From IMG/VR virus record IMGVR_UViG_3300027754_000037: a DNA stretch of 64,000 nt; one strand, 5' to 3'. The notes below the pieces were generated by a model. That model did not search any database, was not told where the DNA came from, and worked only from the letters and a program-made list of their open reading frames with translations. The DNA is from a virus (Duplodnaviria; Caudoviricetes). This document shows positions 1-64,000 of the stretch, one piece after another. Position 1 is the first letter of the stretch. Every line of letters starts with the position of its first letter. Both the position numbers and the translations under genes were made by a program.

Positions 1-413
1 CCAAGAATCACGCACAGCACGGCGATACGGAGTATCAATACACAATCAAAGGCAGCGGTCCAGAAGCGCATGTAAGTTGCTTTGACATTCGCCGTGATAA
101 TTTTTGTTGGATAGACGGCAGGGATTTGTGTCCCCTTTGGGAGTTCATCAACAAAAATAGCAAATTAATTGCTGATTTTAAGCCATTTAAGTTGGTGCAG
201 TTGCAATACAACCAACAGTTCTTGAATGAAACTACGGCTCAAAATATGCTGAAATCACCCGTGCATCACCTAAAATGCTGGGAAGGCAGGCACGAAGGCT
301 GTGCAAACTGGAACACTTGCGTCCAAGATGTTCGTGTCTTGGTGCAGGCTTTTCCAGAACTTTACTCGCCCGATTTCTCCAAATATGGAATCACCTTAGA
401 ACAAGTGGCCTAA
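1..413 (+). CDS. 5'-truncated hypothetical phage protein
   Basis: The frame of track ORF 126..413 is open back to position 3 (KNHAQHGDTEYQYTIKG...), so the gene starts before the window; it ends at TAA 411-413, ahead of a terminator. Confidence 0.7.
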   Translation, partial: KNHAQHGDTEYQYTIKGSGPEAHVSCFDIRRDNFCWIDGRDLCPLWEFINKNSKLIADFKPFKLVQLQYNQQFLNETTAQNMLKSPVHHLKCWEGRHEGCANWNTCVQDVRVLVQAFPELYSPDFSKYGITLEQVA

Positions 414-440
414 AGTCCGGCAATTTTAGGTCATTTGCTA

Positions 441-490
441 ACCCAGATTGCGCAGCTTAACATATCTTGCTGCGTGGTCTGGGTTTTTTT
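441..490 (+). terminator. Rho-independent terminator
   Basis: Imperfect stem CCCAGA..CGCAGC / GCTGCG..TCTGGG followed by T7. Confidence 0.7.
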
Positions 491-513
491 GTAAAAATCA
501 AATTTCTTTGACT

Positions 514-553
514 TTAATTGTATTTTTGAAACAAAACTTCCTGTAGGACTTTG
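514..553 (+). promoter_or_regulatory. Early-promoter-like motif, copy P1
   Basis: TTAATTGTATTTTTGAAACAAAACTTCCTGTAGGACTTTG, between a terminator and the RBS (AAGGAG) of 620..2194; one of 9 copies. Confidence 0.75.
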
Positions 554-619
554 ACGGTGTGAAAATTTTAAACACCCTGCCCGTATACAGGGTGTAACAT
601 CCCAACAAGGAGCTTTTCT

Positions 620-2194
620 ATGTCAGCATACCTCATGATCCAGAATCCCGGTGTGGCACCTAGCGAGGCCTTCACATTACTTGGAGCCAGCACGAAGCGT
701 GGCTCTGACAGTAATGCAACTATTGGAAAGTTTGGAACCGGCAACAAGCAGGGAGTTGCCGTCTGTTTGAGGAACAACCTCAATCCAATTGTATTTTGTG
801 GGAATCTGAAGCTCGAGTTTGGCACTCGAGTGCAGAATGTCCACGATGGATTGAAGAACACGGCTTTCAACCGTGTGGTGGTCAAGTTTGGCGGTAAGGA
901 TGCAAATGGCAGCACCCGAACCAGCACAGAAGATTTGGGGTTTGTGCTGGAACACGGAGCAACCGATTGGGGAGGTGTCGATCTCGCCCTGCGTGAGTTC
1001 GTGTCAAATTCACTTGACAGGGCCTACGAAGAAGATCAACACGCTTGGAATGTGGAATACACTTCCAAGTTGACAACGGAGGAGAGGGCGCAGGCAGAAA
1101 TTCCTTACACTCGTGAGCGGGAGGCGTTCCTGAAATCTCTGAGGGGATTTCAGAGCCAGCAGCAATGCTACCACGATGTCAAGGTGGAGATCGTGAACGA
1201 GGCTCAAGTCCGAGCCAAGGCCGGTCACACTCGAGTCTTTGTGCCACTCACCGAAGAGGTGCTCAAGTTCCACACCAACTTGGGCAAGTGGTTCTTGCAC
1301 TTTAGCGAACCGCAACTTCTTAACGAGGCAATTCTGCCAAAGTCCAATCGGAACTTCAAGGACAAAGGCACCGCTGTCATTTATCGTCGTGGTGTGCGAG
1401 TCCGTGAGATCGAACAGCATTCAGCCAAGCCGAGCCTTTTCGATTACAACCTTGAGAATCTCAAGCTTGACGAGAGTCGCAAGGTTGACGATTGGTATGT
1501 CCAGCACGAAGCTGCAAGGGCTTTTGCCAATGCTTCCAAGATTCAGCTTGGTGTGTTTTGGCAGGCAATGGCCGATGCCCAGAGGGTTTGGGAGCAGGAG
1601 TTCAGCGAGTACGGTCTTGAGGGTTTAAATGACCAGCAGAAGGCCGTGTGGTGCGAGAGCTTTGAGTCCACTCTGGGTGCCAACGCCGTGATCTCCACCG
1701 ACGAGGGTGGTGAGCAGGCAGCAAGGAAGGGCTTCAAGGTAGTCAAGGCACCTACAGCCATCGTCCAAGCTGCCAGAAAACGAGGTGTGCGTACTCCTGA
1801 GACTGTCTTGACGCAAGATGAGCGGGAAGGACGGCAGGTGTACGACAGCACCCCTGACGCTGAGGCAGCAGTTGACTTTGCGTGGGGTCTTGTCGAGAAG
1901 TATGGCTTGCAGAATGGTCGCAAGCGTCCCATCGTCAAGACCTTCCGACAGGCGATGGAGGGTGGAAGCCAGTTGCTCGGCTACTACCGTGACGGCACCG
2001 TCTTTATCAATCAAGACATTGCCGGTAACGGTGCCCTTGTGACTGGTTGGCACGGGCTCAACCAGCAACTGCTTGCTACTGCTCTGGAAGAGGTGGCCCA
2101 TCACGCTACTGGAGCAGTTGACTTCACACGGGATTTCCAAGACTTGCTCTTGAATATCACCGTGTACGCTGCCAAGGAACTGCTGATTCGCTGA
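620..2194 (+). CDS. GHKL (HATPase/Hsp90-like) ATPase, circularly permuted, with C-terminal zincin-like region
   Basis: G-boxes IQNPG, LGASTK and IGKFGTGNK precede the N-box-like ALREFVSNSLD; C-terminal GYYRDGTVFIN...ALEEVAHH; AAGGAG RBS. Confidence 0.65.
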   Translation: MSAYLMIQNPGVAPSEAFTLLGASTKRGSDSNATIGKFGTGNKQGVAVCLRNNLNPIVFCGNLKLEFGTRVQNVHDGLKNTAFNRVVVKFGGKDANGSTRTSTEDLGFVLEHGATDWGGVDLALREFVSNSLDRAYEEDQHAWNVEYTSKLTTEERAQAEIPYTREREAFLKSLRGFQSQQQCYHDVKVEIVNEAQVRAKAGHTRVFVPLTEEVLKFHTNLGKWFLHFSEPQLLNEAILPKSNRNFKDKGTAVIYRRGVRVREIEQHSAKPSLFDYNLENLKLDESRKVDDWYVQHEAARAFANASKIQLGVFWQAMADAQRVWEQEFSEYGLEGLNDQQKAVWCESFESTLGANAVISTDEGGEQAARKGFKVVKAPTAIVQAARKRGVRTPETVLTQDEREGRQVYDSTPDAEAAVDFAWGLVEKYGLQNGRKRPIVKTFRQAMEGGSQLLGYYRDGTVFINQDIAGNGALVTGWHGLNQQLLATALEEVAHHATGAVDFTRDFQDLLLNITVYAAKELLIR

Positions 2195-2325
2195 CCTTGG
2201 CATGATCCCGCCGTGGGGAATGTTCGCCCCAAGTCACGGCAACTTGGGGCTGGAGGCAACTTTCAATATTTTCCGTGTAATAGTGATTACTGTGTTGCTA
2301 AAAATCAAATGGAGATGCCATTACC

Positions 2326-2547
2326 ATGATGTACGATTTTCCTCCTGCCTATGTGGTTTACGAAGACCTTAGACAATTTGAGGTCAGCTTTACCATAAAG
2401 AAACCACGCACCATCCGCAGCAAACAGGTGGTGAGTGCTTCCAGTTCGCAGAATGCCCGTGATGTGATTTACGCACAGTATGGGAAGGATAGTGTGACCA
2501 ATATGTCTGTTCGTGAATTGAAGAATAAGGAGAATGCCGATGAATGA
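2326..2547 (+). CDS. hypothetical protein
   Basis: 73-aa ORF, GGAG upstream, co-oriented with neighbours. Confidence 0.55.
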   Translation: MMYDFPPAYVVYEDLRQFEVSFTIKKPRTIRSKQVVSASSSQNARDVIYAQYGKDSVTNMSVRELKNKENADE

Positions 2548-2728
2548 TAGCGAAAAAAGAGTAACTATATTTGCGCTAACATCGTTGAAAGATTCTTTAT
2601 CATCCCGTATTATAGATTATATGATAGGTGATGGAATACCAGGAGTACATGAAAATGATATAAATGGTGTTGCCGATATTATATCTGGTGCTATTTTGGC
2701 AGTTGAAGGGTGCTATTTTGGCAGTTGA
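2540..2728 (+). CDS. hypothetical protein (C-terminus altered by a 22-bp tandem duplication)
   Basis: AAGGAG RBS 7 nt before ATG 2540; exact duplication 2687-2708 / 2709-2730. Confidence 0.55.
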   Translation: MNDSEKRVTIFALTSLKDSLSSRIIDYMIGDGIPGVHENDINGVADIISGAILAVEGCYFGS

Positions 2729-2749
2729 AGGGAAGGATATATAATATGC

Positions 2750-2784
2750 AAAGACCCCCAAGGTGTAGTGCCTTGGGGGTCTTT
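2750..2784. terminator. Bidirectional terminator
   Basis: 14-bp perfect stem AAAGACCCCCAAGG / CCTTGGGGGTCTTT between convergent + ORF and - strand tRNA. Confidence 0.75.
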
Positions 2785-2801
2785 GTGTCTCTTTCGCAAA
2801 A

Positions 2802-2873
2802 AGCGGGTGAAGAGATTTGAACTCTCAACATTCTGCGTGGAAGGCAGACGCTCTACCGTTGAGCTACACCCGC
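2802..2873 (-). tRNA. trnG: tRNA-Gly (anticodon TCC), no encoded CCA
   Basis: Minus strand GCGGGTG TA GCTC AACGGTA GAGC G TCTGC CTTCCAC GCAGA ATGTT GAGAG TTCAAAT CTCTT CACCCGC T: full cloverleaf, U73 discriminator, followed by TTTT rather than CCA. Confidence 0.95.
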
Positions 2874-3035
2874 ATTATCGTTAGGTGGTTTGCCAGTTGG
2901 GTTGAACCAAAGCATCTTGGTTGGCGACATGCCACCTTGGACAGCATTTTCAAGTGCTGTTCTTTGTGGCATTTTGTTGTCGAGTGCTTCAGCAGCATCG
3001 TTGTTAATCTTCTTAATTACTTCGATGTCCCACAT
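2853..3035 (-). CDS. hypothetical protein overlapping tRNA 5' end
   Basis: Strong RBS GAGGAGG before ATG 3035 (MWDIEVIKK...); ATAAATA motif upstream (3062-3068); stop TAG lies in the tRNA D-loop. Confidence 0.55.
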   Translation of the reverse strand: MWDIEVIKKINNDAAEALDNKMPQRTALENAVQGGMSPTKMLWFNPTGKPPNDNAGVAQR

Positions 3036-3084
3036 GAATAACCTCCTCTTCATTAAATTAGTATTTATGTAATTTTTTTTAACT

Positions 3085-3124
3085 TTAATTGTATTTTTGA
3101 CACGAAACTTCCTGTAGTCCTTTG
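3085..3124 (+). promoter_or_regulatory. Early-promoter-like motif, copy P2
   Basis: TTAATTGTATTTTTGACACGAAACTTCCTGTAGTCCTTTG, upstream of GGAGG RBS. Confidence 0.75.
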
Positions 3125-3139
3125 AAGGGAGGTTTTTCA

Positions 3140-3580
3140 ATGATCAAAAACCATGAGATAGGCACGGTTGAAACTCTGAGTGGAAAAATGGTTGTTATTT
3201 CGCACGAAGAGTTCGTGCGATTATGCGATGATCACGGGTTGGATGTCAAGACAGTCTTGACTGAATATGACAATGTACCTCTGAACTTTGGCTATGACAG
3301 CGTGTTTGGAGTAGACGCTGTAAAAACGCTGAATAAGGATGGTAAAGTCTATTCGGCAGCGACTATTGGCATTCAGCCTTGTGAGTTTGTCAGAATGCTC
3401 TACGAGGGCGAGAAATCTTTTCAAGAGTTTCTCGCAGAGCAGCACAAAAACGAAGGGACGATAGTTCCCGGCAGCGCCATATGGCAGAAATCTGCCAAGG
3501 ACTATCACAACTACATTCTAGGTGTAAGTGGCGAAAATCGCCCCAACACCGATCTTGACCTGTTTTTCGCAGGAGCCTGA
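3140..3580 (+). CDS. hypothetical early protein
   Basis: GGAGG RBS, ATG 3140 (MIKNHEIG). Confidence 0.7.
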   Translation: MIKNHEIGTVETLSGKMVVISHEEFVRLCDDHGLDVKTVLTEYDNVPLNFGYDSVFGVDAVKTLNKDGKVYSAATIGIQPCEFVRMLYEGEKSFQEFLAEQHKNEGTIVPGSAIWQKSAKDYHNYILGVSGENRPNTDLDLFFAGA

Positions 3581-3646
3581 GTTCGATTCACGACCATCCC
3601 GGCGTATACCGGGGTGGTCTGTTTGTTTAATCAAAAGGAGCATCCG

Positions 3647-3931
3647 ATGAACCTGAAACAACACCAACTGATTTGGCGCAAGAACTTTCGTGGACCAGTA
3701 CCCTACAAGCGGGGTGAAACCTGCTTTTCAACGGTACGCAGCAAAGTGGCTGAAGGAATTGAATTCTTCATCCTGAATATCCCCAAGGATCATCCAGAAT
3801 TTGAAACTTTGAACGAAGAGTTCAAAGTCATCCACAAAAATGATTGGGACGGCGACTACTTGGTGCCTTGCCAGTTCGTCCAGTTTGCCGAAGTAGCGGT
3901 GACCTCGCAAGGAGGGGAAACAAGTGAGTGA
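3647..3931 (+). CDS. hypothetical early protein
   Basis: AAGGAG RBS preceded by hairpin CCCGG-CGTATA-CCGGG. Confidence 0.7.
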   Translation: MNLKQHQLIWRKNFRGPVPYKRGETCFSTVRSKVAEGIEFFILNIPKDHPEFETLNEEFKVIHKNDWDGDYLVPCQFVQFAEVAVTSQGGETSE

Positions 3932-4142
3932 TAGCATTAAAAGGATCAATATCCTTATGGATGTTTTTCCTGAATACAAGGAAGACCCAAGCGTACTGAT
4001 TGAAGACTTCAAATGTTGGGTGGAGAAAAATAGAGAGGAATTGATCGAAGAAAAAACCGAAAGCATGGTGGATTTGATTTCTTTGAGTGGACAACTTCAA
4101 TCAGTATGTGGCGATGAAGTTGTTAGGGTAATGTTGGGGTAA
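3924..4142 (+). CDS. hypothetical early protein
   Basis: GGAGG RBS, GTG start overlapping the upstream stop. Confidence 0.6.
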   Translation: MSDSIKRINILMDVFPEYKEDPSVLIEDFKCWVEKNREELIEEKTESMVDLISLSGQLQSVCGDEVVRVMLG

Positions 4143-4160
4143 AATAATTCCTAAATATTA

Positions 4161-4199
4161 CAATTGTATTTTTTGAACATAAATTCCTGTAAGACTATG
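4161..4199 (+). promoter_or_regulatory. Early-promoter-like motif, copy P3 (divergent)
   Basis: CAATTGTATTTTTTGAACATAAATTCCTGTAAGACTATG. Confidence 0.6.
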
Positions 4200-4211
4200 G
4201 AGGAACTAAAA

Positions 4212-4604
4212 ATGAAGATACTTCAAGCGTTCGTCTATAGGAACCTACACCAAGCCGGTGTGTGTTATTCAGTAAAGGATCGCAGCACCGGCAAGGTGGC
4301 CATGCACTCCAACAACTTGGTGGTGAGCAGGGCCAACTTCATAGTCCAAAAAGGCGGACAAGCAAAAGTTCGTCAATTGGGTCGAAAACAAGTTCATGCA
4401 GGGGTTGTTGGCGATTTGGTGGTTGACCCCATCGAGTTGGCCAAAGTCCTGCCCGAACTCCAAAGTGCCCCCAAAGCACAATATAACCCCTACCAGAACG
4501 ATACCTTCGTGTCTGAGTCTAACGAACCGCTGACCAAGGCAGACTATGTGCTGCTTACTAGCGAAAATGGCAAGTCGTCTGTCCGTTACATCACAAAGGA
4601 GTAG
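4212..4604 (+). CDS. Conserved phage protein of the VYRNLH...RKxVHA type; candidate Acb4-like cyclic-dinucleotide sponge
   Basis: Motifs FVYRNLH...YSV...GKV..H...F.VQKGGQAKV...RKQVHAGVVG; the assignment to Acb4 rests on recollection of the family and is unverified. Confidence 0.4.
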   Translation: MKILQAFVYRNLHQAGVCYSVKDRSTGKVAMHSNNLVVSRANFIVQKGGQAKVRQLGRKQVHAGVVGDLVVDPIELAKVLPELQSAPKAQYNPYQNDTFVSESNEPLTKADYVLLTSENGKSSVRYITKE

Positions 4605-4608
4605 TTCG

Positions 4609-4890
4609 ATGAGCACCACACTTGAAAAAGAACCAAAAGCCAATCCCGTAAGGGACAAGGTTGTTTTTAATGTACTCAAGGCCTTGGGAACACCTCCCGG
4701 TTACTATCAGACAAAAGCCAGCAATGTCTTCGAGAATCGATGGAGAGTCGATGTATGGGTCACCATTGCCCAATCGATTCTCGGCACCATTGCCCAGTCT
4801 GTAATCACAGACAGTTTCTTTGTGGTTGCCGATGAGAACGGGAAGGTAGTTTCGCCAATAATCACCAATAAGTATGGAGAAAATCGATGA
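4609..4890 (+). CDS. hypothetical protein
   Basis: AAGGAG RBS; NVFENRWRVDVW and ITDSFFV motifs. Confidence 0.7.
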   Translation: MSTTLEKEPKANPVRDKVVFNVLKALGTPPGYYQTKASNVFENRWRVDVWVTIAQSILGTIAQSVITDSFFVVADENGKVVSPIITNKYGENR

Positions 4891-5135
4891 ACAACTACAG
4901 GCATCAGTTGTTATTTGATAACGGTTTTGGAATAAGTATAATTTGCCATAGCTCAAGCTATGGAAATGAAAGTTGCCTGTTTGAGGTTGCTTTGTTGAAG
5001 GAGGGTGGACTTGTTTATCACGAGAATTTTCGGGATGTGCGGGGTTTTTTAGATTTCCACGCCGTTGCCCGGACGGTTGATGAGGTCAAGGCTTATAAAT
5101 CCGACCTCATCGTCCAGAATCATCCTTGTTTTTGA
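4887..5135 (+). CDS. Conserved phage hypothetical (FxNGxGxSxI..SYG..LFEVA type)
   Basis: FDNGFGISIICHSSSYGNESCLFEVALL; ATGA overlap with the upstream gene. Confidence 0.65.
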   Translation: MNNYRHQLLFDNGFGISIICHSSSYGNESCLFEVALLKEGGLVYHENFRDVRGFLDFHAVARTVDEVKAYKSDLIVQNHPCF

Positions 5136-5160
5136 AGTCATTTACTAAGGAGGCGACAAG

Positions 5161-5406
5161 ATGAGCGAACAATATAGAGGTTTTTACTTCATTCACAAAA
5201 CTGAGGTGAAGGACCTCACGAAAGAACAACTTTGGGAGGAGGTCGAGGAGTACGACCGGAGGTGTGAGGTCGCAGCAAGGAACGGCGAGGGAATTAGCTC
5301 GAAGGAGGGGGTGAGGAACCGACTCTGCCGTGCAGAATTGTATCAGCGCACTTGGGGAAATATCCCCTTCGAGCAGGTTCAAAATTTCTTTGAGCCAATT
5401 TCTTAA
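5161..5406 (+). CDS. hypothetical protein
   Basis: AAGGAGG RBS. Confidence 0.7.
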   Translation: MSEQYRGFYFIHKTEVKDLTKEQLWEEVEEYDRRCEVAARNGEGISSKEGVRNRLCRAELYQRTWGNIPFEQVQNFFEPIS

Positions 5407-5426
5407 TTACAACCTAGGAATCAGAA

Positions 5427-5654
5427 ATGAAAGTATCATTAGACAATGGCAATACATGGGTAGAAGTAGAAAATTTAAAGGTTATTCAAAATATTGAAGA
5501 CCCAACTGATTACGAAGATGAACCTTCCGAAGTGGAGTTGCATTTCAATTTCACTTCAGAAGGAGTGGTTACTGATGTTTGGATAAACGATATTTGTCAG
5601 GGTACTTCAAGTGAAGTTTATTTGACTATCGGAGACAATTTGGTCAACCACTAG
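5427..5654 (+). CDS. small acidic hypothetical protein
   Basis: 75-aa D/E-rich ORF, AGGA upstream. Confidence 0.6.
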   Translation: MKVSLDNGNTWVEVENLKVIQNIEDPTDYEDEPSEVELHFNFTSEGVVTDVWINDICQGTSSEVYLTIGDNLVNH

Positions 5655-5746
5655 TTTTTTTGATTGTACAGCCTAATAATTAAACAATCCCGGTGCGGGG
5701 ACAATAGCAATCCAAGGTCGCACCACCTTGGTAGTATGGAGACTAT

Positions 5747-5965
5747 ATGAGCAATCGAGTTGGACGACCCGACAAATTTGCACCAAAGCAAGTGAAACAA
5801 TTGAAGCAGATCGTGTCAATATATGGTCTGCGCAAGGGCCGACAAGTTCTTAATCGACTTGGAATCCAAGTCAGCTTGCCGACTTTGAGCAAATACATCG
5901 GCAGCACTAGCTGTGGGAAACCTCTGGTTCTTAAGCGTGGTCGCCCAGTTAAAGTGGAGGCTTAA
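5747..5965 (+). CDS. small basic, probably DNA-binding (HTH-like) protein
   Basis: VGRP at the N-terminus, helical core VSLPTLSKY, C-terminal KRGRP AT-hook-like motif; GGAG RBS. Confidence 0.45.
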   Translation: MSNRVGRPDKFAPKQVKQLKQIVSIYGLRKGRQVLNRLGIQVSLPTLSKYIGSTSCGKPLVLKRGRPVKVEA

Positions 5966-5966
5966 T

Positions 5967-6257
5967 ATGATCGAAGGAACTATAAACTATCCGCCCTACA
6001 CTATTGCTTGGGCCAACACACAAGGGCGTATATTTCGCTCCTTTCCATTCCAAACTCCAGAAATGGCATTGGCTTGGGCAAAGGAAAAAGCAACAACCCA
6101 CCTCAATATCCACAACCAACCGGTTTATATGATCACCCCTGATCACCAGTTCAAACCTGTCACCGCCCAACAGTTGGGGATTCCAAAACCAAGCAACGAA
6201 CACGAGGACGATTGGAATGACGAAGATGAGGATGAGATGATGGAAACTGATATATAA
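5967..6257 (+). CDS. hypothetical protein with acidic tail
   Basis: GGAGG RBS; C-terminal EHEDDWNDEDEDEMME. Confidence 0.65.
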   Translation: MIEGTINYPPYTIAWANTQGRIFRSFPFQTPEMALAWAKEKATTHLNIHNQPVYMITPDHQFKPVTAQQLGIPKPSNEHEDDWNDEDEDEMMETDI

Positions 6258-6360
6258 CTCTACCATCGAAAGGATTCGATATGGCCATATTTTCAGTCAC
6301 ATTCGGCATTGTCGTCATGATTGCAATCGTGGTCAATAACGCTTGCATGAAGGACGAAAT

Positions 6361-6585
6361 ATGAAACCACTCCTCGCTGCACTCTGTCTAGCCATGACAG
6401 GGTGCAGATGCTGCCAACACCACGAAAAACCCAAATACAAGCACAAGCTTGTTTCGGGACTTGAATCGGGCACCAAACTGTACCCCGAAGGGTTTGGGCC
6501 AAACCAATACACCAAAAACCACGCACCAAGCCCTTTTGAGTGCTTGGATATTAAAGGCAAACTAGAGTACATCATTGAGTGGTAG
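6361..6585 (+). CDS. putative small lipoprotein
   Basis: MKPLLAALCLAMTG-C resembles a signal peptidase II lipobox; AAGGA RBS. Confidence 0.45.
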   Translation: MKPLLAALCLAMTGCRCCQHHEKPKYKHKLVSGLESGTKLYPEGFGPNQYTKNHAPSPFECLDIKGKLEYIIEW

Positions 6586-6587
6586 AT

Positions 6588-6631
6588 AGTATTCTACCCT
6601 GTAGAGTATTCTACCCTGTAGAGTATTCTAC
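6588..6631. repeat. 17-bp tandem repeat x2.6 containing the dyad GTAGA-GTAT-TCTAC
   Basis: AGTATTCTACCCTGTAG at 6588 and 6605, partial copy at 6622. Confidence 0.85.
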
Positions 6632-6674
6632 AGCAAACCATATCTCCACTACACATCCCAACAAGGAGCCTCAA

Positions 6675-7082
6675 ATGCTCAATATTCGCTCATATATTGA
6701 TCCAGAAGTCCAAATGAGGGTGCTGCAATGTGAAGACAAATTCATCGCAGAAACGGCCCTAGCGCAGCAAACTCTGACAGGCTATCAAACCATCAATAGT
6801 GAGCCCCAAGACACGGCAGAACTGGCAAAAATCTACCTGAAAGCCAAGCTGGTGGCCCTCAAGGAGCGTGAGGAGAAGTTCATCGAAAATCCAGCCGAAC
6901 TTATGGAACACTTGTGCTTCAGCCACGACTGGACTTTCAAATTCAGCGATGGCCATTCCCAATGGGAGGCTGGCGACCGCACTCGCAAATTTATGGAAAT
7001 GATCGTAAGGGAAATCGGACAACCTGCCCGTGAAATCTGGAAAAAATACGCACCTAGTGAAATCTTCCGGTGCCACATCTAA
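6675..7082 (+). CDS. hypothetical early protein
   Basis: CATCCCAACAAGGAGC leader, shared with the gene at 620; ATG 6675. Confidence 0.7.
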   Translation: MLNIRSYIDPEVQMRVLQCEDKFIAETALAQQTLTGYQTINSEPQDTAELAKIYLKAKLVALKEREEKFIENPAELMEHLCFSHDWTFKFSDGHSQWEAGDRTRKFMEMIVREIGQPAREIWKKYAPSEIFRCHI

Positions 7083-7276
7083 CACCATTTAACACTACAG
7101 GAACAATCACATGAGCATTCCCGTAGGTCAAGATGTTCACAACCAAAACCCATCACAGGAAAGGTGGTTGGACCCGTCCACTAAAATCGTCAAAGACTCT
7201 GAAATTGACTGGAGTTTAGTCGAATGTTGCGGTTAGATAACTGCAAGCTTCAGAAAAATTCCAGAAAATAATTAAA

Positions 7277-7316
7277 TCAATTGTATTTTTGACACGAAAC
7301 TTCCTGTACCGCTTTG
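7277..7316 (+). promoter_or_regulatory. Early-promoter-like motif, copy P4
   Basis: TCAATTGTATTTTTGACACGAAACTTCCTGTACCGCTTTG. Confidence 0.75.
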
Positions 7317-7346
7317 TACAGTTCAACTCAACAAGGAGCATAAATC

Positions 7347-7682
7347 ATGGGACTGGACAGCATATGGATTGGCGAAAACAACGAGCGGGCTTTTGTGAAC
7401 GCCGAACTCAACCTCTGCGGAGGCATGTTTTCAGACAGCGGCAACTCAAGCTTCAGAGGCAAGGTATACGACCTCCTTGTTTCAACAGCAACAGGGCAAA
7501 CCCTCTACTCAGAGGATATACCCAACAATCTAGTTGTGCAGATGGCCGAAAAACTGGAAAACTGCACAATTTCCTCTGCACAGGTCATTGATCCTAACAT
7601 CGTGGCACAAGAGCTTGAAGACCTCAAGCTTATGTTCAAGCTCCATGCCGAGGCCGGTCACAAGCTGGTCGGCTGGTGGTAA
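7347..7682 (+). CDS. Conserved phage hypothetical (MGLD-start type)
   Basis: AAGGAG RBS; MGLD...FRG..Y...GWW motifs. Confidence 0.7.
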   Translation: MGLDSIWIGENNERAFVNAELNLCGGMFSDSGNSSFRGKVYDLLVSTATGQTLYSEDIPNNLVVQMAEKLENCTISSAQVIDPNIVAQELEDLKLMFKLHAEAGHKLVGWW

Positions 7683-7752
7683 GGGGCTTGCTTGCCATTA
7701 GACAACTGCAAACCTCAGAGAAATTCTAGAAAATAATTGAATTTAATTGAAA

Positions 7753-7791
7753 TTAATTGTATTTTTGAAACGGAACTTCCGTATCACTTTG
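7753..7791 (+). promoter_or_regulatory. Early-promoter-like motif, copy P5
   Basis: TTAATTGTATTTTTGAAACGGAACTTCCGTATCACTTTG, with dyad ACGGAA-C-TTCCGT. Confidence 0.75.
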
Positions 7792-7818
7792 TAGAGAGTT
7801 AAACAAAAGGAGATTCAA

Positions 7819-8160
7819 ATGACCCAGATCAAGAACCTGACACCTCACGCAATTGTTTTGGTTCAAGGGGAAACCCAAGTTACCATCCAGCCGAGTGGGA
7901 CCGTTGCCCGTGTATCTACGGTTGCGGGGAGCAAGCTTGAAAGTTCCCTGCCTGTAGAATTGTGGTCAGCCAGCACTTTGGGGGAGGTTGTGGACCTGCC
8001 TTCTCCCGAAGAAGGTGTGATTTTGCTGGTGTCCAGCCTTGTGGCTGGTGCAGCGAAGAGGGAGGATGTTTACAGTCCCGGCACCGGCCCCAACGATGGG
8101 GCTGTGCGGAACGAAAAAGGCCATGTTGTGGGTGTCACCCGCCTCGTGCGAAGCACTTAA
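7819..8160 (+). CDS. NLTPH-family protein, copy 1; candidate Crn4-like ring nuclease
   Basis: IKNLTPHAI...PSGTVARV...LLVSSLV...VRNEKGHVVGV; family link recalled, not verified. Confidence 0.45.
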   Translation: MTQIKNLTPHAIVLVQGETQVTIQPSGTVARVSTVAGSKLESSLPVELWSASTLGEVVDLPSPEEGVILLVSSLVAGAAKREDVYSPGTGPNDGAVRNEKGHVVGVTRLVRST

Positions 8161-8284
8161 TTAAGGGGGCGACTCATGGTCAAAGAAATCGCCACGCTGG
8201 TCCTGATGCTCTTCACGGGCACAGGACCAAGTCCTAGTCTACATTACCCAAGCGAATCTGGGTCAATCGCTAGTCTCTAATTAC

Positions 8285-8320
8285 AGCCAGAGAGGGCCAC
8301 AGCCTTCTCTGGCTTTTTTT
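8285..8320 (+). terminator. Rho-independent terminator
   Basis: AGCCAGAGAGG-loop-CCTTCTCTGGCT followed by a T-run. Confidence 0.75.
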
Positions 8321-8366
8321 GCAATTTTTAGGACACTTTACCCACCCCAAACAAAAGGAGATTCAA

Positions 8367-9038
8367 ATGAACCAGATCAAGAACCTGACACCTCATGCGA
8401 TAACTTTGGTGCAAGGAGACACCCAAGTCACCATCCCGCCAAGCGGGACCGTGGCCCGTGTATCTACTTTTCCCGGCAGCTTGCTCGAAAGCTCCCTGCC
8501 TGTCGAAGTGTGGTCCCCTATCACTTTTGGGGAAGTGGTGGATCTGCCTCCCCCCGAAGAAGGGGTAATTTTACTGGTGTCCCACCTTGTGGCTAGTGCA
8601 GCCAAGAGGGCGGATGTTTACAGTCCCGCTTTAGCGTTTGCCCACTCCCGCCCCAACGATGGGACTGTGCGGGGGGAAAAAGGAGAGGTCGTGGGTGTCA
8701 CCCGCCTCGTGCGAAGTAGCCAACAGCAACAACCCAAGGAGAATGGAATGAATAAGCTAGAAAACAGAGTGTTTAAGTATTCCCTCATCCAAAGAGGAAT
8801 TAGTCTCCCACTAACCTCAAGTGAGTGGGAGAATTTGAGGAGAAGCTATGAAAGTGAACACCCGTATAGGGTTGATACGAGTTCCAGAACTTGGGGCTCC
8901 GGGGATTATGAGGAGACAACCCTTATTAGTAACATTTTCATTGATACTATTGATGGGGTTGAGTTAATTGCGACTCTCAGGTGTTTTTCAAAGGAAAAAA
9001 TAGAGGATAGGATAAATAGGCAAGAGGCAGGATTTTAA
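8367..9038 (+). CDS. NLTPH-family protein, copy 2, fused in frame to a second ORF (internal RBS and ATG at 8748)
   Basis: First ~120 aa closely match 7819..8160; no stop; AAGGAG-N6-ATG at 8736-8750. Confidence 0.65.
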   Translation: MNQIKNLTPHAITLVQGDTQVTIPPSGTVARVSTFPGSLLESSLPVEVWSPITFGEVVDLPPPEEGVILLVSHLVASAAKRADVYSPALAFAHSRPNDGTVRGEKGEVVGVTRLVRSSQQQQPKENGMNKLENRVFKYSLIQRGISLPLTSSEWENLRRSYESEHPYRVDTSSRTWGSGDYEETTLISNIFIDTIDGVELIATLRCFSKEKIEDRINRQEAGF

Positions 9039-9042
9039 TTAC

Positions 9043-9123
9043 CAAAATATTCCTGAATTAATTGTATTTTTGAAACGAAACTTCCGTATCACTATGAAGG
9101 GAGCCACTAGAGAGCAACCTTCA
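9043..9123 (+). repeat. Promoter (P6) + stem-loop module A (5'-shortened)
   Basis: AAATATTCCTGAATTAATTGTATTTTTGAAACGAAACTTCCGTATCACTA-TGAAGG..GAGCCACTAGAGAGCAA..CCTTCA. Confidence 0.85.
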
Positions 9124-9149
9124 GGGATACCAAAGGAACAACAAAGAAA

Positions 9150-9368
9150 ATGAAAATGTTAGAAAAAACTGTGTCAGATACTGTGTCAGATACTGCTTAT
9201 TGGGCAGTATCTGAGTATCGAGGATACAAGAGCGTTCAAGAAATTGCTGAGATTGCAGAGTCCTGTGTGGGCGATGAGGTCTACGGCAAAACCTTTTCAG
9301 AGGAAGAGGCAAAAAAAGCCGGGGATATGGCTTTTGAACTTGTGTTTGAAATACACCCAGATTGGTAA
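9150..9368 (+). CDS. small acidic hypothetical protein
   Basis: Single gene between module A and a terminator; 12-bp in-frame duplication at 9168-9191. Confidence 0.6.
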   Translation: MKMLEKTVSDTVSDTAYWAVSEYRGYKSVQEIAEIAESCVGDEVYGKTFSEEEAKKAGDMAFELVFEIHPDW

Positions 9369-9391
9369 GTTGTTTTGTGTCCTCAGCTAGA

Positions 9392-9432
9392 GACTGACAG
9401 AGGAATAAACTCCTCTGTCAGTCTTTTTTTTT
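9392..9432 (+). terminator. Rho-independent terminator
   Basis: GACTGACAGAGGA / TCCTCTGTCAGTC followed by T9. Confidence 0.85.
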
Positions 9433-9436
9433 GCAT

Positions 9437-9553
9437 TCTTTAGGCTAATTGTACCTACAGGATAAATGTCAAATAAATTACTGAATTTAATTGTATTTTT
9501 CAAACGAAAGTTCCGTATCACTATAGAAGGAAGCCACTAGAGAGCAACCTTCA
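9437..9553 (+). repeat. Promoter (P7) + stem-loop module B
   Basis: TCTTTAGGCTAATTGTACCTACAGGATAAATGTCAAA...TTAATTGTATTTTTCAAACGAAAGTTCCGTATCACTATAGAAGG...CCTTCA; near-identical to module D. Confidence 0.85.
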
Positions 9554-9575
9554 GGGATACCTTGGAGATTCAGAA

Positions 9576-9995
9576 ATGACCACCGCTACCCTTGAGATGA
9601 TTCAAGACGGCCTGAGTGGGCAAAAGGTCAGCGGGTATCACTACGAGCCGGTCCAGCCCGCAAATTGGGCTGACCTGCCCCAAGAGGAATACGGGTACGA
9701 GGCAACGGCGATGTACGAGTTCCCAATCGCCGTGGGCTTCCACGATGATGGGTACGACCGCTGGACCGACGACGATGGCACCTCTCACGCCAGTTGGGAT
9801 GACTTCCCCTCTGATGTCCTCACGGGGCTGTACAAAAGCCGCAAGGAAGCTGAGGAGGACTTGGCGTGGGACATCCACAACACAGGCGCAAAAAACCTGT
9901 GGCTCATCGAGGGGTATCGCATGAGCGGGTGGCAACTGCGTACCTATGGTGCGCCACCAAACTGGCGCAGCGTCCCACACCGCTTGGTGAAGTGA
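9576..9995 (+). CDS. acidic hypothetical early protein
   Basis: GGAG RBS; GC-rich codons; single gene between module B and a terminator. Confidence 0.7.
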   Translation: MTTATLEMIQDGLSGQKVSGYHYEPVQPANWADLPQEEYGYEATAMYEFPIAVGFHDDGYDRWTDDDGTSHASWDDFPSDVLTGLYKSRKEAEEDLAWDIHNTGAKNLWLIEGYRMSGWQLRTYGAPPNWRSVPHRLVK

Positions 9996-10000
9996 TCCAA

Positions 10001-10027
10001 AGGGGGCTTCGGCCCCCTCTTTTTTTT
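10001..10027 (+). terminator. Rho-independent terminator (C-UUCG-G loop)
   Basis: AGGGGGC-TTCG-GCCCCCT followed by a T-run. Confidence 0.85.
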
Positions 10028-10066
10028 GGCAATTTTTTGGGATGTAGGTACAATTTGTCTAAAACT

Positions 10067-10181
10067 TCTTTAGATAACTTGTAACTACAGGATAAATGTC
10101 AAAAATATTCCTGAATTAATTGTATTTTTGAAACGGAACTTCCGTATCACTATGAAGGGAGCCAACAGAGTGCAACCTTCA
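10067..10181 (+). repeat. Promoter (P8) + stem-loop module C
   Basis: CTACAGGATAAATGTCAAAAATATTCCTGAATTAATTGTATTTTTGAAACGGAACTTCCGTATCACTATGAAGGGAGCCAACAGAGTGCAACCTTCA. Confidence 0.85.
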
Positions 10182-10205
10182 AACGGCTAAAAGGAAACAA
10201 CAACG

Positions 10206-10412
10206 ATGGCTAGTCAGAACAACCGTTTCGGTATCGGTGGCGTGATTAAGTGTCTGGCGTGTGGGAAGAAGACACGGCAGACCGGCGACAACGATGGCAC
10301 GGAGTTGTGCCATCGCTGCTTCCACGAGTGCCTCATGGAGAACGCACACGGCGATGGACACCATGAAGGTGCCTCGCATCCGAAGTGCCACATCTGCAAG
10401 GCTGTGGCGTGA
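10206..10412 (+). CDS. small Zn-finger-like protein
   Basis: CLAC, CHRC..EC, HGDGHH and HPKCHIC motifs; AAGGA RBS. Confidence 0.6.
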   Translation: MASQNNRFGIGGVIKCLACGKKTRQTGDNDGTELCHRCFHECLMENAHGDGHHEGASHPKCHICKAVA

Positions 10413-10414
10413 TT

Positions 10415-10448
10415 AAAGAGGAATGCCAGATGGCATTCCTCTTTTTTT
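10415..10448 (+). terminator. Rho-independent terminator
   Basis: AAGAGGAATGCCA / TGGCATTCCTCTT followed by a T-run. Confidence 0.85.
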
Positions 10449-10463
10449 GTATTTTTTTTGTAC

Positions 10464-10578
10464 TCTTTAGGCTAATTGTACCTACAGGATAAATGTCAAA
10501 AATATTCCTGAATTAATTGTATTTTTGAAACGGAACTTCCGTATAACTATGAAGGGAGCCAACAGAGAGCAACCTTCA
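10464..10578 (+). repeat. Promoter (P9) + stem-loop module D
   Basis: Same ~115-bp module as B and C. Confidence 0.85.
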
Positions 10579-10600
10579 GGTCACTCGCAGGAGCAACCAC

Positions 10601-10807
10601 ATGACCCACAACAACATTCCCGGCCTCGCTGAGTTCCGGGCAGGGGTGTCCGCTGCAATGCGGGCAAGCGAGAGCGGCTTGCAACTGCAAGCGGCAATCG
10701 CCCGCAAGGGTAACGACCTTGCGGCTCTGGAGAAATACCTCGCAACCGCCAACCAGAAAGGTTGGGTAAAGGCGGCAGCGTTCATCGAAAGAATCATGAT
10801 GGCATGA
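10601..10807 (+). CDS. small Ala-rich helical protein
   Basis: AGGAG RBS directly after module D. Confidence 0.65.
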   Translation: MTHNNIPGLAEFRAGVSAAMRASESGLQLQAAIARKGNDLAALEKYLATANQKGWVKAAAFIERIMMA

Positions 10808-10851
10808 ACAATCGGGGCTTCAGAAGCGAAGAAGAATAAAGGAGACAACCC

Positions 10852-11172
10852 ATGTATACTTTCAAGAAGGCCCAAGAGTTTCTCGGCAAGCGTCAGCAAA
10901 AGAAGCTGGCGCACAACACCACCATCCGTATCGAAGACGGTCTGATCAAGATCAAGTACCACGCCACCGACATCGTCACCATCACGCATGACGATGTCTA
11001 CACCCTGAACAATGGTGGTTGGTCAACCCCAACCACCAAGACCCGCATAAACAAGTTCAGCCCTGCCCGAATCTACCAGCAGGACTTCTGCTGGTACATC
11101 AAGGCGGGCGACAAGTCCCTGCCTTTCAACAACGGCTCTAAAGTAGATGTCAATGGTATCATACTACCTTGA
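10852..11172 (+). CDS. Conserved phage hypothetical (LNxGGWxTxTTKxRIN type)
   Basis: YHATDIV...TLNNGGWSTPTTKTRINKF; AAGGAG RBS. Confidence 0.7.
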   Translation: MYTFKKAQEFLGKRQQKKLAHNTTIRIEDGLIKIKYHATDIVTITHDDVYTLNNGGWSTPTTKTRINKFSPARIYQQDFCWYIKAGDKSLPFNNGSKVDVNGIILP

Positions 11173-11197
11173 CCCGCACCTACTGAGATTCTCCCAG

Positions 11198-11229
11198 CCC
11201 GCCACCCAGAAAGTGGCGGGCCTTTTTTT
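11198..11229 (+). terminator. Terminator closing the early region
   Basis: CCCGCCAC / GTGGCGGG followed by a T-run. Confidence 0.8.
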
Positions 11230-11598
11230 GTTTCATAAACAATACAGATAAAAGTAGTTTACTATTATTGTTTGTCTGGAAAATATATAAGATAAAAATA
11301 GTTTAAATATATTTTTACAAAAAAAATAATTAAACAATTAATAATGAAAAAGTTTTAGACTATGGGATACCCCCCTACCCCCCTACCCGCTATGACTGTC
11401 TTCCTTTTGATTCACTCCTTAGCCCTTTTTTGGCCACGGGGATTGTTGCAAATTTTCGTCCCCAACAATTTATGAATTATCCCATATGGGCTGGAAAGTC
11501 AATCGGGGTGGCATCCTAAAAAAATGCGCCGGGAGGTTTTTTGATTTTGGAGGGAGGGTTTTTGGGTGGTTTGGGAGGCGAAAAGAAGATTGTTTGTT

Positions 11599-11831
11599 CC
11601 TAGAGCAATAGGGGAAGCTCCTGAAGCAATAGGGGAAGCTCCTAGAGCAATAGGGGAAGCTCCTGAAGCAATAGGGGAAGCTCCTGAAGCAATAGGGGAA
11701 GCTCCTGAAGCAATGGGGGAAGCTCCTGAAGCAATGGGGGAAGCTCCTGAAGCAATGGGGGGAAGCTCCTGAAGCAATGGGGGGAAGCTCCTGAAGCAAT
11801 AGGGGAAGCTCCTGAATCAATGGGGGAAGCT
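11599..11831. repeat. Tandem array of 11 units of 21 (22) bp, consensus CCTGAAGCAATRGGGGAAGCT
   Basis: Counted directly: nine 21-bp and two 22-bp units; no spacers. Confidence 0.95.
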
Positions 11832-11833
11832 CA

Positions 11834-12700
11834 TCACTTTGGCAGGAAGACTCTTTTCATATGATCTAAATCTGTTTCAAAAGGGTTTTTGCTTGATCCC
11901 GGTATGTCCTTGATAACCTTTTCGAGACCTCCCTTGGAATCGACATTACGGAAGAACTCCAAATCCTTATCTGCTCTGCTTGTGCTTGGATAAACCGATC
12001 TGGCATCTATATTTCCAAATTGGTCCTTGGAGCTCCTGTTATAAGTTGGATCGTATCCAGAAGTTGTTGGCCTTAGAGCATCAAATGCTTGTCCTATCAA
12101 ATCATTAGCTTTTTCGCTGGAATCCATTAAGAATTTACCTGCTTTTTTGATTGGATCTGTCAATCCAAAAAGTTCTAAAGCTTTCTTTACCAGCCATATA
12201 GCTGCATCTGCTGAAGATTTGACAACTGCTTGGAAAGCTGGCCAAAGGTATTCGGTGCCTATCCATTTGAATAATGTTCCTATCTTGTCAGCAAGTGGTG
12301 CCAAGAAAGGGAAAAGAGACCTGATTGCGTCAAAGCGGAAACCAAGGTATATGATGGCAGCAACGAATGTGATCAATCCCACTTTCTTGATGATACTCCA
12401 GATCATGGAGAGTGGTCCGCTGGGTTTCTCGATTTTAGCCTCGTCTTCCTTTGTAATTTTGGCGTTTTTGGCTTGAGGAGACTTGGAGAGCATCTTCATG
12501 GCCAAACTTGGCAGGAAGAAGAATTCGTTTAATTTCTGGCATTCAATATCAACTATCATTCTTTCCTGAATGCTCATGCTGTTGTAGAGGTTATTGAGAA
12601 CTTTTTCCTCCAAGTCTTTGGATTCTTGGATGGACAATCCAGATTTTTTCAGGATGGACCTTTCTATTTCTTTGCAGCGATATTGATCAAGATTTAGCAT
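11834..12700 (-). CDS. hypothetical membrane-associated protein
   Basis: AAGGA RBS before ATG 12700; hydrophobic segment VGLITFVAAIIYLGF. Confidence 0.6.
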   Translation of the reverse strand: MLNLDQYRCKEIERSILKKSGLSIQESKDLEEKVLNNLYNSMSIQERMIVDIECQKLNEFFFLPSLAMKMLSKSPQAKNAKITKEDEAKIEKPSGPLSMIWSIIKKVGLITFVAAIIYLGFRFDAIRSLFPFLAPLADKIGTLFKWIGTEYLWPAFQAVVKSSADAAIWLVKKALELFGLTDPIKKAGKFLMDSSEKANDLIGQAFDALRPTTSGYDPTYNRSSKDQFGNIDARSVYPSTSRADKDLEFFRNVDSKGGLEKVIKDIPGSSKNPFETDLDHMKRVFLPK

Positions 12701-12779
12701 GGTTATATCCTTTTCTTTATATATCGGATGGAAATAAAAAAGGTTGCAATTTAAATTAATTGTTGTTAAAAAGTGAATT

Positions 12780-13184
12780 ATGCAAGAGCCTCTTACTTTA
12801 CATGAAGAAATTGTCAAGAAGTTGCGCAATCGTTCAGAGATTGCTTTCAAGGATTATTTCTGTGGTATGGTTAGGAATAGTGGTACAGAGTGCATCGATG
12901 GATATTTGATTTATTTCCCTGTTGGTGACAGATTTCTTTGCAAAGACGATGTGGACAATGTTCCGGGTAGTGGGGCTAGTGGTTTTGTGGGAGGTCACGC
13001 CGAAGAGTTTACGGTATTTCATGACTGTAGTGATGTGGCTATTGCTTACAAGAGGTGTCGAGAATCTTATAATAGAGCGGGCATGATCCATCCTAGGGGT
13101 TACTGTTGCAGAGTGGACTGGCATATCAACAAGGGTTTCAAGATATTAAATTTCAGCGCATTTGGGGTGGATAATGGGATGTGA
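12780..13184 (+). CDS. hypothetical protein
   Basis: 134-aa ORF divergent from 11834..12700. Confidence 0.5.
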   Translation: MQEPLTLHEEIVKKLRNRSEIAFKDYFCGMVRNSGTECIDGYLIYFPVGDRFLCKDDVDNVPGSGASGFVGGHAEEFTVFHDCSDVAIAYKRCRESYNRAGMIHPRGYCCRVDWHINKGFKILNFSAFGVDNGM

Positions 13185-13255
13185 CATTAATGGATTGGAT
13201 TTCAGCGCATTTGTGGTGGAAAAAGGATTGGATTTCAGCGCATTTGGGGTGGAAA

Positions 13256-13720
13256 ATGGGATGTGACATTAATATTCATCTGGAATATGTGGACAGCAGG
13301 GGTTCCTTAGAATATTTTGCAGAGATCAATCTTTTAAGGAACTATGATATGTTTGGGATTATGGCTGGTGTGCGTGGTGGAGATTCCCTTTATGATCCCA
13401 AGGGATTGCCTTCTGATCCATCTCACAGGGTGATTGAGTGCTGTACCTATTATGTTGCGGTAAATCCTCTTGATGCATCTCCAGAATCATCTGAGACAGA
13501 AATGCTTGCCACGGCCCGTTATTTTGGGAGTGGAAGATTGTACAATCCAGACCTTCATAACTTTTCTTGGCTTAGTCTTAAAGAATACAAGAATGTGCTC
13601 AAGGCATATTCCAAGAAGTATGGCAAGCCCAATGTTACTTGGGAATCTATTCTCATATCCATGAAGTTTTTTAAGAAGAGAGGATTCAAGCCTCGTCTGG
13701 TTTTCTGGTTTGAAGGCTAG
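13256..13720 (+). CDS. Conserved phage hypothetical (MGCDI-start type)
   Basis: MGCDINIHLE...RNYDMFGIMAGVRG...PKGLPSD...LHNFSWL...RLVFWF; the start region is triplicated upstream. Confidence 0.7.
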   Translation: MGCDINIHLEYVDSRGSLEYFAEINLLRNYDMFGIMAGVRGGDSLYDPKGLPSDPSHRVIECCTYYVAVNPLDASPESSETEMLATARYFGSGRLYNPDLHNFSWLSLKEYKNVLKAYSKKYGKPNVTWESILISMKFFKKRGFKPRLVFWFEG

Positions 13721-15066
13721 TAAAGAGTCCAATTCCTTATTTTTTCCATTTTTTCTATCTTATCATCTAATGTGATAGCATCCACAGCGTGGTGGAAAAG
13801 TATGGTTTTCCTGTATTCTTCTTGTTTCTCTCCAGCGTGAATCTGCCATTTTTGTGGAATCAATTCATAGTTAATCTTATGTTTTTCCTCACGGATGAGG
13901 GATTGGTCGAAAAACGGATATCTCGCAATCATTTCAGGCATTCTGCCATCATATTCCTCCAGAATCTCATTCCATCTCTTGTGGATCATCTCATAGAAAG
14001 CGATAACTATATCTGATTTAGATTTTTTATACATGAGGACACCGGCGTTGAGTAGAGGGGTGTCATTTTCGGAGTATTCGTGTGGGTAGTAGATATCACG
14101 ATCTTGTTCTTCCATGAAGCGTATCAATTTTTTCCATTCTTGTAGTCGATTGGGGAAGAATTGAACATCGCAATCGCTCCAGAAGATATATCGGTGGTGG
14201 GAATTACCTGATTGGACTGTCTTGAATACTTTGAGCATGTTTTCGAGTTTCATTTTGATGCAGTAGTTGTAGGTGTCGGATTTGAATTTGATTTCGGGTT
14301 TATATCCACGGGGAATTTGGTAGCTGATGTGCATGATGTTCTGTTTTTGCACACCTGCCTCTTGGAGGCTTGTTTTCCAGCTTTGTGTGAGTGTTCTGTA
14401 GTTGTCTGCTGCGCTTGATCCGAAGATGACTGAGTCCATTAAGAGTGGAATTCTTTTGATTTTGAGGTCTTTTCTATTGCTGAAGTAGAGCATGGCGACT
14501 CTTTCGTAGATGTATGCAGCGGTTCTGGAGGGGTCATCGACTTTGATTTTGAAGTCGTACCCATGTTTCTTGTGCATTTCTTGGAAGGTTTTTCTGAAGT
14601 TATTGACGAAGTCGATAAAGACTGTTTTGTGGCAGACGAAGTTGTTTGCCCAGAGTGTATCGTCGTTGGTGAGTGGTATTCCCATGATATTGGATAGGTC
14701 TTTCATGTAGGGTTCTATTGTTTGGTGGTAGGAGTATGTCCATTTGAGCCAATGGTTTTTGAAAAAGTCATGTGTTGGTGCTGCTGCTAGGACTGTGTCG
14801 GGTTTTAGGAGGTTCTTGATGGATTCTAGGTTTTCTAGTCCTATTAAGTCGTGGTATTTATCGTTGAAGTTATGGGTGAGAGTTCCGATATATTCTGGAC
14901 AATTGCTGAATGTTTCAGGGTCTTGGAGGTAGAACCTGTTTTCAGCTATGTCGTTGGTGTTTGGGACGGGTAGATTTAGCTTGGACAGGTCTGTTTTTTC
15001 TAGGAATTCTAAGTCTGGAATCTTTTTGAGTGAATCTTCGTTATGTCCCAAGATGAATATTTTCAT
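13717..15066 (-). CDS. Two-domain glycosyltransferase (N-terminal DUF4422/GT111-like + C-terminal GT-A), WbbM-like architecture
   Basis: N-domain ends WANNFVCHKTVF...RTAAYIYERVAMLYF; C-domain has WSDCDVQF (DxD), LNAGVL and FDQS. Confidence 0.55.
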   Translation of the reverse strand: MKIFILGHNEDSLKKIPDLEFLEKTDLSKLNLPVPNTNDIAENRFYLQDPETFSNCPEYIGTLTHNFNDKYHDLIGLENLESIKNLLKPDTVLAAAPTHDFFKNHWLKWTYSYHQTIEPYMKDLSNIMGIPLTNDDTLWANNFVCHKTVFIDFVNNFRKTFQEMHKKHGYDFKIKVDDPSRTAAYIYERVAMLYFSNRKDLKIKRIPLLMDSVIFGSSAADNYRTLTQSWKTSLQEAGVQKQNIMHISYQIPRGYKPEIKFKSDTYNYCIKMKLENMLKVFKTVQSGNSHHRYIFWSDCDVQFFPNRLQEWKKLIRFMEEQDRDIYYPHEYSENDTPLLNAGVLMYKKSKSDIVIAFYEMIHKRWNEILEEYDGRMPEMIARYPFFDQSLIREEKHKINYELIPQKWQIHAGEKQEEYRKTILFHHAVDAITLDDKIEKMEKIRNWTLY

Positions 15067-15785
15067 AGGGTATAATTTTCGTCCTTGTATAGAAAGTCTA
15101 GGCAACCTGCGAGTTGCAATCCGGGTTTTCCTTGGAATTTTGGTGGTTTGGTGTTGAGATTTTCATGCCACCAGTCTGGGTTGAGGATGTGTTCCATATA
15201 TCCTTTGAGGCAGGCTTCGTGGGTGAAGATGCCGGGGCTTTGGATGTGGTTCCAGAGGTTTTTGATGATGAACTGTGCTGTATCGTGAAGGTCCACATCG
15301 ATGAATATGGTGTGGAATGGTTTGATGTTATTGGGGAGTGTTTTTTCGATTAGTCCAGAGATGATGATGCATTGTTTTTCTACTTTGAACCATTTGAGGT
15401 TTTCTTGAACTTTCTTTATGGAGCAAGAGTATTGGTTCTTGGTGAATTCTGCGATGGATTGGAGTTCTGGGTCGTAGGTTTCGTAGGAGGCTTCATGAGG
15501 AAGTCCTGTGAATGAGTCGAAGATATAGTATTTTTTTTCTGTGAGTTGTGCTACTTTTGCAAGTTTGGCGCTCATGCCACCCTCGAAGCAACCGAATTCC
15601 GCAATATCGCCGGGGATGTGGTGTGTTTTTAGGATATGGTGTGAGATGTAGAGAGCATCATAGACATAGTGGGCGCAGGGCAGGGTTTTTTGGACGGTGT
15701 GGAAATAGCCTGCTAGAGATGTCCTGATGTTTTTTTTATCTGGACCTTTTTCGGTTGCTAGGTTGATGAATTCATATTCTGTCAT
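15063..15785 (-). CDS. TylF/MycF-family O-methyltransferase
   Basis: PGDIAEFGCFEGG, FDSFTGLP, IFIDVDL; ATGA-coupled to the GT gene. Confidence 0.75.
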   Translation of the reverse strand: MTEYEFINLATEKGPDKKNIRTSLAGYFHTVQKTLPCAHYVYDALYISHHILKTHHIPGDIAEFGCFEGGMSAKLAKVAQLTEKKYYIFDSFTGLPHEASYETYDPELQSIAEFTKNQYSCSIKKVQENLKWFKVEKQCIIISGLIEKTLPNNIKPFHTIFIDVDLHDTAQFIIKNLWNHIQSPGIFTHEACLKGYMEHILNPDWWHENLNTKPPKFQGKPGLQLAGCLDFLYKDENYTL

Positions 15786-15827
15786 TTTGATCCCCGAGAG
15801 TTATAGATAGTTTATTCAGGGGGAAAT

Positions 15828-16166
15828 ATGAAAAAGATCGACATTAATTACATACGGTATTTGAGTGGTGTGATCAGCGAGGCTGCTTACATGGGGGATG
15901 GTTTAGCAGCGCCAGCGGAGAAGTTTAACCTGACGAATCCTATGGTTGGCGGGATGAAGGTTGATCCCAAGAAGATGCACATGGATTTCCACAATTGGCT
16001 TCAGGTGCAGGACAAGAACGACTATGATCTTGCGCAACTGTTTGATGGGTTAGCTCACACGAAGATCATGGAAAAGTTTCTGGGCGAGTACAAGGTTCCT
16101 GAGAATTGGGCTGGTGGGCAATTCAAGGCTACGAAGGGAATGGGGAAGCAGCAGTATATTTCGTGA
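15828..16166 (+). CDS. hypothetical protein (LSGVISE N-terminal motif)
   Basis: MKKIDINYIRYLSGVISE. Confidence 0.6.
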   Translation: MKKIDINYIRYLSGVISEAAYMGDGLAAPAEKFNLTNPMVGGMKVDPKKMHMDFHNWLQVQDKNDYDLAQLFDGLAHTKIMEKFLGEYKVPENWAGGQFKATKGMGKQQYIS

Positions 16167-16239
16167 TTAATGTAGAAAAAAATTTATTAGCGTATACCGC
16201 TAGAGAGTGTTTGAGTTTGGATTCTTTGAGAAAATAAAT

Positions 16240-17142
16240 ATGGAAAAATCAGCATTAAATTTCCGTGAATTCATGCGTTTAGACGAGATCATGGACATTG
16301 CGTCTGCTGACACGAGTGGAATTGTTTTGCAGCGCAGCGGAAACAGTTACATATACGATTTTGAACATAATGGAGAGAGTTACAAGGTTGAAATGGAGAA
16401 TTCGGACTATCCATATGAAGACATGAAGGAATTCAACCCAACTTATGTCATTGCTTTTGAAGGTCCGAATGACATGGATTTGACTGGTACTGCTGGAATG
16501 TCAGCGACTATTATTTATCGTGCCATGTTATTGGCAATCAAGAAGCTTTTAGAGACTACTGAGGTCAACTCTTTGGAATTTGCACCTGCTGCTCCAAGGA
16601 TGTTGCCGATGTACGACATATTTTACAGAAAGTACCTGCTGCCCGACCCTCCTAGAGGGCAAGGTTTTGTGCGTGTGAGGCAGACCCTTTATGTCAGGAG
16701 TTCGCATCTTGATGACAAGATGAATCAAAAAGCAACTGGAGACCAAGAAGTTTTCCGGCAAAATATGGCAAGTGCAGATAAAAAGGTAAGGGCTAGAATT
16801 GATGATATGGATGACATCAGAAAGAAAAAGAGATTTATAGACAAGATTAACAATCCTGTAGATTCTGGGTTCTATTATTGGATAACTTTAAAAATCGGTA
16901 CTCCTAATTTACAAGGTGATAAATCCAATCATCCTGTATTGATTGCTGTGAACCACAACAAGACAGACCGCTGGGCTTATGATGACAGCATCAGGCAACA
17001 AGGAATTTATTTGCGTGATAATAACGGGAAATTCATCGCAATCATGATTAATCGACCCATGAGTCTTGCTTGGATTAAGGACTTCGTGCGTCCTGCGACA
17101 GAAGAGGAAATTCGTAGTGTGAAAGCGATGCCAAGATCCTAG
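16240..17142 (+). CDS. Paralog 1 of a 3-member family; putative internal head protein
   Basis: NFREFMRLDE N-terminus; core FEGP...TG.AG.SA..IY..MLLAIKKLLET. Confidence 0.6.
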   Translation: MEKSALNFREFMRLDEIMDIASADTSGIVLQRSGNSYIYDFEHNGESYKVEMENSDYPYEDMKEFNPTYVIAFEGPNDMDLTGTAGMSATIIYRAMLLAIKKLLETTEVNSLEFAPAAPRMLPMYDIFYRKYLLPDPPRGQGFVRVRQTLYVRSSHLDDKMNQKATGDQEVFRQNMASADKKVRARIDDMDDIRKKKRFIDKINNPVDSGFYYWITLKIGTPNLQGDKSNHPVLIAVNHNKTDRWAYDDSIRQQGIYLRDNNGKFIAIMINRPMSLAWIKDFVRPATEEEIRSVKAMPRS

Positions 17143-17153
17143 TTATTTCTTAA

Positions 17154-17186
17154 AAAGTAGCAGCGACCAGAAATCGCTGCTACTTT
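17154..17186. terminator. Bidirectional terminator
   Basis: AAAGTAGCAGCGA / TCGCTGCTACTTT between convergent genes. Confidence 0.8.
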
Positions 17187-17200
17187 AATTTAATTTCAAA

Positions 17201-17449
17201 TTAGGCAACAAACTTCATGGGACAAAGCTTGCAATCCATCTTCTTCATCTTGCCAAACTCCTCCATGTTGTCAGCAACCTTTTTGCCACAAGAGAGACAC
17301 ATCACGGCATCGCCATGAGGAACCCATCCTTTAGCGATCTGAGCTTTAATCTGGTCGTCTGTAATCGTGTCAGGCTTCGCCTTAGCGACAGTTGCCAACT
17401 CGTCACGAATCAATTCCTTGTGCTTTGTAAAAATTTCTTCAGCGTTCAT
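17201..17449 (-). CDS. small protein with two CxxC motifs
   Basis: CLSC and CKLC; GGAGG RBS. Confidence 0.65.
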   Translation of the reverse strand: MNAEEIFTKHKELIRDELATVAKAKPDTITDDQIKAQIAKGWVPHGDAVMCLSCGKKVADNMEEFGKMKKMDCKLCPMKFVA

Positions 17450-17491
17450 TTTACCTCCATAGGGTGCTTTTTTATTGTTTAAGGGATATTA

Positions 17492-19630
17492 TTAGAACAG
17501 CCTTTGGTTGCAGACTGTGATGGCGGGCACATAAGCGCCGTTTACAGCCGAGCAGATGCCCAGAGACTGTTGGATATTGGAGCATTGGTTATAGAAGAAC
17601 TTAGTCTTGGCGCATGTGCAGGAGTTTGTGCCAATTTTGCAAACCTTTCCAACGCTTGTTCCGCAACCCTTGTTGGAGCAGCTTTTGATGACTTCTGGGC
17701 TTACGAAGCTCTTGACGAAAGAGTTGGCAATCAGCTTCATGTAGGTTTCGGTGACTTCGGCCTCATTTTCTTTGGCGAAGACTAGAACATACAGTTCTTT
17801 TCTACCGCTGAGTCCTGTCAGAACATGAGTATCGCCATAACCGTCATCATCAACAGGATCTGGAACATTTTGGGTGATTCCAGCTTCGATGCCGTCAACG
17901 ATGATGAGTTGATTGACTGTGGGATCGCCACCTGCGGAGCTAGACTTGTAGAAAGCTGCGAATTCAAAGCCATTGACCTTAAATTCAAAGCTTCCTATCA
18001 AGCATTCTCCATTGCCATCCTGCTCGGTGCCGCCGTAGATGTTGAATTCATTAATTGTCATGTTGTTTGCTGCGAGGACAAACAGTCCGGGGAACATGTT
18101 GGTGAAGTAGCGACTGCCGTTACCGAAGTAGTCGTTGGCGTTTTTGATTCTACCATCGCTGGGCATATAGTAGTAGTTGTACTTGTCGCTAGCATAATCA
18201 TAGTACATGTAGCCAACGCTCGAATCGTCACACACGATTACATTGCTGTGAGTAAAAGGAATGCAATTTTCTTCATCCAAGCTGCCGCCATTAATTGTTG
18301 CATAAGTTTGAGTATAGTTGGTGTTGAAGTACATTCCAGAATCCCAGACATTACAGCCGTCAGCTACACCGACACGGTAGAAATTGTAGCGTATGGGTTG
18401 ACCAATCAGTCCACCGTTTGCGGTCAGTTTCATGCAACCATAAGAAATACTGTTGTTGCCGAAGTTGAAGTCGGTGGTGAGGACCTTACCACCATATTGG
18501 GTGAAGTATCCAGCCACAAAGACTGTGTCGTCAGACTTTACAGTCAGGGCCATAACACCGTCATTTGCTCCGATGTTTGATCCGAAGCTAACATCACGGC
18601 TTCCATCGCTATTCAGACGGACAAGTCTATTGCAGAGCTTTCCGTCCAGCGTGACGAAAAAACCACCGACAAGAATCTTGCCTGATGATTGCAGCGCAAC
18701 TGCTTGTACTCCCGCCCACCAGTCGCCATCAAATCCAGTTGTACCAAGGTTAAATGTTGCATCAAAGGTTCCATCATCTTCAAGTCTGCAAAGGCCGTTA
18801 TCGATATTTATAGTTTTGTAGGTACTCCATTCGCCACCAACAACTACTTTGCCGTCTTTTTGGATGGCGATACTGTAGACATCATTATCAAAGCCCGCTC
18901 CAACTGAGAAGCCGCCATCTTCTGTGCCGTTTGCATTTATTTTACAGATTCTGTTAGTAAAACTTCCACCAATAAAATACTCACCATCAGATGTTGGTGT
19001 GATGCACCATACACTATCGTAACCTACGGCATCTACATTGTCGGCAAAGCCTTCATCAAGAACTCCCAATCCATCTAATTTTGCAAGACCGGGGCTGCTA
19101 TATCCATCAAACTCGGCAAACTCACCTCCGACGATCACGGAGTCATCTATATCAACCGTAAGGGCATGGACATAATCATCGAAGCCACCGTTGTCGAAAT
19201 CTGTGTCATGGGTTCCATTTGTGGTCAGTCTAGCGATGTAATAAACAGATGTGGAATTAAGGTCTACAAAATTACCGCCAACGATTACTTTTCCCGAGGA
19301 CTGTAGGGCTAGAGCATAGATGGTGCCGTAGAATTTTGCAGATGTGTTGAAAGTGGTATCTGCGGTTCCATCAGCGTTGAATCTTTTGACTACTGAGTAA
19401 TTATCTTCTTCGCCGCCGTCGAAGAGACCTGAGTCACCAGCAACAAGGACCTTGCCATCGCTTTGAACTGTGATGCAGGTTGCGAATCCGATGTAGTCGA
19501 AATCAACTACAGTTCCCGGCATTTCAAAGTAATCGGGTTCATCTGTGAAATTGAAGCGACTGGACACTAAGCCTGCCACCTGCACACTTGAGGCGCTGGC
19601 TCCCAAGACAACTTGTTCTAACTGAGTCAT
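17492..19630 (-). CDS. Delta-60-repeat beta-propeller protein with Cys-rich C-terminus (probable virion protein)
   Basis: Repeats QSDGKVLVAG, QSSGKVIVGG, QKDGKVVVGG, QSSGKILVGG and RL..DG..D.xF; GGAG RBS; TATAAATA upstream. Confidence 0.8.
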   Translation of the reverse strand: MTQLEQVVLGASASSVQVAGLVSSRFNFTDEPDYFEMPGTVVDFDYIGFATCITVQSDGKVLVAGDSGLFDGGEEDNYSVVKRFNADGTADTTFNTSAKFYGTIYALALQSSGKVIVGGNFVDLNSTSVYYIARLTTNGTHDTDFDNGGFDDYVHALTVDIDDSVIVGGEFAEFDGYSSPGLAKLDGLGVLDEGFADNVDAVGYDSVWCITPTSDGEYFIGGSFTNRICKINANGTEDGGFSVGAGFDNDVYSIAIQKDGKVVVGGEWSTYKTINIDNGLCRLEDDGTFDATFNLGTTGFDGDWWAGVQAVALQSSGKILVGGFFVTLDGKLCNRLVRLNSDGSRDVSFGSNIGANDGVMALTVKSDDTVFVAGYFTQYGGKVLTTDFNFGNNSISYGCMKLTANGGLIGQPIRYNFYRVGVADGCNVWDSGMYFNTNYTQTYATINGGSLDEENCIPFTHSNVIVCDDSSVGYMYYDYASDKYNYYYMPSDGRIKNANDYFGNGSRYFTNMFPGLFVLAANNMTINEFNIYGGTEQDGNGECLIGSFEFKVNGFEFAAFYKSSSAGGDPTVNQLIIVDGIEAGITQNVPDPVDDDGYGDTHVLTGLSGRKELYVLVFAKENEAEVTETYMKLIANSFVKSFVSPEVIKSCSNKGCGTSVGKVCKIGTNSCTCAKTKFFYNQCSNIQQSLGICSAVNGAYVPAITVCNQRLF

Positions 19631-19653
19631 GATTTTCTCCTTTACGGTTGTAT

Positions 19654-19661
19654 TATTTATA
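19654..19661 (-). promoter_or_regulatory. T4-type late-promoter-like TATAAATA
   Basis: Exact T4 late consensus ~25 nt upstream of the delta-60 gene; the region is AT-rich, so chance matches are possible. Confidence 0.45.
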
Positions 19662-19939
19662 CAAACTAGATACAAAAAGATATTTATATGGCAATAATTT
19701 TTAAATGGCAGACTGAACTATTTATGATTCATGCTTTTTCATTTGACACAAAAATTTTTCATGTTAGTCTATCTCTCGAAGGATGTGCGAAATGAAAATC
19801 ACCAAAAGCCAGAAATTTAACGCCGTGTTATTTATTGTTTGGGTTGTATTTGTTTTATTTCTGACTCACAAGATGCGTGGACTCATGGAAGAAAACACCA
19901 GATTGCAGATTATATACAGTAAATACAAATAAGGAAGCC

Positions 19940-20632
19940 ATGAATTTCAGGGAATTTTTAGAAACTGAAGAGATGTTGGGTGAGTTTACAGACCCGAGGG
20001 CTGAGGACATCAGCCAGATTGAGTTTGAGCCTGTAGCACCTGAATTTAAAAAAACCAAAAATCCTATGTTTTCTTATAAGTTTGAATTTGGTGGTAACAA
20101 ATTTTCGGTTATTTTTGAGGAAAGAAAGTTAGACTCCTACATGATGAAGCCATTTGAGATTGTAGGTTATGCCATTTCATTTTATGGACCCCAACAAACA
20201 AAATCCACAGGCATGGCTGGATCTAGTGCAGGAATGATTTATAAAAAATTGATGTTGGCAGTAAGAAAATGGCTTGAAACCCACAGGGTTGATTATCTAT
20301 CTTTCCGTGGAGAGGAGTCCAAGATGGACCTTGTCTATGATTCTTTTTACACGAGGTTTTTGCAACAAGATTTCATCAGAACATCAGCTAACACCTACAT
20401 GAAGAAGTCAGTTTTGCAGGAATTTTTGCAAAAGCATCCTAGTGCCAACCAGACGATTCAAAAGAACATTAAATATACTGAAAAAGAACAAGAGATTTAT
20501 CTGGCAAGCGTGCGTGAGAAGGCTGCTAGGGATCGCAAACTTGCTAGAAAGCCGAAAGATGTAAGTTCATTCGGTCAAAAAGTGACTGGTTTGCTACCAT
20601 CATTTGGTAGGGCAACACCTGAACCCGTTTAA
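19940..20632 (+). CDS. Paralog 2 of the 3-member family
   Basis: MNFREFLETEE...EFTDP; core FYGP...TG.AG.SA.MIYKKLMLAVRKWLET. Confidence 0.65.
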   Translation: MNFREFLETEEMLGEFTDPRAEDISQIEFEPVAPEFKKTKNPMFSYKFEFGGNKFSVIFEERKLDSYMMKPFEIVGYAISFYGPQQTKSTGMAGSSAGMIYKKLMLAVRKWLETHRVDYLSFRGEESKMDLVYDSFYTRFLQQDFIRTSANTYMKKSVLQEFLQKHPSANQTIQKNIKYTEKEQEIYLASVREKAARDRKLARKPKDVSSFGQKVTGLLPSFGRATPEPV

Positions 20633-20644
20633 CTATATTAACCT

Positions 20645-21739
20645 ATGCATTATCTCATCGTTGGCACAGGTTTTTATGGCAGCGTTATTGCCCGTCAACT
20701 TGCAGAGCAAGGTGACAAAGTCACGATCATAGACAAAAGAAACCACATCGGTGGCAACTGTTACACCGAAGTGATTGATGGCATACCGGTCCACAAGTAT
20801 GGACCTCATGCTTTTCACACCAATTCTGAGCGTGTCTGGGAATTTTGCAACAAGTTTGTTGAATTCAATGGATTTCGCTTGCAGGTCAAAGTTGACTACA
20901 AGGGCAAGATATATTCTTTTCCTGTAAACATGATGACTTTGAGTCAACTTTACGGTATCACTCGTCCTTCAGAGGCGAAAAAGGCACTTGCTTCATCAAG
21001 AGTGAAGGTGAGGAATGTAAAAACATTTGAAGATCATTGTTTAAACACAATAGGGCGAGAGCTTTACGAGATTTTCTTTTATGGTTACACTCACAAGCAA
21101 TGGAACATGCATCCTAATCTCTTGGGAGCATCGGTAGCCAAGCGTATTCCTGTGCGATTGGAGTACAATGATTATTATTTTACGGACAAGTATCAAGGAA
21201 TTCCAATTGGAGGTTATACTCGGCTTTTTGAGAACATGCTTGATCATAAGAACATCAAGGTTTTGTTGGATGTTGATTTTTTTGAAAATCGTAAGGACTT
21301 TGAGCGCAAGTTCAAGAAAATAATTTACAGCGGAAAGATTGACGAGCTTTTGGAATACAAGCATGGAATGTTGGCTTACAGAAGTTTGAAATTTGATTTC
21401 AAAAAAGTTAGTGGTACTTATCAGGGCAATTCGATCATTAATTATACGGAATACAAAGTTCCTCATACTAGAATCGTGGAGCACAAATACTTTAGTGGGA
21501 TTGAAAACGGTAAGTCTGTGATTTCTATTGAGTATCCAGATGATTACTCCTTGGGCAAGACACCGTTTTATCCTATTCCGGCAGAGGAGAATCAAAAGTT
21601 ATATCAGAAGTACAGGGATGAGATTTTGGGGCAGGACAAGTATTTGATTGGTGGCAGGTTGGGTCGATACCAATATTTGAATATGGATCAAGTAATTGGG
21701 ATGGCTTTGATTGATTTTGATTCAAAATTGGCTAAATAA
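20645..21739 (+). CDS. glf: UDP-galactopyranose mutase
   Basis: FAD motif IVGTGFYGSVIA; RNHIGGNCY, HKYGPHAFHTN, YFTDKYQGIP, TRIVEHKYF, GRLGRYQYLNMDQ. Confidence 0.93.
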   Translation: MHYLIVGTGFYGSVIARQLAEQGDKVTIIDKRNHIGGNCYTEVIDGIPVHKYGPHAFHTNSERVWEFCNKFVEFNGFRLQVKVDYKGKIYSFPVNMMTLSQLYGITRPSEAKKALASSRVKVRNVKTFEDHCLNTIGRELYEIFFYGYTHKQWNMHPNLLGASVAKRIPVRLEYNDYYFTDKYQGIPIGGYTRLFENMLDHKNIKVLLDVDFFENRKDFERKFKKIIYSGKIDELLEYKHGMLAYRSLKFDFKKVSGTYQGNSIINYTEYKVPHTRIVEHKYFSGIENGKSVISIEYPDDYSLGKTPFYPIPAEENQKLYQKYRDEILGQDKYLIGGRLGRYQYLNMDQVIGMALIDFDSKLAK

Positions 21740-21742
21740 TGC

Positions 21743-22354
21743 ATGATTACATTTCAAGAATATATGCAAATTGTCGAATTCACCGATCCATCACAAGCTG
21801 ACATAAGTGATATTAATCTTATCAAGCAAGAATGGGGATATTATTACGATTGGATTTACAACAACAACAAATACAGCGTTGGTCTTGAAAAAATACAAGA
21901 CCCCAACCCGTCTTGGCTAGGATTACCGGATGGAAGCGAGATTGAAGCGAATGGTTATATTGTGGAATTTGTGGGTCCCAAGGGAACAAGACCTACTGAT
22001 TTATCTGGAGGTACAAGTCTTGTAATTTATAAGCAAATGATGTTGGTAATTAGAAAGCTTATTGAAACCGAACATGTTGATTACTTGGCTTTTTCGGGCC
22101 AGACTGGAAAGATGGATCGACTTTATGACAGGTTTGTAAAGACATTTCTTGGAGATCGATATACTTGGTATAATTATCAAATTTTGATGAATAATACATT
22201 CCTTGATCAGATAGCGCTTAAGCATCCTTCTAGTGCAAACTCGGTTGCAGAAAAGTTGTCACAAACAAAAAAAATAAGGCAACAAAATTTGATGTTTCAA
22301 AAACAACAAGACGACAAATCAAGAATCCAAAAAAGAACTAGTTTTGCCGTATAG
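21743..22354 (+). CDS. Paralog 3 of the 3-member family
   Basis: MITFQEYMQIVEFTDP; core FVGP...IYKQMMLVIRKLIET.HVDYL.F. Confidence 0.65.
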   Translation: MITFQEYMQIVEFTDPSQADISDINLIKQEWGYYYDWIYNNNKYSVGLEKIQDPNPSWLGLPDGSEIEANGYIVEFVGPKGTRPTDLSGGTSLVIYKQMMLVIRKLIETEHVDYLAFSGQTGKMDRLYDRFVKTFLGDRYTWYNYQILMNNTFLDQIALKHPSSANSVAEKLSQTKKIRQQNLMFQKQQDDKSRIQKRTSFAV

Positions 22355-22364
22355 AAGAAACCAA

Positions 22365-23660
22365 CTATTTAGCAAATCTTTCAGCAGCTTTCATGCTTGC
22401 TGCTGTTTGAGCAGTACCTTGTTGAGCTTGTTTCAAATATCTGTCTATCTCTGGGTCAGGATTGCTCCAAACGCCACTTGTGTCTGGTGGTTTTGGTTCT
22501 GTAAATCTTTTCAGGCGTTCCCAATTAGGTGAATCTGGGACATCTTTACTTGCAAATTGCTTGATAAGATTTTTGATAGTATCTGGGTCTACCTCATCGC
22601 CTTTGGCTGCTCGAGCTTGAGCAAGTTTATATTGTAGTTTTTCATAGGGGCTCATGGCAGCGTATTTGGCTTCTGCATTATAACCCTCAATGTCTTTCAA
22701 CAAATCATCAGTACCGCTTGGAGGTTGTGGAGCACGCATCCTAGCCCTAAAAGATTCCATGTCTTTGTTGATTAGCGTGGAACCACTATGCTTCATCTGG
22801 TCGGCAGTAGTTGTGTTGTCACCAAATTCACCACCGGATGCATTTCCACCCTCGAAGTCACCAGATCCTGCTTCAGGTTGAATCTGTTGTTGAACATGTG
22901 ACAAATCGTTGCTGGTTGGTAGTAGACCTTTGATTTTGTCTCCGACTTCGTTGACTAAATCCTTGGAAATCTTGCCAACGATTCCACCAGTAGCTGCTGC
23001 CAGTCCGATGGTGAGGGCGATTTTGGTTATTTCACGGGGATTTTGCGTGATATAATTTTTTAACTCCTTCATTCTGCTGGCAACTGTCTTGTAAACATTC
23101 TTGACAAGCGAGGACACAGCGCCGCCTATGGCACCAATTCCATAGCCTGTTTTTTTAGCAAGATATTCACCCCAACCTTCTTTCTCTTCTTCGGTCATCA
23201 ACCATTCACGGAAAGAGAATGATTCAGGCTGTAGTTCTGGTTTTTGCTTGCCAGCCACGGCATCAAAAGCCTTGTCAACTCCGTAGCCTACAACAGCAGA
23301 AAGTCCTTTGGTGTAATATTTTCTGGCAAAATACATGAGGGCAGACATGGGGATTGCTGCTGCTCCACCTGTGAGTCCCGCTGCTGTCAAGGTGATTGCC
23401 AGAATGGGGGAAATTCCTGTTTTATCTTGCATGAATTGTGCAAAATCTTTGCTTTTATTCAAAGCTTGTTTCGCAAGGTCGGCATATTTTGCGTATACTG
23501 CATCTTCTTTATCGGTTTGAGTGCTATAACCAGACTTTACTCCTCCTACAAAACTTTGATAGACGGACTCTTCAAATTTAAGAAAAGTCTCATCAGCAGG
23601 ATGCATTTTTTCAAAAGAATAAGAAATCATAATAGTTATTTCTTTTTTCCCATGATCCAA
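22365..23660 (-). CDS. hypothetical protein with repeated hydrophobic Gly/Ala segments
   Basis: 431-aa ORF; internal ESFSFREWLMTEEE separates two similar halves. Confidence 0.6.
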   Translation of the reverse strand: MDHGKKEITIMISYSFEKMHPADETFLKFEESVYQSFVGGVKSGYSTQTDKEDAVYAKYADLAKQALNKSKDFAQFMQDKTGISPILAITLTAAGLTGGAAAIPMSALMYFARKYYTKGLSAVVGYGVDKAFDAVAGKQKPELQPESFSFREWLMTEEEKEGWGEYLAKKTGYGIGAIGGAVSSLVKNVYKTVASRMKELKNYITQNPREITKIALTIGLAAATGGIVGKISKDLVNEVGDKIKGLLPTSNDLSHVQQQIQPEAGSGDFEGGNASGGEFGDNTTTADQMKHSGSTLINKDMESFRARMRAPQPPSGTDDLLKDIEGYNAEAKYAAMSPYEKLQYKLAQARAAKGDEVDPDTIKNLIKQFASKDVPDSPNWERLKRFTEPKPPDTSGVWSNPDPEIDRYLKQAQQGTAQTAASMKAAERFAK

Positions 23661-23899
23661 TTGTAGACTTCCTCGACATCATCACGGCTGGTGGAGATGT
23701 GATCGTTGGCCCAATCGTGGCCATCTGCAAGCATCTTGTCGATCTTGTGAGGGTCCATAGCCAAGAGTTTTTCGACTCTGTCTTTGATGTTTTTCAGGTT
23801 ATTGAAAAACATGTAGTGTTTAATTTCGTCTTCGGCTTCTGCGTAGAGTTGTTGCTCATTAAGAACGCCGGAAAGAAACAGAAAATACTTGTGGTCCAT
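23636..23899 (-). CDS. Conserved large-phage hypothetical (YMFF..GHDWAxDHI)
   Basis: Motifs HYMFFNNL and DGHDWANDHIS; N-terminal FLSGVLNE; ATAAATA upstream. Confidence 0.7.
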   Translation of the reverse strand: MDHKYFLFLSGVLNEQQLYAEAEDEIKHYMFFNNLKNIKDRVEKLLAMDPHKIDKMLADGHDWANDHISTSRDDVEEVYNWIMGKKK

Positions 23900-23981
23900 G
23901 TTAAATCCTCACTATAATTATTATTTATGTATAAAAATTACATAAATTAAGATAAATAAAGAAAGTCTTGGAGAATAAAAT

Positions 23982-24371
23982 ATGAAATACGATATGAATT
24001 ACATTCAGTTTTTGTCCGGGGTCATTTCCGAGGAGGAGTTCAGGGGTGAGCCTGTCAATGAACTTTTCGGCTTCGGCAAATCTGATGCTGTGGCTGAAAC
24101 AGATCCCCTGACTACTCTTCAAATTACAAGTTTCTTGAAGGCAGAAGTTACAAAGCTTTCTAAGTTTGTGGAGCCAGATCAGATTGATAAACTGAATGCT
24201 CTCCATCATGACACAATGGCTTTGACAAAGGACATTGAGGATGTCATGGGTCGTATTAATGACCTCAAGTATCCTCGAAGGACTTATGCTTCAAGTGGCT
24301 CCAGCAGCAGATTGGGGGTGGGAAGGTTAAGCGCATCTCCCAGAGGACTTTCTGGATTTGGTGGCGTTTAA
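23982..24371 (+). CDS. hypothetical protein (LSGVISE motif)
   Basis: MKYDMNYIQFLSGVISEEEF; ATAAATA at 23952. Confidence 0.65.
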   Translation: MKYDMNYIQFLSGVISEEEFRGEPVNELFGFGKSDAVAETDPLTTLQITSFLKAEVTKLSKFVEPDQIDKLNALHHDTMALTKDIEDVMGRINDLKYPRRTYASSGSSSRLGVGRLSASPRGLSGFGGV

Positions 24372-24385
24372 TTTCAAAGATACTT

Positions 24386-24423
24386 AAAAAAGCCCCGGCA
24401 ATTTTTGGCCGGGGCTTTTTTTT
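24386..24423. terminator. Rho-independent terminator
   Basis: A-run, GCCCCGGC / GCCGGGGC stem, T-run. Confidence 0.8.
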
Positions 24424-24470
24424 GAGCCATATATGTTCAAAAAAGCATCTTGTATTTCAAGGAGGAAATT

Positions 24471-24671
24471 ATGTTGGAACTTATATTACCAGTTTTGCTG
24501 GCTACTATGTTAGTTGTTATATTTTTGGTGATTGTTGGTTATTTATTCTTAAAAAAAGACAAAACTCAAAACAATCACGATGATTACATAAGGATGTTGC
24601 GTTTTCAAAGCAAATATCAGAGGCATATTGAGAAGAAAAAAATGACGAGGAAAGATGATTCTGGGTTTTAA
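24471..24671 (+). CDS. small membrane protein
   Basis: AAGGAGG RBS; one long hydrophobic helix. Confidence 0.65.
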   Translation: MLELILPVLLATMLVVIFLVIVGYLFLKKDKTQNNHDDYIRMLRFQSKYQRHIEKKKMTRKDDSGF

Positions 24672-24836
24672 ATCTTTTGTTGATACAAAATAATCATATC
24701 GACTAAATAAACATATTGTTATTGGAACTGGAGCGATGATTGCGGAAGTCTGTGCATTTGATGCTAGATAAACAATCAGATGTGAATAAAGAATATGAAG
24801 ATTTTTTAAAAAAACGATCTTAATTAGGAGAAAATT

Positions 24837-25544
24837 ATGATATCTTTTGAAGACTGGCGTTCTCTATCGCAATATCGACTTCAATTAGAAGGATCGTTTA
24901 CTGCTTTGCTTGAGGCTATGGAAGACGAGCGTGAAACAACTGTTTTAAAAACACTCAAGTCATGGGCATCGAGTTTTTTGAATAAGGTAAAAGGATATAC
25001 AACGAAAATTCCCGATGATAAAAGACTTGATATTGAAGTCGATAAGTTGTTGGGTCAACTGCGTGACAAGTTTTCTCAGTATTCCAAAGAAGACTACGAC
25101 CAGAGCTTGATTGGAAATTTTGATTTCTTCAAGAACATAAAAGCACAACCTGTTGCAGAATCACTTGGATTTCTTGGCAACGCTTTTTTTAAAGGTGTTG
25201 TGATGGTTTTGAAATGGATGTTCATCAGTCTTGCAGACTTGGTAAATGCGAGTCTCAACATGCTCAGGCATTCCTTGACCGGAGAGGGCTTTTTAAAGAT
25301 TTGTGTGTTTTGGGTTGCTCCAGCTATACTTATATCGCCAGTTATGGGATTGCAGGCGATTTATGGCATCAGCAATTGGTTCGGACTTGTTCCATTCATC
25401 GGATGGTTCGTGTGGCATGTGTTTGTTAAGCCTGCGCTTTTTAAATTAAGCGGTGCCAAGCGTGTTTCCTTAGGCAGGATGGACCCTGACGATGAGGATT
25501 CGACCACGGTACTTGGAGGTTGGACTAGACCTAAGATGGCCTAG
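24837..25544 (+). CDS. hypothetical protein with C-terminal TM segments
   Basis: AGGAG RBS; MISFEDW N-terminus. Confidence 0.65.
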   Translation: MISFEDWRSLSQYRLQLEGSFTALLEAMEDERETTVLKTLKSWASSFLNKVKGYTTKIPDDKRLDIEVDKLLGQLRDKFSQYSKEDYDQSLIGNFDFFKNIKAQPVAESLGFLGNAFFKGVVMVLKWMFISLADLVNASLNMLRHSLTGEGFLKICVFWVAPAILISPVMGLQAIYGISNWFGLVPFIGWFVWHVFVKPALFKLSGAKRVSLGRMDPDDEDSTTVLGGWTRPKMA

Positions 25545-26173
25545 TCCTCAATAAGATCTGCAATTATCTTGTTGGGTAGTTCTAGAACTATGTCTGCAAG
25601 TTTTTGCAGGTCTATTCGATTGTTGTATGGACTATCAAAATAGGATCTGTGTGCTGAGTTTGCAACCATTAATTCATTATCTTCTAACATGACTGCTCCA
25701 AAACAGGCATGAGCACAACTGATATTTTCATGTTCTGGTGGGATGTTCTCATCACCCATTTGGGACATGAGTTCATTTTGTATTTTTTCTGCCGTTTCTT
25801 TGTTTGTGTCAATTCCCCGAAGGTAACTGATAGCCCATTTTTTGAAGATGGGATTTTGAATGATTTGCAAACAGCAAAGAATGGCAAATGTTACTCTGTG
25901 GCTTCTTGTAATTGGTGGTTGTAGTGCGATTTTGGTTGTGGTGAGTTTGGTTGTCTCGAAATAGAATCCAATTTTTTTTGGATTTTCAGGAACTGCTTCC
26001 CATATTTTGGGTTTTTGAATTCCTTCATAGGCTGGATGCATAAATAAAGCAGTCGGGATGTGATCATAAACGGAAAAGGGAAAGTTGGGATTGGTTTCTT
26101 CGTGTGTGATATCGGTTCCCCACTCGACACCTCTTTCGGTCATGTCATTGCAATCAGTAACAAGGTAATACAT
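25541..26173 (-). CDS. hypothetical phage protein
   Basis: MYYLVTD...VEWG...H; AAGGGA SD upstream; its start codon overlaps that of the divergent gene. Confidence 0.6.
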   Translation of the reverse strand: MYYLVTDCNDMTERGVEWGTDITHEETNPNFPFSVYDHIPTALFMHPAYEGIQKPKIWEAVPENPKKIGFYFETTKLTTTKIALQPPITRSHRVTFAILCCLQIIQNPIFKKWAISYLRGIDTNKETAEKIQNELMSQMGDENIPPEHENISCAHACFGAVMLEDNELMVANSAHRSYFDSPYNNRIDLQKLADIVLELPNKIIADLIED

Positions 26174-26798
26174 GAGAATCATCCCTTCTGCTCTTGAAAT
26201 AAGATGGTTTTGTGCAACTCTTTTTCTGTTTATTATAATAGTTTGTCTTGGTTTTAATGATAAAAAACATCCAGCACAGTACGAGATTGCTTTCAAAACT
26301 TTGACTAGACAACCCGATGATATCACTTGTGGTCCAGCAAGTACCGTGATGGTCCTGAGCCATTATGGGAAAAATATTTCTATTGATGAAGTCAAGAAAA
26401 TAACAAAAACTGTGTGGTATAGCAGAAACGGCGTTGATTTCGGTATGACTGCGCCTCAGTTGATACGAGAAGCCTTGGATTATTTTGGTTTTTTTTCTAA
26501 GTTAAATTATGGTGGTCTGGATACTCTGAAGCATTTTGTGAGTTTGGGAAAACCTTGTATAGTTTTGATTCGCAGCGATGAGTACGCATGGCATTATGTT
26601 GTGGTCACGGGATTTAGTGATGGAAAAATAAAATTTGCGAATCCAACCCAAGGACAAATGGAAATTGTCTCTGAGGAGACTTTTGTAAGGGCTTGGAGAT
26701 GGACTGGCGATTTATCTGGTCGTGACTGTGGTTGGTGGATAGCATTCTGGTTGAGAACTATGGAAATCTATCCAAACTCTTTCGTACATTTGGAATGA
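26172..26798 (+). CDS. Peptidase C39-like protein with N-terminal TM/signal
   Basis: Q..DITCGPAS (Cys), WHYVVVTG (His), FANP (Asn). Confidence 0.75.
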   Translation: MRIIPSALEIRWFCATLFLFIIIVCLGFNDKKHPAQYEIAFKTLTRQPDDITCGPASTVMVLSHYGKNISIDEVKKITKTVWYSRNGVDFGMTAPQLIREALDYFGFFSKLNYGGLDTLKHFVSLGKPCIVLIRSDEYAWHYVVVTGFSDGKIKFANPTQGQMEIVSEETFVRAWRWTGDLSGRDCGWWIAFWLRTMEIYPNSFVHLE

Positions 26799-26815
26799 TC
26801 TTGCAGAAATTTGTA

Positions 26816-26823
26816 TATAAATA
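26816..26823 (+). promoter_or_regulatory. T4-type late-promoter-like TATAAATA
   Basis: Exact match 18 nt upstream of ATG 26841. Confidence 0.45.
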
Positions 26824-26840
26824 AGTAATATGAGGTGGTT

Positions 26841-27803
26841 ATGAAATTGAAATATCTTCCCTTGGTGATGTTTTTGGCTTTAGGACTTATATGGTTGCTC
26901 AAGAGCAACAACAAATCTGAAGTGGGCGAGGGAATTACTGAACAAGACATGCCCTCCGTGGTTTTTCGTAATGTTTTAAGCAGCGCACCGGAACCTAGTG
27001 ATGAACCTCGTTGGATGAAATGGCCCAGAATGCGTGAAGTAAGCGATCCTAAATATGGGGTCGTGCTCGGAGACTTGGAATCCCACATGCCGAAGGACCA
27101 TGTTTATCGTGATGCCAACAAAATGACATGGGCGCACGAAACAACCCACGGAATCAACGCAAACATTCGTAACAGAACCTTCGACCAAGATGCTGTCAAC
27201 GGATTTTATGTGCTTCAGGATCGTGCTATTTTGCTCAAGGAGCCCAAGACAACCATTCGTGATGTAGCTATCAAGATACCTGAAGTTTTACGGGGTCCTA
27301 GCTATAAACTTTATTTGGTTGAGCAAGCCGTAGCTTGGAATGACAGGCCTCTATACCTCATGGATGAGTGGATCAGTTATACTAATGGCTCTGAGGTTGG
27401 CAAGGAATTGAATGTTTATGGCTGGCACTACGAATTGCTGCAAGCTCACAACTTCAATGTTTATTGCACTTATTTGGCTATGGTCATCCAGCGTGATTTG
27501 AGTGATTATCAAGAGACAGAATTCAAGAAATTCCTAAAGTGGAACACCGAAAGGGTTTTCATGATTACACTTCCATCCGATAAAACAGTCATAGATAAGG
27601 GAATGCCAGATGTGAAGGTTGCAGCAGCCAGTAACGCCCACATTTGCCCTCATCAAAAATTGGAAGTTGGTGGGGAATTCGACATGAAAATTGTCGATGA
27701 TTATTTGGAAGTGATTCGTAAATCGCCCCAAGCTGACAATTTCAGGAAATTTGCCAAGTCTTATTTTGGAGACGACTGGTGCAAAAAAGTTTATGGATTT
27801 TGA
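26841..27803 (+). CDS. Secreted or anchored zincin-like metalloprotease
   Basis: N-terminal signal helix; WAHETTHGIN (HExxH) and downstream LMDEWISY. Confidence 0.6.
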   Translation: MKLKYLPLVMFLALGLIWLLKSNNKSEVGEGITEQDMPSVVFRNVLSSAPEPSDEPRWMKWPRMREVSDPKYGVVLGDLESHMPKDHVYRDANKMTWAHETTHGINANIRNRTFDQDAVNGFYVLQDRAILLKEPKTTIRDVAIKIPEVLRGPSYKLYLVEQAVAWNDRPLYLMDEWISYTNGSEVGKELNVYGWHYELLQAHNFNVYCTYLAMVIQRDLSDYQETEFKKFLKWNTERVFMITLPSDKTVIDKGMPDVKVAAASNAHICPHQKLEVGGEFDMKIVDDYLEVIRKSPQADNFRKFAKSYFGDDWCKKVYGF

Positions 27804-27811
27804 GAGGAATC

Positions 27812-28294
27812 ATGAAATTTAAAGATTGGATTGTTAGTAAAGTTAAAAATGAAATGGCATCTTTCAGTTTACGGAAGGATCAGTTCACTATTCCTTGTCG
27901 TTTTTTGACCATGCGAAAACTTCCTTGCAAAGAAGAGGATGTTTACGCACTTGATATGAGATTCGAGGACCCCGAAGCTTATTCTTCTCCTTATAATCAT
28001 TTGCACCAGCATTCTTTTTTTGCAGCCTTGGTTCCCGGCACGAAAAATTATCTTGTTTATCATGGTGGTGAGCATCCTGCTGATGTGATGCCTGAAGGTC
28101 TTGCTTTGAATGCTGGATATTTGCCTGTAGACAACAACGGAATAGACCGCAGTAACGGAGCTATGTCAAGCAAGGGTTATTACTTGGTTCCAAATGATTG
28201 GTTTGTTCACGCCTTGTTGATGAATAAAGACTATGAAGAAATCAAACCAGCTTTGGCAGACTTCACGGGTTTGAGAGCAGCACACTTGTCCTGA
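27812..28294 (+). CDS. hypothetical protein (CTS-like N-terminus)
   Basis: GAGG RBS; MKFKDWIVSKVKNE. Confidence 0.65.
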   Translation: MKFKDWIVSKVKNEMASFSLRKDQFTIPCRFLTMRKLPCKEEDVYALDMRFEDPEAYSSPYNHLHQHSFFAALVPGTKNYLVYHGGEHPADVMPEGLALNAGYLPVDNNGIDRSNGAMSSKGYYLVPNDWFVHALLMNKDYEEIKPALADFTGLRAAHLS

Positions 28295-28303
28295 GTACGA
28301 CTC

Positions 28304-29155
28304 ATGAAGGTTTTATACATTTTGAACGAGTCATGTTTTTACATGCGACTTGCGTGGTTCAGTCTTACCACTCTGAGGAAATACAATCCCGACATACCTG
28401 TTGAAATACTTTTTATCTGCGACAACAAAAGAGAGAACCGCTTTCTGGGCAGGCTTGAAAAGCTTGATATGGGGATTCCTTGGTTCAATAAATCGATGTT
28501 TTTTGATGAATGCGAGCATCTGGGGGTAAAACTTAATATTGTTGAAAACATCGAAATGGGAGAGGAAGAAGGCTTTCATTCAGCACAAAGGAAAGAATTT
28601 GTAAGGGTTGATGGCGAACAAATACTTCTCCTAGATGCAGACACTTTTATTTTCGATGATATATCATGCATCTTTGATAATCTGAGATATTATGATATAA
28701 TTATAGATCAAAACGAATGGAGTAATTTTGGCAACAGGTTCCCCTTCATGGGGAAATACCAAAGGCCATTTAATTCAGGAGTGGTTCTCTTCGGTAAAGG
28801 TTTTTTGCAAGAGTACGGAAAAAGAGTTTTTGACTTATGTCTTGAAATAAAACATGAAAGACACGCTGTTGGAAAGTGGCTTGGAGAATACGAATCAAAC
28901 AAAGATATAGTAATTCCAAAATTAAGTAGGGAAGAGTTCGCATTGACGCTGTTTATTCTTGAAAATAAAATTAATTTTCGATTTTTCAATAGGAGTGAAG
29001 TGCAAACTGGAAGGTTGACTGGAAGAACACGAATATATCACACTATGACTCAATATTGGCCAGCAGCATGGCAAAAATTCTTTAAAAATGGCGTTTTTAA
29101 ACCTCCTTTTTTTTATAGGCCAAAATCTTTCATAAAAATCAATAGACATCAATAG
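28304..29155 (+). CDS. GT-A glycosyltransferase (GT8-like)
   Basis: LLLDADTF (DxD) and FNSGVVLF. Confidence 0.7.
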   Translation: MKVLYILNESCFYMRLAWFSLTTLRKYNPDIPVEILFICDNKRENRFLGRLEKLDMGIPWFNKSMFFDECEHLGVKLNIVENIEMGEEEGFHSAQRKEFVRVDGEQILLLDADTFIFDDISCIFDNLRYYDIIIDQNEWSNFGNRFPFMGKYQRPFNSGVVLFGKGFLQEYGKRVFDLCLEIKHERHAVGKWLGEYESNKDIVIPKLSREEFALTLFILENKINFRFFNRSEVQTGRLTGRTRIYHTMTQYWPAAWQKFFKNGVFKPPFFYRPKSFIKINRHQ

Positions 29156-29163
29156 ATATTTTC

Positions 29164-29328
29164 ATGAAAAAGAAGAAAAAGATACCTATGCATCCCACCA
29201 AAACTTTGCACATGCAATTCCATGACAAAGTGGCACCGATGTCAGCTTGTGGCGAGAGTTTTATGGGATTTACGGAGTGGCTTCAAAAGAGAGATTTGAA
29301 GCATCCTGCGAAGCGTAGAAAGGGTTGA
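29164..29328 (+). CDS. 54-aa basic protein (not in ORF track)
   Basis: MKKKKKIPMHPTK...ESFMGFTEWLQKRDLKHPAKRRKG*, followed by a terminator. Confidence 0.45.
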   Translation: MKKKKKIPMHPTKTLHMQFHDKVAPMSACGESFMGFTEWLQKRDLKHPAKRRKG

Positions 29329-29360
29329 ATGAAGAACTGAAAGATCATCAGTTTGATGAT

Positions 29361-29395
29361 AAAAAAGCACCCACTTTGAAGGGGGTGCTTTTTTT
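29361..29395. terminator. Bidirectional terminator
   Basis: AAAAAAGCACCC / GGGTGCTTTTTT between convergent genes. Confidence 0.75.
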
Positions 29396-29397
29396 AT

Positions 29398-29688
29398 TTA
29401 TACAAATTTTTTGTCAGCCAACCTCTGAGCTTTCTCAATTTTGCCATTTACCAAAGCTTTGGAGAACTTTTTTTTATGAACTAGTTCTCTGACAGCGTCT
29501 ATCTCTTCGATTCCGATAGGACGGGAGAAGAAAATGCGGTGTTCTTCATTTTGATGTCCAATATAGCAGATGCTTTCTCCGCTTTCAGCATCGAGAATCT
29601 TGACAACATCTTTGCCAAGTCCTGATATTGCGTCTAATGCGTTTATCTCGACAATTTTTTTCTTTTCAATTGAATCTTTAGACTTCAT
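29398..29688 (-). CDS. hypothetical protein
   Basis: AAGGA RBS; ATG overlaps the stop of the 2H gene. Confidence 0.55.
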   Translation of the reverse strand: MKSKDSIEKKKIVEINALDAISGLGKDVVKILDAESGESICYIGHQNEEHRIFFSRPIGIEEIDAVRELVHKKKFSKALVNGKIEKAQRLADKKFV

Positions 29689-30068
29689 GACAATTCCTTT
29701 AATGCTACTTCTTGGACAACTCCCGAGAGTTGGATCGATGGTATTGGTGTCCAAGACTGCAAATTATTGCTATCTTTGGGCTTACCGCCAGCGACTCTGT
29801 TAAGAGCTACCGTTATATGCTTGGGGCTTTTTTTGCTTGGCACATCGGTTTCTACTTCAACAGCGATTACTTTATCACTTTGACCCACTTTTGTCACTAT
29901 CAACTTTGCATAATTTCCAAGTAGATCAGCGGCAGGTCCATCCACGGCTTTGCCAAGGTTGATAGTCATGTGGTGACAGATCATTTCCCATCCATCTGGA
30001 ACCTGCGAAACAAAGTGGGAAATTAAATTAGATTGAGAAAGTTCGTCCAAAACAACTGCTGTATACAT
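29685..30068 (-). CDS. 2H phosphoesterase (tRNA-ligase cyclic phosphodiesterase-like)
   Basis: Two HxT motifs: CHHMTINLG and PKHITVA. Confidence 0.7.
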   Translation of the reverse strand: MYTAVVLDELSQSNLISHFVSQVPDGWEMICHHMTINLGKAVDGPAADLLGNYAKLIVTKVGQSDKVIAVEVETDVPSKKSPKHITVALNRVAGGKPKDSNNLQSWTPIPSIQLSGVVQEVALKELS

Positions 30069-30069
30069 A

Positions 30070-30681
30070 TCAAGCACTTTCAATAAAAGAGTATTTGACT
30101 TTGACCTCAATCAGCATCTCAGGCATACCGATATGTGTGCAAATTTTATGTTTTTTAGCTTCTTTGGCCGTCAAGAAAATGTCAGCGTGACTTTTTTCGT
30201 GAATTAATTTGTCAAAGTAGCCTTCCTTTTGACCGCAATTTCTGGCCATGATTTGGAAAATTAATTTATTGAGTCGGTCGCATTCCTTGGCATCGGCTTT
30301 GATTTCCTCGTTTTTACCAACCGTGTTGGTTGCTGCATCGTGAAGCATCAAAGTTGCAATTTCACTCATGAATCTCTTTTGGCCTGTGCTGAAGAGGATT
30401 GCTCCAGCGCTCATAGCTTTACCTGTACAGATGGTGTAAACCGGAAGGCTACACTTTTCAACATGGGATATCATATCGAGACAACCGTAAACGCTACCGC
30501 CGTATGAGTCGATTAAAATTGGCACGAAGGGCTGTCCTGTTTGCTGTGCATCTTCCATTTCCTTACGAAAATCTTTGACGGCAATTTCCGTGAATTGCTG
30601 AACCAAAACCACCACAGGGTTTTCAATCAATTCGCTATGTTTGGAACGAATGCGTGGATCAACGATTAATTTTTTAAACAT
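30070..30681 (-). CDS. clpP: ClpP-family serine protease
   Basis: IDSYGGSV, CTGKAMSAGAIL (Ser), LMLHD (His), DIFLTAKEAKK. Confidence 0.85.
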   Translation of the reverse strand: MFKKLIVDPRIRSKHSELIENPVVVLVQQFTEIAVKDFRKEMEDAQQTGQPFVPILIDSYGGSVYGCLDMISHVEKCSLPVYTICTGKAMSAGAILFSTGQKRFMSEIATLMLHDAATNTVGKNEEIKADAKECDRLNKLIFQIMARNCGQKEGYFDKLIHEKSHADIFLTAKEAKKHKICTHIGMPEMLIEVKVKYSFIESA

Positions 30682-30902
30682 TTCAGTTCTCTATAACGGA
30701 GAAATTCGAGTCTAACTGAATTCAGCATGTCAATGATGCCGATTCGGGTTTTATACTTAATTTCATCAGTTTCTTCAAGATTGGAATTTTTAATTTTTTG
30801 AATTATGTCAGAAAATTCTTTTAAATTACTTATGATTACTTTTGCATGGTCGTGTTCATCTGTGATAAAGATTACTCCTTTTTGATGACTAACTTTAATC
30901 AT
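30666..30902 (-). CDS. hypothetical protein
   Basis: 78-aa ORF co-oriented with and overlapping clpP. Confidence 0.5.
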   Translation of the reverse strand: MIKVSHQKGVIFITDEHDHAKVIISNLKEFSDIIQKIKNSNLEETDEIKYKTRIGIIDMLNSVRLEFLRYRELKCLKN

Positions 30903-30964
30903 AAGTGTCCTTGTCGTGATGGAATATTTACGAGACTTGTTTCAATAATTTTTTTGAGGAAATA

Positions 30965-31351
30965 ATGGAAAAGAACCACAAACATTTGGTGCTCAACGCA
31001 TCAGTCAAAAGCCCCATCATCAGCGAGGAAGAATGCAAAAACTGGCTTATCAAACTCGTTGAAATAATTGATATGAACATTCTAATACCACCCGTAGCAA
31101 AATATTGCAACACGGCAGGCAACGAAGGAGTTACAGGGACCATAGTGATTGAAACAAGTCACAGCAGCATTCATGTGTGGCACAAGGAAGCTGCGCCTTA
31201 CATCAGAATGGATGTGTATTCCTGCAAGGATTTTGATGTGCAGAAAGTGATTGATTTTGTTCGAGAAACTATGAATGTTGTAAGTGGTGGTTACATTCTT
31301 CTAGACAGAAATAATATTATTCCTGAATGGACCCATATTGGATCATTTTAA
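30965..31351 (+). CDS. speD: S-adenosylmethionine decarboxylase proenzyme (SpeD/SpeH-type)
   Basis: HLVL, GVTGTIVIETSHSSIHVW (autocleavage E-S/T-SH motif), MDVYSCKDF; GAGG RBS. Confidence 0.8.
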   Translation: MEKNHKHLVLNASVKSPIISEEECKNWLIKLVEIIDMNILIPPVAKYCNTAGNEGVTGTIVIETSHSSIHVWHKEAAPYIRMDVYSCKDFDVQKVIDFVRETMNVVSGGYILLDRNNIIPEWTHIGSF

Positions 31352-31702
31352 CATTGTGCTCATAATCATCTTGGTTTCCATTTCATAGGAATTGCAGATT
31401 TCCCTGTGGGTTTCTGGATTTTGGATGAGCCAGTTCATCAATTCTCCCAAACCCACAAATGGCAAGGCTACTAGCACACTCGTACCCGGAATTGGACTTA
31501 AACATCCAACCAAAGCTGCTGCCATGATTACTTTTGACATGCTTTCTCCGTAACGATCCCGCAATAAAAGGTAATTTTCTTGAATTTTCTTTTTGAATGA
31601 ATCCGTGATGGAAGTGATTTGAACTATTTTCACTTCTTGTTCAATCGCATTTTCCATAGTACATTTTTCTATGAGGTTGAAATCAAGTTTGTGATCAAGC
31701 AT
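31343..31702 (-). CDS. hypothetical membrane protein
   Basis: Hydrophobic segment IMAAALVGCLSPIPGTSVLVALPF. Confidence 0.55.
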   Translation of the reverse strand: MLDHKLDFNLIEKCTMENAIEQEVKIVQITSITDSFKKKIQENYLLLRDRYGESMSKVIMAAALVGCLSPIPGTSVLVALPFVGLGELMNWLIQNPETHREICNSYEMETKMIMSTMLK

Positions 31703-31703
31703 A

Positions 31704-32564
31704 TCAAGACCTTTTCTTGAGAATGTTGGAAGCCAATTCTGACATGTAGTGTGCAGTAGGAGTCTGTATCAGTTTGCTTATTGTTTCAATTGGATCGCCA
31801 AAACAAATCCTTTTTGGCATGGGATAGGTGTACATCGACTTGTTGAAAACTGGTGGCATGCCATGATCATAGTCGATGAACGGGGTGATTTTACTGTCAA
31901 TCATCGTTGATGATAGACCGTATGTGCCAAAAATATAAGCTTGATCGAAGACATCAGACAAATTCAAAGCCCATGCTAATTTGACAGTTTCTTTCCAAAT
32001 TGTTCTTTTGTTAATCAACTGGCGCAAAATCAAGGTTTCGGCAACCTGCAAAACCCTGTTGAAAAATTCAAATGTGAATTCCTTGAAACACATGATTCCC
32101 CCCAAGGGGACCCAATTTTTTAAGTAATATTCTTTGTTGTTTGGCATCACTTCCCAAAAATCGCCCGCCATTTTTTCTGCGTTTTGGAATGTAAAAGTAG
32201 CGTCAGGAGCGAAGATGCAGGCTCTGAATTGATTTTCAGGAAATGGCTGAAAACCTTGTTGACTTATCAAGACATGAGGATCGATAATCGTAAATTCATT
32301 TTTGATCTTGTTATTTTGTATGCAATGAATTAAAGAATATAATTGATTTAGTTTTACAAATCCCCTTTTATGGCCGATATTATTGTGTAAAAATTTATTG
32401 TTGTGATTGTTGATGTTTACGGGGAAAAAATACCCCGGATCATCCGTTTCTGCCACGGATATAATAAGATTATTTGCTTCACCCTGAGCAATAAAACTCT
32501 CTATCATCAATTCATATTGCCATTGATAATAGGTTGTGTTTTCGCTGCTGACAAAATACTCCAT
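31704..32564 (-). CDS. Glycosyltransferase resembling the plant peptidyl-serine galactosyltransferase / Hyp arabinosyltransferase family (GT96/GT95-like)
   Basis: N-terminal SSENTTYYQWQYELMIESF..QG pattern; IIDP at the DxD position. Confidence 0.5.
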   Translation of the reverse strand: MEYFVSSENTTYYQWQYELMIESFIAQGEANNLIISVAETDDPGYFFPVNINNHNNKFLHNNIGHKRGFVKLNQLYSLIHCIQNNKIKNEFTIIDPHVLISQQGFQPFPENQFRACIFAPDATFTFQNAEKMAGDFWEVMPNNKEYYLKNWVPLGGIMCFKEFTFEFFNRVLQVAETLILRQLINKRTIWKETVKLAWALNLSDVFDQAYIFGTYGLSSTMIDSKITPFIDYDHGMPPVFNKSMYTYPMPKRICFGDPIETISKLIQTPTAHYMSELASNILKKRS

Positions 32565-32583
32565 GTTTTTATTGAGTAACAGC

Positions 32584-32591
32584 TATAAATA
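32584..32591 (+). promoter_or_regulatory. T4-type late-promoter-like TATAAATA
   Basis: Exact match in the divergent intergenic gap. Confidence 0.4.
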
Positions 32592-32626
32592 TTTCCGCTT
32601 TTCCAAAGTGTTTTCAGGCGGCATGA

Positions 32627-32959
32627 ATGTCATATGAAGCATACAAACAAGTAGTCGATATCCTAAAACAAAGATGCAAGCTTGCGTTTCCGGTAAGCAT
32701 ACGCAGAACCAGTCTTAAAAATCTCGATGGGGATTGTTGCCTAAAAAACAAAAAATTCTACATTAGAATAGACAGCAACCTCAGCGAAGCTTCTGCAATA
32801 GACACTATTTTGCATGAATTTGCCCATGCCCGTGCGTGGAATCATCTACACGACTCTCTCAACCCCCACGAATTTCAGGACCAAGTTCATGATGCCTCAT
32901 GGGGAGTGGCATATAGCGAAGTTTATCAAATATACGAAAAGAATTTTTTAAAAAACTAG
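32627..32959 (+). CDS. small zincin-like (HExxH) protein
   Basis: DTILHEFAHA and HDASWG. Confidence 0.65.
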   Translation: MSYEAYKQVVDILKQRCKLAFPVSIRRTSLKNLDGDCCLKNKKFYIRIDSNLSEASAIDTILHEFAHARAWNHLHDSLNPHEFQDQVHDASWGVAYSEVYQIYEKNFLKN

Positions 32960-33567
32960 TGCTCGTGCGACACATTATTTGGAATATCATTAATGACTAT
33001 TTTCTTAATATTAGGAAATTTCGTTTTAACCTCAGGAACAAATTCCTTAAATTTAAGTATTTGATCTGGTCTATCTTCGTGAATTTCAAGTGTTTTATAA
33101 TTTGGGTTCAAGAGACCCATAATAAAATTGAATTTAATTTCAAAAGTGCTGCTGCCAACAGTTCCCGGTTGGCCAGTCAGGAAATATCCGTCCATTTTGA
33201 GGTCAGCATGATCAAGAATCTGCGTAATCCTGCGACGAAACTGGTTGGGACGACCCGTCATCAACACAACGGTAGCTTCAGAATCACTTAGATCATTCTT
33301 ACAGCTTTCAACTGACTTGGTGATATACCATTCTGGTCCCGGCATTTCAGGAACCAAGGGAGGCGACAAAGTTTCTAGCCTGCCCCACCATCCACGATGA
33401 GGCCAAGGATATCCAGTTATATCTTTATATAAAACCTTACCAGTATCTGAGTCTGGGGAATGAAACAAAGTGCCATCGAAGTCGTAGATGATCAATCTAG
33501 ACACATTAACTGCGCTCTCGTTCAGTCTATTCTGGCAATATTCCTTAAATCTTGATATTTTAGCCAT
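32956..33567 (-). CDS. HAD-superfamily phosphatase (Swiss-army-knife RNA-repair type)
   Basis: IYDFDGTLFHSP, WWG, LMTGR, IHEDR. Confidence 0.75.
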   Translation of the reverse strand: MAKISRFKEYCQNRLNESAVNVSRLIIYDFDGTLFHSPDSDTGKVLYKDITGYPWPHRGWWGRLETLSPPLVPEMPGPEWYITKSVESCKNDLSDSEATVVLMTGRPNQFRRRITQILDHADLKMDGYFLTGQPGTVGSSTFEIKFNFIMGLLNPNYKTLEIHEDRPDQILKFKEFVPEVKTKFPNIKKIVINDIPNNVSHEH

Positions 33568-35038
33568 TTTGCTTGCTTCTTAAGTCATTCCAGCGGTTGG
33601 TCATCAAAGTGCGCTTAATGGCATCAAATTCGCCACCTACTGGGGTTCTGCCCATGAACTTGAGATAAAGAGGGTTGATCTTCCTTTTGCCGTCATCTTC
33701 GCTTTGATAGGGAGAAAGATCACCGCTGTCAAAACTGAGGAAGGTATCCACATCGGGATTGTGGGCCTTTGCCATCTGCATCCAATCCTTGATCTTGGAC
33801 CTAGTCAAACCGCTGTGGGTTTGAACCATATCATAAAACTGATCGGGATCAAACTTACCTTTCGACCATTGGAATAACTTAACCAAGTAAACCACATCGT
33901 TAGCTTCTTGTTTAGACCAACCGCCTTGCAATAGAATCTGACGAACATCGTCAGGATTGTTGTTGCGCATGGTCCAAGCAGCCGACATCCATCTGTCGTT
34001 CCTGAGTTCTTCCGGCAAGTCGTCTCCGCTAAATTCAATATTCGGGAAAATTAAATTCAACAAACCAGAATCTGAAGCTGTCTTCATATATTTTCTGGCA
34101 TCAGTATCTGGATTTTCTAAACCCTTGACAAACTCTGTCTTGGCACAGCCCGAGGGCAATTTCCAGTCTTTGTGAGCTTTGACGACACTCATATACTTGT
34201 CTGGAAGTGAATTGCCTTTTCCAAAACGATTGAAGTGGTTTAGCAAGCGAAATGCCGTCATGGGATCTTCCTTCATGCGATCACCAAACTTCTCTCCAAC
34301 AGCCTTGATCTCACCAGACTTCAAATGATTGGCACCGCCGAATGGATCAATCAGATCGCTGTTGGGACCATCTTCGTTGGTCAAGGGAATATACATGGAG
34401 TTGATGGTGAAGTCACGATTTGATGCATCTTCCTCGATGTTTGCTGCGCTCATGGCATCATCTGGTGTGAAGTTTTTGCTTTTGGGAGACTTAGAAAGTG
34501 TCGAAAGAATAAAGGGTTGGCCATTCACCTCAGCCGTAATCTCCATTTCCTTGCTTTTTTTGTCCCACTTGCTGGCATAGAAAACTTTGTTCTTATTGCC
34601 AGCAACAGGCAGGCTGGAATAATTCTTGATAGCTCCGTGGCTGGGTTTGACCTCTTTGAAACCATTTTGAGACAGAATCATTCTGATTTCGCTTGGTGTA
34701 GCATCTGTGACCAGATCATAGTTGTTGGGAGTTTTTCCCATGAGGTGGTCACGAACTGCACCTCCTGTCAAATACAGAGATTTCTTTTTGAGTTGAGGTT
34801 CAACTTCGCCTTTGTTTTTTTCAATCGTCGTGTAGCCAACAGTCACCTTGTTGGAATTTGTAAATGCCTTGACGACCTTGGCAAGATTGGCATGATTGGA
34901 CTTATCAATCATGAATGGCGTGAATTCCTTATCGCCACCTTCCTTCTTTTGGAGCTTGATTTTTGCGGTAACGCCTGTGACTGGCTCCGCTTCTTTTTCT
35001 TCTCTAAATTTCAAATAATCTGAGAAATAATGTGCCAT
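33560..35038 (-). CDS. Class II CCA-adding / poly(A) polymerase-like nucleotidyltransferase with degenerate motifs
   Basis: LYLTGGAVRDHLMG, PNNYD, EDASNRDFTINSM, DPFGG..HL, EDPMT. Confidence 0.8.
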   Translation of the reverse strand: MAHYFSDYLKFREEKEAEPVTGVTAKIKLQKKEGGDKEFTPFMIDKSNHANLAKVVKAFTNSNKVTVGYTTIEKNKGEVEPQLKKKSLYLTGGAVRDHLMGKTPNNYDLVTDATPSEIRMILSQNGFKEVKPSHGAIKNYSSLPVAGNKNKVFYASKWDKKSKEMEITAEVNGQPFILSTLSKSPKSKNFTPDDAMSAANIEEDASNRDFTINSMYIPLTNEDGPNSDLIDPFGGANHLKSGEIKAVGEKFGDRMKEDPMTAFRLLNHFNRFGKGNSLPDKYMSVVKAHKDWKLPSGCAKTEFVKGLENPDTDARKYMKTASDSGLLNLIFPNIEFSGDDLPEELRNDRWMSAAWTMRNNNPDDVRQILLQGGWSKQEANDVVYLVKLFQWSKGKFDPDQFYDMVQTHSGLTRSKIKDWMQMAKAHNPDVDTFLSFDSGDLSPYQSEDDGKRKINPLYLKFMGRTPVGGEFDAIKRTLMTNRWNDLRSKQNG

Positions 35039-35092
35039 GTGACATCCCTAGCTGTAAGATTGTAAATTATTTAGCCGTTTATCCTGTATTTT

Positions 35093-35401
35093 TCAATCAT
35101 TCGGAGGACTTTGTAAATTCAAGAAGTAAAGTATCGTGCCTCCTATTACCATCAAGGCAATTTTCCATAGACTATCGAAAATTCTGCCCCAAATACCATC
35201 GACAGCTTCTAATTTTTTTTGCATCACATCTAAACTATGTTTAATGTCCTTGATTTCATTATTAATAATGAGAATATCTTTGTCAATACTCTCGTTTTTT
35301 TCAGTATGATTTTCTAAAGACTTAACGATGGTTGTGATGCGTTCATCGTGCCTTGTCACTATGTCAGAAACATCTGAAGTTGTTTTCTTGGCTGGTGGCA
35401 T
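35093..35401 (-). CDS. coiled-coil protein with C-terminal TM (holin/XhlA-like topology)
   Basis: Heptad-rich middle, terminal WKIALMVIGGTILYFL. Confidence 0.45.
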   Translation of the reverse strand: MPPAKKTTSDVSDIVTRHDERITTIVKSLENHTEKNESIDKDILIINNEIKDIKHSLDVMQKKLEAVDGIWGRIFDSLWKIALMVIGGTILYFLNLQSPPND

Positions 35402-35441
35402 AATTTTCCATTTCTATTAACCCGACCCTATATATTTAGTG

Positions 35442-35951
35442 ATGAGTAATACAACAAAAATTGAAGAAAAAACAGAAGTTGTCATCATCGAAGAGTCCGA
35501 ATCTTCGTTTGAGCAACGAGTTGATTCCATGCTGCCAAAAATGAATGTGAGCATCCCAGAGAACTCAGGGCCACCGGCAGATGCTTTGATCAGCGACCAG
35601 CATTATTTAACGGTGTTGGACGAGATCATGAACAACATCCGTGACGACCGCAAGCAGGTTGATGATTTTTTGTCAACTTTCGCAAATATGGTCATAAATG
35701 ACGGCGATGCCACCACATCCAGCAAGGAGGCGATGGTCAATCTCGTGAAAACCAAGGTTGATCTTCAGGACAAGATGCTGAAGGCAGCGGACTTGATGAC
35801 AAGGCTGAAATTGAAAAACACTTATGCTTATTCTGGACCACATTTGAACGCCCTTCAGCAAAACAACATAAATATTGGTACGGATAACACAACTTTCAAT
35901 CGAAAAGAGCTTATTAGAGCCATCAATCAAGCGAAGAAGAAAAAGGATTAA
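35442..35951 (+). CDS. hypothetical helical protein
   Basis: 170-aa ORF heading a tightly packed + operon. Confidence 0.7.
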   Translation: MSNTTKIEEKTEVVIIEESESSFEQRVDSMLPKMNVSIPENSGPPADALISDQHYLTVLDEIMNNIRDDRKQVDDFLSTFANMVINDGDATTSSKEAMVNLVKTKVDLQDKMLKAADLMTRLKLKNTYAYSGPHLNALQQNNINIGTDNTTFNRKELIRAINQAKKKKD

Positions 35952-35953
35952 TT

Positions 35954-37276
35954 ATGTCAAGGCACGCACTCGAAGAATGGCTGGTAGAAGCAAGTGGCGA
36001 TGTTCCGGGCGGTCAATCTCCTATGGGACAGCCAGATTTCCCTCCTATGGGTGGTCCTCCTCCCGGCGACCCAAATGCCGCCAATCCTCCTGCTCCCAAT
36101 ATGGCTCCACCCGGTGCTGCACCCCAGCAGAATTCTCCAGATGCTGAGAAAAAAGCAGCAGAAATGCCCGATGTCAGCAAGGACCCCCAATCTCCCGACA
36201 TGCCCGAAAAAGCATCCGATCAGGATTTTGAAACTTGGAAAAACGAATTTTTCAAAGAAAGCGTCAAGGGAGATGTCGGCAAGCTAATCGAAATGGTCCA
36301 GCAAATTAGGGATGCGGAATTGGAAGCCTATCCCCGCAAATTCGTGGAAGATAACCTTCAAATTTGCTTTCTGCGCCAAAATGCCAACATTGAAAAGGCA
36401 GGAAAGGCTATTCGCAACAACATCAAGCAGAATCTCGACCAGAATAATCCCTCTGTTTCCCTTGTGAACCACCTACTAAGCGCTCTTCAAGTGACTCCAG
36501 AATTGAACAATGTATTCATCAAGCTGAAAGGTCTTCTGGGAATGAAGGGCGACCTTCACCGCAAGTACATGGCGAGCCTTCTTGGAGCAGTACAGGTCGG
36601 TACTGGTGGCAACAACGAAGACATCATTTATAACGAGCGTGATTATTCAATTCGCATTTCGACCCGCTTCAATGATAAGTGGGGAAGAGTCGATATCGGT
36701 AAATGGAGCCTAAAAGAAGACGATCCCGAGCGTTATCTCACCGAGCCTGAGCAAAAGAGAATGGAAGAAGGCAGTCCTGAGGAGAAAGATGTTCTTCGAC
36801 GCAGAGTGGTGATGGAGTCGATTGCCGAGGGTTTCAAGAAAAGAAGCTTTATGATTCATGTTGTAGGACAGGATGGTACTGTTGCCACACTTGGTTGGGA
36901 TTTATCTGGTAGCTTGAAGAGTGCTTATACCTCAGGAAAGCTGGTTGTAAAAACAATTCAGAGTGATAATTCCGAAGCCATGATTGATGATGACGGCGAA
37001 ATCATCCCTTACATGGACATCAAGATCAAATATGTGAAAGATGCCGATGGTGGCGTTGACGAAGATGGCAAGCCAGCCAAGGAAGATCATGATTTCATGG
37101 AGCGGATTGACGGAATGCTATTCCTGACCGCTCAATACAAAATTCTGAAGGAAGCTGCTTCAAGCTTCAGCGGTATTGTCCTGAAGGAAACGCCCTATAC
37201 CGGCAATCCGAGCGACCTGAAGACCATCATGCGCTGTGTTCCAAGTGCTCCTGAGCTTTTAATGAGGAATTGCTGA
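35954..37276 (+). CDS. hypothetical protein with Pro/Gly-rich N-terminus
   Basis: MSRHALEEWLVE followed by a PGG/PPP low-complexity tract. Confidence 0.75.
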   Translation: MSRHALEEWLVEASGDVPGGQSPMGQPDFPPMGGPPPGDPNAANPPAPNMAPPGAAPQQNSPDAEKKAAEMPDVSKDPQSPDMPEKASDQDFETWKNEFFKESVKGDVGKLIEMVQQIRDAELEAYPRKFVEDNLQICFLRQNANIEKAGKAIRNNIKQNLDQNNPSVSLVNHLLSALQVTPELNNVFIKLKGLLGMKGDLHRKYMASLLGAVQVGTGGNNEDIIYNERDYSIRISTRFNDKWGRVDIGKWSLKEDDPERYLTEPEQKRMEEGSPEEKDVLRRRVVMESIAEGFKKRSFMIHVVGQDGTVATLGWDLSGSLKSAYTSGKLVVKTIQSDNSEAMIDDDGEIIPYMDIKIKYVKDADGGVDEDGKPAKEDHDFMERIDGMLFLTAQYKILKEAASSFSGIVLKETPYTGNPSDLKTIMRCVPSAPELLMRNC

Positions 37277-37277
37277 T

Positions 37278-37754
37278 ATGCGACAATTTTTAGAATTCGT
37301 AGACCGCAAACAGCGTGAGACCAAACGACAATTGAAATTGGTCGAGAAGGCTTTGCGTAAAGGCAACTTCCATGTTTACTCCCATCTTGAAGATGATGAT
37401 CCTTATCTTTTCGTGAGGAGCCCTTCAAAAAAGCTTAGCTTTGAAGGAATCCGTGTTTACACGATTGGAGATCAAGTTGCCTATCGTGTTCAAAAAATGG
37501 AAAAAACCGAGCCTTATGGCAAATCTTATTCCTTGAATATCGAAGACATGTTCAATGACTACATGGGAGAGGACATGGACGAGGAAGAGGCTGGGAAAAA
37601 GGTTGTTGAGAGCATGGTCTCTGAATTGAAGAAGTTTTTTAGCAAGAGCGAGGAAGCTGAAGAGGAAATGAGATCGAAGACCGGAGATGGAGTTGGTCTG
37701 ATTGTTAAGACTGGCGGCAGCGATTACAGCAGTACGGTACTAAATAGGTTGTAA
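37278..37754 (+). CDS. hypothetical protein
   Basis: MRQFLEFVDRKQRE; operon packing. Confidence 0.7.
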   Translation: MRQFLEFVDRKQRETKRQLKLVEKALRKGNFHVYSHLEDDDPYLFVRSPSKKLSFEGIRVYTIGDQVAYRVQKMEKTEPYGKSYSLNIEDMFNDYMGEDMDEEEAGKKVVESMVSELKKFFSKSEEAEEEMRSKTGDGVGLIVKTGGSDYSSTVLNRL

Positions 37755-37762
37755 GGAGGACC

Positions 37763-37948
37763 ATGAGCGAAGAGCAACAGAAGAGTGATTCAGAGCTTTT
37801 GGCTGTTATTTTGGCTATCTTTTTGCCTCCACTTGGAGTTTTTCTCAAGAGAGGTTTGGACGCACAGTTCGTTATCAACATTTTATTGACTTTGTTTGGA
37901 TGGTTGCCGGGTATTATTCACGCACTTTATGTTATTCTGAAAAAGTAA
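37763..37948 (+). CDS. YqaE/Pmp3-family membrane protein
   Basis: ILAIFLPPLGVFL...INILLTLFGWLPGIIHALYVI; AAGGAGG RBS. Confidence 0.9.
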   Translation: MSEEQQKSDSELLAVILAIFLPPLGVFLKRGLDAQFVINILLTLFGWLPGIIHALYVILKK

Positions 37949-37970
37949 TAAGGCCGGTTGCAACAAACAT

Positions 37971-38000
37971 AAAAAAGTCCCGTTTCGACGGGGCTTTTTT
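37971..38000. terminator. Rho-independent terminator
   Basis: GTCCCGT-TTCG-ACGGGGC stem flanked by A- and T-runs. Confidence 0.7.
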
Positions 38001-38024
38001 GTTTTATGGTCCTGTAGATAAGGT

Positions 38025-38540
38025 ATGGCAGTACCATTTGTCGATGCTGTGATTCCCGGCGGTCTTCTCAATACCACGAGTACGAGTTCTGCGATCAATC
38101 GTGGAAGTTTAGTTACATTCAATTATCTTTTTCATAAACCGGGACACGATCCTGCTCCGATGGTTTTAATCACAGACATTTGGCCACAGTATATTCGTGG
38201 GATTAATTTACACTATTTAACTTTTCCTGTGATTAAAAAACTTGCTTTTCCTTCACCGGGGAGAAGCGTGTGTGACAGCCCAATTTTTACCTATCAATAT
38301 ATAAAAGGCAACAACTATATAGTTTCATCTTTCCGTCAGTATAAACGCAACGGAATCGAGCGTCTGAAGAAGCTGGATTGTGCGTTTATAGTGAATGCTC
38401 TCGCCGTATCTCGGTCATTTGACCCCAACGAGATAGAAGCGATTCGCAAGTCTGTGCGAGAGCAAATTCGTCGCATGGTTAACCAACCAGCAGCACCCAC
38501 AGGCGAAATGACATTTGGACAGGCTCCACCAACAACATAA
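38025..38540 (+). CDS. T4 gp2-like DNA end-protector protein
   Basis: LVTFNY...DPAPMVLI...RGINLHYL...FRQYK. Confidence 0.6.
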   Translation: MAVPFVDAVIPGGLLNTTSTSSAINRGSLVTFNYLFHKPGHDPAPMVLITDIWPQYIRGINLHYLTFPVIKKLAFPSPGRSVCDSPIFTYQYIKGNNYIVSSFRQYKRNGIERLKKLDCAFIVNALAVSRSFDPNEIEAIRKSVREQIRRMVNQPAAPTGEMTFGQAPPTT

Positions 38541-38609
38541 TTGTCGATAGGAGTCCTAAATATGTCAACTAATTTCTCATATAAAAATAAGTCGAAATCA
38601 TAGGATATC

Positions 38610-41600
38610 ATGGCAGACAATGTAGGTCGTAGCATAGACGCACTAAATTTGACAATAGGTCAATTAAAAGACTTGTTAAATACGAAGTGTAGCACTCCCA
38701 CGCCTATGGGTGGAGGCAGTTCTGGAAGTTTAGGAGAATTAGCTCAAGTTCTAGAGAAATTTACCAAAGATTTTAAAAAGGAAATGGAAGATCAAACCAA
38801 ACATCTAAAAGATGTCTTGGGCGCAAAATCAAGCGTAGATGGTAAAAGGGCCGCAAATAAGAAAACAAAACCAGTTGCTGACAATGCTGACTCTCTCGGA
38901 TCAGATGATTACTTGGATGATGTTAGTGACAATTACAAATTCATGAATGCACTCGAGTCATCTTTACAAAAGAACAAATTAAAGTTTGATAGGCAGTATT
39001 TGGCCACAGCGACCCAAAATATACGCACAAGACATACTGAACTCAGCCATTTAGACGAAAAAGCATTCTTGGCAAAATTAGAAAGTGAAACCTACTATAA
39101 AAAAGCTCTTGCAGATGAAACCTTAGCTCTGAAACAAAATATTAGTGCTGCACGCCAGCTTCGTGATCAGTTTAGCGAAATTCAAAGTATGTTGGGTTCC
39201 TTTGAGCAAAGTCTTGGACTCAAGACCACAGAGACTTTGTTTGGTGGAATAGTTGAACAAGAAATGAAGTTCACTCAGGAAATTCGTGCCACAGCATACG
39301 AGACAGCAGGTGCTACCAAGGAAGCTCGTGGACTTCAAAGAGCATTCGAGGATATTGGCAAGTCTGTAGCACAGACTGGTGTCAACAGAACTGAATTCCA
39401 AAAATCTTATCAGCAAGCTCTGCGAAGCGGTGTCAAAGACCTTAAGCAGGCAGGCAATCTCACCACAGCGCAACTGAATACCGAAAAACAGTTGGGGATG
39501 GAAGCAGGTTCTTTGCAAGACACATTCCAAGATTTGGCGATGTCTGGTCGCATGAATTCTGGACAGATAGCCGACATGGGTCGTGGCATGAGAGATGTAG
39601 CCAAAGCTACAGGCTTAACAGGCGAAGCTCTTAGAGGGGCTATCGACAGCAGTAAAGAGTTAATTCGTGATTTAAGAAACGCATCACAGTTGACGGCAGC
39701 TTCTGCCAAGAATGTCATCGAAATTTCGGCAAATGCCAAAAAACTTGGAGTTGAATCAGAGGTCAATAATTTGATGAAAGGTTTGGTTTCATCGAATAAT
39801 CTTATCCTTGATGCCTCGAACGAAACAAGAACATTGATTCTTCAAGCTGCCAGCAAAGTAGGCAGAGTTGAAGATGCTATGAATGGCACAATAACAAGAT
39901 CAAAGGAAGGCATCAAAGACTTGGCCAAGGGTATGGAGAAAATCCTTAAAGATTTTGGAGTCAATGGTGTTGAAGAAATCGACAATCTTTCAGACACAGC
40001 AAAAAGAGATTTAAATCTTAGAATCAAAGCTGTTTATGGTATGGAGCTTGGACAATTTAGATCAACTCTTGAAAGTATGAAGGAAAGCGGTAAGGGTCTG
40101 GGAGACAGACTGGAAGACATCAATAAAAAACTGCAACAAAATGCAACAACTGAAGAAAAAAAGGTATTGATGGAGCAGCAACGCCAGTTGAAAACATCCA
40201 AGCAATTAGAGGTTTTGACTGCGTTAGATGAAGCTGCCAAGGGTGCTAAGGACATGGGTCAAGCCCTGTCTAAATTTGGAGATCGCAAAAAAGACTTTGA
40301 AAAAGACATGCAAGCCTTGGGCACTTCTTGGACAAGCGAAACCCAAGTTGCTAGAGATGCGATCAAGGGATCTTTGGAAAGCGTTAATGAAGGTCTCAAG
40401 AAAGCTGGCAAGGAAGAGATCAAGATCAGCAGCGACGAAATTGAAAAAGCCATCAAAGACCCGACTGCTCTGCGTGAATTGACTGCCAAGATCACAAAGG
40501 GTGAACAACAGTTGGCAACAGCGCAAAAAGCACAACTTGATCCTGTCACAGAAACAAATCAGAAGCTGACTGAGATTAATGACACTTTGAGAAATATGTC
40601 TCAAAATGTTATCTCTAAACTGTTCAATAGTTTCTTGGGCAAAATAATCATGATAGGAGGTGTTCTTTCTGGTATCGGAGCGGCAGTTATAGGTCTTGGA
40701 GTGACTGGAAAAAATGCTTATGACACGCTCGGTAAGTTAATAAAGGGTGGGCAAGATTTATACGGAGGCAAGCAAGAAAGCTTCGTAAGTAATATCAAAA
40801 AGTATTTTGGAATAGGTGGCAAGAAGAATGCTACTCCTGAAGGTGGAGCGTCTTCTCCAACGGAGGCAGCAGCAGCAGCGGCAGCAGCGGCAGCAGCAAC
40901 AGCGCCTAAGGAAACAGCACCTAAGTCAGCAGAAGCGGTCACCAAGGCTACGACAGAGGGAAAGGGAGGAAGATATGTAAAAATTCTGGAAGAGTCTCTG
41001 AAAGAGCTTAATTCTATTTCAAACACTATGTCGCAATCAAGTCTCTTCCTTCAAAAAATATCAGAATGCATTTGCAGACCCAGAAAAGCAGCGGCAGCGG
41101 GCACCCCACCCGGTGCTGGAGGAACTAGTGCTGATTCTGCTGCTCGAGTAGCCCTCCAGAGAGAACAAAAAACCAATGTCAAAACGGATGCCAAACTCAA
41201 CGAAAAGCAGTTAAAAGAGCAAAATAAAGAAATTAAAAGAGGAAAAAGAGAAGACATAATTCAGAGAGCGGAGACAAAGGGAGCCAAAGCTGCTGCTAAA
41301 GAAAGCAAGGGAGGAAAAGTAGATTGTCCTCCAACAGCAGAAGCAGGTTGTTTAGAACCCAGCGTGATGGAAAATATGGGAGCAGAGATGAAAAAGGCCG
41401 CTCCTGCTATTCTCATGTTTGCTGCTGGAGCACTTTTGTTGGGTATTGCGCTGATGTGGCTTGCCAACAAGTTGCTTGCGGCCTTGAATCTTGATGCTGC
41501 AAAAATTGCAGAGACTGCCGAGTCGTTAATTGTGATTGTCGGAGTAACGGCAGCTATCGCCGCTGCTGCTTATGCAGCGGGCAAAGTCTTGATGTCTGAA

Positions 41601-44600
41601 GAGATGCAAGATTTTGTTAAATCTTACAAAGAAGACAAAGCAAAAATCATAGAGGCAGCTAAGGTTTTGATGATAATGGGTCCTGCCCTACTTTTGTTGG
41701 GTGCTGGATTGGTAGCTTTTGCAGGCTACTTGATTAAGACTCTTGGCATCGACATGAGTATGGGCATCGAAATTGCCGGGGGAGTAGTGGTCATAGCCGG
41801 TGTAACTGCCGGAATTGCAATTGCAGTAAAAGAATTCGTAGAAGCTTATGAAGAATTGTCCGCAAATGCCACATGGCAAAAAATACTTAACAATAAAAAG
41901 AAAATAGCAATGGAAATTGCTAAAGGAGCTTTAGCCCTTATAGTGCTTGGCGCAGTAATTTTGACAGTAGCAATAGCAGTAGTCAAATTTGCAGATTTAC
42001 TCATGGGAGCATTCGGAATAAGCCCGCAAAAGGCTGCTGAAGTGGCAACAGGCGTGGCTGCACTTCTACTTGCAACTGGCGTAATCGCCTTAGGTGTTTA
42101 TGCCGGATATCGTGGTCTGCAATTATTGTCAACTTTAGGAGCGGAAATATACGCAAGTTTTGGTGCTAGTTTAGCTGCTGTTGGATTAGGCGCATATGCC
42201 TTGCTAATTTTGGGGCCGATTATTTTAGGTGTAGCAGTTGCAGTCACTAAATTTTGCCAGCTTCTTTTGGGAGCATTTGGGCTTGATGCAGCTACAGCCA
42301 CCAAAGTTGCTTATGATGTTGGCGCTCTTCTTTTGGCTACTGGCATAATAGCTGCTGGAATACTTGCTGCTACATATGGACTAAAATATCTTTCGACTTT
42401 GTACAAAGAATTGAGCGACATTATCAAGAAAATGTTAAAGGGAGCCTTTGTGCTCTTTGCTTTGGGAGCGCCAGTCTTGTTGTTGGCTGCTGCTGTAATT
42501 GGAATTACAAAATTATTCTTAGCACTTACTGGGCTCGATTCAGCTAAAACTGCTAAAGCAGCAGAAGATTTGGCAACTCTTTTGGTTTCTGCTGGTATGA
42601 TTGCATTAGCTGTTATAGGCGCATCTTATGGCATTTCATATTTGGGTGCAAATGCAGGCGCATTAATGGCTTTGATTTGGCCAATGTTTGTAGGCGCAGG
42701 AGTATTGATTTTATTGTCGCTTGCGGTCGGAGTTCTGGCGGCAGCAATTAACTATATGGCTTCTGCAATTATCAAAGGTACAAATCCTAAGAAGGCAGCA
42801 GAAACATCAGAAGCGCTTGGTAGTCTGTTGACATCCTCTGGCAAAATCGCTCTGGCTATAATTGGAGCTTCTGCTTCTTCTGCATTACTTGCCGGGATGC
42901 TTCTTTATGTGCCTTATTTAATAGTTGCTATGTTTGTGGCTGCTGTAGTTCTCGCCCTTTTGTCAGTTGCATTAACTGCTTTCGTCAGATCAGTAATTGG
43001 AATTGCAGACCAGATGATGCTGCTTGGCAGTCCTAAAGCTTTAAGCAAGAAAGCAGAAACTGTTGCAGGAATTCTGAAAGCAGCGGGTGATGTTGCGCAA
43101 AATATCATGGATGCCAAAGACAAAGTTAAAGCTCTATACGAGTCCGTTTCATATTGGGATTATTTTTTTGGCATTAGGCGACCTTTGATTAAAGGCACAA
43201 AAGTTCTTGAAGAAATCAAATGGCCACTAGTTCTTTTTGCAATCGAAATGATGAACTTCCATTGGCTTTTGACTCGTTTTGTGAGTGCGCCCAAAGCCAT
43301 AGCTGCTGGCAAACAAGTTGCCGCTATTTTAGGAGCTATGGGCGATGTAGCGCAAAATATGGTAAAGACTAAAGATGCTGTTGCTGCTCTTGCGCCTTCT
43401 TATTTAGGTTCCTGTTGGCCTAAAATGCTTACTTTTGCGCCAACTATGGAAGATGGTGTCAAGGCTCTTGAAACTATCAAACAACCTCTGATTGATTTTG
43501 TCATTTCGATGATAGATTTCCACACGAATCTACTCAGTCAAACTGGGAGTAGCGCACCCAAGATAATAGCAGCAGGAAGACAGGTTGCCCAAATATTCAA
43601 AGCAACTGGTGAAATAGCTGAAGGCATAATGAAAACCAAAGATGCTGTTGCTGCTCTTGCGCCTTCTAAATTAGGTGCCCATTGGCCTGCATGTCTTACT
43701 TTGACACCAACTTTGGCAGATGGAACAGAAGCTCTAAAAACTATGGAAGAACCTCTGATTGATTTTATCAAAGAAGTCAAGGTATTTGCAGACAAGCTTG
43801 AGGGTGTGGTAAATCCAGCAGAAGTGAAGAAATATAGTGGCATCATTAGAAATGCCACAAGCCTTATTTCTCAAGTTGTCAGAATGCTTGATATCTTGTC
43901 TAAGAAGTTGGTCCCCTTGACTACCGGTGGGTGGTTTTCAGAATCTCCTATTAAACAAATAGGAAATGCTACCGTAGAAATATCAGCTTGGTTTGGAACC
44001 ATAGCCGTGCTTTTGAAAACTGGAATCATCGAGCCAATCAAAGAAAATTTCCCAGCCGAGGAGGAGCTCAAGATAGTGACGGGAAAACTTAACAACATGG
44101 TTAAAGTTTTGGACGCTCTGCCTCCGGTTTTGGACAAATTAGGCAGTCTTGTGGGTCAATATGCTGTTGGTGGATGGTTTACTGTCTCTCCCATAGCAGC
44201 CATAGGCAAATTTACTGATATTTTCGCTAAATGGTTTACATCCATAGCAATGATGTTGAGAACGGGAATTGTCAATCCAGTTATGGATTACTTCCCCGGA
44301 GAAGATGAAATTGAAGATGCGGCTCTTAGATTGGACGGGATGGTCACTATTTTAAATAAAATACCTCCTGTTCTTGATACTTTGGGTGATTTGCTGAACA
44401 CCTATACAGCCGGAAACTGGTTTGAACTTTCGCCCATCGGATCTTTGATGGTTCTTGGAATCAGATTTGGAGGTTGGTTCAACGGTGTTGGAATGATGTT
44501 AAGGGATGGCGTAATTAATCCTGTCCTCAAATACTTCCCCGCTGAAGACGAAGTCACAGAGATAGTCAGCAGACTTGAAGGAATGGTGGTTGTTCTCAAC

Positions 44601-45296
44601 AAGCTGGGTGTTGTTCTGGGCGAGTTAGGATTTGTTATGAGTGCTCTGAGTTCCATATCCATGCCCTTTGGATTCATGAATCTCTTCCCGATGGCAAGTC
44701 TTGGAGGCATGTTGACGGGTCTTGCTGGCGCTACCTCAGGAATAGGTTCCTTGTTCTCGGGAGGCGGGAAAACAAGTGTTGGAACTCCCAGCGATAATGC
44801 AATAGATAAAAGAGTTGAACAACAAAGTGCAGAAGCTGCCCAAATGCAAGCTGGACTGCTGGCAAAATTGGTAGATCAAGCGATTTATGGCGATGGTATC
44901 AATGTTCAGAGCGCCGGAAATGCTGCGGTCACTAGTAAAACAACAGCATCAACGATTGGCGCAAACATGGCAGATATACAGTCGAAGGTTGCAGCGCAAA
45001 AAGCAGGCAATCAACTTCCTTCCAGCAAGGTTTCAAGCGATGAGTTGGCAGACATTGCTACAGAAAGCGAGACCCAAACAGAATTGCAGAAGAAGCTTGT
45101 TGGTTTGTTTGAGGATATGCTTAAGGCGCTTAAGCCTGCTGATCAAGCGATTGTTGGTCAAGCAGGAGCAGGTCCCGCCGACACTTCTGGCGAAAAAGTA
45201 GGTGGAAAACCGCCAAATTACTTTCGATCCAGCCAAGGCATGGTAAACAGCGGCCCCGGCAAGCAAACGCTGAACATGGGTCCACAAAAAGCGTAA
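38610..45296 (+). CDS. Tape measure protein
   Basis: 2228 aa, helical A/G/K-rich N-half, long hydrophobic TM-rich middle, internal repeats (TKDAVAALAPS..WP; GGWF..SPI); lies directly upstream of the baseplate genes. Confidence 0.8.
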   Translation: MADNVGRSIDALNLTIGQLKDLLNTKCSTPTPMGGGSSGSLGELAQVLEKFTKDFKKEMEDQTKHLKDVLGAKSSVDGKRAANKKTKPVADNADSLGSDDYLDDVSDNYKFMNALESSLQKNKLKFDRQYLATATQNIRTRHTELSHLDEKAFLAKLESETYYKKALADETLALKQNISAARQLRDQFSEIQSMLGSFEQSLGLKTTETLFGGIVEQEMKFTQEIRATAYETAGATKEARGLQRAFEDIGKSVAQTGVNRTEFQKSYQQALRSGVKDLKQAGNLTTAQLNTEKQLGMEAGSLQDTFQDLAMSGRMNSGQIADMGRGMRDVAKATGLTGEALRGAIDSSKELIRDLRNASQLTAASAKNVIEISANAKKLGVESEVNNLMKGLVSSNNLILDASNETRTLILQAASKVGRVEDAMNGTITRSKEGIKDLAKGMEKILKDFGVNGVEEIDNLSDTAKRDLNLRIKAVYGMELGQFRSTLESMKESGKGLGDRLEDINKKLQQNATTEEKKVLMEQQRQLKTSKQLEVLTALDEAAKGAKDMGQALSKFGDRKKDFEKDMQALGTSWTSETQVARDAIKGSLESVNEGLKKAGKEEIKISSDEIEKAIKDPTALRELTAKITKGEQQLATAQKAQLDPVTETNQKLTEINDTLRNMSQNVISKLFNSFLGKIIMIGGVLSGIGAAVIGLGVTGKNAYDTLGKLIKGGQDLYGGKQESFVSNIKKYFGIGGKKNATPEGGASSPTEAAAAAAAAAAATAPKETAPKSAEAVTKATTEGKGGRYVKILEESLKELNSISNTMSQSSLFLQKISECICRPRKAAAAGTPPGAGGTSADSAARVALQREQKTNVKTDAKLNEKQLKEQNKEIKRGKREDIIQRAETKGAKAAAKESKGGKVDCPPTAEAGCLEPSVMENMGAEMKKAAPAILMFAAGALLLGIALMWLANKLLAALNLDAAKIAETAESLIVIVGVTAAIAAAAYAAGKVLMSEEMQDFVKSYKEDKAKIIEAAKVLMIMGPALLLLGAGLVAFAGYLIKTLGIDMSMGIEIAGGVVVIAGVTAGIAIAVKEFVEAYEELSANATWQKILNNKKKIAMEIAKGALALIVLGAVILTVAIAVVKFADLLMGAFGISPQKAAEVATGVAALLLATGVIALGVYAGYRGLQLLSTLGAEIYASFGASLAAVGLGAYALLILGPIILGVAVAVTKFCQLLLGAFGLDAATATKVAYDVGALLLATGIIAAGILAATYGLKYLSTLYKELSDIIKKMLKGAFVLFALGAPVLLLAAAVIGITKLFLALTGLDSAKTAKAAEDLATLLVSAGMIALAVIGASYGISYLGANAGALMALIWPMFVGAGVLILLSLAVGVLAAAINYMASAIIKGTNPKKAAETSEALGSLLTSSGKIALAIIGASASSALLAGMLLYVPYLIVAMFVAAVVLALLSVALTAFVRSVIGIADQMMLLGSPKALSKKAETVAGILKAAGDVAQNIMDAKDKVKALYESVSYWDYFFGIRRPLIKGTKVLEEIKWPLVLFAIEMMNFHWLLTRFVSAPKAIAAGKQVAAILGAMGDVAQNMVKTKDAVAALAPSYLGSCWPKMLTFAPTMEDGVKALETIKQPLIDFVISMIDFHTNLLSQTGSSAPKIIAAGRQVAQIFKATGEIAEGIMKTKDAVAALAPSKLGAHWPACLTLTPTLADGTEALKTMEEPLIDFIKEVKVFADKLEGVVNPAEVKKYSGIIRNATSLISQVVRMLDILSKKLVPLTTGGWFSESPIKQIGNATVEISAWFGTIAVLLKTGIIEPIKENFPAEEELKIVTGKLNNMVKVLDALPPVLDKLGSLVGQYAVGGWFTVSPIAAIGKFTDIFAKWFTSIAMMLRTGIVNPVMDYFPGEDEIEDAALRLDGMVTILNKIPPVLDTLGDLLNTYTAGNWFELSPIGSLMVLGIRFGGWFNGVGMMLRDGVINPVLKYFPAEDEVTEIVSRLEGMVVVLNKLGVVLGELGFVMSALSSISMPFGFMNLFPMASLGGMLTGLAGATSGIGSLFSGGGKTSVGTPSDNAIDKRVEQQSAEAAQMQAGLLAKLVDQAIYGDGINVQSAGNAAVTSKTTASTIGANMADIQSKVAAQKAGNQLPSSKVSSDELADIATESETQTELQKKLVGLFEDMLKALKPADQAIVGQAGAGPADTSGEKVGGKPPNYFRSSQGMVNSGPGKQTLNMGPQKA

Positions 45297-45308
45297 TGGG
45301 GTGATTGA

Positions 45309-45845
45309 ATGAAGGCGACACTAGAGTCAGGAGCACTTAGAGACATAGACAAATGCTATGTCTATATACAAAATTACGGAAAAATTGTCATGACAATTTT
45401 GCCCGACATTGGCGATCAAAAGAACGCCAACTATACAGATGAAAACTCCATTGGTCGTTCGATGCCATTTAAGACATATCAAAACTCGGACAATAGGACT
45501 ATCAGTTGGACTTGTCACTTCGTAGTATGCAAGCAAACTGATATTCCATTGTTTTTACAGTACATAAAAGCCTTCCAGTCTGCTGTCTATCCATCGACAG
45601 ACGATAACTGGAGCCCTGCACCTTGGAGTCCACCTCCTATCTGCAAGATCAAATGCGGTGATTTACTGGGCTCTGAAGAGGTCTGTGTGATTATGAAGAG
45701 TTACAGCCTAAAATGGGACACGGGTGTGGTATGGGATGAAGAAACTTATTTGCCCTATAAATTCGATGTCGATCTTAGCTTTGATGTTGTATACAACCAA
45801 AGCAATTTGCCGGGATCAGAAAGAATCTTAATGGTAGGTTATTAA
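45309..45845 (+). CDS. Tail-tube initiator / baseplate-tail junction protein (gp48/gp54-like)
   Basis: GRSMP...Y.NS..RTISW...YP...PPICKIKCG; position after the TMP. Confidence 0.6.
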   Translation: MKATLESGALRDIDKCYVYIQNYGKIVMTILPDIGDQKNANYTDENSIGRSMPFKTYQNSDNRTISWTCHFVVCKQTDIPLFLQYIKAFQSAVYPSTDDNWSPAPWSPPPICKIKCGDLLGSEEVCVIMKSYSLKWDTGVVWDEETYLPYKFDVDLSFDVVYNQSNLPGSERILMVGY

Positions 45846-45848
45846 AAT

Positions 45849-46175
45849 ATGGCCAATTATGTAGAAAAAACCAAGATCACCGCTAAAAAATTTGTTCCAG
45901 TCAGTAGTCGATATGCTGAGTCTGAAGTCATTTATTACACCGAAAACAAATTACTTACCTTTAAAACATATAAAAAAAAGGAAATTGCACTCACACAAAA
46001 TGATAAATACTTTGTTGTTACTCCGGGTACTGAATTCAGGCCGGATTTGGTTTCAAAATCAGCATATGGCTCTGTAGATTTCTGGTGGAAAATTATGGAG
46101 GCAAACAACATCAAGGACATTTACGATTTTAGGGCTGGATTAAACATACGATTACCGGACAAGGTTTTAGGATAA
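45849..46175 (+). CDS. Baseplate wedge protein gp53-like (LysM-like)
   Basis: RPDLVSKSAYGSVDFWWKIMEANNIKD...G.NIRLP. Confidence 0.75.
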   Translation: MANYVEKTKITAKKFVPVSSRYAESEVIYYTENKLLTFKTYKKKEIALTQNDKYFVVTPGTEFRPDLVSKSAYGSVDFWWKIMEANNIKDIYDFRAGLNIRLPDKVLG

Positions 46176-46176
46176 A

Positions 46177-47652
46177 ATGGCGTGTACATTACCAATAGAA
46201 GCATCGAACTATAGTTGCGATGGCAAGCCCAAAACTCCTCCTGAAGGGGCTGTTTATACTCCTTATGTTAGATTGGAGTTTGGCGATGGCAATGTGCTTA
46301 CTGGTGGTAACAATTCATCTCCAGCTACAAATTTAGCAGCTATTACAAGTTTTGAATATGGATTTGGCTCTGGTACTCAAGGGTGGGGAGTAAACATTGA
46401 AGCCATCGACAATGGCGGTGCCATGTATCGTAAAATTCTTCGTTCTATCAACAAAACCATTGTTAAAATTCCAGATGAAGTTGCAAATGTTGAAATTGAT
46501 TTTGGTTGGATCATAAAAAATTGTGATGGTTCTGTTACCACGGATTTTGCAAGCAGAATTCATAGTCTTTACGGCATTTTCTTTAAATGCGATATGACAT
46601 TTGAAAGTGGAAATGTCAAAATGAAAATTGAAATTAGGGCTCCAAGCGTAAAAAGCGCTGATACAAGACATGCAGAGGCTTTTGGTACAGAAGATGGAAA
46701 AGTTTACTTGAGAGACGCTCTCATTGAACTTTTTACAGAAAGACATCCTAGATTTCAAGAAGTGAAATTTATAGACCAATATGGTTTTCGAGATTTTGAA
46801 TTTTTAAATTTTGGCGTGGACGGTCCTCCAAATGTTTGGCCATGTGATCAAGAGGATTCATTTGCAATTGCGAGAAAGTGGTTAAATGGAATTGTTACTC
46901 AAGACAATAGAGGCATCGTCATAGGCTATGAGTCGGATTCTGTCTCTGTAATTATTCAAGAAGACCCTGAAGATGGATGTTGTCCAAAGTCCAGATATCT
47001 AGGAACTTATGTAGTAAACGGTGGCAATTGCAGTCCGGTAATTAGTTTTAATCCCACAATTGCTTGGGACAAAGGCTATATTCCGGGTGGTGGTGGCGCT
47101 ACAGGTGGAGCCTCAACGGGTGATTTTGGCGAGTTTGCAGAACCAGAAGTTAATATCGAAAAAGCAGGCACACAAACTTCAATTGCAACCGAGCAAAATC
47201 AATGGAATTTCAGAAATCCAGAAGATCAACCCGATGAAGCAAACAATGCACTTTCTGCACACGAACATGCAGAGGCTAAAACAATTAATGGACCAGTAAA
47301 AGGTTGGGAAGCTGATTTGAAAATAATTGGCGATCCTACATTTATTGACCTGCCGGAAATGATGGGAGCTACTCTGGGAATTGTTTTCATCAATCCTTTC
47401 TATATTGATGAGTGTGTTTGGATTCAGAGACCTGTGGTCAACTCGATGTTGAGCAACAAAAACTATATGGTTGTAGGAGTCACACATCAGATCAGCGCAG
47501 GTTCTTTCACAACCAATTTAAAACTCAGACTTACAATCCCCAATGTCGATCTCGACTTCGACGCACCTTTGGGCGAGTGTGGTACGGAGACGATGGACGG
47601 TGAAGGTGGCTTGGGCGAATCTACAACTGGCGACGCTAACGGTAATGAATAA
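46177..47652 (+). CDS. Baseplate hub (gp27/gpD-like)
   Basis: Position; C-terminal IIGDP...YMVVGVTHQISAGSFTTNLKL. Confidence 0.6.
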   Translation: MACTLPIEASNYSCDGKPKTPPEGAVYTPYVRLEFGDGNVLTGGNNSSPATNLAAITSFEYGFGSGTQGWGVNIEAIDNGGAMYRKILRSINKTIVKIPDEVANVEIDFGWIIKNCDGSVTTDFASRIHSLYGIFFKCDMTFESGNVKMKIEIRAPSVKSADTRHAEAFGTEDGKVYLRDALIELFTERHPRFQEVKFIDQYGFRDFEFLNFGVDGPPNVWPCDQEDSFAIARKWLNGIVTQDNRGIVIGYESDSVSVIIQEDPEDGCCPKSRYLGTYVVNGGNCSPVISFNPTIAWDKGYIPGGGGATGGASTGDFGEFAEPEVNIEKAGTQTSIATEQNQWNFRNPEDQPDEANNALSAHEHAEAKTINGPVKGWEADLKIIGDPTFIDLPEMMGATLGIVFINPFYIDECVWIQRPVVNSMLSNKNYMVVGVTHQISAGSFTTNLKLRLTIPNVDLDFDAPLGECGTETMDGEGGLGESTTGDANGNE

Positions 47653-47660
47653 GGAAAAAT

Positions 47661-49886
47661 ATGGCAGTAGCATTTGAAAAAGACATCAAAAATCTCGAAG
47701 GCAGGCTTTCAGCCATTGAGAACAGATTTGGTGGCATCAATTACGAAATGAAATCTGTGGTGACCAGCGAAATCTCAGATCGCTCACGAGTAGTAGAGCA
47801 GTCGCAAATGCAGTATGGTCTTTATACTGCACTCTGTATGGAAACGGTGGATGTATGGAAACAAAATAGGATTCGCTGGTACTCGCCAATTTTTCACAAA
47901 AAGAATACACCTCTGAAAGAACTTCCTTGGGCTAATGCAGTAAGTGCATTGGGGGGATTCGATGACTGCGGGGCAACATGGGTGCCACCAGCAGGTTCGA
48001 CGGTTTGTATTCTTTTCGAGAATGGAAATAGAGGTTCTCCATATTACATCGGCACTTCATGGCACAGAAACCGTGGAAAAGATGGACAGCACAATTGGCG
48101 AATTGATATTCCAGAATATTCTGAAGTTTGGGATGGCAAAAGAGGTGGTTACTTAGTAGGACCAGATGATGGTTCTCAGAATTTTCCACCGTGGAATACT
48201 GAAAACTACAATGGCTTTGATCTTAGTTCTCTTGTGGATTTTGCATTCAATACAGATGCACAAAAACTCATAACTGTGCCTAATATTTACGGTTTTAAAA
48301 CACCTGAAAAACATATGATCAAAATGGTCGATGGCGATCCCCATTGTGATCGAAAATGGAAGCGTCTTGAGATCATGTCCAGTTGTGGAAACTGGATCAT
48401 GATGAAAGATGACCATATTCACTATGCTGGCCAATGGGCTCACAAGGACTGTGGTGGAGTGGTAAAAGAAGGTGAAGTGTCTTGCTTTGAAGACGCATAC
48501 ACTCAGAGTCAAATCGACAAACTCTTGGGTGGTTTTCTAAATAATCCAATTGATCCAGACATTAATGTTGAAGACCAGATAGACGCAGCATATGGTGATG
48601 AATTTCAACTAAAGAATGTTTTGGATCAAACTCCGAAAAAAGGCAAAAAATACGAAAAATTAGAATGCGAAGGCAAAAAGAGCAACAAGAAAATTGTTAT
48701 TGGACACCCTTGGACTGGAGCTCCGGGAACAAAATATTATTCAAAGGGAAGTGGCGATATACAAAAGGGCGACAATCCTTTCTTCAAGCACAAACAAGAA
48801 TGTAGGCCATACAGGGGTGCTGCTACTCCTCAGAACAATCAAGTTGACTTGCCTCAATCCGGCATTCAAATACAGAGCATTTCTGGCCATTGTTTTGTGA
48901 TGGACGACAGCGTTGAGGAACCTTCGGGAGCTCCACGATGGGATAGAGAATTTGATTTTGGTTGCAACAACCACTATGTCGGTAGAAGCTACTGGAAATC
49001 AGCAACAGGCCACACTATTGAATTGAGCGATGTTGAAAGTCCTCAGGGTGAAGATGGTGCCAATCTCAGGGGCAGTAGTAACTATATCAAATTGCTTACT
49101 GCTACTGGCAACAAAATTGAACTTAACGATCATACAGAATCTCAACCAGATTGCGTTGGATGCCCTCCAAATATTGCAGGATCAGAGCGTGGCATTCATC
49201 TCCAAAGCACCAGTAATCACACGATTGATATGGTCGATGAAGGCAATGAACAATGCGGAAATTGCCGTATGGAAGGTGGTGTTCCTGTACCCAAGGCCAA
49301 AAAGGCCTTTGTAAGAATTAGAACCGGTTACGGACTAGAAATATCCATGAACGACGATGCAAGTCAAGAAGACACGCAGCAACAAAATATTCAACTATTC
49401 TGCCCTCAAAAAGACAACACAGAAAGAGGTCCACATATCACCCGTTGGCAAGAAGCTCCTACAGGACCGGGATTGGTATTTTTGAGGGCTGGAGGCAACT
49501 ATGTGACTTACACTTATGACAACCATTACACGGTAGTTGGCGACGAAGAGCAGAATCCTTCCAATAAAATCGACTATGTAACAAAAATGAACTTAGTATA
49601 CACCAAAAAGGAATACATAAACATATCGGATAAATTGCATCTTTTTTACGCAAAAGACATGATTTTGTTGCTTGCGGGTCAAGATAATCCTACTGATCCA
49701 GATTCGACTACTGCCTGTGGTTGCGGTGGTGAAGCTCCAAATATTGGTGCTGTACTTGTCTATGACTTTTGTACTGGCTGCGTAAGAATTAGTGATCGTG
49801 TATTTGCAAGCTCCTCGGGTGATGCTCAACCACTTTCAATATTCCAGCTTAAACCTTTTGCAAAACAATGTGTGGGATGTAACTAA
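47661..49886 (+). CDS. Baseplate spike gp5/VgrG-like
   Basis: OB-fold signature WVPPAGSTVCILFENGN...PYYIG; repeated (S/T)GH.IE..D beta-helix-type motifs. Confidence 0.75.
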   Translation: MAVAFEKDIKNLEGRLSAIENRFGGINYEMKSVVTSEISDRSRVVEQSQMQYGLYTALCMETVDVWKQNRIRWYSPIFHKKNTPLKELPWANAVSALGGFDDCGATWVPPAGSTVCILFENGNRGSPYYIGTSWHRNRGKDGQHNWRIDIPEYSEVWDGKRGGYLVGPDDGSQNFPPWNTENYNGFDLSSLVDFAFNTDAQKLITVPNIYGFKTPEKHMIKMVDGDPHCDRKWKRLEIMSSCGNWIMMKDDHIHYAGQWAHKDCGGVVKEGEVSCFEDAYTQSQIDKLLGGFLNNPIDPDINVEDQIDAAYGDEFQLKNVLDQTPKKGKKYEKLECEGKKSNKKIVIGHPWTGAPGTKYYSKGSGDIQKGDNPFFKHKQECRPYRGAATPQNNQVDLPQSGIQIQSISGHCFVMDDSVEEPSGAPRWDREFDFGCNNHYVGRSYWKSATGHTIELSDVESPQGEDGANLRGSSNYIKLLTATGNKIELNDHTESQPDCVGCPPNIAGSERGIHLQSTSNHTIDMVDEGNEQCGNCRMEGGVPVPKAKKAFVRIRTGYGLEISMNDDASQEDTQQQNIQLFCPQKDNTERGPHITRWQEAPTGPGLVFLRAGGNYVTYTYDNHYTVVGDEEQNPSNKIDYVTKMNLVYTKKEYINISDKLHLFYAKDMILLLAGQDNPTDPDSTTACGCGGEAPNIGAVLVYDFCTGCVRISDRVFASSSGDAQPLSIFQLKPFAKQCVGCN

Positions 49887-50305
49887 TGAAAACTTTTCTC
49901 GGTGTTCCGTATCCAACCAGACCCAATCCTAGAGGTTATTGGTATTCGCAAGACGGAACCAATCAGATCAAATCTGATTTGCTCAGTCTTTTACTTACAA
50001 ATCCCGGCGAAAGAGTCATGTTGCCAGAGTTTGGAACACCGCTGAAAAAGTTGGTTTTTGAGCCCAATGACACTACTTTAAGTACGCAGGCAATCAATAT
50101 GATTGCCTCTTCGATTAAAAGATGGGAGCCCAGACTTGTCGTACAAAAAATTGAGGCCTCTGCAAATGTTGACAAGACATCATTAAATAAACTAGACGAC
50201 AAAAGCGAACTAGATCAAATCCTGTTTATACGAATCATATTCGTTGATCCCCAAAAGATCAAAGATGTTCAGGAGTTAACGCTACAGGTGCCATTGTCGG
50301 CGTAA
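49886..50305 (+). CDS. Baseplate wedge gp25-like
   Basis: IKSDLLSLLLTNPGERVMLPEFGTPL..LVFEP...IKRWEPR. Confidence 0.9.
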   Translation: MKTFLGVPYPTRPNPRGYWYSQDGTNQIKSDLLSLLLTNPGERVMLPEFGTPLKKLVFEPNDTTLSTQAINMIASSIKRWEPRLVVQKIEASANVDKTSLNKLDDKSELDQILFIRIIFVDPQKIKDVQELTLQVPLSA

Positions 50306-50317
50306 AAAGGAGAAAAA

Positions 50318-51877
50318 ATGGCAATAAACAACAACTGTCCCTTCGACTTAGCGCCTTATACTCAGTCGCAGGTGATCACTACTCCTAATATTTTTAATTT
50401 AAATTATACAAACCAAGACTTCTGGAGTATGAAGACGAGGTTAATTGAATTTATTCAACAAAAATTCAGCACAGATTTTTCTGATTTTGTCGAATCCTCT
50501 CTTGCCATGATGCTGATTGAAAACTGGTCGTTTTTGGCTGATACTTTAAGCTTCAAAATGGATCAGATAGCCAATGAAATTTTTATAGACACAGTTACTG
50601 AAACAGAGAATGCATTTAGATTGGCCAAGTTGGTGGGTTTCAATCCGCAACCGCCAATTGGAGCCCGTGCTATGTTCACGGCAACTCTTAACAATCCTCT
50701 TAGCTACGATGTGGTTGTCCCAAGCCCATTTCAAATTAAATTACCTGCTGCTGGGGCAGTAGCATATATTGAATTATATCAAGCAGATTCAGAGAATAAT
50801 CCCCTATTCGATGAAGATATCATAATTCCATCTGGAAATATTGTTAACGCCAGCGTCATCGGAATAGAAGGCAGAACAAGAACTTTATCTGCTGGTGGAA
50901 CAGGAGCAGTTGGACAAACTTTGCAACTTGGTACTTCACCAGTAATCTTCGATTCAATCAGAGTTTATGTTGATGGCGTTCTGTGGGACCAAGTTGAATA
51001 CTTCACAGACTCACAACCAAGGCGTGAATATAGAATCGAATATGATAGCAATTATGTCGCTTATATAATATTTGGAAATAATAGAACTGGTCTAATTCCA
51101 AGTATTGGAAGTTCAATAGAAGCGGTTTACCGCACGGGTGGTGGTCCTATCGGCAATATAGTCAGCGGTTCAGTCAATTCTCAGACCGTGATAACCGTAC
51201 CCGGATTGCAATATCCTGTTCCAGTCTCATTTAGAAATTACACAAAAGGTGAGTTTGGATTTTCTGGAGATACGATTGATGATATTCGTTTAAAATTACC
51301 TGCTTGGCAAAGAGCTCAGAATCGTGCTGTAACAGGATTGGATTACAAAACACTAACAGATCAATTTGCAACGCCATACCAAGGACAAATTGGCAAATCT
51401 ACGGCTGTTCTTAGGAATTATGGTTGTGCTGGCAATATTGTCGATTTATATATTTTGGCTTTAGATGGGCAAAGCAATCTTCAACTTGCTTCAGACGACC
51501 TTAAGAATAGCTTGCAGGTTTACATCAACGATAAAAAAATGCTGACAGATTTCGTTTGTATTCGTGATGGTCATGTGCTTTCGGTTGACATGGCGCTTGA
51601 TGTTGTACTTGATCGATTATACAGAAAATTTGAAGATGAAATTAGAACAAAGATACAAAGAAGACTGGATACTTATTTTACTATCCAAAATTGGGAATTT
51701 AATGAAAATCTTAAAGATACCGAAATTGCCAAGGTGATTTCAGACATCAAAGAAATAAGCAGACTTGATATTACTTTCACTACAAACGATCCAAACAACG
51801 GCGGTAATTTGGTTACGACGCAATTTTTCGAGATCATAAGACCAGATGTCACTACTATTGGATTCACATACGAATAA
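50318..51877 (+). CDS. Baseplate wedge gp6 / baseplate J-like
   Basis: DFSDFVESS, LAKLVGF.P, YRTGGG..GN, RAVT..DY. Confidence 0.85.
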   Translation: MAINNNCPFDLAPYTQSQVITTPNIFNLNYTNQDFWSMKTRLIEFIQQKFSTDFSDFVESSLAMMLIENWSFLADTLSFKMDQIANEIFIDTVTETENAFRLAKLVGFNPQPPIGARAMFTATLNNPLSYDVVVPSPFQIKLPAAGAVAYIELYQADSENNPLFDEDIIIPSGNIVNASVIGIEGRTRTLSAGGTGAVGQTLQLGTSPVIFDSIRVYVDGVLWDQVEYFTDSQPRREYRIEYDSNYVAYIIFGNNRTGLIPSIGSSIEAVYRTGGGPIGNIVSGSVNSQTVITVPGLQYPVPVSFRNYTKGEFGFSGDTIDDIRLKLPAWQRAQNRAVTGLDYKTLTDQFATPYQGQIGKSTAVLRNYGCAGNIVDLYILALDGQSNLQLASDDLKNSLQVYINDKKMLTDFVCIRDGHVLSVDMALDVVLDRLYRKFEDEIRTKIQRRLDTYFTIQNWEFNENLKDTEIAKVISDIKEISRLDITFTTNDPNNGGNLVTTQFFEIIRPDVTTIGFTYE

Positions 51878-51886
51878 GGAGCATTT

Positions 51887-54800
51887 GTGACACAGGTTTT
51901 TTACAACGAAAATCCAACTATTACTGATTCTGTTGTTCTAAGGTTCTTAACACCGGACAGCAGCGGTTGCTTGCTGCAAATGCCTTACAAAGTTGATAAT
52001 TTAACAATTTACTTTGTTGAAAGGGATTTTAGTTCAGGCAAAACCAGCACATACGATGAAAAAAAATACAATCCTGCAAAATTGGTATTGGCTGAAGCAG
52101 CAGAAGTTGTTGCGTGCAATAGTCCTACATCGGAAAATATTACTAATGCCAAATTAGCCAGAGCTACGGCTGAAGCAAGCGTCACATCAAACAACTTTTA
52201 TTTCAACGATGCTGTTCCAATCAAAATTGTTGGCAACTCGAACTTCCCTGCATGGCTTGGATACAAGATTACCGGTATCACAGCAGCAAATCCTGTCGAA
52301 ATAACCACAGACGATCCTCATAATCTTACAACCGGCGATACAGTTTACTTGTATGCCACCGATTGCATCCCGCCGATTGATGATGCTTATAAAGTTACCG
52401 TGACAGGAGCTAATACATTTGCTATTGATTACGACCTTAGTGGTGGAACAGCAGGTTCTAATGGAGTTTGGATTTCTGCTCAAATCAATAGCGACAATGC
52501 CTTAAAGCCTGTGGTCACGGATAATCAAACGACAATAGGACTATTTGAATATGTTTGGGAACCACTTGGAGCTCGTGAAGGCGATTACTTTGTATGCTGG
52601 ACATGGACTTCCTTAGTAGCTGGCACATCGCTTTCATCGCATTTGAAATTCAGCTTGGGTGGCAACACTCAGGTAACAACCAGCATCCCCACTCACTTTA
52701 CAGACCCAAAGAAATACGACACGCTTCTGGAAAGATACACTCCAGAAATGTTCAAGATGTACATGACTTCGGATGATGTCACGCCATCTGTAATCGATAG
52801 ATTTAATCAATCGATAGCCTTGGGATTCACAACTCTTGAAAATTTGGCAAATCAAATTGTTGACTTGCAAGACGCAAATAGCATTCACGAATCTCTGTTG
52901 CCCTACCTGTCTAATATTTTTAACTTAAAGTTGAAGACTGCCGATCCAACGAGATGGAGAGGGCAAATCAAAAGAGCAATCCCTCAATTCAAAAGAAAAG
53001 GCACCAAAGGTGGTCTTGAGGAAGGCTTAGAACATGCGAGCATGAAGCTTGTAAATATAAGAAGACTTTGGCAAATTAAATCAAAGTATACTTGGCAAGA
53101 ATCCTTTTTATGCACCGGAAGCAAAGAATTTATTCTTGAAAAACAACTGTATGTGTCTCCAGATCCAGACAATATAGAGTTGTATATTAATACTGAGCAT
53201 TTAGTTACATCAATCGAAGTTTATATTCCAGACACCACAAAAACCAAGATTTTTTGTTTCAGTAATCACGGTTTGAATACTGATGATGAAATATACATCT
53301 ATAAATCAAACAGCGTCCCAAAAATTGATGGAGTTTACAAGGTAAATGTTGATTCTAATAGCACTTTCATAATCGATTTTGATTTAAGCACAGGCACAGA
53401 AGGAACATATGCTTTATGGCATCAAACGGTTCTTGATCAAGCTTATCAAGTTTTGACACCATACAGCAGCTATGTAAGTTTCAGCACCGTAGACGGTGTC
53501 ACCACGATGACATGGACTTCAACTAGTACGCCTCTCAGAAACGGTGATATAGTAAGGATATTGTATCAGACCGATGCTGTTCCATCTCCTACGGAACAAC
53601 TTTATGAGATGTATTTAAGAAGCTTGCCTATGATTGATCAAAGAGACGAATCTCAACAAATTTATCCGCTCAAAAACTGGAATGTGCGAGGCTTGTCCGA
53701 AGATGATCCTTTTTTTGACACTTTGATTTCAGTACGACATCCATTTCATGAATTTCTTGTATACGGAAAGATCAGAACTGAATTTCCTTACAGCGAAAAC
53801 ATCTACAACATGGAAGAATACAACGGCAGTATTCGCAACTCTAAAAGCCCTTGTGATATTGACCGACAATTCATTGATCCATGCCAATACTGCATCAGCA
53901 GCAGCTACAATATTGATGTTGAAGTAGACAACATTTGCGACGATAGAATCAATGAATTTTTTGAAGTCATAAAAGAAAACACTCCGTTTCATGCCGTACT
54001 TCACACCGTGAATTTTTACGGTACATTCAATGATTTTATCATGCCTCCTGCTGAAACCATCGAGTGTTATGTGAAAATTAAAGGCTCTGAATTCGCATTG
54101 GCAGGTGAAGGTCAGATGTATTTCAACAGGAACATGAGCCTTAGCAATTTAAATGATTTAAATAACACAGAATGCATTTTCAGAGGCTCGGCAAATCCTT
54201 ATGGGAAGCAATATCTTGTAGATATTGAAGCAAATTTGGTGCTTTCTGGAGCCAGCGGTACAGTCTACAACGATGATATAGTTTTGTACAACAACAAATC
54301 AATGGAAAGAATTAGAATATCGCCTAACGGAAACGGATTCATCAAGGTTTTGGATGGAACTTATTACGGAACATATCAGATTATTTTAATAGATAAACAT
54401 GTTTTAAAGATCGATCCTGTTCCAACAGAACCAATTGAAGACTGCAATGACATTTTCCAAATGAGCGGAGAATTGAATACATGTACTTTTCCGTTCAGAG
54501 TTTTCAACATTGTTATCGATATAAGTCCTTACAGTTCATTGTGTAACATTTTTCAAGATAATTATTTGTCTTTGGCAGATGCAACTCAAGATTGGGGTGT
54601 TCTGGGCGTACAAACCGTGGCTGATGTCGCTAGGGGAACAGCCACAGGAACTTGGACGATTGAGATTACAGGCTACGGCAATCATGATATTCTTGATATT
54701 ACACCACAAGGTGAATTGTTAATTGAATATGGTGGAAGTCTATCATCTTTAGCATCTGGCAATTACAATTACGAACTATACGACGAAAACTCCACTTTGG

Positions 54801-56188
54801 TGATCCCACAAACAGGCACCATAAGTGGAAATTTAACTGTAGTTCTCAGAGCAAAGGTGGAAGTTCTAAACACATCCTTGAAACCCATCAGCAATAACAT
54901 CAGAAATGATAATTTCTATCAAAAAATATCTGGTGTTGAATATAAAATCATTGAAGTTTTAGACACCGATGGCACATATGATTACTTCTGGATCGAAGGA
55001 TACAACGGTGGTGATGTTGCTGGTGCCAATTTAGTTGTATATGAGAGAATTCTTGACAATCAAATCGGCTACATGAGTCATCGTGGTCTAAATCTTGTGT
55101 TACCATCAACTAATGTTGAATATGATAAATACATCCAAAATGGATTTAATCAATATCGATGGGATGGTGATGGTACTCCAAACATGAGTGCCGATCCAAT
55201 TAGGCCAACTGCTAGTACAACTGAGCCATTTTCTTTGAAAGAAAATTTCATTGTGGTTGTAAATGATGGCACGAACCAAGATTCTTACTGGATGGAATCA
55301 ATTAACGGCGATGATGGAGGTGACACGCTAATCACGCTTTCCGGCAATGACCATTACTGGCAAGCATTGACAGCGGGAGGCACAGCAGCAACTGTCAATA
55401 TTTACAGATATGTGCCAAAAGGTGCGGATATCATGGGTCAAGTATTTGACCAGCCAAATCACAGCTTCAACTACATCACTCGATCTGGGAGTCCTAATGT
55501 GACTGCCTATGAAGGCGCTTACTACACATGGAATGCTTCCAATAGAGATCAAATAGAAACTGCTGTTCCTTATTCTCTAAATACTGCAAAAACCTTGGTG
55601 ACAACCAAGAGCCTTCATAGTTTGTCAAACAATAACAAAATCGTAATTTATGATTCCAATCCATCAATTGATGGAGAATTCATTGTTACGGTTGTTGATG
55701 AAAAAAAGTTTCTGATTAATTTTGATATGACAGCCCTGACCACCGTAGAGACAGGGTTTTGGCACTTGGTTCCAAAAAATGGGGGAGCATTCTCTCGACC
55801 AGACATGCCAAATGCCACCAAATTGTTTATGAGTTTCTATGAAACTGGTGGCAGAAATCAATATACAATGCTCACCAACTGGACTACATCGGGATATCTA
55901 CATTTTGTTAACAGTTCTGGCACCGTGGTCTGTGTGATGCAGATCGACAACTCCAAAATTCCTTATGCAAAATACTATGAAATTCCTGTTGTTTTCGTCA
56001 GCGGAGATGACTTAACTGAAGGGCAACAATACAGAGTGTTTTATAACTCTGCAATATTGACTTCTTCTGTTGTCCAGTCTTTGGCAGCAAAAGAACACAA
56101 CGGTCCAGAAGACTTTATAAAACAAAAAGAAGCTATCTCATATAAAATTGACTACATAAATGGTGCAGAAGAAAAAGGAGAACTGTGA
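51887..56188 (+). CDS. Baseplate protein with P2 gpI/gp7-like domain and large appended domains
   Basis: LLPYLSNIFNLKL...WRGQIKRAIPQFKRKGT; IKENTPFHAVL; two copies of a TG..ANPVEI/HNL.TGD.V repeat; position after gp6. Confidence 0.65.
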   Translation: MTQVFYNENPTITDSVVLRFLTPDSSGCLLQMPYKVDNLTIYFVERDFSSGKTSTYDEKKYNPAKLVLAEAAEVVACNSPTSENITNAKLARATAEASVTSNNFYFNDAVPIKIVGNSNFPAWLGYKITGITAANPVEITTDDPHNLTTGDTVYLYATDCIPPIDDAYKVTVTGANTFAIDYDLSGGTAGSNGVWISAQINSDNALKPVVTDNQTTIGLFEYVWEPLGAREGDYFVCWTWTSLVAGTSLSSHLKFSLGGNTQVTTSIPTHFTDPKKYDTLLERYTPEMFKMYMTSDDVTPSVIDRFNQSIALGFTTLENLANQIVDLQDANSIHESLLPYLSNIFNLKLKTADPTRWRGQIKRAIPQFKRKGTKGGLEEGLEHASMKLVNIRRLWQIKSKYTWQESFLCTGSKEFILEKQLYVSPDPDNIELYINTEHLVTSIEVYIPDTTKTKIFCFSNHGLNTDDEIYIYKSNSVPKIDGVYKVNVDSNSTFIIDFDLSTGTEGTYALWHQTVLDQAYQVLTPYSSYVSFSTVDGVTTMTWTSTSTPLRNGDIVRILYQTDAVPSPTEQLYEMYLRSLPMIDQRDESQQIYPLKNWNVRGLSEDDPFFDTLISVRHPFHEFLVYGKIRTEFPYSENIYNMEEYNGSIRNSKSPCDIDRQFIDPCQYCISSSYNIDVEVDNICDDRINEFFEVIKENTPFHAVLHTVNFYGTFNDFIMPPAETIECYVKIKGSEFALAGEGQMYFNRNMSLSNLNDLNNTECIFRGSANPYGKQYLVDIEANLVLSGASGTVYNDDIVLYNNKSMERIRISPNGNGFIKVLDGTYYGTYQIILIDKHVLKIDPVPTEPIEDCNDIFQMSGELNTCTFPFRVFNIVIDISPYSSLCNIFQDNYLSLADATQDWGVLGVQTVADVARGTATGTWTIEITGYGNHDILDITPQGELLIEYGGSLSSLASGNYNYELYDENSTLVIPQTGTISGNLTVVLRAKVEVLNTSLKPISNNIRNDNFYQKISGVEYKIIEVLDTDGTYDYFWIEGYNGGDVAGANLVVYERILDNQIGYMSHRGLNLVLPSTNVEYDKYIQNGFNQYRWDGDGTPNMSADPIRPTASTTEPFSLKENFIVVVNDGTNQDSYWMESINGDDGGDTLITLSGNDHYWQALTAGGTAATVNIYRYVPKGADIMGQVFDQPNHSFNYITRSGSPNVTAYEGAYYTWNASNRDQIETAVPYSLNTAKTLVTTKSLHSLSNNNKIVIYDSNPSIDGEFIVTVVDEKKFLINFDMTALTTVETGFWHLVPKNGGAFSRPDMPNATKLFMSFYETGGRNQYTMLTNWTTSGYLHFVNSSGTVVCVMQIDNSKIPYAKYYEIPVVFVSGDDLTEGQQYRVFYNSAILTSSVVQSLAAKEHNGPEDFIKQKEAISYKIDYINGAEEKGEL

Positions 56189-56667
56189 TGGAAATGTTTT
56201 CTGGGCTGAAAGCTAGGGGCGATGTTCAAGCCGTGATTGAACATCTTTCTGGTCGTGTTGATGTGATTGAATTTCCCAACACAGTTCTTGGAGATGGACG
56301 CAAGGCTCTGGCTGCGAGTTTGGCTAACAAATTTATTGGCACTTATCCGTACTACATCAGCAGAATGGTGTTTGGAGATGGAGGAACATCGAACGGAAGT
56401 CCTAAATTTATCAGCACAGACAGAATGGCTTTGTATTGTGGGACTCCTGTAGTCAGCAAGCCAGTAGTATCAACAGTCGATCCCAATGTTGCATCGCAAA
56501 TCATTATTACTTCAATTTTGACTGTGAATGACGCTAATGGATATAGCCTAAATGAAATGGCCCTGCAAATGTCAAATGATCAACTTTACAGCATGGTGAC
56601 ATTCCCAGACTTGAACAAGACAAATCAGATGCAAATCACATGGTCATGGAGACTATCATTCGTCTGA
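56188..56667 (+). CDS. Tail-collar/fibre-attachment-like structural protein
   Basis: NTVL.DGR..LA..L, MVFGDGG, NEMAL, ITWSW; coupled to the upstream gene. Confidence 0.55.
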   Translation: MEMFSGLKARGDVQAVIEHLSGRVDVIEFPNTVLGDGRKALAASLANKFIGTYPYYISRMVFGDGGTSNGSPKFISTDRMALYCGTPVVSKPVVSTVDPNVASQIIITSILTVNDANGYSLNEMALQMSNDQLYSMVTFPDLNKTNQMQITWSWRLSFV

Positions 56668-56686
56668 TGTAAAATAAGGAGAAAAA

Positions 56687-57571
56687 ATGCCCGATTTAGA
56701 CAAATTACCAGTCCCCCAATATGCAGCGGAACAGCCTTATCATTTCAATTATGATAATCTGCCCCTGAAAACTTTGGCAGAACGGGATATTTTAATTAAC
56801 AACGCCGTTGATAACATGGATTTGATATTGGCAGATGCTGCCGGAAGCACAGCAAGTTTAGCAGACAGGCTTGATGTAACCCTGAATGCAGACGGCACAA
56901 TCAGCACAGTTGTATTTGATGATGCAATGCACAACATTGCAAAGCACGAGGACGGCTACAGCAGCACCGTGGCTGGCGCTGGCACCACCACAGTTGATGG
57001 TACAGAACTTCTTGCATATCAAGGTTTAGGATATCCCTCTCTTACCAATCCTGTCTCTTTTGTTCGTATGTTGGATGTGGAAAGAAATAAACTCACAAAT
57101 ATTCAAGCAGATGCAACCAAGCTCACAGTTGAATTTCCTGACGCAACCGCAGCCATTTTTGGCGACACTAATCCCACTTTGATCGTTAGCGATTCTCCCA
57201 GCATTGCGTGGACTTGGGACGGATCAAGCATCAGCGCAGGAGTGGTTGGTTCTTTCACCAACCCTCACGGGCATTACTACAATTTAGTGCCTTATAATCC
57301 ATCGGTCGATTATCAGACATATTTTACAAATAATGTGTCCACGCCATTTGTGGAAGGTAGTTTAAGAGTTTATGTGAATGGCATCCGTCTTCCTGAATAT
57401 GATTCAATGAATACCATATATGCATATGTTCCTACCTTCTCAGGGGGTTCGCCATCTAGTTGGAGTCAAAATTATTTTACTCCTGATTATACGAGTGGAA
57501 CATTTGACTTATATGTTCCTATTACAAGCAACGATGTGATCGTAATAGATTTTGATATTGATCTGAGCTAA
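56687..57571 (+). CDS. putative virion structural protein
   Basis: AAGGAG RBS; EGSLRVYVNGIRL motif near the C-terminus. Confidence 0.55.
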   Translation: MPDLDKLPVPQYAAEQPYHFNYDNLPLKTLAERDILINNAVDNMDLILADAAGSTASLADRLDVTLNADGTISTVVFDDAMHNIAKHEDGYSSTVAGAGTTTVDGTELLAYQGLGYPSLTNPVSFVRMLDVERNKLTNIQADATKLTVEFPDATAAIFGDTNPTLIVSDSPSIAWTWDGSSISAGVVGSFTNPHGHYYNLVPYNPSVDYQTYFTNNVSTPFVEGSLRVYVNGIRLPEYDSMNTIYAYVPTFSGGSPSSWSQNYFTPDYTSGTFDLYVPITSNDVIVIDFDIDLS

Positions 57572-57625
57572 AAAATTTAAGTTTTTCTCTGTTATTTGTG
57601 AACCTACAGAAAGACAGGGAAAAAC

Positions 57626-58162
57626 TTGGAAATATATCAAGAAAAAGAAATAAAATACGGATTTGTGATTCTGTGTCCAGATCATTCGATCAGCATGGTA
57701 AAAACCACCGTATTTTCCGTCCAATCAAAATACGAAAATGCTTCCTGCATTTGCGTTGTTGACAATCAAGCGACCAAGGAAGATGTCGCTTTAATTAAGG
57801 AAATTTGCCCTGTTTATAAAGGCGGTTCGACCGTAACCTCCTTAATCAATGTCGGCATGAGACACTCTCCTACTGAATGGGCATTTCTTGTATTTGCAGG
57901 AACAACCGTCAGAAGTAAAATGAACCAAAAATATTCATTTTTCATGAATAGCGAAAAAGATGTCGTATATCCAGTTGCAAACAACAAAAGTAATTTCATC
58001 GATGCTACCTTGAACGGACTCTTGATCAACAAGAAATTTTTCAAGGAAGTTGGAGATCTCCAAGACGAAGGCAGTTTGGAAGAAATCAAATGTGAATGGG
58101 CTTGCAGAGCTATGGCGCATGAATGCAAGTTCAAATCAATTGTTGGCGCAAAACTTTGTTAA
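57626..58162 (+). CDS. degenerate GT-A (GT2-like) fold protein
   Basis: FVIL...TVFSV...ICVVDN...LINVGM...WAFLV; no clear DxD. Confidence 0.4.
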   Translation: MEIYQEKEIKYGFVILCPDHSISMVKTTVFSVQSKYENASCICVVDNQATKEDVALIKEICPVYKGGSTVTSLINVGMRHSPTEWAFLVFAGTTVRSKMNQKYSFFMNSEKDVVYPVANNKSNFIDATLNGLLINKKFFKEVGDLQDEGSLEEIKCEWACRAMAHECKFKSIVGAKLC

Positions 58163-58677
58163 ACATCTCCGTACATGAGACTCCATCTGTCATCGTGGCG
58201 ATGCAGACCTTCGTCAACTTGGGAAAGATACAAATAAAGTTCGTCCCATGAAGCAAACATGTATCGAGTAGGCACAAATCCAAAATACCATAATGGAATA
58301 TATTTGATGTGATTTTTGTTGGTAACCAAGAGAGTAGGCTTTTTGGCGTTATTGCTGTTGATGATTTCATGTACCGTGCCTACAGTTTGCACACCATAGG
58401 GAACATACGCAATTATGAAATCGCAACGGTCTATTATACCTAAATCTTTACGAACAAAACCTTTAGCTACTGCAACCATCTGTTCAATATCATCTTTTTT
58501 TTGAGCATTTCTGATTTTTTCATGAGCATTTTGTTTTAAATCTTTGAATGGATCAAACAAATTTATGTTGAATTTTTCAGTCAAAACCGCAGTCGGACAT
58601 CCACGCCACTTGTCTTCGGTTGCAAACTGTATGGGTCCACTAAGATAAGCTCGCTTGGATGATAGGAATCCTAACAT
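58159..58677 (-). CDS. Nucleoside 2-deoxyribosyltransferase-like protein
   Basis: AYLSGPI, DLGIIDRCDFIIAY, GTVHEI. Confidence 0.7.
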   Translation of the reverse strand: MLGFLSSKRAYLSGPIQFATEDKWRGCPTAVLTEKFNINLFDPFKDLKQNAHEKIRNAQKKDDIEQMVAVAKGFVRKDLGIIDRCDFIIAYVPYGVQTVGTVHEIINSNNAKKPTLLVTNKNHIKYIPLWYFGFVPTRYMFASWDELYLYLSQVDEGLHRHDDRWSLMYGDV

Positions 58678-58717
58678 TTATAATTTCCTGTAAACTCATT
58701 TAACAAGGGGAAACAAC

Positions 58718-59425
58718 ATGAATTCAAATGATCAGATTCTAAGCGAAATGAATGAACTTTTGCAACACGAACCAACGCAAAGACACAGCTATTTTCAGCT
58801 TAAATATTTTCTAATTGGCAAAGAGCCAACCATTCAGTCCAAAATGTGGCAATGTCTTCGAGAATTGAAAAATCGCAAAGACTCGCTGCAATCGATGGAT
58901 TTGGAAATCTCTGAAACAAATGATAAACTTTTATTGCTAGATATAAACATACAAAAGTTGGAACACAATATCAAAGAATTTTCGGCCCAGCCAGTCACGA
59001 CGATGAATGAGTTGTCGATGCAAGAATGGAAAATCAATATTCGACAACTTGAAAGGCAAAAAACCGCATACCTAGAATCCTTGAATCAAATTGAAGAAAG
59101 AAAAAAGTGGACCGCTGAAGAGTCAAGGTTCTTCATCGAGACATTTAAAAGCTTGATCAAAATCGAGGACTTGAAGCATTTTGACGACTTCGAGTCGCAA
59201 ATGAATTACTGGAATGAAAAGCTTACTCAGAAAATTAATTTGAAGATGCTGACCAGCGGTCATATCGATTCTGAGTTGATCGAAACTGTGGTTGCTCTGC
59301 CAGAAGAAACTCCCATTAAAAAACAAACTCTTCAAACACTTAATATGAAACAAGCTCAGATATTACAGCAGTTTAAAGAAATGGCGCAAAAAATAGACAA
59401 GAAAGAAAGCCGTGAGGAGAATTGA
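58718..59425 (+). CDS. coiled-coil hypothetical protein
   Basis: 235 aa, heptad-rich; AAGGGG RBS. Confidence 0.7.
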   Translation: MNSNDQILSEMNELLQHEPTQRHSYFQLKYFLIGKEPTIQSKMWQCLRELKNRKDSLQSMDLEISETNDKLLLLDINIQKLEHNIKEFSAQPVTTMNELSMQEWKINIRQLERQKTAYLESLNQIEERKKWTAEESRFFIETFKSLIKIEDLKHFDDFESQMNYWNEKLTQKINLKMLTSGHIDSELIETVVALPEETPIKKQTLQTLNMKQAQILQQFKEMAQKIDKKESREEN

Positions 59426-60501
59426 TGGCTATTACGAGAATTTCATCGCAAGATGGTGGTTATACTGTTGGGAGTCTATCGGTTTTTCCAAATGCGATTG
59501 ACTCTCGATATCAGCTTTATGAGGCCAAAAATAACGCTGAAACCAAACTTGTTCAAACTCTGACATATTCCGCAAAATATATAGTAGTTGACAACAATGA
59601 CCTTTTCCCGTCAACAGGTATTCTGAGGGTGGGACCTCCTCCGGGGCAACCCGGAGCGGCGGAAATGATTTACTACGAAAGTAAGACAAATGGTGCTTTT
59701 AAAAATCTGATCAGAGCTTTTGCTGGTTCTAGACAGAATTATTGGCCTGTTGGCAGTTTTGTGACAAATAGCGTTTTTGCAGAGCACCATAATTCCTGTA
59801 AAGACGCCATCCTGAACATAGAACAGGATTTGGGGATAGAAGTCTTTCCAACTACAGGATCGCTGAATCAAATTCTCAAAGCTCAAGAAAACAAATTTTT
59901 GGCACCAAGGGCAGTCTTCCGTGCTCAACCCATCAAAGGTCCTCCCGGCACTAAAATACGCTTTCAAAACTTCAGTACAGGACCATTAGTCCGCAACCTC
60001 TGGGATTTTGGCGACGGCACGACATCTGTCGATAGATCGCCTGTGCACACCTATCAAAAAGAAGGAAACTACACAGTCAAATTAAATATCATCAGCACCC
60101 TTGGAGCTCAAGGCATTGCAGAGAAAGCTGGATACATAACAATCAACGAATCTGAAAGACAGCCGTTTTTTTATGTTTTGCCAACCACCGACACGATCAT
60201 ACCCGGATATTCTCTCAAATATGCAACCGAAACTCTTGGAGATCCTGATCTTGCCACAACATTTACATACATGGACCAAACCGATGGCAATATCGTTCAA
60301 CGATTCTGGGTATTCGACGGTGCTGGCAAACATAATGGCGAACAGGTAGAGGGCAATTCAATTACCGAATATGATCCGAATATTCACATGACGACCTATG
60401 TTTATGACAAACCGGGAGAATACAGGCCTTCTCTTCTGACTTTGTTCGAGAATCAAAAACTACAAAGAGCCTTCCTAACAGACAAAATCGTGGTGATATA
60501 A
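59425..60501 (+). CDS. PKD-domain virion protein (AEHHN paralog 1)
   Basis: VFAEHHN..KDAI..IE; PKD signature WDFGDGTTS...PVHTYQKEGNYTVKL. Confidence 0.8.
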   Translation: MAITRISSQDGGYTVGSLSVFPNAIDSRYQLYEAKNNAETKLVQTLTYSAKYIVVDNNDLFPSTGILRVGPPPGQPGAAEMIYYESKTNGAFKNLIRAFAGSRQNYWPVGSFVTNSVFAEHHNSCKDAILNIEQDLGIEVFPTTGSLNQILKAQENKFLAPRAVFRAQPIKGPPGTKIRFQNFSTGPLVRNLWDFGDGTTSVDRSPVHTYQKEGNYTVKLNIISTLGAQGIAEKAGYITINESERQPFFYVLPTTDTIIPGYSLKYATETLGDPDLATTFTYMDQTDGNIVQRFWVFDGAGKHNGEQVEGNSITEYDPNIHMTTYVYDKPGEYRPSLLTLFENQKLQRAFLTDKIVVI

Positions 60502-62822
60502 TGGCAGATTTAAGTAATTTTCCTGCAATTCTTGACACCAATGTTGAACTCTATCATGTAAGTGATGGACTTCGTGTTGTGCTTGCCGAAGATTATAATC
60601 CCGGCGATACATCAATTACCGTGCTAGGCGACGAAGAAATGATGAGGCGGTTTACACCAACCGGCATCATCACGCTCACGGAACAATGCAGCGAACCAGA
60701 ACTCAGAGCAATCAGTTTTTCCTACACATCCAGAACACTAACCACATTTGATGGATTGATTCTTCTGGATGGTTTTACAGATGTAGGCAAACCAAAATCC
60801 ATCACAAATGTCACCCAAAATGTGATGGCCCAACATCACAACAGTCTCAAAGATGCACTAATAAATATCGAAGAATTTGCAGGGATAAAGGGCGAGGTTG
60901 GACCTCGTCCTCTTGAGGGAACGATGGAAGAACGCATCAACTATCTGAGGAGCATAGTTTTACAACCCAAGGCTTGGTTTTCCAGCAATAAACAAATCGG
61001 TTTGGCTCCTCTAACTGTCGAATTCACCAACAAGAGTTTTCGTTTGGGAACAGACGGCAATTCGCAAACCGTTAGCTATATTTGGGATTTTGAGTATGAT
61101 CCCAGCGTTACCCCAACAACAATCTGTAACGCCACTTCGGTTGTACCATCGACAATCAGCCATGTTCTGATAAGAGATTTGGATGGAGGTGCGATCACAA
61201 AAACCTATTATGACCCCGGAATTTTCAGCGTTAAACTCACCGTGACAAATAATTTTGGCTCTGATAGCGTTATTTTCGACGACTACATTCAAGCTCGTTT
61301 TCCTGCGCCACTTGATGCTTGCATTGAATTCACGCAGCGTGCGAATCAAGTTGTCATACTGGGCACAAATCCTACCGGTGGTCCCTATATTCAGACGAAC
61401 TCAACCACTCCAGTCATTAGAAGTCCTGTCAATAATATCATTGACATGTACATTAACCCCGGAGAAAACACTACAAACGCACCCGGATACACTTTTGCTG
61501 GCGAAGAATTAGATGGAGCTTCTCCTATTGATCCAATTATTCAATACACTTGGTCTTTATCAGATGATATTCCACACAGCAACGCAAGCACAGCAAGAGC
61601 GGTGTATAGCGTTGGTGGTTTTTATGATCTAATTTTGAGGTGCGACACTCAATTTGGTGCATATAAAATTACAAAATATCCCAAGGCTTTTGATATTGTA
61701 GAAAAATTAAATTTATGGCTATGGCTGTCTAATCCCTTGGACTCTTCTGATGTATCTGTATCTGAATTCGGTTTATTAAGCGAAACTTTCAAAACCGCTA
61801 CTGCCAACACCACAATTGCCAGAAATTATACATTTCTAGAAGACAATTCCCCATCTTATGTCGTGCCAAATGAAATTCAACAACAAAGAGAATTTAGAAA
61901 TAATGTAGGTTTTGCCCGCAATACCACCGCATCTTCTGGCAACAATGGTACAGGATATTTGTATTGGGCAACAGGCAGAAGTCCTTTGGACAGTAAATCG
62001 AGTGAAAAAATTCAATCGCTTACTTTTAACGGTTTTACACAATCTTATATTGCCGGTTTTTCAGATGTTTATAGACCTTGGAACTGGGTCGATCTGTATT
62101 CTAGCAGTAAGCTTTGGTTTATTTTGGGAGGTGTCACGACTCTTGATATCAATATTCCTCAAGACACATCTCCAACAAATCAAGTAAAATCTGTAGTTTC
62201 ACTTGGTACTGGAAATGTAGATTCAAGCGTCTCATTTGTACAAACTAATTACAAAAATGGCGCAGATAATTTGCTTAATAATGCAGTTTCATATCCTATA
62301 GGTGGAGGAGACACTCTTCAGGGTCACATGAGTGTTTACCGGTCATGTTGGTTTGATGATGCTGGATATATCCTCAGAAATGAAGGTGTCGGTTCCTTTT
62401 TTAGAATCAAAACTTTCTACAAGACTAGTGGAACATCAGCAGACTATGTGCAGGACATACGAAAATTGCCAGACATGAGCGGCGCAAGCCGTGTTGAGGG
62501 CAAACTTGTTCCACTCAGCTTGGGTGTTTATTTCTTCAGCAACGCTGGTGCTGTTAGTGCATACAGCCCAAGCTCGGGTGTTTGGGGTACGGGTGGTCCC
62601 GGCATCAATAGTCCAGCCTTCCGTGTGCTTCAAGATACAAGCGTGGTCGGCTACGACGATCCAGATCAAACTCTACTCTGCGCTTCGGATGGAGATAAAA
62701 TTGCATATCTCAGTTTTGATTATAGTCAAAAATCTTTTGTAAAGTTCAACGAAACCGACACTACTTTCACCAGCGTCACAGCAAGACCAATTGGAGATCA
62801 GTTTCACATGACGATTTTCTAA
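60501..62822 (+). CDS. PKD-domain virion protein (AEHHN paralog 2)
   Basis: VMAQHHN..KDAL..IE; APLTVEF, YIWDF, YYDPGIFSVKLTVTN. Confidence 0.75.
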   Translation: MADLSNFPAILDTNVELYHVSDGLRVVLAEDYNPGDTSITVLGDEEMMRRFTPTGIITLTEQCSEPELRAISFSYTSRTLTTFDGLILLDGFTDVGKPKSITNVTQNVMAQHHNSLKDALINIEEFAGIKGEVGPRPLEGTMEERINYLRSIVLQPKAWFSSNKQIGLAPLTVEFTNKSFRLGTDGNSQTVSYIWDFEYDPSVTPTTICNATSVVPSTISHVLIRDLDGGAITKTYYDPGIFSVKLTVTNNFGSDSVIFDDYIQARFPAPLDACIEFTQRANQVVILGTNPTGGPYIQTNSTTPVIRSPVNNIIDMYINPGENTTNAPGYTFAGEELDGASPIDPIIQYTWSLSDDIPHSNASTARAVYSVGGFYDLILRCDTQFGAYKITKYPKAFDIVEKLNLWLWLSNPLDSSDVSVSEFGLLSETFKTATANTTIARNYTFLEDNSPSYVVPNEIQQQREFRNNVGFARNTTASSGNNGTGYLYWATGRSPLDSKSSEKIQSLTFNGFTQSYIAGFSDVYRPWNWVDLYSSSKLWFILGGVTTLDINIPQDTSPTNQVKSVVSLGTGNVDSSVSFVQTNYKNGADNLLNNAVSYPIGGGDTLQGHMSVYRSCWFDDAGYILRNEGVGSFFRIKTFYKTSGTSADYVQDIRKLPDMSGASRVEGKLVPLSLGVYFFSNAGAVSAYSPSSGVWGTGGPGINSPAFRVLQDTSVVGYDDPDQTLLCASDGDKIAYLSFDYSQKSFVKFNETDTTFTSVTARPIGDQFHMTIF

Positions 62823-62865
62823 GTGTAATTCTACATACTTTTATTACAAAAAGGGATCATTTTAA

Positions 62866-64000
62866 GTGCCATATTTATTTCCACCAGCACCTGTCTACCC
62901 AAACGACTACGATAGTGATCAAACACTATTTGTAGTTTATAACACTTCGGAAACCGTCACCACAGCAGAGAATCAGCCTTGGTCTGATGAAATCTCCATC
63001 AAGCCTGTAGCTGCCGACAAAGATGAAATGTGGTCAGACAACGGATTTGCCAACATAGATGGTGAATTGTTTTACTATGGATCTGTTGAGTACGATGGCA
63101 ATAGCAAAATAAATAAATTCAAACAATGTTGCCGTAATATTGGTGGAACACATACCAAAAGAACCTTAGCGGGTGCTGAAGTTCGTGGTTTCGTAATCGC
63201 AGAACATCACAACCAGATTGTTGATGCCATTGTTAAAATCGAAAACTTCGTTGGATACAACTTCACTCCTGACACAGCTTCTTTGGACTGGAGAATTAGA
63301 AATCTTCAAAATCTTGAAGTAATTTTTGACGACTTTTCCTGCCCTGATGTTGTCTTTGATTTTTTTGTGATTGAAAACAACCCCACTACAGGCATTTTGG
63401 CCCAATATAACATTACAATCACAGGAATTTTCACAAGTTATCGGTTAGATTTTGGAGATGGAACATACACGACTACCTCTCAGAATGGCACACACAGGTA
63501 TGCTCCTAACGCCTCAATTGATCCTGCGCTGACCGTAGCAAACAACAAATGTACTCTTGTTCAAACTCCAATTGAAAGATTGAATGTAACTGAACCTACA
63601 GCACAAAAACCAACCACAGCTTTTGAAATCCCTATTCCTGCTTTGCCTACTATTCCTCAATTCACGGTGCCAACAATTACGGTGCCATCTTTGGTTCCGC
63701 AATTGCCTCCTATTGTGTTTCCGTGTTTGAATGTTGGGCCTATTGGGCCAATCAACATACCATCGGTAATTAGCGTAATTCCCGGCATCAACATACCCTC
63801 ATTGGTGTCAATCACACCTGTGAGCTTGCCGTCTAAGATTACCATAACTCCTGTAACTATTCCAGATAAAATTACTTTTAATCAACCTAAAATTCCTGAC
63901 ACAATCACGATCAGTCCAGCACCAACTATTCCAAACATCAAAATTGATCCTGTTCCTACAATTCCCAATATTAAATTTGACACATTTCCAACATTTCCGA
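62866..64000 (+). CDS. 3'-truncated virion protein (AEHHN paralog 3) with PKD-like and Pro/Ile-rich repeats; absent from the ORF track
   Basis: GTG 62866: MPYLFPPAPVYPNDYDSDQTLF...VIAEHHNQIVDAIVKIE...LDFGDGT...; the frame runs open to the window end through P-x-I-P repeats. Confidence 0.75.
   Translation, partial: MPYLFPPAPVYPNDYDSDQTLFVVYNTSETVTTAENQPWSDEISIKPVAADKDEMWSDNGFANIDGELFYYGSVEYDGNSKINKFKQCCRNIGGTHTKRTLAGAEVRGFVIAEHHNQIVDAIVKIENFVGYNFTPDTASLDWRIRNLQNLEVIFDDFSCPDVVFDFFVIENNPTTGILAQYNITITGIFTSYRLDFGDGTYTTTSQNGTHRYAPNASIDPALTVANNKCTLVQTPIERLNVTEPTAQKPTTAFEIPIPALPTIPQFTVPTITVPSLVPQLPPIVFPCLNVGPIGPINIPSVISVIPGINIPSLVSITPVSLPSKITITPVTIPDKITFNQPKIPDTITISPAPTIPNIKIDPVPTIPNIKFDTFPTFP

Follow-up and report, generated by a model that had tools for sequence, protein, structure and literature searches.

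A phage CCA-enzyme homologue with a degenerate catalytic core, conserved beside a HAD_SAK_1 phosphatase

The window (the 64,000-nt stretch of Caudoviricetes phage DNA analyzed here) encodes on its minus strand, at positions 33560–35038, a full-length 492-residue homologue of class II tRNA-nucleotidyltransferases (CCA enzymes) with a degenerate catalytic core. The product matches the PolyA_pol head domain PF01743 over residues 88–244 (78.4 bits against a cut-off of 23, 8e-22), and its PHROG assignment is tRNA nucleotidyltransferase. An AF2 model (pLDDT 87) and its structural matches place the protein in the head-neck-body-tail architecture of CCA enzymes: model residues 26–482 match 4x4w_B with a VIA Z of 24.4 over 360 aligned residues, and Foldseek pairs the model with CCA enzymes at E ≈ 1e-11. 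The Pol-beta-type nucleotidyltransferase (NTase) head, delimited by the Pfam envelope and the alignment (34307–34777, minus strand), harbors a family-specific insertion at about residues 125–160, and the helical, conserved neck, body, and tail (residues 276–492; 33563–34213, minus strand) align to the tRNA-binding part of CCA enzymes. Folded alone, the N-terminal region (pLDDT 72) gave no Foldseek match at E ≤ 0.001; within the full-length model, a portion of the same region can be aligned to the start of canonical enzymes.

To place individual residues, we used the Planococcus CCA enzyme 6ibp as the reference for a residue-by-residue alignment, taking the functions of motifs A, B, D, and B/A from earlier work (PMC7947759, PMC2910056, PMC8563995). 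In motif A (34715–34765, minus strand), G92-G-A-V-R-D is intact, and the metal-binding DxD reads N106-Y-D108, where N106 corresponds to the first Asp and the DNA, ccc aac aac tat gat, encodes P104-N-N106-Y-D108. Motif B (34391–34429, minus strand; D204 ... N207-R208-D209-F-T-I-N213) has N207 at the first Arg of RRD and is otherwise invariant. Motif D (34235–34270, minus strand; E257-D258-P-M-T261-A-F-R264-L-L-N267-H268) has T261 at the Arg of EDxxR; both the templating and the third Arg are missing, and D258 is invariant. A reading of this locus made from sequence only had reported just these three altered motifs, NYD, NRD, and EDPMT, beside intact GGAVRD and DFTIN; all of this is seen in the DNA and in the 6ibp alignment, but "three" is an undercount, since at least seven catalytic-core positions are lost relative to 80 canonical sequences and the sister clade. 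The further losses fall at I177, S182/S184, R267/F268, and the Glu-Arg pair of motif E, where G297 and C298 are found instead. Position 177, which on the alignment and the structural literature we take to be that of the third catalytic carboxylate, holds Glu throughout the sister clade (100%) and in 93% of canonical sequences but varies in the N-clade. The third-carboxylate strand and the basic/acidic (B/A) motif, a primer-positioning R-x-D/E element (PMC7947759, PMC2910056), have changed from Y-E-I-A-T-F-R-K-D to F-I177-L-S-T-L-S182-K-S184 (34487–34510, minus strand). Residues on the base and ribose side, namely R208, D209, T211, N213, and D258, are retained, and one acidic residue is specific to the clade: E166 (34541–34543, minus strand) is Glu in 74 of 76 clade members and Val in the sister clade and canonical enzymes.

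Whether such substitutions are conserved across a clade, a question raised by the sequence-only reading, is settled by alignment of close homologues, in which N106 and N207 are each found in 110 of 121 sequences and T261 in 106 of 121; T261 is conserved at 80–88%, with Ile or Val there in ≈15% of members. The 76 sampled leaves with degenerate proteins are monophyletic and sit within a set of canonical relatives from huge phages that have neighbor genes in common with them (HAD, SprT-like, and ClpP-like protease), and on this tree the active-site losses trace to a single origin. One Asp of the motif A pair is usually retained, as NxD or, in P0010, L032, and P0106, in the order DxN. Both are gone in NxN sublineages within the clade, and three NxN members that are also nonacidic at position 177 (L004, P0123, and L058) are left with zero canonical carboxylates. 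Across the clade, position 177 takes 13 different residues, whereas D258, R208, D209, T211, and N213 stay at 100%. Pairwise dN/dS is 0.05–0.09 for NxD and NxN pairs alike. Because the changes are clade-wide, the sister relatives are canonical, and dN/dS is this low even in NxN lineages, sequencing error and gene decay can both be rejected. The earlier argument against a single sequencing error holds up on further grounds: an independent assembly (L090, 97% identical) has the same residues at the altered positions, more than 100 homologues share them, and several substitutions need two to three base changes (R to AAT, E to ATT, R to TCT). The long members of the family, P0025, P0038, P0102, and L043, show no domain other than PolyA_pol.

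Compared with class II CCA-adding enzymes (PF01743; 4X4W, 8CBM, 6Q52, 1MIV, and 5HC9), the window protein has the same fold (Z 20–24, 340–365 residues aligned) and retains GGxVRD, the R-D-F-T-I-N core of motif B, the E-D of motif D, and R264, but lacks DxD, the third carboxylate, the B/A motif, the first Arg of RRD, the templating Arg, R267, and the motif E Glu-Arg; it also has an extra N-terminal peptide plus ≈65 residues and a head-domain insertion of ≈35 residues. Canonical syntenic relatives occur in sister huge phages (LR756511.1, 580692–582164; IMG/VR loci L036, L038, L045, and L053), are 33–42% identical, and have the same N-terminal peptide, head insertion, and neighborhood, including a downstream HAD_SAK_1 gene. 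They keep DxD, the third Glu, R-K-D, RRD, EDxxR, and the motif E Glu-Arg and are therefore presumably active CCA-adding enzymes. Other NTase families, in eukaryotes, include pseudoenzymes such as the catalytically inactive NTase module at the N-terminus of TUT4/7 and the DZF proteins NF45/NF90, which have lost the catalytic carboxylates and use a Pol-beta-type NTase fold for binding. In our literature searches, neither a phage class II CCA homologue described as catalytically dead nor any other class II CCA-enzyme pseudoenzyme came up.

The gene directly downstream encodes a 203-residue HAD_SAK_1 phosphatase (32956–33567, minus strand; PF10307, 56.5 bits against a cut-off of 25.6), and its ATG overlaps the stop of the NTase-like gene by 8 nt. 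HAD motifs I–IV are intact (D29-x-D31-G-T, T104, K145, and D165), with D29, D31, T104, K145, and D165 invariant in 20 orthologues. This gene lies directly downstream of the NTase-like gene in ≈30 loci, down to 30% identity, and is single-copy and adjacent in all four genomes that carry it. A complex prediction for the two proteins scored 0.00, below the mark, and counts neither way. The longer HAD homologues are multidomain eukaryote-type Swiss-Army-Knife RNA repair proteins, plus two HAD-only proteins, with no HAD–NTase fusion among them; a BLASTP hint of a degenerate NTase remnant in P0274 was unsupported by hhalign (probability 1.3%). Upstream lies a gene for a 102-residue coiled-coil protein with a C-terminal hydrophobic helix (35093–35401, minus strand; phrog_937), a position at which relatives hold a small ORF of 100–170 residues. 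A ClpP-like protease is encoded in the same conserved gene block as the NTase-like gene, and a 2H-phosphoesterase candidate at 29685–30110 has no Pfam match.

The protein begins with a 13-residue peptide, M-A-H-Y-F-S-D-Y-L-K-F-R-E (35000–35038, minus strand), a candidate T4-type capsid-targeting/cleavage signal with the family consensus M-K-x-x-F-x-x-Y-x-x-L-R-E. F5 and E13 are the majority residues, each reaching 100% across 10 sister sequences and 90% or more in the core of the N-clade, and residues 10–21 are modeled at pLDDT < 50. The capsid-targeting sequence of the T4 internal proteins IPI–IPIII is 10 residues long, with aromatics spaced by three ahead of a hydrophobic-x-Glu site for processing; the window peptide looks similar, but it has 13 residues, not 10, and its putative cargo is a 55-kDa enzyme homologue. 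The peptide pattern was compared with the description of the T4 sequence in PMC9026906.

The explanation that we favor, and consider probable, is that a pseudo-CCA enzyme has been kept for noncatalytic tRNA 3′-end binding within an end-healing pair, with CCA addition left to the host. In sequence and gene neighborhood, it is the counterpart of the CCA-adding enzyme found in T4-like huge phages beside the HAD_SAK_1 RNA-repair phosphatase. In one large clade, the residues for two-metal binding, primer 3′-end positioning, and base templating have been lost (D106N, a variable E177, R182S, D184S, R207N, R261T, R267, and the motif E Glu-Arg), with the whole fold and the ribose and base contact residues kept. 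Such losses within a retained fold make it most likely that this NTase-like protein no longer polymerizes nucleotides. It probably still binds a tRNA or tRNA-like 3′ end as a noncatalytic reader or holder and, coproduced with the still-active phosphatase through translational coupling, would form with it a pair that recognizes and heals damaged RNA 3′ ends, CCA synthesis falling to the host enzyme. Its conserved link with a HAD_SAK_1 phosphatase whose motifs are intact points to this RNA 3′-end healing context instead of the decoy or shield suggested by the sequence-only reading. That reading had left the choice between a dead protein and a neofunctionalized NTase; the dead branch is favored by the loss of at least seven core positions and by the strong purifying selection on NxN lineages, although conserved replacements, one remaining Asp, and E166 speak for the other.

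A neofunctionalized NTase, which we regard as unlikely, would still be catalytic, with a remodeled site (one Asp, Asn106, Glu166, Asn207, and Thr261) suited to another metal arrangement, nucleotide, or acceptor. The conserved N106, N207, and T261, the usually retained single Asp, and the new E166, on the strand adjacent to the lost third carboxylate, could indeed make up a remodeled working site: the substituted residues are conserved and not drifting, swaps from NxD to DxN keep exactly one Asp, E166 was gained in nearly every clade member, and the GG, RD, D204, and D258 positions are invariant. Phage tRNA genes without an encoded CCA are also in its favor; the complete relative G002 has 59 tRNA genes, with CCA encoded in none of 50 examined, so that G002 could benefit from a functional CCA enzyme of its own. 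However, NxN lineages, some of them nonacidic at position 177, are equally conserved (dN/dS 0.07–0.08), at least five basic residues for triphosphate, primer, or base have been lost together, and the Ile or Val that replaces T261 in some members is incompatible with a hydrogen-bonding template.

Somewhat less likely still is a capsid-packaged, injected protein selected for a role other than tRNA handling, either as a prohead core component or as an ejected decoy or inhibitor of a host defense factor that recognizes CCA-enzyme-like or tRNA-bound surfaces. The N-terminal peptide, with two aromatics three apart followed by L-x-E, similar to the T4 internal-protein capsid-targeting sequence, is consistent with packaging. 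Complete relatives have T4-type gp23 and, in G002 and G005, a gp21-type prohead protease (PF03420, ≈100 bits). The motif occurs at 17 ORF N-termini in G002 against 2.4 in shuffles; in the 144-kb record, a strict N-terminal motif scan matches only the NTase-like gene, and a looser scan adds three more. Location in a conserved block with the ClpP-like protease and the repeated loss of catalysis in this phage family also fit. On the other side, the gp21-type protease was not found in the 144-kb fragment (≈33% complete), a deep sub-branch of the degenerate clade is without the peptide, the N-terminal motif could serve another purpose, and RNA repair is the better fit for the HAD linkage. In a related and similarly doubtful scenario, a T4-type capsid-targeting propeptide would sit on the pseudo-CCA enzyme and, in many relatives, on the HAD partner too; the proteins bearing it would be packed in the head and injected with the DNA, acting in the first seconds as a noncatalytic binder of tRNA ends or defense factors and as an RNA-end phosphatase against host tRNA-targeting immunity; if true, this would be an ejected RNA-repair or anti-defense module built around a dead enzyme.

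We think it very improbable that the protein is a CC-adding-type enzyme with partial activity. The CC-adding enzymes of bacteria and eukaryotes likewise lack the B/A motif, have QRD for RRD in motif B, and differ in the first position of motif D (PMC7947759), but they are metal-dependent polymerases that keep DxD and the Arg of xDxxR and have the flexible loop deleted, whereas here DxD and the Arg are lost and a loop region of ≈19 residues between 184 and 204 (185–203) is present. That the gene is an artefact of sequencing or assembly, or a pseudogene in decay, has next to no probability left: nothing was found in its favor, and the comparative data already refute it, with an intact frame, the same residues in an independent assembly and the many homologues, multi-base substitutions, and a dN/dS of ≈0.07.

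The pseudo-CCA enzyme that we favor bears on how this family is read. The usual view of class II CCA-adding enzymes is that all of them are catalysts, and the routine annotation of a phage copy is a nucleotidyltransferase for tRNA maturation or repair; here, huge T4-like phages of one large clade hold the protein under strong selection with its active site dismantled, and the CCA-enzyme scaffold apparently has a second, noncatalytic use. Candidate roles for the scaffold without catalysis include tRNA-end reading, targeting of the repair phosphatase, and an injected anti-defense role, and the canonical and degenerate counterparts in related phages, with the same phosphatase partner, are a natural matched pair for testing scaffold function. 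Annotation therefore probably overstates phage tRNA-maturation capacity, as in a complete 533-kb relative with 59 tRNA genes, none of the 50 examined encoding CCA, in which the degenerate and probably dead copy is the only PolyA_pol-family gene.

The class II tRNA nucleotidyltransferase (CCA-enzyme) homologue is encoded by an ORF of 492 residues at 33560..35038 on the minus strand, and its product matches PF01743 (PolyA_pol head domain; 78.4 bits, residues 88-244) in Pfam and the tRNA nucleotidyltransferase family in PHROG. An AlphaFold2 model computed with 60 homologues as input is confident (pLDDT 87.2, pTM 0.80), and class II CCA-adding enzymes superpose on it along almost its full length, as found with Foldseek (8cbm_E, 6q52, and 5hc9 at E about 1e-11) and with VIA-align against 4x4w_B (Z 24.4, 360 residues aligned, model residues 26-482); the head, neck, body, and tail are therefore all present. 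By structure, the protein still belongs to the PF01743 superfamily, and the label of CCA-adding enzyme does not suit it because five defining motifs were tested and are not preserved. On balance, we favor the view that T4-like huge phages conserve this protein as a pseudo-CCA enzyme, whose noncatalytic role, probably the binding of tRNA 3′ ends, is exercised beside an active RNA-end phosphatase. A literature search found no published description of an inactive CCA-enzyme family of this kind.

The sequence-only reading had reported three altered motifs with GGAVRD and DFTIN intact, and a HMMER alignment to the Planococcus enzyme bears this out: N106 occupies the position of the first Asp of DxD (codons ccc aac aac tat gat, as had been read), N207 that of the first Arg of RRD, and T261 that of the Arg of EDxxR, with the other two motifs unaltered. 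Alignment with 80 canonical sequences reveals further losses. The Glu of the canonical Y-E-I-A-T-F-R strand, which we take to be the third carboxylate, is I177; the basic/acidic motif R-x-D is S182-K-S184; R267 and F268 of motif D are replaced by Asn and His; and motif E has G297-C298 in place of Glu-Arg. Two or three base changes are needed for several of these losses. In characterized enzymes, motif A residues bind the metals (PMC7947759), the basic/acidic motif positions the tRNA 3′ end (PMC7947759, PMC2910056), residues of the class lost here form the hydrogen-bonding half of the base template (PMC8563995), and the R-D of motif B recognizes the ribose (PMC2910056). By these roles, the charged residues for metal binding, primer-end positioning, and the hydrogen-bonding half of the template are gone, and the motif B R-D, the template Asp, and the scaffold are kept; G92, G93, R96, D97, D204, R208, D209, T211, N213, D231, G234, G235, and D258 are 100% conserved. 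Such a pocket could still accommodate a ribonucleotide moiety such as the 3′-terminal nucleotide of a tRNA and would no longer be able to activate a 3′-OH or hold a triphosphate with its metals.

A word-indexed search retrieved 288 homologues, the best 120 of which show 47-97% identity along the full length. The homologue alignment that had been proposed as a check establishes that the substitutions are conserved, with N106 and N207 each in 110 of 121 sequences and T261 in 106. The wider family comes from an exhaustive, profile-free search and from 73 IMG/VR loci. When 197 sequences were placed in a FastTree phylogeny, a single clade of 76 sampled leaves, with identities to the window protein down to about 35%, held every sequence with the degenerate set. 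This clade is nested within a huge-phage-specific family whose canonical branches (LR756511.1, loci L036, L038, L043, L045, and L053, and protein P0122) retain DxD, the third Glu, R-K-D, RRD, EDxxR, and the motif E Glu-Arg. The canonical relatives share with the window protein the family-specific N-terminal extension and head insertion, as well as a neighborhood of HAD_SAK_1, a SprT-like gene, a ClpP-like protease, and an upstream pair of roughly 440 and 160 aa; their sequences and synteny suggest that they are counterparts of the window gene in sister phages. Independent degenerate versions occur in other branches (loci L056, L059, and L061; P0143, P0155, and P0160), of types NxE with GRD but EDxxR kept, and DxH with T/G-RD; catalytic residues have therefore been lost several times.

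The strongest competitor, which we nonetheless consider unlikely, is a remodeled, neofunctionalized catalytic site. Conservation extends to the replacement residues, one Asp generally survives at one or the other position (DxN in P0010, L032, and P0106), and a clade-specific Glu, E166, lies on the neighboring strand in 74 of 76 members, so that a new site is possible. However, dN/dS between close pairs (0.05-0.09, Nei-Gojobori) is equally low in NxN sublineages (L029/L046, 0.074; L030/L033, 0.082), and L004, P0123, and L058, which are NxN and have a nonacidic residue at position 177 as well, thus have none of the three canonical carboxylates. Position 177 carries 13 different residues within the clade and is therefore unconstrained. 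Two-metal-ion catalysis at the canonical site cannot operate in at least part of the degenerate clade.

The phosphatase beside which the pseudo-CCA enzyme would act is a 203-aa HAD_SAK_1 protein (32956..33567, minus strand; PF10307, 56.5 bits), whose ATG is overlapped by 8 nt by the stop of the homologue gene. Its HAD motifs are unvarying in 20 orthologues, and long homologues are multidomain Swiss-Army-Knife proteins of RNA repair that combine kinase, 2H, and ligase-CPD domains. HAD_SAK_1 lies directly downstream in about 30 loci with degenerate, canonical, or very distant (30-33% identical) members, and is single copy and adjacent in all four genomes that possess one; no HAD_SAK_1 gene is found near the NxN lineages. 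Genome G003 has no HAD_SAK_1; besides the degenerate gene, it encodes a 411-aa CCA enzyme that is canonical throughout (L079:1387-2622). A canonical PolyA_pol protein of 995 aa (P0177, representative search) carries an N-terminal DUF2608 domain, presumably of the HAD superfamily, and would then be a natural phosphatase-CCA enzyme fusion. A jumbo-phage survey lists CCA-adding enzymes and SAK-type HAD phosphatases among RNA-repair components, and the parts consulted describe neither their linkage nor inactive versions (PMC7824862). Adjoining the HAD gene is a SprT-like/HExxH mini-metalloprotease gene (32627-32959, plus strand), a conserved third neighbor that also occupies this place in L001, L003, and L090. 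The same block holds a ClpP-like protease (head-maturation protease PHROGs; 30070-30681, minus) and an S-adenosylmethionine-decarboxylase-like gene (30965-31351, plus); complete relatives have, in addition, a T4-type gp21 protease gene at another location. Immediately downstream of the ClpP-like gene, small ORF P0270 (29685-30110, minus) has no Pfam match. Its H-M-T and H-I-T form a pair of H-x-T motifs like that of 2H phosphoesterases; if real, P0270 would supply a cyclic-phosphodiesterase step to the end-healing set.

Less probable still is that the protein is packaged or ejected and serves some function other than tRNA handling. The first 13 residues (consensus M-K-x-x-F-x-x-Y-x-x-L-R-E) are conserved in the degenerate and canonical clades, with F5 and E13 as the majority residue in 100% of the sister set and in no less than 90% of the N-clade core; residues 10-21 are modeled as disordered. 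Two aromatics three apart, then hydrophobic-x-Glu, resemble what we take to be the T4 internal-protein capsid-targeting sequence. In T4, residues 4 and 7 direct targeting, and 8 and 10 direct gp21 processing (PMC9026906). Complete relatives encode T4-type gp21 and the gp23 capsid protein, 17 ORF N-termini fit the pattern in the complete 533-kb relative G002 versus 2.4 expected from shuffles (maximum 8), and about half of HAD orthologues carry a similar peptide, making packaging and injection of the nucleotidyltransferase-like/HAD pair a candidate reading. The recurrent type, M-(K)-(T/S)-F-x-x-[FWY]-x-x-[LI]-x-E, also begins ORFs at 21743-22354 (plus) in the window and at 31726-32595 (plus) and 34570-35406 (minus) in genome G000, besides the 17 in G002, and may be the signature of a group of proteins targeted to the capsid (and ejected). 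We give a CC-adding-type enzyme very little credence. An artefact is next to inconceivable: the low dN/dS, NxN sublineages included, and the invariant core rule out both the sequencing error already argued against and decay.

The pseudo-CCA enzyme reading also bears on tRNA maturation. The IMG/VR record that contains the window spans 144 kb, at an estimated completeness of 33%; it has two tRNA genes, and its PolyA_pol gene is the only one. In G002, the degenerate gene is the only PolyA_pol-family gene, and none of 50 tRNA genes examined (59 matches) encodes CCA; with this gene content, degenerate-clade phages must depend on the host enzyme for CCA, unless the window-type protein is active after all. 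The 98%-complete, canonical-type G005 has 46 tRNA matches, with 2 of 43 genes examined flagged as CCA-ending, both doubtful. Rnl2-type RNA ligases are encoded elsewhere in all five genomes. Of about 90 phage tRNA genes inspected (L091-L094 of G002, L095-L097 of G005), nearly every one lacks encoded CCA and carries a T immediately behind the discriminator base, giving a uniform 3′ trailer. Among the G002 genes are also an amber-reading tRNA, with anticodon CTA, and a tRNA-like gene for which the call gives a four-base anticodon loop, or alternatively an intron.
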